Source of the DNA: Candidatus Aenigmatarchaeota archaeon
GTDB lineage: Archaea > Aenigmatarchaeota > Aenigmatarchaeia > QMZP01
Direction: 5' to 3'
Length of the DNA: 25,952 nt
Assembly (NCBI GenBank): GCA_039091855.1
Contig: JAWCLA010000005.1
Span: 3,361 to 29,312, forward strand
How positions within the stretch are numbered: position 1 is the first letter of the stretch; every line of letters starts with the position of its first letter. The notes under the pieces are model-generated. The model was given only the letters and a program-made list of their open reading frames with translations, searched no databases and had not been told where the DNA came from. Both the position numbers and the translations under genes were made by a program. Positions 1-25,952 of this stretch are shown one piece after another.

Positions 1-453
1 ATTAGCAGTTATATATCCTTCAGATAAATAGAATCCGATAAGCCTCATCAAATCCTTTGTGAAAAGCGGGTTGTCTTTAACTTTTGTGCTGTATGAAAAT
101 ACCAGATAGTCTCCTATTTCCAGTTTTTTAGCTTCTATGTATTTCGGTTTCATTGAAAGAAGTTCCTTTTTGTTTACCATTAGCAAATTACATTTGGAAG
201 ATTTTTTTCTGGCTTTCTTCAGCCATTTCCTTTTTATTGAGAGTACAGGGTGTTCTGGTGTTACGCTGAAAGAGTTATAGGGCGATACAAATGGAACAAT
301 CTTTAAAATAGTGCCTTTATGCTCTCTTACAAAAGTTTTCGCTACCAACGTTTCCTTTCCTTTGCTGTTAACAATGCTATCTCCTTTTTCAATTAACTCT
401 ATTGCTTTCCATCTTCCACTGCTTAAAACTACCTTTTCTTTTGCTGGCAGGCA
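1..453 (-). mobile_element. Intein with LAGLIDADG homing endonuclease in iscU (5' part only)
   Basis: After KTYG the protein reads CLPAKEKVVLSSGRWKAIELIEKGD (block A), SVTPEHP (block B TxxH), IEAKKLEIGDYL, then LIGFYLSEG (first LAGLIDADG motif). The frame is open to position 1. Confidence 0.92.
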
Positions 454-639
454 ACCATACGTCTTTACCTTTATGTCCTTAATCCTCTCCTTCCCGTCCT
501 TTCCTTTCTCAACTTTTATGTAAACTTTCATCACGTCCCCACAACGGGGGTTACCCACAGTGCCCACTCCGTCTGGGTTTTTAATCTCTCCCATATTGTG
601 GGGATTCAGAAAATGTTCCATTACCTCCTTGGAGTACAT
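1..639 (-). CDS. iscU: Fe-S cluster scaffold IscU/NifU-N, intein-interrupted, truncated by window edge
   Basis: Not in the ORF track because it has no stop in the window. Manual translation from ATG 639: MYSKEVMEHFLNPHNMGEIKNPDGVGTVGNPRCGDVMKVYIKV...IKDIKVKTYG-C, the classic IscU N-terminus. RBS GAGGTGA at 643-649. Lies downstream of iscS. Confidence 0.95.
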   Translation of the reverse strand, partial: MYSKEVMEHFLNPHNMGEIKNPDGVGTVGNPRCGDVMKVYIKVEKGKDGKERIKDIKVKTYGCLPAKEKVVLSSGRWKAIELIEKGDSIVNSKGKETLVAKTFVREHKGTILKIVPFVSPYNSFSVTPEHPVLSIKRKWLKKARKKSSKCNLLMVNKKELLSMKPKYIEAKKLEIGDYLVFSYSTKVKDNPLFTKDLMRLIGFYLSEGYITAN

Positions 640-655
640 AATTCACCTCTATTGG

Positions 656-907
656 CTATTTCTTCTTTGGCTTTTCTTTAGCTGCTTTGTTCAGCTCGTC
701 AACAAACTTTTTGACATCTATGCCGTGGGCTGATGCGCCCTGCTCTATTGTCTCAAAGGCGGACATTGAGCAGCCTATGCAGTGCATACCGTGTTTTGAG
801 AACACGGGAAATGTCTGGGGAAACCTTTGCAGGACCTCGCCAAAGCTCATATCCTTTGTTATGGGGTTTCCTTCCTTTTTCCTTTTTTCTGAATCCTTCA
901 TTTTCAT
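656..907 (-). CDS. DUF1858 domain protein (hybrid-cluster-associated redox-disulfide type)
   Basis: ITKDMSFGEVLQRFP...GMHCIGC...ETIEQGASAHGID...LN matches the DUF1858 pattern. Located between iscS and iscU. Confidence 0.85.
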   Translation of the reverse strand: MKMKDSEKRKKEGNPITKDMSFGEVLQRFPQTFPVFSKHGMHCIGCSMSAFETIEQGASAHGIDVKKFVDELNKAAKEKPKKK

Positions 908-929
908 AAAACCACTCCTATTGTTTAGA

Positions 930-963
930 AATAAAGCAGAACTGCATAAAATTCCGCTTTATT
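930..963 (-). other. Intergenic 12-bp RNA hairpin between iscS and the DUF1858 gene
   Basis: On the transcribed strand AAUAAAGCGGAA-10 nt loop-UUCUGCUUUAUU is fully paired with one G-U. The same position is an A-C mismatch on the + strand. Confidence 0.55.
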
Positions 964-965
964 GT

Positions 966-2117
966 TTACCTTCTTTTCAGTTTGATAGGGCTTATCTTTC
1001 TCAGGCTTTCAACTATTGGCGGAAGCACGTCCAAAACGTATCCTATGTCTTCCTTTGTGTTGTCCTTTCCGAGAGTCATTCTGAGTGAGCCGTGTGCCTT
1101 CACGGGGCTGAGCCCTATTGCGGTGAGAACGTGGGAAGGAGTAAGCGATTCGCTTGAGCACGCGCTTCCTGTTGAGGCGCAAACCCCTTTTATGTCAAGG
1201 TGCAGCACTATTGACTCTCCTTCTATGTAGTCAAAGCCGAAATTTGTGTTGTTTGGCAGGCGATTCTGCCTTGAGCCATTCAACCAGGAGTCAGGAATTT
1301 TAAGCACACCATCTATAAGCATGTCCCTGAGTTTTGTGAGATATGCTGCTTCCTTGTCCATGTTTTTCAGGGCAAGCTCGGCTGCCTTTCCGAACCCAAC
1401 TATTCCTGCCGTGTTTTCAGTTCCTGCCCTCATCTTTCTCTCCTGAGAGCCGCCTGTTATGAGAGGCTTAATGGAAACTCCGCTCCTTATGTAAAGGCAA
1501 CCAACTCCTTTGGGACCGTAAACCTTGTGAGCAGATGCAGAGAGAAGGTCTATGTTCATTTTTTTCACGTCTATCGGAATTTTACCGAATGTTTGGACAG
1601 CATCAGTGTGGAAAAGTATACCATGGTCTCTGCATATCTTTCCTATCTCTGCTATCGGCTGTATGGTTCCTATTTCGTTGTTCGCGTGCATTATGGAAAC
1701 AATCTTGGTTTTATTTGTTATTGCCTTCTCCAAATCTTCCGGGTTCACGAAGCCGTCTCTTGATACAGGCAGGTAGGTTACTTTCACTCCCTCCTTTTCA
1801 AGCGCTTCGCAGGTGTGGAGAATGGCATGGTGCTCGAAAGAGCTTGTTATTATATGGTCTCCTTTTTTGACAGCTCCCCTGAGCGCCATGTTGTCTGACT
1901 CGGAGCCGCCTGAACTGAAAACAATCTCGTAAGGCTCTGCGTTTATTACTTTCGCTACTTTTGACCTGCTTTCCTCTATCGCTTCCTTAGCCTCCCTGCC
2001 AAGGGAGTAAAGGCTCGATGCATTGCCATACTTTTGGCTGAAAAACGGCAGCATAGCCTCAAGAACTTCCTTTGCCACAGGTGTCGTTGCAGCGTGATCC
2101 AAATAGACCCTTCTCAT
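966..2117 (-). CDS. iscS: Cysteine desulfurase IscS/NifS (group I)
   Basis: YLDHAATT, HTDAVQ, SAHKVYGPKGVG (PLP lysine), RAGTEN, STGSACSS (catalytic Cys). Confidence 0.97.
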   Translation of the reverse strand: MRRVYLDHAATTPVAKEVLEAMLPFFSQKYGNASSLYSLGREAKEAIEESRSKVAKVINAEPYEIVFSSGGSESDNMALRGAVKKGDHIITSSFEHHAILHTCEALEKEGVKVTYLPVSRDGFVNPEDLEKAITNKTKIVSIMHANNEIGTIQPIAEIGKICRDHGILFHTDAVQTFGKIPIDVKKMNIDLLSASAHKVYGPKGVGCLYIRSGVSIKPLITGGSQERKMRAGTENTAGIVGFGKAAELALKNMDKEAAYLTKLRDMLIDGVLKIPDSWLNGSRQNRLPNNTNFGFDYIEGESIVLHLDIKGVCASTGSACSSESLTPSHVLTAIGLSPVKAHGSLRMTLGKDNTKEDIGYVLDVLPPIVESLRKISPIKLKRR

Positions 2118-2142
2118 ATCTTCTCTCCTGCAAAAATCGCAT

Positions 2143-2346
2143 TCAGCCTGAAACGAGCTTTATTGCCTCTTCAGGGCAGTTCGCAACGCATGAGCCGCAC
2201 TCAAGGCAGTCCTGCGGCCTAGCGACAACAGACTTGTTGTTTTTTATCTCAAAAACGTTTGCTGGGCAAACGGATTTGCAAGTCCCGCAACCCGTGCACT
2301 TTTTTAAATCCACTTTGGGGAACTTGTGTCCTATTTTTCCTGGCAT
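2143..2346 (-). CDS. 2x[4Fe-4S] ferredoxin
   Basis: Two CxxCxxCxxxCP motifs (CTGCGTCKSVCP, CLECGSCVANCP). GGAGGT RBS just upstream. Confidence 0.93.
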   Translation of the reverse strand: MPGKIGHKFPKVDLKKCTGCGTCKSVCPANVFEIKNNKSVVARPQDCLECGSCVANCPEEAIKLVSG

Positions 2347-2412
2347 CGAAATACCTCCGGATTTTTAAGATTATGGAAAATATTGGATTGATGAAATAAT
2401 ATATGTGTTGGG

Positions 2413-2435
2413 TTTATAAATATAACACTGTTATA
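2413..2435 (-). promoter_or_regulatory. TATA box plus abutting palindrome upstream of the ferredoxin-iscS-DUF1858-iscU unit
   Basis: TTTATAAA at 2413-2420 and perfect palindrome TATAACA-C-TGTTATA at 2421-2435. Confidence 0.45.
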
Positions 2436-2464
2436 ATGACCTTTCAATCAGCCTCAATTAATTA

Positions 2465-3160
2465 TCACGCTAACCTTACATCTGTGTCAACATACTTTCT
2501 GCACAAATCCCTTAATTCCACCATCTCCTTCTCCGTGAATGGTTTTTCCGTCTCGAACTCTGGTTTAAGGGTGTTTTTCGGCCTGAACTGCTGCAGCCAG
2601 AATTTATTAGCGCCTTTCACGAGCATTGCCATCTCCTCCACATCCTCCCTCGTGTGCAAGGCAGGAAGAATTGTGCTCCTGAACTCGTGTCCAATACCTG
2701 AGTTTATTATCAGCCTTATGCTCTCTTTTATCTTTCCTGTGTCTGCTTTCACCCCTGAGGTTTTTTCATAGCTTTCAATCGGTCCCTTTATGTCCATTGC
2801 TATGAAATCCACAAGCCCTTTCTCTATGAGTTCTTTGAGCATTTCCGGATTTGAGCCGTTCGTGTCGAGCTTGGCATCGTAGCCAAGCCCCTTGATTTTT
2901 TTCATAAACTCAGGCAAATCCTTATGAATCGTTGGTTCGCCTCCTGATATAACAACACCATCGAGCCACTCTCTCCTTTCCTTAAGGAATTCCAAAACCT
3001 CTTCTTCAGGTATTGACCCAATTTCCTGTTGACACAACACGAGCTCCCTGTTGTGGCAGAAAGGGCACCTGAAATTGCACCCGCCAAGAAAAATGACAGC
3101 AGCCAGCCTTCCTGGGTAGTCTATAACCGAGTTCTTCTCGATTCCTTTTATCTCTACCAT
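2465..3160 (-). CDS. nrdG: Anaerobic ribonucleotide reductase activating enzyme (radical SAM)
   Basis: DYPG...IFLGGCNFRCPFCHN (CxxxCxxC), VVISGGEPT, KLDTNG, MDIK. Directly downstream of nrdD. Confidence 0.93.
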   Translation of the reverse strand: MVEIKGIEKNSVIDYPGRLAAVIFLGGCNFRCPFCHNRELVLCQQEIGSIPEEEVLEFLKERREWLDGVVISGGEPTIHKDLPEFMKKIKGLGYDAKLDTNGSNPEMLKELIEKGLVDFIAMDIKGPIESYEKTSGVKADTGKIKESIRLIINSGIGHEFRSTILPALHTREDVEEMAMLVKGANKFWLQQFRPKNTLKPEFETEKPFTEKEMVELRDLCRKYVDTDVRLA

Positions 3161-3190
3161 ATTATCAACTTAGCGAAAAAAGTAAAAAGA

Positions 3191-6100
3191 TTACGAAGCC
3201 ATGCACCTCATCGGCTTCTCAAGCGCCTTTTTCTCCGAGAATTCCAGCCTGTCCCTGAACTCTTCCTGCTTGCCGGCATTCCAGTTCCTTACGGGCCTGA
3301 AGTATCCAACAATCCTTGTGTAGACCTCGTTCTCTCTGCCACAAGTTGGGCATATTTCAACCTCTCCCTTCTGGTATCCGTGCTCCTTGCAAATGCTGAA
3401 AGTGGGTGTTATAGAGAAGTAAGGAAGTTTTGTGTTGAACGCTATCTTCTTCACGAGGGTTTTTGCCGCCTCGCCACTTGAAAGCCTCTCACCAAGGAAT
3501 GTGTGGAATATTGTCCCTCCTGTATAAAGAGGTTGTATGTCGTTCTGGTGCTCAAGAGCCTTTACCAAGTCGTCTGTGTAATTCACTGGCAGTTGGGTTG
3601 AATTTGTAAGATATGGTTCCTTCTCTCCTGCGGTGTATATGTCCGGATACATCTGCTTGTCAAGCCTGGCAAGCCTGTATGAAGTCGATTCGGCAGGCGT
3701 TGCCTCCAGGTTGTAAAGGTTTCCTGTCTCCATCTGGAACTGCCTTATCATATCCCTCATAAATTTAAGGACCTTTATCGTGAATGCCTTTCCCTCCGGT
3801 GTTGAGATGTCCTTCTTCAGGAAGTTGACGCAGCACTCGTTCATTCCACACAGGCCGATTGTTGAGAAATGGTTGTTGAACGTTCCCAAGTATGTCTTTG
3901 TATAAGGCATAAGCCCGTTCTGTAGGTTTTTCTCAATAACCTTCCTCTTTATCTCCAAAGCGTCCCTTGCCAAAAGCATATAGTGCTTAAGCTTATCGAA
4001 GAACTCCTCCTCGCTCTTTGCCTCATAACCAATCCTGTTCATGTTTATTGTGACCACTCCTATGGAACCCGTGTTGTCTCCAGGTCCCCACATGTTTCCA
4101 GGCCTGTTCATAAGCTCTTTCTGGTCTATATTAAGCCTGCAGCACATTGCCCTTATCGCACCTGGGTCCAAGTCGCTTCCAACATAGTTCTGGAAGTATG
4201 GAGTCCCGTATTTTGCTGTCAGCTCGAAAAGCAGCTTTGCATTCTCGCTTTCCCAATCGAAATCCTTTGTCACATTGTAGGTGGGTATGGGGAATGTGAA
4301 TATTCTTCCGTTCGCATCGCCTTCCAGCATCACCTCAAGGAATGCCTTGTTTATCATGTCCATCTCCTTCTGGCAGTCCCCATAAGTGAAGTCCTGCGGC
4401 TTTCCGCCAACTATTGCTGGCTCGTTCTTCAAATCCTCGGGAACAGTCCAGTCAAACGTGAGGTTAGAAAACGGGTATTGTGAATTGCCGCTTATAAAAA
4501 CCTTTCCATTTCTTCTAACAATTACTGTGCCGTTGGTCGTCGTCGGACACCACACCATCCCATCATAGTCAACATCCTCTATTCTCCCCACCTGCGTAAA
4601 ATCATGCTTTATAATTCTTACAGTATAAATCCCGTTTTCGTTCAAAGAACATGTGCTTCCCCATCCTGCCTTTACAGCAAGCTCCTGAAATATATCTGCA
4701 TCCTCTTTCTTCTTTGTATAAATCTTATTCTCCTTTGACCAGCCATCTGCTCTCATATAAGTTTCAAGGAATTCTCTTGCCTGCTCTGTTGAAAGATCTC
4801 TTACTGCAGAAGGAACATCTTTCTTGTATTCAGGAAAGAATTGTTTGTAAATTCTTTTTGAATCTGGTCTGCTTAGCCTGAATCTTACGCAGTTTCTTTT
4901 TCCGGTATATCCAGAAGCTCTCATCATCTCATCAAAATTAATTCCAAGATTACCAAGGGTCCCTCTTATTTCAACGCAGTTTTCAGGATTAATTTCAGCT
5001 GACTGGTGTATTGCTGTCCTTTCATTTTTGCAAAGACTGCCCTCTGAAACTATCCAAGATAAAAGGTTTACCATGTCTGAATTCATTTCCGTGCCTTTGA
5101 ATCTTCCTCCCAATGGCACAAGCGGCGTCTTGGTTTTCAGTTTATCTGCCTCCTCAAATACGTATTTAGACTCAGAAATCCCTTTCTTGTAATTATGTAT
5201 TCTTCTTAGAACCCTGTGATTAGGAGTGACCAATTGATCTGTTATCCTATTTACCAGTCTCTTCATCTTGCCTTTATAGTGATATTTTGTCATTCTCAGA
5301 ACAGGCAGGTATTCTATTTCCTCGCTTTTCATATTAAATGTGGCTATTAACTCTCCTTCTTTTAAATTTACACCCCTTTTCCATCCATCCTTGGTAAGGA
5401 TTTCTGTATCCTCACTAAAGCATCCCCACCTTGAAGGTATATTAAGTGAGAAAACGAGCTGCTGCATGTTCTGCTTTACTGCCTTGTAGTCAAGCTTCTC
5501 AACCTTCACGAAAGGCGCAAGGAATGTGTCAACGCTTGAGAATGCCTGAGCGCCTGCGAACTCCATCTGCAAGCAGCCGATATAGTTTACCATCTGGTGA
5601 ACAACCGTTGAAAGGTGCTTTGCCGGCTTGCAGTCAACCTTGTTCGGAACACCGCCAAAACCCCTCACGAGAAGGTTCTTTAGGGACCAGCCGGCACAAT
5701 TGTGAGCCAAAATACCATTGCATAAAAACGTGTGGGTTTTTGTAGTAATGTCATAAACAAATTCACTGTCATTTTTTATATACTCTATCTTCCTTAAGCT
5801 GCTGAACTGCTTTTTCTTGTAGAATTTCTTGGAATATTTGAAATCCCTTCCTATTTTCAGGCTTTCGGTGAAAAGATGTGATTTCTCCTGCGGTATGAAT
5901 AATGTGAGGGAATAAAGCTGCTTTCTCGGGGAGATTATGGTTTCCTTATATTTTCTCTCCCCAAAAGACTCGATTGTGCATAATGATGAGTTTATCCTTT
6001 GACATTCCAACCAAAACTGGATTTGGCTAAGAAGGGTCTTCGAGGTCATTCTTATGTTTACTCTTGATACCCATGGATCATCATTCCTAACAGCACCATC

Positions 6101-7978
6101 ACCATCTATGATCCCTGATATCATACCGCCGATAAATTCAGGGTTGTAATTCATAAAGTCGATAGGAAGATTCTTGTTTTCCGAGTATGGTCTGATAGTT
6201 GCAAATAGTGTCTGCATATCATGTGGAAGGCTGTTTATTGGAACATCAAGTATCATACTGCCTTCAATATGCTGTATACCGGCATTAGAACTTCTCTGTG
6301 AAAGGTTGTAGGCTATTCCGTTAATGTCAAGATATGAAACAAGCTTTCGGAAAACAGCGTCTTCAGCTGCCATCTCGAAGCTAAGGTACCCTTTTTTGTA
6401 ATACCCTTCTGATATGAAAAGTCCTATGAACCATCCATCAATTGCGGCCATGTTGATTTTATTATGTGGGCTCAACTCAAAATTGGGTGTTATGACATAA
6501 TTATTAAGGGTTATTTCGTCCGCGCGTTTTTCCTTTCTGCTATAAAATTCCGGAATAAAAACAGGTAGACTAAAGTTTGATTCACATGACTTGCACCTGT
6601 AATAGTCCTTCTCACCATCCTTTAATCTCTTTCTGGACCTTGTTTTAATTATATTTATTGAGTTGCATACAGGACAGGCAGAATTCTTGGTATCATCAAG
6701 GGTGATGAAGGGATGGTCTGCTGTGACTATTATATTGTGTCCATTGAACGAATTGAATGATATAAGAGGCTTGTCTGACTTGTGCCTAAGCAACCTCTCT
6801 ATGTCGGTCCATCCACCTTCATCAAGAATTTCATAGTCAGTTGAATATTTTATCTCGAATCCGTTATCTGTTTCTATAGGGGTATCAACGAGGTCAAAAA
6901 GCTGCTCAAGGCTAAGCGTAAGTATATCTTTTGTTTTCTTGTGCCTGACCACAACAACCTCATTCCTGTAAAAGGAATACCCTATCACCCCGTGTGACAA
7001 ATCGTGTATGTGGAAATATCCCTTCCTGTGAGCCTCCGCAATCGCAGGGGTGTACATCCTTGTAAGGTTGTAGTTGGCCATAACCTTTCCCGCTGCATAA
7101 AGAAGCAGTCCTGAAAATGAGTATTGCTCGTTGCTGTTCTCCCTTACCCTCCAGTCTTCCTGGTTTATGTAAGAGTCAATTGTCTGCTCAACATCCACAA
7201 ATGTTGACTTTGTTTCCCTTATCTTTGCCTGCTGCTCCCTGTAAAGTATGAACGCCTTAGCCGTCTTCGCGTGTCCGTTCTCTATCAGTATCTTCTCAAC
7301 TATGTCCTGTATCTGCTCAACCTGCGGTGGGTTCTTGTCAGTAAACCTTCCTTCCAGTGCCTCTACAACCTTGTCGGCAAGCCCCTCTGCTATGCTTTTG
7401 TCAGTCCCTCCAACAGACTCAGCTGCCTTCCATATAGCGTTTACTATTCTTTCCCTGTCAAACTTCACTACCGTTCCGTCCCTTTTTATGACATAATGAA
7501 GTTTCGGCTTCAGTCCGAGCCTTTCCCTTTCCTCTGCGAGCTTCTTCAGCTCTGCCTCAAATGATGTTATGTCAGTGAATTCCTTGTAAACAGAAGCGTA
7601 TCTTATGTATGCAACCTTGTCGGTCTCCTTCAGCTTCTTCATCACAAGCTCTCCTATGAATTTTGTAGAAACCTCTGGCTTCTCCGCCTTCCTAAGTTCG
7701 CTTTCAATCTCGTCCACTATCCTCTCTATCTGCTCTTGTGTTATTGTCCTTTTCTCGCAGGCCTTTGTTATGCTTGTCTGCAGCTTTCTCCTATCATAAT
7801 TTTCCCTTCTGCCGTCCTTCTTTATCACCGCCAAGTCAACGGCCTCAACCCTCTCGTAAGTCGTGAACCTCTTCCCGCATTTCTCGCACTCCCTTCTCCT
7901 TCTCGTAATCATTAGATCAGAAGTCTCCCTCTTGTCAATTACCTTGTTTTCCTCAGAACCGCAATAAGGGCATTTCAT
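3191..7978 (-). CDS. nrdD: NrdR repressor fused to class III anaerobic ribonucleotide reductase NrdD, with two inteins (1595-aa precursor, about 856 aa spliced)
   Basis: Start reassigned to ATG 7978 (MKCPYCG) with GGAGG upstream. NrdD motifs: own ATP-cone (VIKRDG), HIHDL, Y|CAGWSL, GAQAF, FTFPIPT, RAMCCRL finger loop, EATPAES, YLTNSTQ, zinc site CKEH...CPTC, glycyl-radical YTRIVGY. Confidence 0.95.
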   Translation of the reverse strand: MKCPYCGSEENKVIDKRETSDLMITRRRRECEKCGKRFTTYERVEAVDLAVIKKDGRRENYDRRKLQTSITKACEKRTITQEQIERIVDEIESELRKAEKPEVSTKFIGELVMKKLKETDKVAYIRYASVYKEFTDITSFEAELKKLAEERERLGLKPKLHYVIKRDGTVVKFDRERIVNAIWKAAESVGGTDKSIAEGLADKVVEALEGRFTDKNPPQVEQIQDIVEKILIENGHAKTAKAFILYREQQAKIRETKSTFVDVEQTIDSYINQEDWRVRENSNEQYSFSGLLLYAAGKVMANYNLTRMYTPAIAEAHRKGYFHIHDLSHGVIGYSFYRNEVVVVRHKKTKDILTLSLEQLFDLVDTPIETDNGFEIKYSTDYEILDEGGWTDIERLLRHKSDKPLISFNSFNGHNIIVTADHPFITLDDTKNSACPVCNSINIIKTRSRKRLKDGEKDYYRCKSCESNFSLPVFIPEFYSRKEKRADEITLNNYVITPNFELSPHNKINMAAIDGWFIGLFISEGYYKKGYLSFEMAAEDAVFRKLVSYLDINGIAYNLSQRSSNAGIQHIEGSMILDVPINSLPHDMQTLFATIRPYSENKNLPIDFMNYNPEFIGGMISGIIDGDGAVRNDDPWVSRVNIRMTSKTLLSQIQFWLECQRINSSLCTIESFGERKYKETIISPRKQLYSLTLFIPQEKSHLFTESLKIGRDFKYSKKFYKKKQFSSLRKIEYIKNDSEFVYDITTKTHTFLCNGILAHNCAGWSLKNLLVRGFGGVPNKVDCKPAKHLSTVVHQMVNYIGCLQMEFAGAQAFSSVDTFLAPFVKVEKLDYKAVKQNMQQLVFSLNIPSRWGCFSEDTEILTKDGWKRGVNLKEGELIATFNMKSEEIEYLPVLRMTKYHYKGKMKRLVNRITDQLVTPNHRVLRRIHNYKKGISESKYVFEEADKLKTKTPLVPLGGRFKGTEMNSDMVNLLSWIVSEGSLCKNERTAIHQSAEINPENCVEIRGTLGNLGINFDEMMRASGYTGKRNCVRFRLSRPDSKRIYKQFFPEYKKDVPSAVRDLSTEQAREFLETYMRADGWSKENKIYTKKKEDADIFQELAVKAGWGSTCSLNENGIYTVRIIKHDFTQVGRIEDVDYDGMVWCPTTTNGTVIVRRNGKVFISGNSQYPFSNLTFDWTVPEDLKNEPAIVGGKPQDFTYGDCQKEMDMINKAFLEVMLEGDANGRIFTFPIPTYNVTKDFDWESENAKLLFELTAKYGTPYFQNYVGSDLDPGAIRAMCCRLNIDQKELMNRPGNMWGPGDNTGSIGVVTINMNRIGYEAKSEEEFFDKLKHYMLLARDALEIKRKVIEKNLQNGLMPYTKTYLGTFNNHFSTIGLCGMNECCVNFLKKDISTPEGKAFTIKVLKFMRDMIRQFQMETGNLYNLEATPAESTSYRLARLDKQMYPDIYTAGEKEPYLTNSTQLPVNYTDDLVKALEHQNDIQPLYTGGTIFHTFLGERLSSGEAAKTLVKKIAFNTKLPYFSITPTFSICKEHGYQKGEVEICPTCGRENEVYTRIVGYFRPVRNWNAGKQEEFRDRLEFSEKKALEKPMRCMAS
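4484..5422 (-). mobile_element. Intein 2 in nrdD (313 aa, LAGLIDADG-like, ends in GN)
   Basis: IPSRWG|CFSEDTEILTKDGWK, block B VTPNHR, LLSWIVSEG and FLETYMRADG, C-terminus YDGMVWCPTTTNGTVIVRRNGKVFISGN|SQYPFSN. Confidence 0.93.
5699..6976 (-). mobile_element. Intein 1 in nrdD (426 aa, Ser1, LAGLIDADG endonuclease, inserted zinc ribbon)
   Basis: VIGY|SFYRNE..., block B VTADHPF, FIGLFISEG and ISGIIDGDG, C-terminus VYDITTKTHTFLCNGILAHN|CAGWSL. Confidence 0.93.
7535..7978 (-). other. nrdR: Full-length NrdR domain (zinc ribbon plus ATP-cone) at the N-terminus of the nrdD ORF
   Basis: MKCPYCG...KVIDKR...RRRRECEKCGKRFTTYER, VIKKDGRRE.YDR.K, and DKVAYIRYASVYKEF. This is the whole NrdR signature, with no stop before NrdD. 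Confidence 0.92.
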
Positions 7979-7981
7979 ATA

Positions 7982-8128
7982 TTTCGCCTCCTGACAATTC
8001 AATCTCAACGACTTGACGGGGAAGGTGTCTCCTGACACCTTCAGGCAAGGTTTCGCCTCCTGACAATTCAATCTCAACGACTTGACGGGGAAGGTGAGTC
8101 ACAGACTGATATAAAGTCTGTCACCTTC
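7982..8128 (-). repeat. Tandem pair of a structured leader element (46-bp perfect direct repeat plus variable hairpin)
   Basis: + strand TTTCGCCTCCTGACAATTCAATCTCAACGACTTGACGGGGAAGGTG at 7982-8027 and 8051-8096. Each copy continues into a GAAGG...CCTTC hairpin, ending at 8042 and 8128. Confidence 0.95.
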
Positions 8129-8206
8129 AGCCTGTTTGTCCCCGTTATAGCTTTGGCTGGATGTAGTAAAGCCTAAAAAAACAAACGGGGAGAGGGTGGG
8201 AAAGGC

Positions 8207-8276
8207 AAACTACCACTTGGTCATAATAACACAAGCACTTGTGCCTTATCCCACGCTCCAACACAACATCTTGTAG
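8207..8276. promoter_or_regulatory. Tandem NrdR-box-like operators
   Basis: ACACAACATCTTGTAG (8261-8276) fits the NrdR box consensus acaCwAtATaTwGtgt. Weaker boxes are ACACAAGCACTTGTGC (8229-8244) and AAACTACCACTTGGTC (8207-8222). Offsets are 32 and 22 bp. Confidence 0.75.
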
Positions 8277-8295
8277 TAAACTATTTTACTTAAGG

Positions 8296-8303
8296 TATTT
8301 AAA
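8296..8303 (-). promoter_or_regulatory. TATA box of nrdR-nrdD-nrdG
   Basis: TTTAAATA on the minus strand. The expected start site near 8272 falls inside the best NrdR box. Confidence 0.6.
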
Positions 8304-8330
8304 TAAATTTGGATTGTTGAAAAGATATTT

Positions 8331-9254
8331 CTAAAAATCTCCTTTGTTGTGAAGATTTTTTCGTTTTTGACTTTCAACTTTCTCCCAGAATTTCACAACG
8401 CTTTCCCATTCTGTTATCGAAACAGGCCTGTTTATATCAGGAAATCTCGAAGCCCTCCAGCAAGGCCTGTATTGAGATAGTATATTCACATAGGTATTCT
8501 TTCCGATTTCCTGCGCTATCCAACTGAGTACAGGTTTTGCATCGCATTCTATATGGCCAGGCATCACCAAAACCCTTATCATCAAGTCGCTGTCCTTCTT
8601 CGCAGCCAGATGGTTCCTCTTTGCCGCCTCTGGATAGTTTTGAGTTTGGCTGAGTCTCCTTCCGCACTCTTCTTTGAAATACCTGAAATCAAGCAGGTAG
8701 ACATCAACTATTCCCCTAAGAAGTTCTGCTGTCTTCTCAGAATAGTAGGCATTGGAATTGAAAACAATTGGAATGTTCCCCTCTGCCTTTTCCAACACCT
8801 TCAAAATGAAGGGGACATAGGGAGTCGGGTCTCCACCGACAAAATTTATGTTTTTACATACAGGAGCCATGCTCTCAATCCATTCTGCAACCCTTTCGAT
8901 GGTCCAACTTTCTCCCACCTGATAGAAAATGCTCGCAGGAGCGTTTTGGCAGTAGCAGCAACGCATTGTACATCCAGATTCAAAAAGCGTTGCCGAGGGT
9001 ATAAGCTCCTCTTCCTCTCCCCAATGCGTATGCGCTCCAAAAATCTTCCACTCCTTTCCGACGCCACAGAATCCAATCTCGCCTTCCAGCCTGTTAACCC
9101 CACACTTCCTCTCGCACAACTCACATTTTTCAAGGATTTTCCAAGCTTCCTTTATTTTCTTTTGAAGCAGGCCTGTTTCCTTGGCAATATGGAATCTGGG
9201 CTTCTCCTTTCCTTCCAGAATCCGCTTGTAGTGTGGAAGCAAATGCAATTTCAT
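8331..9254 (-). CDS. PflX-like radical SAM Fe-S protein
   Basis: CELCERKCGVNR...G.CG, HWGEE, CTMRCCYCQN, NINFVGGDPT, DVYLLDFRY, RVLVMPGHIEC, QYRP. Confidence 0.88.
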   Translation of the reverse strand: MKLHLLPHYKRILEGKEKPRFHIAKETGLLQKKIKEAWKILEKCELCERKCGVNRLEGEIGFCGVGKEWKIFGAHTHWGEEEELIPSATLFESGCTMRCCYCQNAPASIFYQVGESWTIERVAEWIESMAPVCKNINFVGGDPTPYVPFILKVLEKAEGNIPIVFNSNAYYSEKTAELLRGIVDVYLLDFRYFKEECGRRLSQTQNYPEAAKRNHLAAKKDSDLMIRVLVMPGHIECDAKPVLSWIAQEIGKNTYVNILSQYRPCWRASRFPDINRPVSITEWESVVKFWEKVESQKRKNLHNKGDF

Positions 9255-9319
9255 AAGAAAGAATTAACCAATGGAGTTTATATGGGATAACACCCACTTA
9301 TTTATATTTTTATTGAGAG

Positions 9320-9555
9320 TAACTTCATTAAGGAGTTTTTGAATCTCGCATCTGATTTTTGCAAGCTGGTCTTCCACAGCCACAATCTAAAGGTCATGCA
9401 CATACAGCAGGCGACCAATCCCTGTGCAGTCAGGTGCAAATCCTTTATTGACAACTGAAAAGGATGAAACAAGAGACAGGAACGCAATCAGGGTTAGAAT
9501 TGCAGAAACATAATTCTTGATTTTGTGTGCATACGCTTGCAAAATTATTAACCTC
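9320..9555 (-). pseudogene. Multiply frameshifted remnant of a small Cys-rich (probably lipid-anchored) protein
   Basis: Fragments across three frames join collinearly: FASVCTQNQELCFCNSNPDCVPVSC / HP / VNKGFAPDCTGI / VACCMC / LDCGCGRPACKN / RCEIQK. Confidence 0.6.
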
Positions 9556-9558
9556 GTT

Positions 9559-11049
9559 TCAAACCCTACTGAACAAATGCTCCCCCTTCCTTGGTTTTCC
9601 CTCAAACCTCTTTCTGAATTTCAAGTCCCTAAACGTGCCTGCCTTAACACCAAGTTGAGCGTTCAGCCTTTCAGAAGTTTCTGGCATGAAGGGACTTATC
9701 AGGATTGATATAACCCTGAGCGACTCCAAAAGATTATAAACAACGCTCTCCAGCTCCTTGCCTTTCAGCTTCCAGGGCTCCTTCTCATTTATGTATTTGT
9801 TAACTGCCCTAATGAAATCAAAAATCCCAGTCACGGCGTGATGAAGCTCTACATTATCTACATACTTCTCAATTTTTTTGAAATCAAGGTTTCTTGAAAG
9901 CTCGTCCTTTCCCTCAAACTTGTCCAGTCCTGATTTCTCCGCTAACGTGAGCACCCTGCTCGCAAGGTTTCCCAAATCAGAAACAAGCTCACCGTTTATC
10001 CTCTGGACTAAAGCCTTCTCGGAGAAATCACCGTCATCCCCCAGAGGAATCTCCCTGACAAGGAAATATCGCACTGTATCCACCGGGTATTTCTCCATAA
10101 GCTTCATAGGATCAACGACGTTCCCTTTGCTCTTGCTCATCTTCTCCCCGTCTATAGTGAGCCAGCCGTGGGCGAAGACCTTTTTCGGAAGGGGGAGCCT
10201 GCAGGACATAAGGATGGCTGGCCATATCACGGAATGAAACCAAAGGATTTCCTTTGCCATAAGATGGATGTCTGCCGGCCAAAGCTTCCTGAAATTCTCG
10301 CCAGGATAGCCTATGCCACTCAAATAATTTGTTAAAGCGTCCACCCAAACGTAAATAACGTGTTTTGGATCTCCTGGATATGGAATTCCCCACCTGACAG
10401 TTTCCCTCGTTATGCTCAAATCCCTTAATCCAGCCTGCACCCTGTTTATTATTTCCTGCCTTCTGTTTTTGGGAGAGATGAATTCTGGGTTCTTTTTGTA
10501 AAAATCCAGAAGTTCAGACTGGTATTTGCTCAGCCTGAAGAAGTATGACTCCTCCTTAACCTTCTCCACTTCCCTCCCGCATTCAGGGCATTTGCCATTG
10601 ACGAGCTGAGTTTCTGTCCAGAAGCTCTCGTCTGGTGTGCAGTACCATCCCTCGTACTCTCCCTTGTAGATGTCCCCTGCTTTCTGCATAAGCTTTACTA
10701 TCTCAACAACAACTCTTCTGTGCCTCTCCTCTGTGGTTCGTATGAAATCGTCATTGGATATGTTCAGTTTCTTCCACAACTCCTGAAACCTCTTTACGAC
10801 AGAGTCAGCAAACTCCTTTGGCTCCTTTCCTGCATTCCTTGCCGCTGTCTCAATCTTCTTCCCGTTCTCGTCAGTCCCTGTGAGAAAGAAAACATCCTCC
10901 CCCTTCAGCCTGTGCCACCTCGCCAAAACATCAGCAACGATGGTAGTGTAGGCGTGCCCTATGTGTGGGATGTCATTGACATAGTATATTGGGGTGGTGA
11001 TGTAGAACTTTTTGTCAGGCTTTGGCTTTTTAACAGTCTTTTTATTCAA
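9559..11049 (-). CDS. metG: Methionyl-tRNA synthetase (short form, no C-terminal dimerisation domain)
   Basis: FYITTPIYYVN..PHIGH, GTDENG, FIRTT, CTPDE...CPEC knuckle, YVWVDAL, KMSKS. Start set at TTG 11049 after RBS GAGGTG. The track start at 11079 overlaps the upstream gene. Confidence 0.95.
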   Translation of the reverse strand: MNKKTVKKPKPDKKFYITTPIYYVNDIPHIGHAYTTIVADVLARWHRLKGEDVFFLTGTDENGKKIETAARNAGKEPKEFADSVVKRFQELWKKLNISNDDFIRTTEERHRRVVVEIVKLMQKAGDIYKGEYEGWYCTPDESFWTETQLVNGKCPECGREVEKVKEESYFFRLSKYQSELLDFYKKNPEFISPKNRRQEIINRVQAGLRDLSITRETVRWGIPYPGDPKHVIYVWVDALTNYLSGIGYPGENFRKLWPADIHLMAKEILWFHSVIWPAILMSCRLPLPKKVFAHGWLTIDGEKMSKSKGNVVDPMKLMEKYPVDTVRYFLVREIPLGDDGDFSEKALVQRINGELVSDLGNLASRVLTLAEKSGLDKFEGKDELSRNLDFKKIEKYVDNVELHHAVTGIFDFIRAVNKYINEKEPWKLKGKELESVVYNLLESLRVISILISPFMPETSERLNAQLGVKAGTFRDLKFRKRFEGKPRKGEHLFSRV

Positions 11050-11059
11050 TTTAACACCT

Positions 11060-11701
11060 CTAAGAAATTGTGGAAACATTGCAATTTATGTTTTCGCATA
11101 TAATATTTTCAATTTCATTTTCGCTCATTTTTCCATAGAGTCTATGATTTATTATCATTGCTGGAACGGATTTTACTTCATAAGCATCCTTAACTAGCCT
11201 TATTGCCGGTTCATCAAGGTAAAAGTCAATGGCATAGACCATAACTCCCTGGTATCTGCTCTTCATGTCCTGCAGAATTGAATCCTGGTCATCGCATTCA
11301 GGGCAGTTTCCAGAATATATGTAAAGTATGGGGAATATTTCTGAGGTGCATCTCTCCCTTATGCTCTTAGCCACCATCCATGCCTTCAACGAAAGAAAAT
11401 CTGCCTCTCTCTTTAACTCATAGAATTGGGGGTTGTTAGGACTTGTTGATTTAAGTTGGTTTACCATATCATAAAGATTATATGAAAGGCTGCCCATAGT
11501 GGAATACATGAGCTTGCAGTCTACTTTCTCCCCTGCTATGAACATCTCCTGCAGCTGCATATTCTCCACCTCGTTCCTGAGCCGATCTATCTCGCTTTTT
11601 GTGTAAACCATACCCGTCCTTTCAGAGAAGTAGCCAATAACGAAACCTGCCCCAAAAACGAGAACAAACATAATCAAAAGGAATGGGAAGGGATTTTTCA
11701 T
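11060..11701 (-). CDS. Membrane-anchored protein with C-terminal thioredoxin-like fold
   Basis: N-terminal hydrophobic helix, helical linker, then ILYIYSGNCPEC (CxxC) and YEVKSVPAMIIN (cis-Pro loop). Confidence 0.7.
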   Translation of the reverse strand: MKNPFPFLLIMFVLVFGAGFVIGYFSERTGMVYTKSEIDRLRNEVENMQLQEMFIAGEKVDCKLMYSTMGSLSYNLYDMVNQLKSTSPNNPQFYELKREADFLSLKAWMVAKSIRERCTSEIFPILYIYSGNCPECDDQDSILQDMKSRYQGVMVYAIDFYLDEPAIRLVKDAYEVKSVPAMIINHRLYGKMSENEIENIICENINCNVSTIS

Positions 11702-11750
11702 AATATCGTTTATATTATAAATACTTAATTAATATTAACTTGGTGCTAAT

Positions 11751-13037
11751 ATGGACTGGGTGGTTTTCGGGAAAATGATGTTTTATGTGTGCATAACACC
11801 TCTTATAATCTATTCCCTCAAGTTCTATGCTTTGGCAATATCCAGCATTTTCTACAAATATAAATGTCCATGGAAGGATTCAAAAAAGCCCCTTCCGAAG
11901 GTATCAGTTCACATTCCTGTCTACAATGACCCTGTTGTGGTCGAGTGCGTCAAAAGGTGCCTGAAATTTAACTATCCAAAAAGCAAGTATGAAATAATAG
12001 TGATAGATGACAGTACGGATGGGGAAACCTCAAAACTGCTAAAGGATCTAAAAAAGCGAAACAGGGGGTTCAAGATTTTGAGAAGGGATTCCAGAAGGGG
12101 ATTCAAGGCAGGGGCTCTAAACGATGCCACAAAAATCTCAAAGGGAGACATAATTGTTGTATTTGACTCCGACTACAGGCCGGAAAGGAATTTCCTCAAA
12201 AAGGTAGTCCAGCCGTTCCTGCAGAGCAAAAAAATCGCCTTCGTCCAGACAAGGTGGGACTACATTAACCCCAAAACAAACAGGATTTCCCGCCTAGCGA
12301 TGACATCTTATTCTGCCTTCCACCAGTGTTCTATGCCCATAAAGGAAAAAATAGGCACTGCCATATTCTGCGGGACTGGGGGGGCAATAAGGAAGGACGT
12401 CCTTATAGAGGCTGGCGGATGGAACGAGAAAAACATAGGGGAGGACATAGACCTAACTGTAAGAATTCTGAAGAAGGGTTACAGGCAGGCTTACCTTCCT
12501 TATGTCAAGAGCAAGGGAGAGGTTCCTGAAACAATTAAGGCTTTCGTTAAGCAGCAGCAAAGATGGGCATATGGGACAACAAAGGTTATGAAAGACTACC
12601 TTGGTGGTATAATAAAGTCATCAGATCTAACAAGAGCGCAAAAGATAGACATGATTTTCATAGTTTCAGGTTTTCTTGTTTTTCCTTTTATTTTGGGTGT
12701 GACTGTTTCAACTATGATAGTTATGTCACCTTGGTTTGGTCCTAACACAACGGGAATGCTGTTGGATATTGAAGGAATTTCTCGCTCTGTGAAGCTTGCG
12801 ATATCGGATATGTTCTCCTTGGAAGGAATAGCAATCCTCGTCTTGTCCTGTGGTTACATATTTGAGTGTGCTGTCGCAATGATAAAGACAAAGAATTACA
12901 GGAACCTCACAATATTGCCCTATATTTTTGCAGTGGGATTTATTGTTCAGGTAACCAACACGATAGCGGTTTTCAAGGCGCTTCTTGGAATAGAGCAGGG
13001 GTTTTACAGGACTCCAAAATCATCATACAGGGGATAG
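11751..13037 (+). CDS. Processive GT2 glycosyltransferase (cellulose-synthase-like)
   Basis: VSVHIPVYN, DDSTD, GFKAGALN, FDSD, VQTRW, GED, QQQRW (D,D,D,QxxRW), with N- and C-terminal TM helices. Confidence 0.9.
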   Translation: MDWVVFGKMMFYVCITPLIIYSLKFYALAISSIFYKYKCPWKDSKKPLPKVSVHIPVYNDPVVVECVKRCLKFNYPKSKYEIIVIDDSTDGETSKLLKDLKKRNRGFKILRRDSRRGFKAGALNDATKISKGDIIVVFDSDYRPERNFLKKVVQPFLQSKKIAFVQTRWDYINPKTNRISRLAMTSYSAFHQCSMPIKEKIGTAIFCGTGGAIRKDVLIEAGGWNEKNIGEDIDLTVRILKKGYRQAYLPYVKSKGEVPETIKAFVKQQQRWAYGTTKVMKDYLGGIIKSSDLTRAQKIDMIFIVSGFLVFPFILGVTVSTMIVMSPWFGPNTTGMLLDIEGISRSVKLAISDMFSLEGIAILVLSCGYIFECAVAMIKTKNYRNLTILPYIFAVGFIVQVTNTIAVFKALLGIEQGFYRTPKSSYRG

Positions 13038-13049
13038 CATCGAATCTGC

Positions 13050-13484
13050 CTAAATAAGTAAGAATACACCTGCTATTTTTCCTATTAAGTAGCCAAAAAC
13101 AACTGAAAGAGAGATTGCTCCCAGCAGCATCAAATAAAAACCTTTCCCTTTAATGTCGAAAACCCTTCCTATGAACGATCCTGTGTAGGAGCCTACGCCA
13201 GTGAGAGGAAGTGCAATGAGGAAAAACAACACAATGTTACCATATTTCTGAAACCATTTTTCTGCTCTTTTCATTGCCTTTTCTTTCCTTCTTTCCAGGA
13301 ATCTCTCAACCCTTTTGGGAAGTGATCCCTTGTCCAGTATTTTAATAAATGCCAAAACGCTCAGGAAGTTGAGAAGCACGCACAGAGGAATGTAGATAAG
13401 CTCGTTGTAATAAAAAAAGTACGAGCTTGCCCACATAGCCTCTATTCCCGGTACCATTGAAAGAAGAACCACAGACTCCTGCAT
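13050..13484 (-). CDS. Small multidrug-export family (COG2426-like) membrane protein
   Basis: SMVPGIE...KYG...LFFLIALPLTGVGSYTG pattern and hydrophobic helices. Confidence 0.7.
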   Translation of the reverse strand: MQESVVLLSMVPGIEAMWASSYFFYYNELIYIPLCVLLNFLSVLAFIKILDKGSLPKRVERFLERRKEKAMKRAEKWFQKYGNIVLFFLIALPLTGVGSYTGSFIGRVFDIKGKGFYLMLLGAISLSVVFGYLIGKIAGVFLLI

Positions 13485-13488
13485 AAAA

Positions 13489-14136
13489 TCATCCTGAAAA
13501 CTTCTGACTGATTATGTACAAGGCTAGCTTTAAGCTTTGACCCAAAGGCATGCCTGGATAGTCCATATACCTGACCCTTACAGGAACCTCAATAACTTTC
13601 ATTCCTTTCCTTTTCGCCTTTATCAGCATTTCAGTTTCAAATTCGTATCTGTTCTTTTCCAAACCAAGACTTTCAAAAGAACTCTTTCTAACTGCCCTGA
13701 AACCGCACAGTACATCCCTGTATTTCGATTTTGTTATCGAGTTCACGAGGGCTCTCGCAAACCAGTTTGAAAGCCTCCTCTGGAATGGAACATCCTTCAT
13801 ATTCCTTGTTCCTATTACTATATCATATTCATCAAGCTTTTCAACAAGCTTAGGTATCTCCTCTGGGTAAAACTGCCCGTCAGCGTCAATAAAAATTATT
13901 TTATCGGTTTTTGCCTTTTCAACCCCAAAACGGCAGGCAAAACCCTTGCCCATGTTCTTTTCCAACCTGTAAACCTCGCAGCCGAGTGATTTTGCAATCT
14001 CCTCCGTGTTGTCTGATGAGCCGTCGTCTATAACTATTATTTTATAATCCCTTGAAACCCCTGATATCTTTCTTATCACTTCACCTATCTTTTTTGCCTC
14101 GTTCTTTGCTGGTATGAGAATCGTGACGTCTTTCAT
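13489..14136 (-). CDS. GT2 glycosyltransferase, dolichol-phosphate glycosyltransferase-like
   Basis: Start likely MKDVTILIPAKNE (14136). IDDGSSD, NMGKG, IDADGQ, DVLCGFRA, FETEML. Confidence 0.9.
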   Translation of the reverse strand: MKDVTILIPAKNEAKKIGEVIRKISGVSRDYKIIVIDDGSSDNTEEIAKSLGCEVYRLEKNMGKGFACRFGVEKAKTDKIIFIDADGQFYPEEIPKLVEKLDEYDIVIGTRNMKDVPFQRRLSNWFARALVNSITKSKYRDVLCGFRAVRKSSFESLGLEKNRYEFETEMLIKAKRKGMKVIEVPVRVRYMDYPGMPLGQSLKLALYIISQKFSG

Positions 14137-14179
14137 ACCAATTCTATAACTTATAATTTTATAATACAAGATATTGGAT

Positions 14180-15553
14180 ATGCAAGTGAAAAGCAATAAA
14201 AGTCATTTGATTGCAGCTTTCTTTGTGGGTTTTGTTGTTTCAATCTCTCCTCTCTTGATAAGGTGGGGTGTTGGAATTCCTGGAATAATCGGCTTCCCTA
14301 CCTACTATCACCAAAGAATTGCTGGGTACATAGTTGAGGGAAGCTTCAATTGGTATGACCCGCTCAGTTTTGGGGGCAGGAATTACACATATCCGCCTTT
14401 GTTTTCATATATGCTTGCAGGATTCGCTCTTCCATTCGGGCTCGAAATTGGCGGAGTCATAATGATGGGCCTGTTGGGAGGTCTCACAGCAGTCATATGT
14501 TTCCTGATAGCAATAGAATTGATAGGAAAAAACAAGTGCAAATTGTTCATTGCTGTACTTCTTTCCTCGCCCGCATTCATATTTCTTTTCTCCCACCTTT
14601 CCACGCGTTCGCCTCCAATTCTTTTGGGGCTTCTTGGAATATACCTAACTATCAAGAAAAAGGCCTGGTGGGTTGTTTCGCTTCCCCTTTTCCTTTCCTT
14701 CGTTTTTCACCCTGAAACAGGCTTGTTTTTTTCCTTCCTTTGCTTTATTGCAACCAAAAATTATCTGAACAGCCTGAAAATGGTTTTGTTGGCAATTCTG
14801 GCTGCCGGGATTTTCTGCTTGCCATTCTTCTTAGCTTATGGCCTTCCACAACCAAACGCCATACACGAGGATTATGCATATAGAGGATATGGATTGGAAT
14901 CATTCAACATTCGCTTTTTTGCCTGGGAAACAGGGGAAAACTATGATAATGTTGCTCTCCTTGTTTTGATTTTTTCTCTTGCAGGATTTTACTTTACGAA
15001 AAACCGCTTTACGAGAATATGGCTGGTCGTCTCACTAATTGTTGCACTTGCTTCCACAAGACTGCTTTTATACCTAGTTTTTCCTGCCACAATTCTTGCT
15101 ACAACAGGGATTTACAAAATATCAGAGAAAAAGAAATATAGAAAATTTCTGCTCGGAAGCTTCCTTGTTTATTCTGTGGTTATTGGGGTGTGGTCTGCAT
15201 TTGCCTTCGGTACATCTTACCCAACCAAGAGCCAGACAGAAGCCATGCTCTGGATAAAGCAAAACACACCTGAAAACGTGACTGTTATAGCCGACTGGGC
15301 GCACGGGCACTGGATAACGGGAATCGCCTACCGCAAGACATTTGTGGACGGATATGCCGAGTATGCCCCGCAAGCGGACAAGAGGATGGCAGAGTTAAAG
15401 GAGTTTTACAAAACCTGCAAAATTCCCGAGGGCTATGGGATAGAATACGCCTATTTTGAGGACTGGTTCATAAAGAGCCAGAACATAACCTGCCTTGACA
15501 GATTCCGGAAAGTATACGACAAGGACTGGATTTATGTTTTTAAGCTTCAGTAG
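14180..15553 (+). CDS. Multi-pass GT-C/STT3-like membrane protein
   Basis: YYH.R...YDPLSFGGRNYTYPPLF loop, many TM helices, C-terminal AMLWIKQNTPEN.TVIADWAHGHWI resembling the AglB/STT3 WWDYG region. Confidence 0.65.
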   Translation: MQVKSNKSHLIAAFFVGFVVSISPLLIRWGVGIPGIIGFPTYYHQRIAGYIVEGSFNWYDPLSFGGRNYTYPPLFSYMLAGFALPFGLEIGGVIMMGLLGGLTAVICFLIAIELIGKNKCKLFIAVLLSSPAFIFLFSHLSTRSPPILLGLLGIYLTIKKKAWWVVSLPLFLSFVFHPETGLFFSFLCFIATKNYLNSLKMVLLAILAAGIFCLPFFLAYGLPQPNAIHEDYAYRGYGLESFNIRFFAWETGENYDNVALLVLIFSLAGFYFTKNRFTRIWLVVSLIVALASTRLLLYLVFPATILATTGIYKISEKKKYRKFLLGSFLVYSVVIGVWSAFAFGTSYPTKSQTEAMLWIKQNTPENVTVIADWAHGHWITGIAYRKTFVDGYAEYAPQADKRMAELKEFYKTCKIPEGYGIEYAYFEDWFIKSQNITCLDRFRKVYDKDWIYVFKLQ

Positions 15554-17805
15554 CCTTTTTTTGCAATGGCTGATTTAATCCACTTCGTCCATTGGTTATA
15601 AATCCTGTCTGGCTCCGCTGCCCCTGTTTCCTCCCTTAACTGTTCCTGTATGAGATGGAACATCTGGTTTGACTTTACAACCCAAGGGGCTTCAAGGATG
15701 TCAGGGTTTTTTGTCTTTTCTGAAATCTCCACCATGGTTTGCTTTATCTTTGCCCTCAGCTGTATGTTCTCCCAAACCGCTTCCCAGTCCCCGCTCCACT
15801 CCTTTACATAAGATGCAATCCTGTTAAGGATTTCTGATTCCCCATTCAGAAAGGTTGATGTCGGCTTCAACGTGTCCTCCTTGCCTGAGTATTCCATAAG
15901 ATTGACAAAGGCTCCCTCCTTGGTGGGATTTTTTTCCCACTCCTTTCTGACCTCGGTAATCTCTGTCATTCTCCTGAACCTGTGCATGCCGTCCGCAGAG
16001 CGAAGTGACTTGCATATGGGGATTATGTCAGTTGCCTTGAAAGAGGTTGGTGGGACACCGAGGTCGTTTACGACCCTGTCATACACTCCGTAAGCTGATT
16101 CTCCGTGTATTGTCCCTGCAACCACATTTGACAAGGCGCCTATCCTCATTGCCTCGTAAAGGGTTTTTGCCTCCACAGACCTGACCTCGCCAACTATAAG
16201 GGCAGAGTCACCAAGCCTCAGGGCGGTCCTCAATGCCTCGTCAGCAGGCATCTCTGTCTCCACCCTTGTTATCACAGAACGGGATTTCAGCCTTTCAATG
16301 TTGTAGTGGAGTTCTTTCAGCTGATCAACCGGAAGTTCTAACGTGTCCTCGATAGTAACTATCCTTGTTTTTGGAAGCATCTCCAGCATAAGAGAGCCTA
16401 ACACAGATGTTTTTCCTGCACCCCTTCCTCCCGCAACCAGAATGCTGACAGCACCATCAACGAGGAATGAAAGCAACCCCGCTGCAAGAGGATTAAGCAT
16501 CTTTGTCTTTATGAAAAGCGGAAGCGTCCAGGGCCTGTCCCTGTGCCTTCTTATGGCAAAACCTATGCCGTGGGGAGAAAGCGTCCTTGTTATTACACAA
16601 AACCTCGCGTTTCCTCCTGGGACGCCAACATCCGTGTCCAATACAGGATTCGCCTCGTCCAAAGGCCTTCCTGAATGAATCCTTAGTCTCGTTGCCCAGC
16701 TTTCGGCATCCTCCATGCTCGGTATAAGGTTGGTCTTGCACTCTTCCCAGTCCTGATGATATATCATTATGGGCTGGTTTTCGACAGGAGAGTTAACATA
16801 AATGTCCTGTATCTTCTCGTCAGCCAGGAGGATTTCAAGTACACCCAATCCTGCTGTGTATCGGGTGAGTATTGTCGCTATTTCTTCTATGTCAGCCAGG
16901 CTTAGCGATATGCCCATGCTGTCTGCCATCTCCCTTATCATATCCTTTCCTATGCTGTAGAATATGTCCCTGACGTTCTTGGATTTAACGAACTCGACGC
17001 TTTTTGGCCTGTGAGCTGCCATGTATTTCCTTGCAGCGTCCAAAACAGAATATTTCTCCTCAGATAGCTTGAATTCCGGGGGTATTACATGGTAAAAGTA
17101 ACCCGCATGACCAGGGACCTTGAAAATCTCCACATCCGTTTTACCTACCTTGTACCTGTCGACAGACCTGCCGCCTTCCGGAGGGGCAATCATATACCTG
17201 GTAAGCATGAAATTCGGGCGCACGCTCGGGCTGAATATCTGCCTGTAAAGAGACCTGTCACCTATATGGTAGCCAGCTATGTGTGGTTTTGCCAATGTTA
17301 TGAGCTTTGTTGACTCGAGCTTTTTTCTCAGAACCTCGAGGATGTTGTCCCTGTAATGGACAAGGCAGTCATAACATTTACTGCTTGTTGCCTTCTTAAT
17401 CTTTATGTTTACTATCCTTATTTCCCTAACAAGCTCAACATAAGCCCCTATCGGGTCTCTCCTTAGAAGGTCTATCACTATCTCGTGAAGCTTTGACATC
17501 CTTCCTGGATAGCATTTCTCGCATTCCGCTATGTTGATGTTCTTTCTTGATATCAGCCTGCTCCTTATCACCTCTTCAATAACCCTCGCTATCTCAACGA
17601 GCATTCTTGTCTGCTCGTAATCATACTCATATTCGCGGTTTTTTGCGAGAACAATGGTGTTTACCTTCTTGACCTCAAGCAGCTTGTCTATCGTTCTTGC
17701 CATGCACTCTTCGAAATCCTCTATCGAGGCTCCGAATAAACAACCGATGCAGTTTACCCTTAGTTTCATCCGCTCTTCATCATACTCATAGTCGCAAACA
17801 GCCAC
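15547..17805 (-). CDS. Type IV pilus/archaellum/secretion ATPase (FlaI/TadA/VirB11 family) with Cys-rich N-terminus
   Basis: Walker A GGRGAGKT, TIEDTLEL, ALRLGDSALIVGEVRS, GTIHGES. GTG start. Confidence 0.92.
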   Translation of the reverse strand: MAVCDYEYDEERMKLRVNCIGCLFGASIEDFEECMARTIDKLLEVKKVNTIVLAKNREYEYDYEQTRMLVEIARVIEEVIRSRLISRKNINIAECEKCYPGRMSKLHEIVIDLLRRDPIGAYVELVREIRIVNIKIKKATSSKCYDCLVHYRDNILEVLRKKLESTKLITLAKPHIAGYHIGDRSLYRQIFSPSVRPNFMLTRYMIAPPEGGRSVDRYKVGKTDVEIFKVPGHAGYFYHVIPPEFKLSEEKYSVLDAARKYMAAHRPKSVEFVKSKNVRDIFYSIGKDMIREMADSMGISLSLADIEEIATILTRYTAGLGVLEILLADEKIQDIYVNSPVENQPIMIYHQDWEECKTNLIPSMEDAESWATRLRIHSGRPLDEANPVLDTDVGVPGGNARFCVITRTLSPHGIGFAIRRHRDRPWTLPLFIKTKMLNPLAAGLLSFLVDGAVSILVAGGRGAGKTSVLGSLMLEMLPKTRIVTIEDTLELPVDQLKELHYNIERLKSRSVITRVETEMPADEALRTALRLGDSALIVGEVRSVEAKTLYEAMRIGALSNVVAGTIHGESAYGVYDRVVNDLGVPPTSFKATDIIPICKSLRSADGMHRFRRMTEITEVRKEWEKNPTKEGAFVNLMEYSGKEDTLKPTSTFLNGESEILNRIASYVKEWSGDWEAVWENIQLRAKIKQTMVEISEKTKNPDILEAPWVVKSNQMFHLIQEQLREETGAAEPDRIYNQWTKWIKSAIAKKGY

Positions 17806-17928
17806 GTGTCACACCCCAAAATAACAAGTATTTGAATATTTATTACTCGGCTGACTAATATAATATATTGCCGCTGAAACATTTTCTGATTTGATGGTTT
17901 CAGCTGTATGGAATGTTTTAGTGATAAA

Positions 17929-18321
17929 ATGCCTGCTCAAAAAAAGCCAAAAACCATTGGAATGATAATAAACGAGATTGTGGAAAGGCTGAACAGCGAC
18001 ACGCAGAGGCTCAGGGTTCTCGAGCAGTCCTATGACTCGGTTAATGAAAGGGTGAATATGATTGAGCAGGCAATCCTGCAGAACAAAAGGGAAATGTTGA
18101 AGTCATTCTCGTCTCTGGATACTAAACTATCAGCCCTTGATGACAGGATTACAAGAGTGGAAAATACGATAAAGGAAATTGTGGAAAGGGTTAAAAAGCT
18201 CGCAACCACAGCCGAGTTGAAGGAGCTGGAAAGCCTCATAGAGATATACAATCCCGTAAAATCAAACTTTGTCACAAGGGAGGAGCTTGACAAAATACTG
18301 AAGGAAAGGAAGAAACAATAA
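17929..18321 (+). CDS. Coiled-coil hypothetical protein
   Basis: Heptad-rich charged ORF ending ELESLIEIYNPVKSNFVTREE. Divergent from the ATPase. Alternative start at 17908. Confidence 0.75.
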   Translation: MPAQKKPKTIGMIINEIVERLNSDTQRLRVLEQSYDSVNERVNMIEQAILQNKREMLKSFSSLDTKLSALDDRITRVENTIKEIVERVKKLATTAELKELESLIEIYNPVKSNFVTREELDKILKERKKQ

Positions 18322-18412
18322 CATTACATAAACATTACGTATGTAAATAATATATAGCGCGAATCCAAAATTATTACAATATGGTGGCAGTTCACAAAAT
18401 TGCGTGATTGGG

Positions 18413-19345
18413 ATGAAGCTTTTGTCTTTTGGAAAGAAAAAACATACCCCTGCAATGCCTTCACCCACGGAGCGTGTTATTTCCCTTTCTTCACAGGGGC
18501 TTTCCGAACCAGAGATAATACAGGTTATGAAGGAGGAGGGTTACACTCCTGTCCAGGTTGATAATGCACTTAAAGAGGCTTTGAGAGGGGCTGCTACAGG
18601 CTCAGGATATGGTATGCAAGCTCCCCAACCAAGATATGCACCTGTCCCTTCTCCAAGAGAATACTACCAGCCCCCTGTCCCGAGAAAAACAATGCACCCT
18701 GCGTACGCAGAGTCTAATGAGCCATATCCCCAAGAGGAATATCAGCCACAGGCTCATCCAAGGGCGTACTCAAAAATAGAACCCTCTGTACCAGAGCCCC
18801 CGCTTGATTTTGAGGATTTCAAGAGGTCAAACAGTAGTCTGGGTTTTCCTGAGATACCAACACCCGAAAAAGAGCCTGTGCGCGAAATTCCTTCCATCAG
18901 GCCTAAAAGATTTGCGCCTGAGGAAACAGAAGAGGAAATGGAGGAAGAGGAGGAATTCAGGCCGCTTCCGAGGATAAGAAGGGAGAGAACGAGAAGCGAA
19001 GTCAGGGAGGAAAGGAAGCGCGCATTCGAGGAGCTGGCAGAAAGCGTTGTGGAGGAGAAATGGGCTGACTTCAGGAAAAGGATAGGAGAGATAAACAGCA
19101 GGTTTCAGGAAATAAATGAAAGGGTGTCTGCACTTGAGGAAAAGATATCCCAAATGCAGGGAGAGAAGAGGACAGATGTGGTGGAAATAGAGCAGAAATT
19201 AGACTCCTACAAGCATACAATGGACGAGATAGACACGAGGATGGAGGCTATCGAAAAGGCAATGAAGGACAGCCTTACCCCAATGATGCAGACCCTAAGG
19301 AGCCTTTCGGAAACGATAAAGGCACTGAAAGAGAGGAAGGGCTGA
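18413..19345 (+). CDS. Hypothetical protein: small helical N-domain, Pro/Glu-rich linker, C-terminal coiled coil
   Basis: About 310-codon ORF: QGLSEPEIIQVMKEEGY..QVDNAL, low-complexity middle, FEELAESVVEEKW then coiled coil. Confidence 0.8.
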   Translation: MKLLSFGKKKHTPAMPSPTERVISLSSQGLSEPEIIQVMKEEGYTPVQVDNALKEALRGAATGSGYGMQAPQPRYAPVPSPREYYQPPVPRKTMHPAYAESNEPYPQEEYQPQAHPRAYSKIEPSVPEPPLDFEDFKRSNSSLGFPEIPTPEKEPVREIPSIRPKRFAPEETEEEMEEEEEFRPLPRIRRERTRSEVREERKRAFEELAESVVEEKWADFRKRIGEINSRFQEINERVSALEEKISQMQGEKRTDVVEIEQKLDSYKHTMDEIDTRMEAIEKAMKDSLTPMMQTLRSLSETIKALKERKG

Positions 19346-19374
19346 CAGAATCTCTTTTGTCTAGAAATTGTTTT

Positions 19375-19905
19375 TTATTTAGGTTTCTCTTCCTTTGGTT
19401 TCTCTTCGCCCTGTGTCATAAACCACATCGCAAGGGCTATTATTATGATTACTATTATGAAGGTTGTGAAGTCAGAGTTTACTATGAAAGATGGAACGTT
19501 TATGAACCAACCACCGCCAGCCCCGAAAAACACTATTATTCCGATTAGTATTATCGCGAAAATAAGGAACCACTTCATATAAGTTCCACTGAAAACCTCG
19601 TGCAACCTGAATCCTGCCAATCCTAACAGTATTGCTATCACGAGTATTCCTGAAGCAACAACAAGCGTTGTTCCGCCAAGGGATGCGAAGAAGCCAACAA
19701 TCATAGGCTCTGAGCTTGCGTAAAGCATCACAAAGAATGAGAGAATGATTGAAATCAGCCCAACAGGACCTTTCTTTAGTTTATCACCTAAAGCGTATGA
19801 AAGGGTTCCGTAAATTACTGCCAGAGCAAGAAGGAACGGGAACAAGTATTGGAATAGTCCAAGGTTCTGCATCGAATTGACAAACGTGTTGAAATCAAAA
19901 GCCAT
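19375..19905 (-). CDS. Multi-pass membrane protein (paralog A)
   Basis: About five hydrophobic helices, LGLFQYLFPFLLALAVIYGTL. TTTATAAA at 19928-19935 suggests its own leaderless promoter. Confidence 0.8.
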   Translation of the reverse strand: MAFDFNTFVNSMQNLGLFQYLFPFLLALAVIYGTLSYALGDKLKKGPVGLISIILSFFVMLYASSEPMIVGFFASLGGTTLVVASGILVIAILLGLAGFRLHEVFSGTYMKWFLIFAIILIGIIVFFGAGGGWFINVPSFIVNSDFTTFIIVIIIIALAMWFMTQGEEKPKEEKPK

Positions 19906-19936
19906 ATTATTTTATTGTCCGCAAAGGTTTATAAAG

Positions 19937-20443
19937 TTACTTTGATTGCGTTATGAACCAGGCGGAAAAGCCGAGTATTGCAAGAAGCATCGCTATCGTA
20001 AGTATTTCTGTGCTTTCCAGGAAGTTCGTCCCGAATATTGCCGCTCCTGCGGAAACGGCGAATATTATTATACCTATCAAAAAAATCGAGCCCGTGAACA
20101 CCCACTTTGCCTTCTCGTTCTTTGTTATGTCCTCGAACTTTATGCCTATCAGCCCGAGAAGTATTATTATTCCGAGAAGCCCTGCTGCCACTATCAAAGT
20201 GAAGCCAAACGCATTTCCGAAGAAAACCACAATCCTAGGATTCCACAGAGAGAAAAGCATAACGAAAAGTCCCATAACTATGGATATCAAAGCCCTTGCG
20301 GACTTCTCAAGCTGCTTCTCCATAGCGTAAGAAAGCACACCATAAGTTAATGCAAGCGTAAGAAGGAATGGAAAAAGGTAAAGGAATATTCCCATTTTCT
20401 CGAGCCCGAGAATCATTGGCGGAAAGGGATTGGTTAATGCCAT
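19937..20443 (-). CDS. Multi-pass membrane protein (paralog B)
   Basis: Start reassigned to MALTNPF (20443) by collinearity with paralog A (MGIFLYLFPFLLTLALTYGVLSYA). Confidence 0.8.
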   Translation of the reverse strand: MALTNPFPPMILGLEKMGIFLYLFPFLLTLALTYGVLSYAMEKQLEKSARALISIVMGLFVMLFSLWNPRIVVFFGNAFGFTLIVAAGLLGIIILLGLIGIKFEDITKNEKAKWVFTGSIFLIGIIIFAVSAGAAIFGTNFLESTEILTIAMLLAILGFSAWFITQSK

Positions 20444-20446
20444 ACA

Positions 20447-20543
20447 TTTCGCCTTGCAACAATTCAATTTGCCGTTTTTTAACTTCCTGACTTGACGGAG
20501 AAGGCAGTTACACTGCCTTCCAATTGCACTTCGCCTTGTGACA
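20447..20543 (-). repeat. Third, diverged copy (plus partial fourth) of the structured leader element found upstream of nrdR-nrdD
   Basis: + strand TTTCGCCT-tgca-ACAATTCAAT-20 nt-GACTTGACGG-a-GAAGGcagt-tac-actgCCTTC (20447-20520), then after 8 nt cTTCGCCTtgTGACA. Confidence 0.85.
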
Positions 20544-20634
20544 GGTTTTCTATTCAATAATATTTGTGAATGTAGGCTTATATTTCTTGATTTCAAAATC
20601 CAAAGATTTACAATAAGCCATTCTATTGTATATT

Positions 20635-21162
20635 TCAACCTTTGCCTTTGTGCCTCAGTCCCCTTGCCTTCTTTCCCGCTGATGTCAAGCCACGGAAAAC
20701 CCTACCTTTCTGGTTTTTTCTTGCTATCCAGTTTATGTTCTTGTCTGCCTTTATTGAGGGGTGGTTCGGGTCAACCAGTATGCACTCGTACCACTTGTTT
20801 TTTCCGTCCTCGCCAACCCAGTAGGAGTTTAGGACACGAAGGTTTGGGAATTTTCTTGCTGCCCTTTCCTCTGCAACGACCTGCCAGGATTTCCCCAAGG
20901 GATAAAACCTTCCTGATGCCTTTGGCCTCCTTCCTCCTGCGGGCTTTGGTGTTTTTCTCCTTCCCCTAGGGACCTTGACCCTGACAACAACAAATCCCTG
21001 CTTCGCCTTGTAGCCAAGCTCCCTTGCCCTTCCAATCCTTGTGGGCTTTTCTATCCTCTGAATGGATTTCTCCTTTCTCCACTGGACAAGCATATTCTTC
21101 CAGTTCGGCATTTCCTTCGGGGTTTTCCAAAGTTTTTCCATCTGCCTGTAAGCGCTTTCCAT
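20635..21162 (-). CDS. rpl15e: 50S ribosomal protein L15e
   Basis: [72 protein letters not shown]. Start MESAY at 21162. Confidence 0.97.
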
Positions 21163-21269
21163 AAAACCACGCTTATAAAATTGGAACAATCAACATATTT
21201 AACCTTAACAGCGATATTTATTGCAATAAATATATAAATGAAACGCTATAAATTATAAGTGATGAAAAT

Positions 21270-21557
21270 ATGAATGCAGCAGTAAAAATTCTTATAGGGC
21301 TTGTCTTCATAGCAATCGGCCTTGTACTGCTAATAGACTCGGTCATACCAATTATGGGAACAGCAGGAACATTAGGAATAAACTGGTTCAACAATCTCAT
21401 AATAGTTCTTACGGGTGTGATTCCGGCATTCCTTATACTGCTCGGTCTTTTCGTGGTATGGCTTGAGATAGACGAGATAAAGGCCGAAAGGGAATTGAAG
21501 AGGGAAGAGGAGAAGGCGAAAAAGGAAGAAGAGAAGGCAAAGAAAAAGAAGAAGTGA
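21270..21557 (+). CDS. Small two-TM membrane protein with Lys/Glu-rich tail
   Basis: Two hydrophobic helices, GLFVVWLEIDE, charged tail. TATA-like sequence upstream and oligo-T downstream. Confidence 0.8.
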   Translation: MNAAVKILIGLVFIAIGLVLLIDSVIPIMGTAGTLGINWFNNLIIVLTGVIPAFLILLGLFVVWLEIDEIKAERELKREEEKAKKEEEKAKKKKK

Positions 21558-21600
21558 TTTCTTCCTTTATTTTTTCAAATTTCTTTTTTAGTTTTGTTTA
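21558..21600 (+). terminator. Oligo-T archaeal terminator
   Basis: Several T runs immediately after the stop codon. Confidence 0.5.
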
Positions 21601-21690
21601 TGGTTTTTAGCAAGTCTGCAATTACGACAATAAGGAAGATTTTTGTGCCAACTTTAAATAGAAGTGCAAGCCAAAATAAAAGTTGATTTT

Positions 21691-22569
21691 ATGGTGGAGT
21701 TGGTCGCGCCAGGGCACACTACTTGTGCAGGTTGTGGAATGATAATAGCAATAAGACAAATCTCAAAAGGTTGCCCTGATGAAGTCATAGTTTCCAACGC
21801 GACATCCTGCCTTGAGGTCACCACTTCTGCCTATCCGCAAACCTCTTGGAAAGTCCCCTGGATACATTGCGCTTTTGAGACTGCCTCATCAACAGCGAGC
21901 GGAATAGAGGCAGCCATAAGAAAACTAAAAAAGCCATGGAAGGTTCTGTCCATAGCAGGAGATGGCGGGACATTTGACATAGGGCTTCAGGCGATATCAG
22001 GCACCCTTGAAAGAGGGCAAAAAGTCACGCACATCTGCGTTGACAACGAGGCATACATGAACACGGGCATACAGAGATCTGGAGCCACACCTCACTTTGC
22101 CTGGACAACTACATCTCCAACAGGGAAAAAGTCCCCGGGAAAACTGCAGAACAAGAAGCCGATAGTCGAGATTTTCGCTGCGCACAGGATTCCTTATGCA
22201 GCCTCTGCATCAATAGCTTTTCCCTCTGACCTTGTGCAGAAGGTAAAGAAGGCGTTTGAAAAGCAGCCGTCCTTTGTTCACATCCACTGCCCCTGCCCTC
22301 CTGGGTGGAAGATACAGGAATCTGACACGGTGAAGCTCGCGAGACTGGCTGTTGAAACAGGAATGTGGGTTCTTTACGAGATAGAGGACGGCAAGCTGAA
22401 GATAACCAAAAGGCTAGCGAACAGGAAGCCTGTTCAGGAGTATCTTTCCCTTCAGGGAAGGTTCAAGCACCTAACCCCGGAACAGGTAAGGGAGATTCAG
22501 GAAATTGTTGACAAAAGGTGGGAAGAACTTGAATCACGGGAGAAATCCGGGCTGAGATTTTTGTATTAG
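21691..22569 (+). CDS. porB: Pyruvate/2-oxoacid:ferredoxin oxidoreductase beta subunit
   Basis: PGHTTCAGCG, ATSCLEV, GDGGTFDIG...DNEAYMNTGIQRS (TPP motif), CPCPPGW. Confidence 0.92.
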   Translation: MVELVAPGHTTCAGCGMIIAIRQISKGCPDEVIVSNATSCLEVTTSAYPQTSWKVPWIHCAFETASSTASGIEAAIRKLKKPWKVLSIAGDGGTFDIGLQAISGTLERGQKVTHICVDNEAYMNTGIQRSGATPHFAWTTTSPTGKKSPGKLQNKKPIVEIFAAHRIPYAASASIAFPSDLVQKVKKAFEKQPSFVHIHCPCPPGWKIQESDTVKLARLAVETGMWVLYEIEDGKLKITKRLANRKPVQEYLSLQGRFKHLTPEQVREIQEIVDKRWEELESREKSGLRFLY

Positions 22570-23093
22570 CGGTTCTTCTCAAAATATCTGTCCACTGGAA
22601 CAGGATTTTCAATATTTGGCTGTGGAAAATTCTCAAACGGGTCATCCCTGTAAGAGCCAAACGCCTTGTTCATATATTCATTAAAATGTTTTGAGTCAAG
22701 GTCCGACTCAACAGTAAGGTCTTTTGCCTCTTCTTGACAAACCACGGGCATAAATGTCTGGTTCCTATCCACTATGACGCACACAGGAAGCCCGTTTGAA
22801 ATGTCTTCTGCAACTATTCCCAATTCTTCTGTTCTCTTTTTAATCGAGTTAAAAAGCGACTGCTGGTTTTTGCTGAACTTTTCCATATAGTTTTTGCCTG
22901 CATATTTTTCCAGAAGATGCCTTGAAACTAGATATATGCTTTTTATTTCCCCTGATGCAAATCTTTCCGTGAAAGGCAAAAAGCATTCGTCTATTTTTAT
23001 TGGGTCAAGCCTCCCTTCCGAAAGCATAAAGTAAACATCCTCTCCGTATTTTTTCTTGAAATTTTCAATTAATATGTGATAATTTTTTGCCAT
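22566..23093 (-). CDS. Hypothetical protein
   Basis: About 175-aa ORF just downstream of the TrmB gene, with a GAGGT RBS. No recognised motif. Confidence 0.6.
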   Translation of the reverse strand: MAKNYHILIENFKKKYGEDVYFMLSEGRLDPIKIDECFLPFTERFASGEIKSIYLVSRHLLEKYAGKNYMEKFSKNQQSLFNSIKKRTEELGIVAEDISNGLPVCVIVDRNQTFMPVVCQEEAKDLTVESDLDSKHFNEYMNKAFGSYRDDPFENFPQPNIENPVPVDRYFEKNR

Positions 23094-23105
23094 AAGAAAC
23101 AACCT

Positions 23106-23915
23106 CTAACCAGCCTTCTTGAACGCAGAGCCGGAATCCCATATCTGTTTGAAAATGGGCTGTGCTATGCTTGAAACAAGGTGCGGCGAATTTGCCCAGA
23201 AAACGGTGTCCTGCGTCTCATGGACCTTCTTGTCATCCGTTAGAGCCATCATAACGTGCTCGTCATCAACAGTAACCATTCTTCCAGAAGGCTGCTTTAT
23301 GTTCCTGAGTTCTGCTATTTCTGCAAAAGCCCTTGCCGCCTCTGTGTTTGAAAGCGGGGCGGCAATCCTGAGCTTGACTCCTGACTTTCCGATTTTCTTT
23401 AGAATCCTGTAATGCCTGTTGTAAAGGACATCAAATCCCTGCTCTGTCGTGACAATGTTTATGCTCTTCTTTGCAGACTTGAATATGGACTGTAGTTGCC
23501 TGTCTATTATGAACCTTCCCTTAAGCGTTCCTATCATGTCTGCCGGCTCGACCAGGTTCAGTCCTTCCCTGTAAATCCTTTCCATATCCTTTACCACAGA
23601 GGAGTTCTTGAGCTTCTCTATCCTCTCTATCATTTCCTCTTGTTTCTTTCTTATGTTTTCCTGAAGCCTGTCCAGGGCATCTTTTGGAGCAAGAGCCATA
23701 TACTTTATGGGTTTGGAAGGCTGGAATACCACAAAGCCCTTCTCAACAAGCGATTCAAGAACATCGTAAGAGCGCGACCTCGGTACATTAGCTATCTCAG
23801 AAACCTCTGCCGCGGTAGCCACTCCCTTGGCTAACAATGCCACAAAAATCTTCCTCTCGTAAAGGTTCAGTCCTATGCTTTTTAGCGCGTCCAAAACCTC
23901 TGTTGTTCCTACCAT
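23106..23915 (-). CDS. TrmB-family transcriptional regulator
   Basis: LKSIGLNLYE...ATAAEVSEIANVPRSRSYDVLESL.EKG winged HTH, coiled coil, PLD-like effector domain. Confidence 0.9.
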   Translation of the reverse strand: MVGTTEVLDALKSIGLNLYERKIFVALLAKGVATAAEVSEIANVPRSRSYDVLESLVEKGFVVFQPSKPIKYMALAPKDALDRLQENIRKKQEEMIERIEKLKNSSVVKDMERIYREGLNLVEPADMIGTLKGRFIIDRQLQSIFKSAKKSINIVTTEQGFDVLYNRHYRILKKIGKSGVKLRIAAPLSNTEAARAFAEIAELRNIKQPSGRMVTVDDEHVMMALTDDKKVHETQDTVFWANSPHLVSSIAQPIFKQIWDSGSAFKKAG

Positions 23916-24066
23916 ACAACCACTTAATTATGGGATATTCTATTTAAAAATCTATTAGTTAGTGATAAATTTTGATGGGTTTGATTTATAAATGCGTGAT
24001 GTAAAAAAAGAAAGATATATAAATTTTTGCTATCATAAAGTGATTACAAATTATTCCGGAATCATA

Positions 24067-25794
24067 CTATTTCTTCTGCTGCCCATAAAGTGTTTTTATC
24101 CTTTCTAAGGAATCTGCCTGCTCAGGGCCCTTGTCAAACCTTATCCTGACCACACGAGGAAACCTTAACGCGTATCCTGAATCATAATTCGGGCTTCTCT
24201 GTATCTCCTCGTAAGCGACTTCAACGACAATCTTAGGCTTTATCTTTATCGAGCTTCCCTTCTCGCTCTCTATGTATGGCTTCAGCAGCTTTGTTAACTG
24301 ATGGAATGTTATTCCCTCTCCACGCTTTGCCGATTCCTCGTCGCTTTCCTTTTCCTTTACCCCTGTTCCTATCATACCGCATTCAAGGAATCTTCCTGTC
24401 CTCTCGTCCCTGCAGCCGAGAACGAATGAGCCCATCCAGCCGGCTCTCTTTCCCGTTCCCCACTGGGCGCCAACTATAGCCAAGTCAAGGTTTTCCATTG
24501 TAGGCTTTACCTTAAGCCACCCTCCCGCAACCCTCCTTCCAGGCTGATAGAAAGCATCAAGGTTTTTTACCATCACTCCCTCCTGGTCAGACGCAAGGGC
24601 TTTCTTGTAGAAAGACTCTGCCTTCCTTTCGTCCTTTGTTATTAACTGCTCTGCCAGCTGGAATTTTCCCGGAAGTTCCTTCACGACTGACTCCAAAACT
24701 TTCCTGCGCTCCCTGAAAGGTGTATTGAAAAATGTCTTTCCGTTTAAGTAAATCACGTCGAAAAGGTTCACCTGTATCGGAATCTGTCTCACCATCTCCT
24801 GTATATCATACTTCCTGTGAATTCTCTGTGAAAGCGTCTGGAAAGGCATAGGCCTGCTCGTTTTTGTGTCAACAGCGAGAATCTCCCCCTCTATTATGAA
24901 CTCGTTTCCCTTTACCTGTTTTTTAACCATATCAACAAGGTCAGGAAACTGCCTTGTTATGTTCTCGAGCCTGCGGGTGTAAAGCCACACCTTCTCTCCC
25001 TTTTTGTGTATCTGAACGCGTGCCCCGTCATACTTGACCTCTATCGCGCAGTTTTCAAAGCTATCTATTGCGTCCTTTAGAGAAGGCGACTTTTCGGCAA
25101 GAAGAACCTGTATCGGCTTGCCAATTTCTATACTGACTTTTTTGAGGCCCTGAATGCCCTTCTCCTTTGCTATTCTCGCAACCTCACCGAAATCTCCTGT
25201 TAGGAACCAAGCCCACTCTATAGAATTAATTGCATCCTTTCTTTCGTCTTCCTTGAAGAAGGCATAGGCTATCGCATCCCTAACTATGCCTTCGGCAACA
25301 CCAACCCTCAGTTCCCCGAGAATGGTCCTAACTATGTATTTTGCCTCCTTTGCTTCGGCAGAGCCTATTATCTCGGAAATCAATTGGAACTTCTTCTCCT
25401 GAGCCCCCTTTCCCTCCACCTCTGCTATCTTCCTCAGGTTTTCAAAAACCTTTTCAACAGTGAGTTTTTTCCTAAAAAGAGTTGCCTGTTTCTTGTTTCT
25501 TATAAGCTCCTCTACAACAATTCCCAAATCCCCTGTTTTCTTGAACCTTTCCTCAACCTTATCTACAGGGAATCCCGTGGCGTGTGAGATGGTTTTTATC
25601 ATCAGCTGGTTTGCAATCCCGAGTTCCTTCTCGCTCCATTCAGGAAAAACCCTTCCCTGCAAGAGCATTACGACCATTCCTGTTTCCTCTGGCTTTGCCT
25701 CCTTGAGAAGTTCTGCTATTATCTCTGTCTTCTTTAGCTTCGCGGAAACCTTTTCAAGTTCCTCATAAGTATCGGCAAGCCTTGAATAGTTCAT
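24067..25794 (-). CDS. lig: ATP-dependent DNA ligase (archaeal)
   Basis: EVKYDGARVQIH (active Lys), EGEI, FDVIY, EGVMVK, YQPGRR, WLKVK, ALRFPR. Confidence 0.97.
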   Translation of the reverse strand: MNYSRLADTYEELEKVSAKLKKTEIIAELLKEAKPEETGMVVMLLQGRVFPEWSEKELGIANQLMIKTISHATGFPVDKVEERFKKTGDLGIVVEELIRNKKQATLFRKKLTVEKVFENLRKIAEVEGKGAQEKKFQLISEIIGSAEAKEAKYIVRTILGELRVGVAEGIVRDAIAYAFFKEDERKDAINSIEWAWFLTGDFGEVARIAKEKGIQGLKKVSIEIGKPIQVLLAEKSPSLKDAIDSFENCAIEVKYDGARVQIHKKGEKVWLYTRRLENITRQFPDLVDMVKKQVKGNEFIIEGEILAVDTKTSRPMPFQTLSQRIHRKYDIQEMVRQIPIQVNLFDVIYLNGKTFFNTPFRERRKVLESVVKELPGKFQLAEQLITKDERKAESFYKKALASDQEGVMVKNLDAFYQPGRRVAGGWLKVKPTMENLDLAIVGAQWGTGKRAGWMGSFVLGCRDERTGRFLECGMIGTGVKEKESDEESAKRGEGITFHQLTKLLKPYIESEKGSSIKIKPKIVVEVAYEEIQRSPNYDSGYALRFPRVVRIRFDKGPEQADSLERIKTLYGQQKK

Positions 25795-25877
25795 ATTTTA
25801 TTTTTGCTTTTTGGGATTTAAATCGCCCTTTCAGAAATAAAAACCTCTCCAAACAAATTATTAGTGTGTAGTGGGAT

Positions 25878-25952
25878 ATGGCCAAAAGTAAAATGAAAAG
25901 AAAAGCGCGAAAGGGTCAAAGAAAGAGGCGCATTGAAAAATGCCTTAGCGCG
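25878..25952 (+). CDS. Possible start of a basic protein, truncated by window edge
   Basis: ATG 25878 MAKSKMKRKARKGQRKRRIEKCLSA is open to the end and divergent from lig. Confidence 0.35.
   Translation, partial: MAKSKMKRKARKGQRKRRIEKCLSA

Follow-up and report, generated by a model that had tools for sequence, protein, structure and literature searches.

The locus described here raises the question of whether a ribonucleotide reductase (RNR) can carry the repressor of its own gene within the same polypeptide chain. In the window (the whole stretch of 25,952 nucleotides that was analysed), a single gene on the reverse strand encodes the repressor NrdR followed by the class III enzyme NrdD (Table 1). 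The initial annotation had read a full NrdR that continues without a stop into NrdD, with two ATP-cones in tandem and with no start in the linker for a separate NrdD, and all of this stands up; the linker sequence that it quoted is present. Translation of the minus strand gives 1595 residues with zero internal stops, and the NrdR profile TIGR00244 covers residues 1–147 over all 147 of its positions (174.9 bits, NCBIfam cut-off 124.65; 181.5 bits for the fusion in a whole-genome search). The same chain matches NF006126, ribonucleoside triphosphate reductase, with 1023.5 bits (cut-off 548), TIGR02487 with 496.1 bits (cut-off 326.35) and PF13597 with 580 bits, and Pfam places Zn_ribbon_NrdR at residues 1–42, ATP-cone in two stretches, NRDD, Intein_splicing and LAGLIDADG_3 on it. 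The borders of the two cones were set with a purpose-built ATP-cone HMM. Between residues 100 and 200, the only in-frame ATG, GTG or TTG codons are GTG112, ATG113 and GTG171, so none falls within the linker. A free-standing NrdR of about 140–220 residues is thus not what is found here; the chain runs into NrdD without a stop or a start.

Table 1. Features of the nrdR-nrdD locus, with positions counted from the first letter of the window
Feature	Position	Strand	Evidence or remark
nrdG, class III RNR activase	2465..3160	(-)	TIGR02495 NrdG2, 218.2 bits (cut-off 131.15)
nrdR-nrdD fusion gene	3191..7978	(-)	1595 codons + stop
NrdD extein 3, residues 1166-1595	3191..4483	(-)	MCCRL loop, NLEATPAE, C-terminal Cys/His cluster, RIVGY
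Probable intein 2, residues 853-1165, 313 aa	4484..5422	(-)	insertion relative to intein-less orthologues
NrdD extein 2, residues 761-852	5423..5698	(-)	
Intein 1, residues 335-760, 426 aa, LAGLIDADG endonuclease domain	5699..6976	(-)	Intein_splicing 44.5 bits, LAGLIDADG_3 29.1 bits
NrdD extein 1, residues 249-334	6977..7234	(-)	ends in ...HGVIGY
ATP-cone 2, NrdD's own, residues 163-248	7235..7492	(-)	matches cones of solved NrdD, NrdB and NrdA chains
Linker, residues 138-162 (25 residues)	7493..7567	(-)	NrdR C-terminal helix + short coil
ATP-cone 1, NrdR type, residues 49-137	7568..7834	(-)	aligns to E. coli NrdR 1-150
NrdR Zn ribbon, residues 1-42	7853..7978	(-)	PF22811, 61.4 bits
Long structured leader between box 2 and ATG	7979..8228	(-)	
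Predicted NrdR box 2	8229..8244		PWM score 14.9; 266 nt upstream of ATG; 32 bp from box 1
Predicted NrdR box 1	8261..8276		PWM score 19.0; 298 nt upstream of ATG
TATA-like element	8296..8303	(-)	starts 27 nt upstream of box 1; kept in G002 and G003; read from sequence

The NrdD portion of the chain is predicted to be a catalytically intact class III RNR. The catalytic motifs GY|C (with the Cys following intein 1), MCCRL, NLEATPAE and RIVGY are present, and by way of P0002, an intein-less orthologue of 857 amino acids from G004 that is 85% identical, an alignment with NrdD from T. maritima could be made for the Cys of GYC, for the CC loop, for the Glu of NLEATPAE and for RIVGY. We take these to be the active-site Cys, the Cys-Cys pair, the functional Glu and the glycyl radical site, respectively. 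The C-terminal metal site reads Cys-x2-His ... Cys-x2-Cys instead of having four Cys, and the aligned T. maritima chain itself has no clean CxxC in the first half. The gene for the activase NrdG follows on the same strand after 30 nt. Two insertions interrupt the body of the enzyme, and neither is present in orthologues with 85% identity over the exteins. Intein 1 starts with Ser and ends in His-Asn, directly before the Cys of the GYC motif, which is the conserved active-site residue; the splicing domain of the intein is recognised by PF14890 (44.5–53.3 bits, cut-off 35.8) and TIGR01443 (25.1 bits, cut-off 15.6). The second insertion is a probable intein that starts with Cys and ends in Gly-Asn, followed by Ser, with a sub-threshold Pfam match (Intein_splicing, 21 bits compared to a cut-off of 35.8). 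After removal of both, the mature protein has 856 amino acids. Solved NrdD proteins with an N-terminal ATP-cone (P. copri, 8P23 and others; S. thermophilus, 9D3X; T. maritima, 4COI) share the NRDD barrel, the Cys/Cys-Cys/Glu set and RIVGY, and NrdD of this type resembles the window's protein in having a cone of its own and an adjoining NrdG activase. The protein of the window differs from them by the extra Zn ribbon and NrdR-type cone in front, and by the two inteins, one of them exactly before the active-site Cys.

In the NrdR module, the DNA-contact residues are in place. The Zn ribbon has both CxxC pairs (C3, C6, C31, C34) as well as K12, D15, R17, R26–29 and R37. PMC9110341 gives R12, R26–29 and R37 as DNA contacts of the S. 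coelicolor NrdR, and D15 and R17 as base-reading residues; compared to these, position 12 is a conservative change from R to K and the other DNA-contact residues are the same. Across 61 fused proteins there is no variation at C3, C6, R17, R27–29, C31, C34 and R37, while conservation is at least 90% for D15 and R26. K53, E59, K65 and Y131 align with the nucleotide site of the E. coli NrdR. According to the published comparison, K53 of E. coli NrdR corresponds to K50 in S. coelicolor; E56, K62 and Y128 are given here as the further counterparts on the assumption of the same offset of three. An AF2 model of residues 1–315 (mean pLDDT 79.6) has solved NrdR chains as its top fold matches (9fvr with TMt 0.71, 7p37 with TMt 0.64), and P. 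aeruginosa NrdA (5im3) is also among the matches. The linker is modelled as a helix (137–153) followed by a coil (154–161), with pLDDT values of 58–69, and the pTM of 0.44 means that the mutual arrangement of the domains is not fixed by the model.

Stand-alone NrdR from S. coelicolor (7P37/7P3F/7P3Q) and E. coli (9FVR, 9FXK, 9GEX) have in common the Zn ribbon, the RRRR motif, D15, R17 and a two-site ATP-cone. They also share with the window's gene the palindromic box pairs 31–32 bp apart upstream of RNR genes. Unlike these free proteins of 140–220 amino acids, the NrdR of the window is the N-terminus of the very enzyme that it is predicted to regulate, and it is found in the setting of an archaeal (TATA-type) promoter. 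Stand-alone NrdR binds DNA as a compact tetramer, whereas in the chain described here every NrdR module is tethered, by some 25 residues, to an NrdD body of about 80 kDa.

The promoter of the fusion gene has two predicted NrdR boxes, which follow closely after the TATA-like element. A PWM scan of the 689-kb genome, in which a pair was defined as two boxes that each score at least 8 at spacings of 20–22, 30–33 or 41–43 bp, found exactly one pair, and this is the one upstream of the fusion gene. The centre of box 2 contains G/C, whereas the S. coelicolor NrdR–DNA complex kinks at weakly stacking AT bases. Using a PWM that was seeded with boxes picked by eye in the same relatives (including box 2 of the window), and thresholds that were set after seeing the data, all 14 type-A loci have at least one box scoring at least 12 within 600 nt upstream; in 7/14 there is a pair at 30–33 bp, while the other seven have no second box by that criterion. 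Shuffled upstream regions yield approximately zero, and the chance expectation is about 0.005 strong boxes per locus. Around the second RNR of the same genome (class II-like, C34:798-2621), no box scoring at least 5 is found in C34:1-4200. Single strong boxes elsewhere in this genome (C37:12742, C12:7668, C35:21637) are inside long ORFs; with 10 hits scoring at least 12, a number close to the 4–7 of shuffled genomes, they were taken as chance.

Between the boxes and the start codon lies the leader, which carries an exact 46-nt duplication (7982–8027 and 8051–8096, found by eye and by BLAST) that includes a Shine-Dalgarno-like GGAGG. Tandem Repeats Finder reports no repeats in 7900–8400. At gathering thresholds Rfam has 0 matches in the whole window, which places the leader outside all described RNA families, and at E values up to 5 only two eukaryotic families at chance level come up in 7950–8340. 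A covariance model of the three-way junction in the leader (R1) had matches in four of the 47 genomes of the family, and these are the four that had served to build it.

The fusion is a widespread archaeal architecture and not a rarity of this genome. It is present in frame and without inteins in four relatives (G002, G003, G004 and G017), so it is not the case that close relatives all have separate nrdR and nrdD genes; in these four, as in the genome of the window, the fusion is the sole NrdR match. A domain-architecture search, which the initial annotation had proposed, found more than 100 proteins in the databases that combine Zn ribbon, ATP-cone and NRDD, and they belong to DPANN, Asgard and Bathyarchaeia. 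Among the matches listed, 117 of 120 database proteins have the same fusion, and when the Zn ribbon alone was searched in proteins of 471–1500 amino acids the same architecture was found in 112/120, again among the matches listed. The Zn ribbon occurs in 173 of the 371 genomes of this DPANN phylum, in which NrdR is thus not rare. In the scan of the phylum, 39 of 150 Zn-ribbon matches among those listed are in frames of at least 325 amino acids, i.e. about a quarter are fused. In 13 of the 15 relatives that have a stand-alone nrdR, this gene is directly followed by the gene of an RNR with an ATP-cone (NrdD in eight of the 13), and at least eight changes between the fused and the split state are needed on the tree of NrdD. 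The relatives thus form a series: separate nrdR and nrdD, the full fusion, a Zn ribbon joined to a single-cone NrdD or to an RNR of class I/II, and dead NrdD-like forms. The single-cone forms have the Zn ribbon attached straight to the ATP-cone that belongs to NrdD itself. In G015 and G022, the Zn ribbon is retained on NrdD-like proteins that are catalytically dead as judged from sequence; the remaining RNRs of these two genomes are of class I/II only, and one of these RNR genes in G015 is preceded by a box pair. As to its origin, the fusion probably arose when an adjoining nrdR-nrdD pair lost the stop between the genes.

No description of a natural NrdR–RNR fusion was found in the accessible parts of the literature compared, which included PMC9110341, PMC3019208, PMC11226230, PMC12176259, PMC12051234 and bioRxiv 2025.03.28.645925; fused forms may figure in the NrdR survey that supplements PMC9110341. 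JGI labels the fusion automatically as 'anaerobic ribonucleoside-triphosphate reductase/transcriptional regulator NrdR'.

The reading we prefer, with a probability of about 65%, is that of a self-repressing enzyme, i.e. an enzyme and its repressor in a single chain. We infer that the module binds DNA; with NrdR boxes in the promoter of the gene itself, the enzyme probably represses its own synthesis. The earlier proposal of an RNR whose own repressor acts on its own promoter is supported at the level of sequence, by the intact DNA-contact residues, by the sole box pair of the genome and by boxes at fused genes in relatives without any other NrdR. The initial annotation also suggested that the unspliced precursor, too, might repress. 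NrdR is not known to act on any promoter of an archaeon. In the mechanism that we propose, the inteins would splice out to give the active 856-residue glycyl-radical NrdD, which the NrdG encoded downstream would activate, and the complete NrdR module at its N-terminus would hang on the enzyme by a short flexible tether. When dATP rises, the NrdR-type cone would hold ATP in the inner and dATP in the outer site. The nucleotide-loaded cones may then allow the Zn ribbons of two NrdD dimers to bind in pairs to the boxes, which are spaced by 32 bp. The boxes overlap the site, just beyond the TATA element, where transcription presumably starts, and binding would block transcription of nrdRD-nrdG. The second, NrdD-type cone would throttle catalysis separately. 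Because repressor and enzyme are in one chain, the dose of the one would equal the dose of the other, giving direct negative autoregulation.

An assembly or sequencing error that erased a stop or shifted the frame between two neighbouring genes would produce the same picture, and relatives do more often have a stand-alone nrdR with nrdD directly downstream. Against this, the junction at 7480–7560 is crossed without indels by Logan contigs of three sequencing runs: X1 (7200–7681), X2 (7264–8010) and X4 (7380–7619). The only variant in it is 7481 C>T in X4, which is synonymous, and the contigs of a further run, X3, do not bridge it. All four runs come from one study, possibly the source of the window, and are therefore not independent support. 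The same unbroken frame is however found in the independent assemblies of the four relatives and in the more than 100 database proteins, which come from several sources. An artefact can thus practically be dismissed, and the check for an assembly error that had been suggested for this junction found none. It could still be that the single chain is a precursor, from which proteolysis in the linker or unconventional internal initiation makes a separate NrdR and NrdD. Within the model, confidence is lowest in the linker, and the repeated changes on the NrdD tree suggest that both the fused and the split state are viable. But no ATG, GTG or TTG is in frame between residues 114 and 170, and cleavage could not release a functional NrdR from the single-cone forms, because there the Zn ribbon sits directly on NrdD's cone. 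We consider a precursor to be improbable.

Hardly more probable is that the fusion is real but has lost DNA binding, with the NrdR module serving as an extra module for allostery or oligomerisation and the boxes being relics. RNRs with several N-terminal ATP-cones do exist, with the P. aeruginosa NrdA among the fold matches as a case in point, half of the type-A loci have no clear second box, and an NrdR-like tetramer on such a large enzyme is sterically doubtful. What speaks against it is that R17, R27–29 and R37 (and D15 and R26 in at least 90%) are kept in fused proteins from distant archaeal groups, that every type-A locus has at least one strong box where almost none is expected by chance, that these genomes contain no other NrdR that could use the boxes, and that the Zn ribbon persists even on a dead enzyme.

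The self-repressing enzyme would have parallels elsewhere. PutA and BirA are trigger enzymes, in which an enzyme with a DNA-binding domain represses the genes of its own pathway, and as proposed for the window's protein, the dose of the regulator tracks that of the enzyme. The folds and ligands are unrelated, and different from PutA and BirA, the sensor of the window's protein is a dedicated ATP/dATP cone, and an entire repressor that existed beforehand provides the DNA-binding module. Rozman Grinberg et al. (2022) present NrdR and the ATP-cone as a case where one mobile domain controls both the gene and the activity of an enzyme; here, these two levels of control would be welded into one polypeptide. 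The fusion is also a natural test of what happens when the oligomer-based switch of NrdR is tied to a dimeric enzyme, and the orthologues without inteins lend themselves to expression, EMSA and cryo-EM.

For the archaea, the presence of the Zn ribbon in nearly half of the genomes of this phylum revises the picture of NrdR as rare. The series from split genes to the full fusion, the single-cone fusion and a dead-enzyme regulator can be read as a path from an enzyme to a transcription factor. A bolder idea, which we regard as speculative and rather unlikely, is that placing the DNA-binding module of NrdR on RNR subunits is a widespread archaeal strategy by which the oligomeric, allosteric or radical state of the enzyme is passed on to the Zn ribbons. 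If this were true, a dead NrdD that keeps its Zn ribbon and ATP-cone would be the end point, a pure sensor-regulator for another RNR, and transcription would report the state of the enzyme and not dATP alone.

The window protein is encoded by a single frame of 1595 codons without interruption. The initial annotation, which had described a complete NrdR in one frame with the class III ribonucleotide reductase (RNR) NrdD, is confirmed: the NrdR equivalog model TIGR00244 covers residues 1–147 end-to-end (174.9 bits, cut-off 124.65), and the remainder is a class III RNR, far over the cut-off of NF006126 (1023.5 bits). Pfam finds the NrdR zinc ribbon (residues 1–42), two ATP-cones, NRDD and intein/LAGLIDADG domains, and a custom ATP-cone HMM likewise recovers the tandem cones that had been claimed. 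The linker said to lack a Met start for NrdD is also present. Within residues 100–200 the only in-frame ATG, GTG or TTG codons are GTG112, ATG113 and GTG171; none lies inside the linker, so a separate NrdD start there is impossible. The frame extends to an in-frame TTG at 8077, a by-product of the duplicated leader segment, and the ATG at 7978 comes after a GGAGG and yields the N-terminus common to all relatives.

Coordinates of features in the window, its genome (G000) and related genomes
Feature	Location	Strand	Basis or remark
NrdR-NrdD fusion	window 3191-7978	-	translation
ATP-cones of window protein	residues 49-137 and 163-248	-	custom ATP-cone HMM
Insertion 1	residues 335-760, 426 aa	-	Ser to His-Asn, then Cys
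Insertion 2 (probable intein)	residues 853-1165, 313 aa	-	Cys to Gly-Asn, then Ser
Leader	window 7979-8262	-	folding energy
Exact direct duplication, 46 nt	window 7982-8027 and 8051-8096		
Putative NrdR boxes 1 and 2	window 8261-8276 and 8229-8244		PWM; spacing 32 bp
Second radical-SAM gene, 307 aa	window 8331-9254	-	directly upstream of fusion promoter
IscU/NifU with Hint insertion	window 1-639, on to G000:C34:2539	-	domain matches
Class II-like RNR	G000:C34:798-2621, just beyond window	-	PF02867
Single-cone loci	L024-L031, L034 (G009-G026), L032 (G027)		
Dead forms	L033 (G015:C23), L035 (G022:C111)		zinc ribbon, ATP-cone, NrdD-like core

In Rozman Grinberg et al. 2022 (PMC9110341) the DNA contacts of the S. 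coelicolor NrdR are given as R12, R26–29 and R37, with D15 and R17 reading bases, and nucleotide-site residues are named as well. The window protein retains K12, D15, R17, R26–29, R37 and both CxxC pairs, and alignment to E. coli NrdR shows equivalents of the nucleotide-site lysines, glutamate and tyrosine. When residues 1–315 were aligned with 60 fused proteins, hand-picked from 120 listed to span identity levels, with partial and intein-bearing ones excluded, C3, C6, R17, R27–29, C31, C34, R37, K53 and K65 were invariant, and D15, R26 and E59 at least 90% conserved. An AF2 model of residues 1–315 (mean pLDDT 79.6, pTM 0.44) has confident domains with a low-confidence helix and coil between them, and its top structural matches are solved NrdR chains. 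The top fold match, PDB 9a6n, is an 'integrative model of SOJ-NRDR', which implies a reported contact between NrdR and Soj in some bacterium. At sequence level the protein has every NrdR feature sought but the free-standing state, and in this it differs from stand-alone NrdR.

As for the enzyme, an alignment of the intein-less 857-aa orthologue of genome G004 (P0002) to T. maritima NrdD (4COI) pairs up the GYC cysteine, the Cys-Cys loop, the NLEATPAE glutamate and the RIVGY glycyl-radical motif. The window protein carries the same catalytic motifs, the activase gene adjoins, and every other NrdD feature sought was found, save that the C-terminal metal site has Cys-x2-His and Cys-x2-Cys in place of four cysteines; the aligned T. 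maritima chain likewise has no clean CxxC in the first half of this site. No RNR other than the fused NrdD was found in G004 and G017 (completeness 88% and 91%), where it must therefore be active. Alignment to P0002 reveals two insertions in the window protein. Insertion 1 is an intein: the cysteine after it is the conserved one of GYC, and it has splicing-domain and LAGLIDADG matches over the cut-off; intein matches to insertion 2 are sub-threshold only, and it is therefore called a probable intein. The three exteins together make 856 aa, 85% identical to P0002.

The host is a DPANN archaeon with a 689 kb genome (completeness 84%), and the window also encodes ribosomal protein L15e, an ATP-dependent DNA ligase and a TrmB regulator. 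Downstream of the fusion the same strand carries nrdG (TIGR02495, 218 bits), a cysteine desulfurase gene and a gene for an IscU/NifU Fe-S scaffold with a Hint domain inside. The scaffold is split by the Hint-type insertion (488-aa frame; NifU_N at 1–64, then a Vint/Hint match), probably a third intein in this small gene cluster. Directly after iscU, on the same strand, is a second RNR, class II-like, without an ATP-cone (608-aa frame); no NrdR box scoring at least 5 occurs in the first 4200 nt of contig C34. The 307-aa radical-SAM protein looks like a glycyl-radical activase, but no NCBIfam model reaches its cut-off with it (the nearest, NrdG2, gives 62.2 bits where 131.15 is required).

Most relatives have palindromes of the ACACAATATNTTGTGT type ahead of their nrdR or fused genes. 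A PWM was built from 20 of them, with seeds from these same relatives, the window's box 2 included, and thresholds fixed after viewing the data. A TATA-like element, kept in G002 and G003, starts 27 nt upstream of box 1. The whole genome contains 10 single hits scoring at least 12, against 4–7 in shuffled genomes, and one pair at spacings of 20–22, 30–33 or 41–43 bp, which is the window's own. Among relatives, a pair was counted when a box of at least 12 and a partner of at least 5 lay 30–33 bp apart, at most 600 nt upstream. Such pairs were found at 7/14 full-fusion (type A) loci and 10/14 loci with a zinc ribbon on single-cone NrdD (type B), where 12 and 11 of the 14, respectively, were typed by domain scan and the others by genus and frame length only. 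The count was 7/14 for stand-alone nrdR, 1/1 for the class I/II fusion, 0/2 for dead forms and about 0 in shuffled controls; type-A locus L069 and stand-alone locus L012, for which no start was obtained, were left out. None of the 14 type-A loci is without a box scoring at least 12; in the distant ones this box sits 25–42 nt ahead of the start codon, and a degenerate partner is found some 32 bp further upstream. In G000, G002, G003, G004 and G017, the five family members found with a full fusion, it is the sole NrdR match of the genome. Any use of the boxes there would fall to the fused protein.

Between boxes and ATG the window has a long leader (−101.1 kcal/mol, z = −4.04, 0/200 shuffles as good) that contains a three-way junction, with box 2 as its second hairpin and a T-run after it. 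The junction is kept, with a few compensatory changes, in the four fusion-bearing genomes of the genus, and its covariance model R1, built from these four, matches only them among 47 family genomes; the leader has no Rfam match. Possible readings are an attenuator, a riboswitch-like element or just a long palindrome at the DNA level. The 46-nt duplication in this leader has a 69-nt period and takes in the GGAGG that precedes the start codon; since Logan contigs break there and depth is raised, how many copies the actual genome has is uncertain.

Three rival explanations should be considered. That the fusion is an artefact was addressed at the junction itself (7480–7560), where Logan contigs from three sequencing runs cross with zero indels and one variant, which is synonymous; the runs all come from one hot-spring metagenome study that may include the window's source, and for this reason are weak support alone. 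Other assemblies are independent support for a real fusion. The 41 related genomes contain 20 full-length NrdR matches, 15 in frames of 153–201 aa and 5 in long frames, those of G000, G003 (889 aa), G004 (857 aa), G017 (858 aa) and G002, the last truncated where its contig ends. The fusion is not unique to the window. A word-indexed protein search with P0002 residues 1–260 found the expected architecture of zinc ribbon, ATP-cone and NRDD (PF22811, PF03477, PF13597) in 117 of the 120 proteins listed; 118 of the 120 have two ATP-cones by the custom HMM. Aenigmarchaeota, Woesearchaeota, Nanoarchaeia, Micrarchaeia, Heimdallarchaeota/Asgard and Bathyarchaeia are among the names of their sources, the nearest named protein comes from an Aenigmarchaeota MAG, and several carry the JGI label 'anaerobic ribonucleoside-triphosphate reductase/transcriptional regulator NrdR'. 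The other two rivals, both rated as unlikely, accept the fusion: the NrdR half may be a DNA-blind allosteric module, a reading to be set beside the conserved DNA-contact residues and the box pairs, or the single chain may be separated post-translationally.

A zinc-ribbon-only query among proteins of 471–1500 aa gave 131 matches, with NRDD in 112 and a class I/II RNR barrel in 2 of the 120 listed. Across the phylum the zinc ribbon occurs in 173/371 genomes, and frames of at least 325 aa account for 39 of the 150 matches listed (27 further matches lie beyond those). Five predicted proteins (P0140, P0141, P0142, P0153, P0167) join the NrdR zinc ribbon and ATP-cone to unrelated domains (AAA/MgsA-like, zinc protease, SecD/F-like, sigma-70 factor, EamA); with one contig each, they may be gene-calling run-through.

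The relatives show several arrangements. Stand-alone nrdR is directly followed by an ATP-cone RNR gene in 13 of 15 cases, 8 of them NrdD; at L012 and L014 none lies within the locus. In twelve relatives, most with box pairs upstream, the zinc ribbon leads straight into the single ATP-cone of the RNR itself. The RNR of G027 is of class I/II (903 aa), with a box pair upstream. The dead cores of G015 and G022 are without the GYC cysteine, the glutamate and the entire glycyl-radical C-terminus. Both genomes have class I/II RNRs and no further NrdD, and in G015 the open frame of one class I/II RNR has a box pair (L040:2360-2405) some 300 nt ahead of it. These dead proteins are probably pure regulators. 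Stand-alone frames of 91–144 aa in G008, G012, G014, G015, G024, G031, G034 and G039 match the ATP-cone part of NrdR only (profile positions about 41–130) and would be free ATP-cone proteins. A quick IQ-TREE NrdD tree of 41 rows, with only 10 hand-picked database proteins and without L019, L026 and L062 (incomplete at contig ends) and L032 (other RNR class), requires at least 8 changes among four states; no directions of change are drawn because it is unrooted and quick, with dead forms on long branches. The window (G000) shares a starred clade with four more full fusions (G003, G004, G017, G317), and the full fusion occurs in both of two deeply separated NrdD subclasses.

One chain carries an intact repressor module and an intact enzyme, with the activase adjacent and a predicted box pair in the promoter. 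Carrying over the dATP, box and cone steps from the stand-alone NrdR system, we infer that dATP bound at the outer site of the first cone would favour a form in which pairs of zinc ribbons occupy the two boxes across the start site and so shut off transcription, and that cone 2 would control catalysis; in a single chain, repressor dose would equal enzyme dose. By analogy the fusion may work like a trigger enzyme, and we take PutA and BirA to be its analogues. Recent NrdR papers, in the passages concerned, describe NrdR as rare or absent in archaea, and a search of the main texts of papers gave no account of a NrdR-RNR fusion in nature. The NrdR-NrdD fusion is of real interest for RNR specialists.

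Follow-up and report, generated by a model that had tools for sequence, protein, structure and literature searches.

The window examined here, that is, the whole stretch of 25,952 nucleotides, carries on its minus strand a gene for an NrdR-NrdD fusion, the NrdD part of which is interrupted by an intein with a LAGLIDADG domain. Directly before its start codon stands a doubled unit (minus strand, 8128-7979), composed of two head-to-tail copies of 69 nt each and ending 4 nt 5' of the ATG of the fusion gene. From the gene upstream and then from the promoter region back to the ATG, the features of the locus are the following.

3191-7978, minus strand: nrdRD, the downstream gene, 1595 aa, with an NrdR zinc ribbon, two ATP cones and the anaerobic ribonucleotide reductase NrdD
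8306-8293, minus strand: TATA-like box TTTATTTAAATACC of nrdRD, a presumed promoter element conserved in congeners
8276-8261 and 8244-8229, minus strand: two 16-bp NrdR-box-like palindromes, 32 bp from centre to centre, kept in all 4 species compared
8254-8196, minus strand: leader hairpin, which includes the second palindrome and is followed by CCCCGTTTG; conserved in congeners
8181-8175, minus strand: run of seven T, conserved in congeners
8128-8090, minus strand: hairpin of the distal unit, its outer 7 bp (GAAGGTG/CACCTTC) the same as in the proximal copy
within 8128-8090, minus strand: inner part of the distal hairpin, a mostly palindromic 25-nt segment with a TTATATC loop and a 4-nt bulge
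8089-8079, minus strand: distal conserved box CCCGTCAAGTC (family consensus TCCGTCAAGTC)
8078-8062, minus strand: distal spacer, 17 nt
8061-8052, minus strand: distal internal S motif AGGAGGCGAA; spacer and S together (8078-8052) read ATTGAATTGTCAGGAGGCGAA
8051-8043, minus strand: linker between the units, ACCTTGCCT
8042-8021, minus strand: hairpin of the proximal unit, GAAGGTGTC-AGGA-GACACCTTC
8020-8010, minus strand: proximal conserved box CCCGTCAAGTC
8009-7993, minus strand: proximal spacer, 17 nt
7992-7983, minus strand: proximal S motif AGGAGGCGAA (as GTCAGGAGGCGAA), with GGAGG/GGCGA at the Shine-Dalgarno position
7982-7979, minus strand: ATAT, followed by the start codon ATG at 7978-7976

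The two 16-bp palindromes upstream of nrdD (8276-8229), set about three helix turns from each other at an nrd promoter, have the arrangement characteristic of NrdR boxes and are candidate operators of this type. Similar palindromes precede nrdR homologues on other contigs, and a metagenome search with the NrdR-like N-terminus returned 31 loci (the best 63% identical) that, on reading, represent remote nrdR homologues that carry NrdR boxes but not the repeat; the covariance model R1 of the repeat, described below, gave one weak match on these loci. Judging from the sequence, the two palindromes, rather than the repeat, are likely to provide the gene-specific control of nrdRD. The repeat units sit downstream of the conserved leader hairpin and T-run.

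The first-pass annotation had seen here an unrecognised structured element, doubled in tandem directly before the nrdR-nrdD start codon, and this description holds: both units and their motif order are read on the minus strand, and the 46 bp said to be shared were recovered by a repeat search of the window as two copies, 100% identical and 69 nt apart. The units differ solely in the hairpin top, which measures 8 nt in one and 25 nt in the other. Folding reproduced both hairpins as originally drawn, a 9-bp stem with an AGGA loop in the proximal unit and a 14-bp stem with a 4-nt bulge in the distal one, the latter composed of 8+6 bp as RNA and 7+7 bp as DNA, with a 7-nt loop. In the RNA fold, the distal AGGCGA pairs locally with UUGCCU of the linker. 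Compared with shuffled sequence, the 171-nt region reached a z-score of -4.2 when folded as DNA and -2.05 when folded as RNA. No second copy of the inner palindrome of the distal hairpin was found in the genome at up to four mismatches, and the nrdD copy of S carries a full GGAGG. The statement that the element matches no known RNA family was borne out as well, since Rfam 15 gave no gathering-score match in the whole window and the five sub-threshold matches around the site (E<=10) are at chance level; five other loci of the repeat likewise had no match in Rfam.

A third copy in the window repeats the motif order of the nrdD units.

about 20543-20444, minus strand: third copy; the repeat search gives a related copy at 20441-20468
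20543-20530, minus strand: its first S motif
20520-20500, minus strand: its hairpin
20499-20489, minus strand: its box TCCGTCAAGTC, followed by the spacer
20461-20448, minus strand: its second S motif, followed by ATGT and then by the ATG (20443) of a 168-aa membrane protein

These copies belong to a repeat family that is abundant in the genome. In the assembly scanned (689 kb in 38 contigs, 84% complete), GTCACAAGGCGAA occurs 26 times against about 0.02 expected, far above chance. Searching with a hairpin pattern yielded 46 matches, 39 of which were kept and seven dropped by eye because they lacked the flanking motifs, and R1, built from 31 units, produced 44 matches at 23 loci, in arrays of one to six units. 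The arrays are laid out as S-(hairpin-box-spacer-S)n, where n = 1-6 and S = (T)GTCACAAGGCGAA. A unit starts with a hairpin whose base, GAAG...CTTC, is fixed and whose top can be exchanged; then come the box (T/C)CCGTCAAGTC, a spacer of one of three length classes and a 3' S, which ends 2-4 nt before the start codon; all 33 complete units fall into the length classes 65-68, 78-82 and 119-120 nt. The CCGT of the box is invariant in 31 of 31 aligned units. In the same alignment, both partners of the three inner stem pairs are changed in 16, 12 and 12 sequences, respectively. Some few hairpin versions recur at several loci, and identity reaches 93% or more in four pairs whose two units lie at different loci. 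A second repeat module is interleaved with the units.

G-N-A triloops close 31 of 39, with C-GAA-G in 24; hairpins of this type are exceptionally stable as DNA mini-hairpins. A G-T pair, which would be G-U in RNA, is present in 9 of 39 stems, so that the argument for a DNA hairpin is not one-sided. As a short extragenic palindrome with a conserved flank, many copies and mosaic arrays, the repeat has the characters by which REP/BIME elements are recognised. A few related hot-spring archaea carry dozens of copies in each genome, and the copies make up an archaeal leader-repeat family for which no published description was found; full-text searches of the literature, covering main texts, returned no account of it. 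Four sets of DNA contigs were also consulted: assemblies break at the repeat, and no joints or alleles were seen in them.

The placement of the copies is strongly biased. Between the last S and the ATG of an ORF in the same orientation there are 2-4 nt at 16 of the 23 loci. The genes behind the arrays are functionally unrelated: they include EF-1beta, S8e, L37ae, RpoN, RadA and NrdD, as well as the KH-domain termination factor FttA, a ParA-type ATPase (six units) and several small membrane proteins. Among the remaining loci, one copy, bordered by a direct repeat of 21 nt, lies in antisense within the intron of a tRNA-Met gene, one array lies between two convergent genes, another is followed by a promoter-like stretch, a partial copy sits in an unassigned spacer, one array precedes a pilin-like gene with AAG where ATG would be expected, and two arrays are interrupted by contig ends. 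The tRNA genes were read by eye; ARAGORN reported none in six loci and one to four in the whole genome.

Start-codon statistics over 621 crudely called genes place S where this genome keeps its Shine-Dalgarno sequence, GGTGA peaking at -9 from the ATG and GGCGA, mainly in repeat-bearing genes, at -10, where S puts it. In the congener G001 the equivalent of S reads AAGGTGAA. The 16S 3' end is canonical in the congener G003 (the 16S gene of the present genome is not in the assembly), so that S occupies the Shine-Dalgarno place with one mismatch: against the canonical anti-Shine-Dalgarno taken from G003 the match is weak, with a C-A mismatch, a C standing where a U would pair. Genome-wide, TATA-like hexamers peak between -30 and -26 from the ATG, which suggests that many genes are leaderless; if so, an insertion between promoter and ATG would need a ribosome-binding motif to be tolerated. 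A role of S as a transcription start mark was considered and rejected, as the A/T profile 5' of the first S motifs lacks a fixed TATA peak. We infer from sequence that the units belong to leaders, as well as where transcription starts and any function that the units may have as RNA.

Among relatives, R1 found the repeat in all five species of the genus while 36 genomes from other genera gave no match. The second and more inclusive model, R2, rests on 17 short-form units (alignment A2), five of them from congeners, so that the congener genomes match it partly by construction; with this reservation it found 39, 43, 30, 31 and 14 copies within the genus. In the order as a whole R2 matched 12 of 91 genomes, including G072 of another genus (23 copies, against none in its sister species), G024 (six copies) and five genomes with one weak match each, two of which were inspected and turned out to be a hairpin without S and a match inside apparent coding sequence. 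The unit of G072 measures 83 nt, has the hairpin base GGAC...GTC with the same CCGT box and S, and forms tandem runs, while that of G024 is compact, with TCCGTCAAGTTCRCAAGGCGAA directly after the hairpin. Across the three genera the CCGT and AGGCGAA boxes are invariant or nearly so, and the two boxes stand 28 nt apart in every one of the 17 short forms in A2 (our own count). By reading, the last S abuts a start codon in about 18 of 26 matches in G003, in 7 of 20 in G072 (the rest being internal array units or startless within the piece fetched) and in 5 of 5 in G024, two of these with an extra ribosome-binding motif in between. Other positions are less expected: three copies lie directly 5' of tRNA genes (two in G003, one in G072), the 16S gene of G003 holds a hairpin inside an insertion of about 160 nt and is followed by another in the spacer, and at several congener loci GAAG-type hairpins are nested in the loops of other copies.

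Comparison of orthologous sites reveals how unstable this occupancy is. The nrdRD upstream regions of the congeners G002, G003 and G004 align with the window from the TATA-like box down to ACATCCAGC.AAAGC, and 3' of this point the four species diverge. In G003 the nrdD site is empty, with 26 nt and a GGTGAA ahead of the ATG; a long, unrelated hairpin is present in G004; and G002 carries one hairpin, lacking the CCGTCAAGTC box and AGGCGAA, which aligns with the proximal hairpin except for a single loop base and a stem pair in which both partners are replaced (U-A to C-G). The TCAGGAG within the nrdD S is native sequence in G002, which suggests that S has merged with the original ribosome-binding region. 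Elsewhere, the number of copies before a given gene ranges from 0 to 6 between species. The ParA-type ATPase gene has six units here and the element in none of four congeners. S8e carries it in one of three readable congeners (nested hairpins in G001, none in G003 and G004, with G002 stopping at a contig end), and L37ae in one of two, two diverged units in G001 and an empty site in G003. At EF-1beta, G002 is empty, TGATTTT being all that separates the ATG from the preceding stop codon, the hairpin stands alone in G003 and G004, and G001 has a hairpin of a different kind. The acylphosphatase and L10e genes have the element in a congener and lack it in this genome, and at RFC just an S-like motif is left here. 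Some genes are nonetheless occupied across species, namely EF-1beta, rpoN and that of a small membrane protein, the latter two carrying the element in both species compared.

No enzyme responsible for the spread stands out. This genome alone among the five species of the genus has IS200-type Y1 transposase genes, two in number, one with an in-frame TAG and the other with no full-length frame found from a start codon. They score above the cut-off of NF033573, which marks the IS200 type, while the REP-transposase model gives one of them 30 bits against a cut-off of 80. The four congeners, with 14-43 repeat copies in assemblies 78-92% complete, yielded no Y1 gene, and the idea that the repeat expanded here alone thanks to the Y1 transposases was discarded in view of these R2 counts. 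At their ends the resident IS200-type elements have hairpins of the types CCCCGTCAT..ATGACGGGG and CCGGTCACAG, which, compared by eye, do not resemble GAAG...CTTC. No RAYT gene flanked by repeats was found, the Y1 genes being flanked by other hairpins, and TnpB was not found either. Copying of leaders by a reverse transcriptase was likewise rejected, as no RVT_1 was found in five genomes. Direct repeats of at least 8 nt flank 8 of 60 hairpins compared with 2.9% of mismatched controls, a modest enrichment; their lengths are 8-14 nt, and two of the eight reflect array periodicity. A target-site duplication of fixed length, the hallmark of MITEs, was not seen at these 60 hairpins. Every unit is preceded by GGCGAA and has GGCGAA at its end, a pattern that would be compatible with a fixed target of 4-6 nt without duplication; such a short target does not explain that the first S of most arrays is complete (14 nt).

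Taken together, these observations suggest that the doubled leader probably represents two tandem copies of a lineage-specific, non-autonomous hairpin repeat, similar to REP, MITE or PATE elements, that carries a motif for the Shine-Dalgarno position. The nrdD feature is thus most likely selfish DNA bringing its own ribosome-binding-type motif, and the core of its hairpin is one of a broader set of GAAG-type palindromes, a superfamily with the behaviour of selfish DNA in the genus. One of the two original proposals, a tiny non-autonomous mobile element that targets or supplies ribosome-binding sites, is thereby supported in outline: dozens of copies are scattered patchily across genera, sites vary in presence and number, near-identical units occur at unlinked places, hairpins are nested and introns are entered, and the 3' motif lies where the genome keeps its Shine-Dalgarno sequence. 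Empty orthologous sites, whose absence would have counted against mobility, do exist. Mobility of the repeat accounts for the number of copies and their patchy occurrence, for the empty sites, for the nesting and for the odd locations, among which the antisense position in a tRNA intron, the convergent spacer, the sites 5' of tRNA genes, the 16S insertion and the nested hairpins would all be unexpected for an element of mRNA leaders.

A plausible history of the nrdD site would start with the insertion of a unit between the conserved NrdR-box leader and the ATG; the S of this unit may then have merged with the native ribosome-binding region (giving GTCAGGAGGCGAA), a tandem duplication would have followed in this species, and finally the distal hairpin top may have been swapped for another small palindrome. 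At the DNA level the hairpin could be the part that some enzyme copies or moves, while at the RNA level the units would ride passively in the 5' leader as stable stem-loops. Since the last S would supply a motif at the Shine-Dalgarno position, insertions before a start codon and in this orientation would be tolerated, and such tolerance would explain the bias in position and orientation. The mobile-repeat reading does not explain the fixed CCGT and AGGCGAA boxes and the 28-nt spacing of the short form across genera, nor the pairing of the nrdD hairpin that is kept in two species and the genes that are occupied in several. Some features of the repeat look selected rather than decaying, and the fixed boxes and spacing, the kept pairing and the shared occupied genes keep a functional leader module alive, either as a rival or as a later domestication.

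The other original proposal, a riboswitch-like or otherwise cis-regulatory RNA doubled for a sharper response, fared worse. As a tandem ligand switch for ribonucleotide reductase, it would occlude the ribosome-binding site by pairing CGUC with GGCG or UCAA with UUGA, and both units indeed lie directly before the ATG. The first of these pairings can form in 17 of 17 short-form units and is the helix picked by RNAalifold, but it has 4 bp only, including a G-U, shows no change on both sides and is broken in 10 of 20 units of G072 (eight with CCGTA and two with CCGG, by our own count); the second is found by reading at nrdD and in the pilin-gene array on contig C12, but is not kept in the rest of A2. 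Covariation is confined to a single, simple hairpin, the top of which can be exchanged, and there is no conserved multi-helix core; the downstream genes are unrelated and belong to no single pathway, in relatives the element also precedes tRNA genes, and the nrdD site of G003 lacks the element. All three features that define a riboswitch (a curated family in Rfam, a covarying multi-helix core, conservation by pathway or orthologue) are missing, and a ligand switch, to which hardly any probability can be assigned, is close to refuted. Random position and orientation would have told against regulation in general, and they are strongly non-random, which leaves room for a broader, non-ligand role in RNA leaders. 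Such a functional module would consist of the hairpin and the single-stranded boxes UCCGUCAAGUC and AAGGCGAA, bound in trans by a protein or an RNA or protecting the 5' end, and would join dozens of housekeeping genes in one post-transcriptional regulon, with tandem copies as added binding sites; it may have been spread first by a mobile hairpin and then retained. It would account for boxes that stay nearly invariant across three genera while the hairpin sequence varies, for the constant 28-nt spacing (17 short forms), for strict start-codon placement and orientation (16 of 23 loci here, and likewise in G003, G072 and G024), for the recurrence of occupied genes, for stems in which 4 of 7 pairs covary with changes on both sides, and for the stem pair altered on both sides in the nrdD hairpin of G002. 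We consider it unlikely all the same, in view of orthologous sites that are often empty or hold a hairpin without boxes, copy numbers between 0 and 6 per gene, copies placed within a 16S insertion, between convergent genes and, in antisense, inside a tRNA intron, and TATA-like boxes that in several relatives, by reading, lie so near the hairpin that transcription would start inside it; nor is a candidate binding protein known.

A further reading combines selfish spread with such a function, the mobile hairpin having wired a regulon whose travelling boxes UCCGUCAAGUC and AAGGCGAA are recognised by one trans factor. This is quite unlikely; if true, each insertion would convert a leaderless or operon-coupled gene into a leadered one under common translational or stability control, linking genes of translation, transcription, recombination, division and nucleotide reduction in a genome-reduced archaeon. 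The units might, alternatively, act at the level of transcription, as portable promoter cassettes whose spacer holds a TATA-like box and whose S lies between this box and a start at or near the ATG, so that transcripts would be leaderless and arrays would be tandem promoters. Most genes do look leaderless from the hexamer peak at -30 to -26; the 78-82-nt units carry an A/T-rich block AATAATAAT at -33 to -25 and those of G072 CATATAGA at -31 to -24 (both by our own count), and the second repeat module has a TATA-like loop directly before S, also before a tRNA gene. Yet short-form units, including both at nrdD and several in relatives, have no A/T-rich block there, the A/T profile 5' of the first S motifs has no fixed peak, nrdD has a conserved promoter 290 nt upstream, and units also lie between operon genes and after stop codons, all of which makes this reading very improbable.

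The selfish-repeat interpretation has consequences beyond a single gene. One family of selfish hairpins can build much of the leader sequence in very small archaeal genomes, including the leaders of core genes such as those for ribosomal proteins, RNA polymerase subunit N, RadA and ribonucleotide reductase. It is unusual for a mobile element to insert right at the start codon and take the place of the ribosome-binding region, and this, if confirmed, would amount to a natural portable leader for archaea with mostly leaderless genes. For RNA-motif discovery the case is a warning, as a repeat family can yield covarying stems and strict start-codon placement without any switch. At nrdD itself, the repeat is now separated from what is probably the real control, the NrdR-box promoter before the NrdR-NrdD fusion.

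Several known systems resemble the repeat in part. Bacterial REP/BIME elements, too, are small G+C-rich palindromic hairpins beside a conserved motif; as with the leader repeat, a genome holds tens of them, they combine with other short motifs into mosaic arrays, the set varies from species to species, and they are transcribed along with neighbouring genes, which is presumed for the repeat. Unlike these RAYT-mobilised elements, the repeat has an archaeal host, stands 5' of start codons in one orientation, where REPs mostly follow genes, and has at its end a motif placed like a Shine-Dalgarno sequence; a RAYT was not found, and Y1 is absent in four of five carrier species. Regulatory MITEs such as Correia/NEMIS, ERIC and BOX/RUP are small and non-autonomous, lie near genes, are co-transcribed and contribute hairpins, promoters or processing sites. 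They differ from the present repeat, which has no terminal inverted repeats besides the hairpin and no regular target duplication, and which forms tandem arrays ending in S. Rickettsia palindromic elements are also palindromic selfish repeats tolerated in unusual places, whereas most copies of the leader repeat are non-coding insertions in leaders. Tandem riboswitches and translational-operator leaders likewise place repeated structured units in a 5' leader by the ribosome-binding site, and are set apart by a conserved ligand pocket, a link to a single pathway and conservation at orthologous sites, none of which the repeat has. Finally, the PATEs and SMR-A of Haloquadratum walsbyi are transposase-free, palindrome-bearing small mobile repeats, down to 52 bp and without target duplication, and SMR-A inserts into palindromes of other elements (PMC3119063). 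The leader repeat is similarly archaeal and transposase-free, and its hairpin-in-hairpin nesting parallels the insertion of SMR-A. Compared with these elements, it differs in having hairpins unlike the ends of the resident IS200-type elements, in its position at start codons and its tandem arrays, and in belonging to another phylum and habitat.

Over the whole genome of the window (G000), TATA-like hexamers show a sharp peak 26-30 nt upstream of start codons, a position that suggests, at the level of sequence, leaderless mRNAs as the default in this organism. A second repeat module in the same genome, distinct in its hairpin GACG...CGTC, carries a TATA-like TAACCAAYATAAYA in the loop and continues into TTTCCAAA:

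G000 C4:8790-8870, C6:9510-9595, C10:~5200-5290, C37:~4130-4210 and about 20 other places: second repeat module.

It is frequently tandem and immediately 5' of S motifs, the AGGCGAA-containing 3' ends of the leader repeat units, and one copy ends 6 nt 5' of a tRNA gene; the module may be a portable promoter. Of the two S motifs in the tandem pair before nrdD, the internal one is masked in the predicted RNA fold by a local 6-bp hairpin, in which AGGCGA pairs with UUGCCU of the linker (window 8043-8061, -), and the one adjoining the ATG is left open in the same fold.

Repeats and their hairpins also occur within or beside genes for stable RNAs, as well as where AAG takes the place of a start codon:

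G000 C11:~12040-12260 (locus L006): tRNA-Met(CAU) gene whose intron, ~190 nt long and placed after position 37, holds the leader repeat in antisense.
G003 (a congener) C42, about 1150-1600 (locus L123), -: insertion of ~160 nt in the 16S rRNA gene after AAGTCGTAA, with a GAAG-type hairpin, the palindrome of the wider superfamily.
G000 C12:15087-15330 (locus L007): three-unit array before a pilin-like gene.

The tRNA-Met(CAU) gene apparently has one more interruption, in the T-loop, and the tRNA-Ala-like gene in the 16S spacer of the congener is likewise interrupted-looking, with a further hairpin 3' of it. Since ARAGORN detects no more than 1-4 tRNA genes across G000, the majority of its tRNA genes are probably interrupted. 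The array before the pilin-like gene ends in S-GCTT-AAG, as against S-GCTT-ATG at other loci; this points either to a mutated start codon or to translation of the array in frame from a start further upstream. Two sites outside coding sequence, the tRNA intron on C11 and locus L114 of a species of another genus (G072:C12), still have 4 nt and then ATG after their last S. At one of them this ATG is complementary to the CAU anticodon; at the other it and a tRNA gene overlap at the gene's first base. The arrangement may be due to chance, or may hint that ATG is part of the target or of the element end.

Insertion sequences of IS200 type, with end hairpins of their own, are present in the same genome:

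G000 C37:6880-7790 and 8440-9610 (locus L030): two IS200-type elements.
G000 C2:21053, C6:53, C5:2776, C8:9676, C35:14675: several scattered solo ends of such elements.

One transposase gene at L030 has an in-frame TAG, and in the other no start codon opening a frame of full length was found.

The reductase gene itself (ORF 3191-7978, -) encodes a complete NrdR-type N-terminus, with zinc ribbon and ATP cones, joined to an NrdD that contains an intein, and its promoter (window 8229-8306, -) holds two NrdR-box-like palindromes kept in all four congeners compared. The second palindrome is enclosed in a leader structure:

Window 8175-8254, -: leader hairpin followed by CCCCGTTTG and a T run, conserved across the genus.

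The CCCCGTTTG/T-run stretch could pair with a downstream AACGGGG, and the whole may be an attenuator-like leader. The fusion of an NrdR-type N-terminus to NrdD, together with the conserved palindromes at the promoter, suggests, as read from sequence, that this gene is autoregulated by the repressor domain fused to its own enzyme, in an archaeon.

Follow-up and report, generated by a model that had tools for sequence, protein, structure and literature searches.

A hairpin repeat of one archaeal lineage, found in the short 5' leaders of unrelated genes

We found that the stretch upstream of a membrane-protein gene at positions 20543..20441 (minus strand) of the window, by which we mean the whole 25,952-nucleotide stretch of Candidatus Aenigmatarchaeota DNA analysed here, forms one unit of a modular repeat that is non-coding and specific to one lineage. 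The repeat family has many copies scattered through the genome, and sister species differ by gains and losses of copies; distant loci have identical hairpin variants in common, copy number varies within arrays, and in gene leaders the orientation of the element is always that of the downstream gene. We think it probable, with real room left for other readings, that this hairpin repeat is modular, strand-polar and non-autonomous, and that it colonises very short 5' leaders, to which it brings a surrogate Shine-Dalgarno box.

A preliminary description of the region had claimed that every block of the leader of the nrd gene recurs at 20543..20441, in order, up to the ATG, and our reading of the minus strand bears this out. 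The element and its surroundings are as follows.

20577..20585, minus strand: AAATATAAG, TATA-like box (putative function), upstream of the membrane gene in congeners too
20542..20530, minus strand: 5' box GTCACAAGGCGAA (GTCAC plus AAGGCGAA), 13 nt
between 20530 and 20521, minus strand: spacer of 8 nt separating the 5' box (20542..20530) from the hairpin (20521..20499)
20521..20499, minus strand: hairpin G-GAAGGCAGT/GTA/ACTGCCTTC-T, with the RNA 3' arm ACUGCCUUC-U
20498..20489, minus strand: conserved single-stranded block CCGTCAAGTC, immediately 3' of the hairpin
20488..20469, minus strand: variable linker, 20 nt in this element
20468..20456, minus strand: ATTGAATTGT (20468..20459) plus TGC, the lead-in to the terminal box
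20455..20444, minus strand: terminal box AAGGCGAA (20455..20448) plus the 4-nt spacer ATGT
19937..20443, minus strand: downstream gene for a 168-aa multi-pass membrane protein, ATG at 20443..20441

The hairpin consists of a closing G.U pair, the conserved base GAAG/CUUC, a variable upper stem (GCAGU/ACUGC) and a GUA triloop. The direct repeats said to flank the unit are real, and correspond to the 13-mer GTCACAAGGCGAA, which borders nearly every unit of the family and lies 8-9 nt ahead of the hairpin. Block CCGTCAAGTC occurs exactly three times in the window, every time inside this unit or the units at nrd. The terminal box is Shine-Dalgarno-like (AGGCGA, compared to the genome's usual AGGTGA) and lies 5 nt ahead of the ATG; the entire element sits between the TATA-like box AAATATAAG and this ATG. 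The assignment of the start codon to 20443 held, in that ATGGCATTG opens the orthologues of three congeners at the corresponding alignment position, upstream of which the sequences diverge. The sole Pfam match of the membrane protein is a weak one to DUF2070, under the curated cut-off, and the gene immediately upstream encodes ribosomal protein L15e, which marks the host as archaeal. We also note that the membrane genes at 19375-19905 and 19937-20443 (minus strand) are tandem paralogues with a common N-terminal motif (..FLYLFPFLLxLAxxYGxLSYA..), and that the leader unit is found only at the upstream paralogue (19937-20443), the gene at 19375-19905 having none.

The nrd leader (8128..7979, minus strand) is made of two tandem units with a 69-nt period.

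8051..8128, minus strand: unit A, 39-nt hairpin, CCGTCAAGTC, ATTGAATTGT, box CAGGAGGCGAAA
7979..8042, minus strand: unit B, 22-nt hairpin, CCGTCAAGTC, ATTGAATTGT, box CAGGAGGCGAAA, TAT, then the ATG at 7978

When both leaders were read side by side, the two differences that had been pointed out between them were present: the linker is 6 nt at nrd compared to 20 nt in the window element, and the upper stem is swapped by compensatory pairs (UGUC/GACA at nrd, CAGU/ACUG in the window element). In the 1595-aa product of the nrd gene (3191-7978, minus strand), an NrdR zinc ribbon and ATP cones are fused to NrdD; intein sequence breaks up the gene (Pfam Intein_splicing and LAGLIDADG; two inserts by eye). 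Upstream of it, at 8229-8277 (minus strand), lie palindrome-like boxes ACTACAAGATGTTGTGT and CACAAGTGCTTGTGT (15-17 nt, ~33 nt apart), kept in congeners as ACACAAGATATTGTGT / ACACAAGATACTGTGT, which we take to resemble NrdR boxes. Since such boxes stand upstream of a gene in which NrdR is fused to NrdD, this arrangement suggests self-regulation by the fused repressor-enzyme.

We searched the assembly (689 kb, 38 contigs, 84% complete, 42% G+C) with a loose motif, then with an nhmmer profile from 29 units, and then with a covariance model, R1, built on 33 distinct units, whose matches were counted at E<=0.01. The nhmmer profile yielded 42 units and R1 yielded 43 matches over the whole assembly, on 13 contigs, and the stem covaries among them. 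Thus, the window element belongs to a genome-wide family and is not a local duplication, as had been proposed. Simple patterns agreed: CCGTCAAGTC-N(1-40)-TTGAATTG had 5 matches in the genome and the exact box-hairpin pattern had 30, compared to 0 for the reversed control in each case. The units, as grouped by nhmmer, form 22 arrays of 1-6 units each, two of which run off contig ends, and the family occupies roughly 0.5% of the assembly. The consensus unit is a box GUCACAAGGCGAA, ~8 nt, a hairpin with a GGAAG/CUUCU base, UCCGUCAAGUC and a variable linker; units are spaced 66-82 nt apart (66, 67, 69, 78, 80 or 82), or 118-121 nt where the linker is longer. Each array closes with one extra box, such that n hairpins have n+1 boxes. 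The 21-nt hairpin of the window unit is found, identical, at 6 places on 5 contigs. Among metagenome contigs from four DNA runs, depth was 58-73 over 20439-20572 and ~4 on the flanks, as expected for a repeat; no contig in these runs spanned an empty site.

Two further observations were made in the course of these searches. A smaller depth peak (12 compared to ~3.5), with loose ends on both sides, covers 20975-21041 inside the L15e gene, and is probably a conserved stretch common to other organisms. In addition, a second module of ~44 nt, 'X' (ATTGACGAAnTCGACCAACATAAnAAAnTCGTCTTTCCAAA), with GACGA/TCGTC as an inverted repeat of its own, is found as a single or double copy in front of several hairpin arrays on contigs 4, 6, 33, 37 and 38 (e.g. 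contig 4, 8785-8870).

The stem is maintained by compensatory change. Pairing held in 98.1% of 264 cells, and double-sided changes were seen in 44 cells compared to 11.8 in shuffles (0 of 500 shuffles as high), a control that overstates independence because the units are mostly paralogues of one genome. The base GAAG/CUUC is invariant in this genome, and each of the three pairs above it shows 3-5 pair types; sliding the partner column reduced pairing to 38-58%. Where pairs depart from Watson-Crick, they are G.U when read in sense (28 closing pairs, 6 within the stem), consistent with folding of either the sense RNA or the corresponding DNA strand. The whole leader folds no better than shuffles (z = -1.19). 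Across 13 folded leaders we saw no recurrent helix that hides the box or start codon, and the mean unpaired probability of the box was 0.40 at 37 C and 0.55 at 65 C. Rfam 15 gave no match at gathering score over the whole window and, at E<=10 over 20380-20640, just three chance matches to lncRNAs. Hand inspection around the leader units revealed no bulge-helix-bulge motif for the splicing endonuclease. We also considered that the repeat might encode a peptide, and rejected this because the conserved blocks lie in different frames in adjacent units.

The arrays are closely tied to gene starts. Fourteen of the 22 end in AGG[CT]GA followed, after 5 nt, by an ATG that begins an open frame of 40 aa or more, with a box-to-ATG spacing of 5 nt in all 14. 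Pfam names nine of these 14 genes: EF-1beta, a MinD/ParA ATPase (whose array has six units), L37ae, FttA, S8e, a tRNA-binding domain protein, RadA, RNA polymerase subunit N (RpoN) and NrdR-NrdD. The remaining five are four genes with no Pfam family, three of them encoding small membrane proteins, and the window's gene with the weak DUF2070 match. The genes downstream of arrays are mutually unrelated, with no common pathway, and all 17 arrays that stand ahead of genes are in sense orientation. The words enriched before start codons throughout the genome are AGGTG, GGTGA and GGAGG, and thus AAGGCGA is the box of the element, not the general site of the organism. Its AGGCGA has one mismatch to the standard anti-Shine-Dalgarno sequence, and the assembly contains no SSU (16S) rRNA gene.

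Several arrays deviate from this arrangement. One ends in its own ATG, 13 nt upstream of a gene start and out of frame, with the native GGGGTG kept; another is followed by an 18-codon frame and then the gene; a third lies ~95 nt upstream of a gene with an A+T-rich box of its own; and a fourth is in intergenic DNA between convergent genes. At a pilin gene on contig 12, the array has AAG where other arrays show ATG, and is open in frame back to an upstream ATG; in light of the genome-wide picture, we read this array, too, as a leader repeat. The sequence there is AAGGCGAAGCTT-AAG-GGC-CAG (15310-15330; locus L001, about 1675), and candidate starts for this pilin-like gene are a TTG inside the last unit or a far-upstream in-frame ATG.

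Copies also lie in two tRNA introns. One array is antisense within the intron of a tRNA(CAU) gene (contig 11, 12049-12294; locus L017, 1425-1670); this intron, ~190 nt long and in the canonical position, contains a complete antisense unit and two perfect anti-box stretches. ARAGORN called no tRNA at this locus; the gene was identified by eye and by a 5' exon 95-98% identical in four congeners. A tRNA-Leu(CAA)-like gene (contig 2, about 15440-15640) has a sense hairpin and box in its intron, which contains a GAAGGTGGC/GCCACCTTC hairpin, CCGTCAA and a AAGGCGAAA box. The 'ATG' found five bases after the box in the tRNA(CAU) copy is the complement of the anticodon, and in G062, a genome of a second genus, the 'ATG' after a box lies at the 5' end of a tRNA gene and is no protein start. 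These two cases hint that the ATG belongs to the end of the element, or that insertion takes an ATG as landmark.

To find out how widely the family is distributed, we searched related genomes, all of them, like this one, incomplete draft assemblies, with R1. Matches were present in 7 of 47 genomes of the taxonomic family, this genome included, and in none of the other 40. All four other genomes of the genus matched (12, 6, 9 and 5 matches), G062 had 13 matches and G057 had a single weak one, while in a sample of the phylum 4 of 151 genomes matched. We detected no match to the exact pattern in viral contigs. In public genome contigs there were 21 single exact-pattern matches in unrelated bacteria, which we judged to be chance, as we did three in public metagenome contigs of 61-70% G+C that had no other blocks. 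Judging from these searches, the family was not seen outside this genus except in one genome of a neighbouring genus. The box AGTCACAAGGCGAAAG and 3' flank TCTCCGTCACTGTC of G062 are nearly identical to those here, but the entire hairpin differs (base GGACG/CGUCU).

We then read the DNA upstream of same-genus orthologues of seven unit-bearing genes (the membrane gene, nrd, a gene for an 84-aa EF-Tu-domain-2 protein, S8e, MinD, RadA and EF-1beta), omitting one S8e orthologue at a contig end. At E<=0.01, R1 had no match in any of the 25 assessable leaders. At the membrane gene, the empty site in G001, G002 and G003 reads AAATATAAGCC...ATTATTATCAGGTATCT-ATGGCATTG or similar; here, ~100 nt of element stand between the same TATA-like box and the same ATG. 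The preliminary description had raised the possibility of an empty site holding a single CAAGGCGAA, but none of these three congeners has one, and thus the boxes are brought in by the element, not made by duplication of a target. The reverse case exists as well: L15e has a unit in G003, starting 28 nt after a TTAAATAG box, and has none here, in G001 or in G002. Some genes carry the unit in more than one genome, namely RpoN (here and in G003), a small membrane protein that we name MFGWIG by its first residues (here, in G001 and in G002) and EF-1beta (here and in G062).

Hairpins with GAAGG/CCTTC arms and no flanks were found at nrd in G002, at the 84-aa gene in G003, at S8e in G001 and at EF-1beta in G003 and G004, as well as in the tRNA(CAU) introns of all four congeners. 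Thus, both leaders and introns are recurrent landing places for such hairpins. The nrd leader of G003 has no unit, and those of G002 and G004 have different hairpins. In G004, upstream of L15e (L069) and at contig 9, 16660-16714, stems are made from the box itself (GAAGGCGAA ... TTCGCCTTC), in some cases enclosing an inner GGAAGGCGTC hairpin, and this form is a related, differently folded subfamily.

Taken together, the gains and losses, the identical hairpins, the variable copy number, the unrelated genes and the intron copies point to a spreading repeat and argue against a conserved sensor or a fixed operator. We suggest that the element enters the short 5' untranslated region between a TATA-like box and the ATG, by landing or by copying, and would then be transcribed as a long structured leader. 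From the positions of the TATA-like boxes, empty leaders would be ~7-30 nt long, such that an insert that survives must be near the ATG and bring its own ribosome-binding site; this would explain part of the position lock, although the exact 5-nt spacing is more regular than the argument requires. Because a nearly leaderless gene would acquire a long leader, a ribosome-binding site would be needed, and the last box, AGGCGA, 5 nt before the ATG, may serve as the Shine-Dalgarno site. The hairpins may protect the 5' end of the mRNA, and arrays may expand and contract by slippage or unequal recombination between boxes.

The machinery that might move the element was sought among Y1 transposases and TnpB, since a co-occurring transposase had been put forward as a clue. 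The outcome was not the expected one. Two decayed genes of the IS200-type Y1 family are present (contig 37, 7094-7453 and 9001-9324, one with an in-frame TAG and the other lacking its N-terminus), and this genome alone among the five searched has Y1 matches. However, neither gene is beside a unit (the nearest, at contig 37, 4051-4105, is ~3 kb off), their flanks are unlike the unit, and relatives with no Y1 genes also carry units. TnpB (PF07282) was without a match in these five genomes, and the Y1_Tnp and TnpB searches revealed no autonomous parent whose ends are those of the unit. The Y1 region of contig 37 is also full of other short repeats, common to at least 8 other contigs.

Some properties of the family would also be expected of a functional RNA: the strict sense orientation and constant 5-nt spacing; the near-identity of the box and UCUCCGUCACUGUC between two genera whose hairpins differ; and the recurrence at the same genes (EF-1beta in this genome and G062, RpoN here and in G003, MFGWIG in three genomes). 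We considered that the units might be operators of a regulon, which we regard as unlikely, if a serious contender. Here the box, and perhaps the hairpin, would bind one RNA-binding protein or antisense RNA, with one site overlapping the ribosome-binding site and extras upstream, unit-bearing genes would be co-controlled after transcription, and mobility would merely be how new genes join. CsrA-type leaders work in this manner. The n+1 boxes per n hairpins, the last always at the Shine-Dalgarno position, fit this model, as do the box and 3' flank kept between genera while the hairpin sequence is free, the uniform sense orientation in leaders, and the many housekeeping and translation genes; furthermore, the two perfect anti-box stretches of the tRNA(CAU) intron could pair with boxes. 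In contrast, the unit is missing from all 25 orthologous leaders of the seven genes, copy number varies from 1 to 6, copies lie in tRNA introns and between convergent genes, no candidate binding protein was identified, and the unpaired probabilities of the 13 folded leaders reveal no consistent masking of the box.

The anti-box stretches could also belong to a more elaborate system, which we think has only a slim chance of being correct: a portable translation-start cassette read by a dedicated factor, combined with an antisense RNA from the tRNA(CAU) intron that titrates or masks boxes in trans. Insertion at the transcription start of nearly leaderless genes would then draw them into a common post-transcriptional circuit, with ribosomal proteins, RNA polymerase N, EF-1beta, RadA, NrdD and MinD as members.

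We give similarly little weight to action at the level of DNA, whereby each unit would be a promoter module with a TATA-like stretch and a start site, and tandem promoters would raise transcription. Long linkers are indeed A+T-rich (e.g. TAAACAATAATAAT), ~20 nt ahead of the next box, and the first unit of several arrays lies ~16-28 nt past a native TATA-like box. Short linkers, however, lack such a stretch (type CCGTCACTGTCGCTTTGTATGCAAGTCAC; at RpoN of G003 the blocks are only 5 nt apart), the linker words are unlike the native TATA-like boxes TTTATATA, TTAAATAT and ATATAAAG, and a promoter does not need a stem kept paired by compensatory and G.U changes. Finally, a ligand-sensing riboswitch, or an autoregulatory leader of the ribosomal-protein type, common to nrd and the other genes has very little to recommend it: the 5' leader position, covarying stem, conserved single-stranded blocks and tandem arrangement at nrd are what one would expect, but there is no match to an Rfam family even at E up to 10, one simple hairpin in place of a multi-helix pocket, no alternative fold that masks the Shine-Dalgarno site, no pathway common to the downstream genes, identical copies at unrelated loci, an nrd leader with no unit in G003 and with other hairpins in G002 and G004, and retention at orthologues only for RpoN (G003), MFGWIG (G001, G002) and EF-1beta (G062).

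We compared the family with known repeat systems. Like MIRUs, its units are 40-120 nt long, tandem, variable in number, intergenic at gene starts and oriented with the flanking gene. In MIRUs there are short ORFs overlapping the adjacent stop and start codons, whereas no unit-length ORF of this kind is present here: most spacings are no multiple of 3, the reading frame does not carry over from one unit to the next (66, 67, 69, 78, 80, 82 nt) and stem lengths differ. Moreover, the family here has a covarying hairpin, a Shine-Dalgarno-like box and an archaeal host. Terminal inverted repeats and target duplications are features of Correia elements and MITEs. In our family, by contrast, terminal inverted repeats are absent, the inverted repeat being internal (the hairpin) and the ends being direct copies of the box; no recurrent short target duplication was seen at the ends of arrays; and the units are strictly polar. 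The likeness to Correia elements and MITEs is that these are short, non-coding, multicopy and different between strains or species, and presence-absence between relatives was likewise found here. According to a review, Correia elements (CREE, Neisseria) are mostly immediately upstream of genes and can alter expression (PMC10969869); what the element here supplies is a putative ribosome-binding site and no sigma-70 promoter.

BOX elements of Streptococcus pneumoniae have the module structure A-B(n)-C. The family here likewise has a second module, the ~44-nt 'X' that precedes several arrays, and shares with BOX elements, which the same review mentions, its modularity, middle modules that vary in number, stable RNA folds by prediction and a clustering near genes. 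Unlike BOX, to which its sequence is unrelated, it resides in an archaeon and keeps its last module at a fixed 5 nt from the ATG. REP sequences are found chiefly at the ends of genes, in many cases as inverted pairs, and stand on either side of their RAYT gene. With REP/BIME and the ends of IS200/IS605 elements the family shares high-copy hairpins with a conserved foot, compensatory stem variation and conserved flanking single strands, as well as the presence of Y1 genes in the one genome with the expansion. However, the units here are direct and mostly in 5' leaders, and neither decayed Y1 gene is flanked by them. Rickettsia palindromic elements are also hairpin repeats, able to lie within an open reading frame; our units are leader elements, not coding inserts, with 14 of 22 arrays ending 5 nt before a start codon. 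At the level of titles and abstracts, the literature on archaeal and DPANN repeats, MITEs and tRNA-intron transposition yielded no description of the element.

The repeat has practical consequences, in that it breaks assemblies (units lie at two contig ends) and can mislead annotation, toward a false riboswitch or, at the pilin gene, a false long signal peptide. Ultra-small symbiotic archaeal genomes are thought to be stripped of repeats; here, a single small element has reshaped the leaders of core genes for information processing during the lifetime of one species. Should the box be a ribosome-binding site, each insertion would be a natural switch, made by one cassette, from a nearly leaderless to a Shine-Dalgarno-led gene, and, if this is true, the family would offer a direct handle on the evolution of archaeal translation-start modes.
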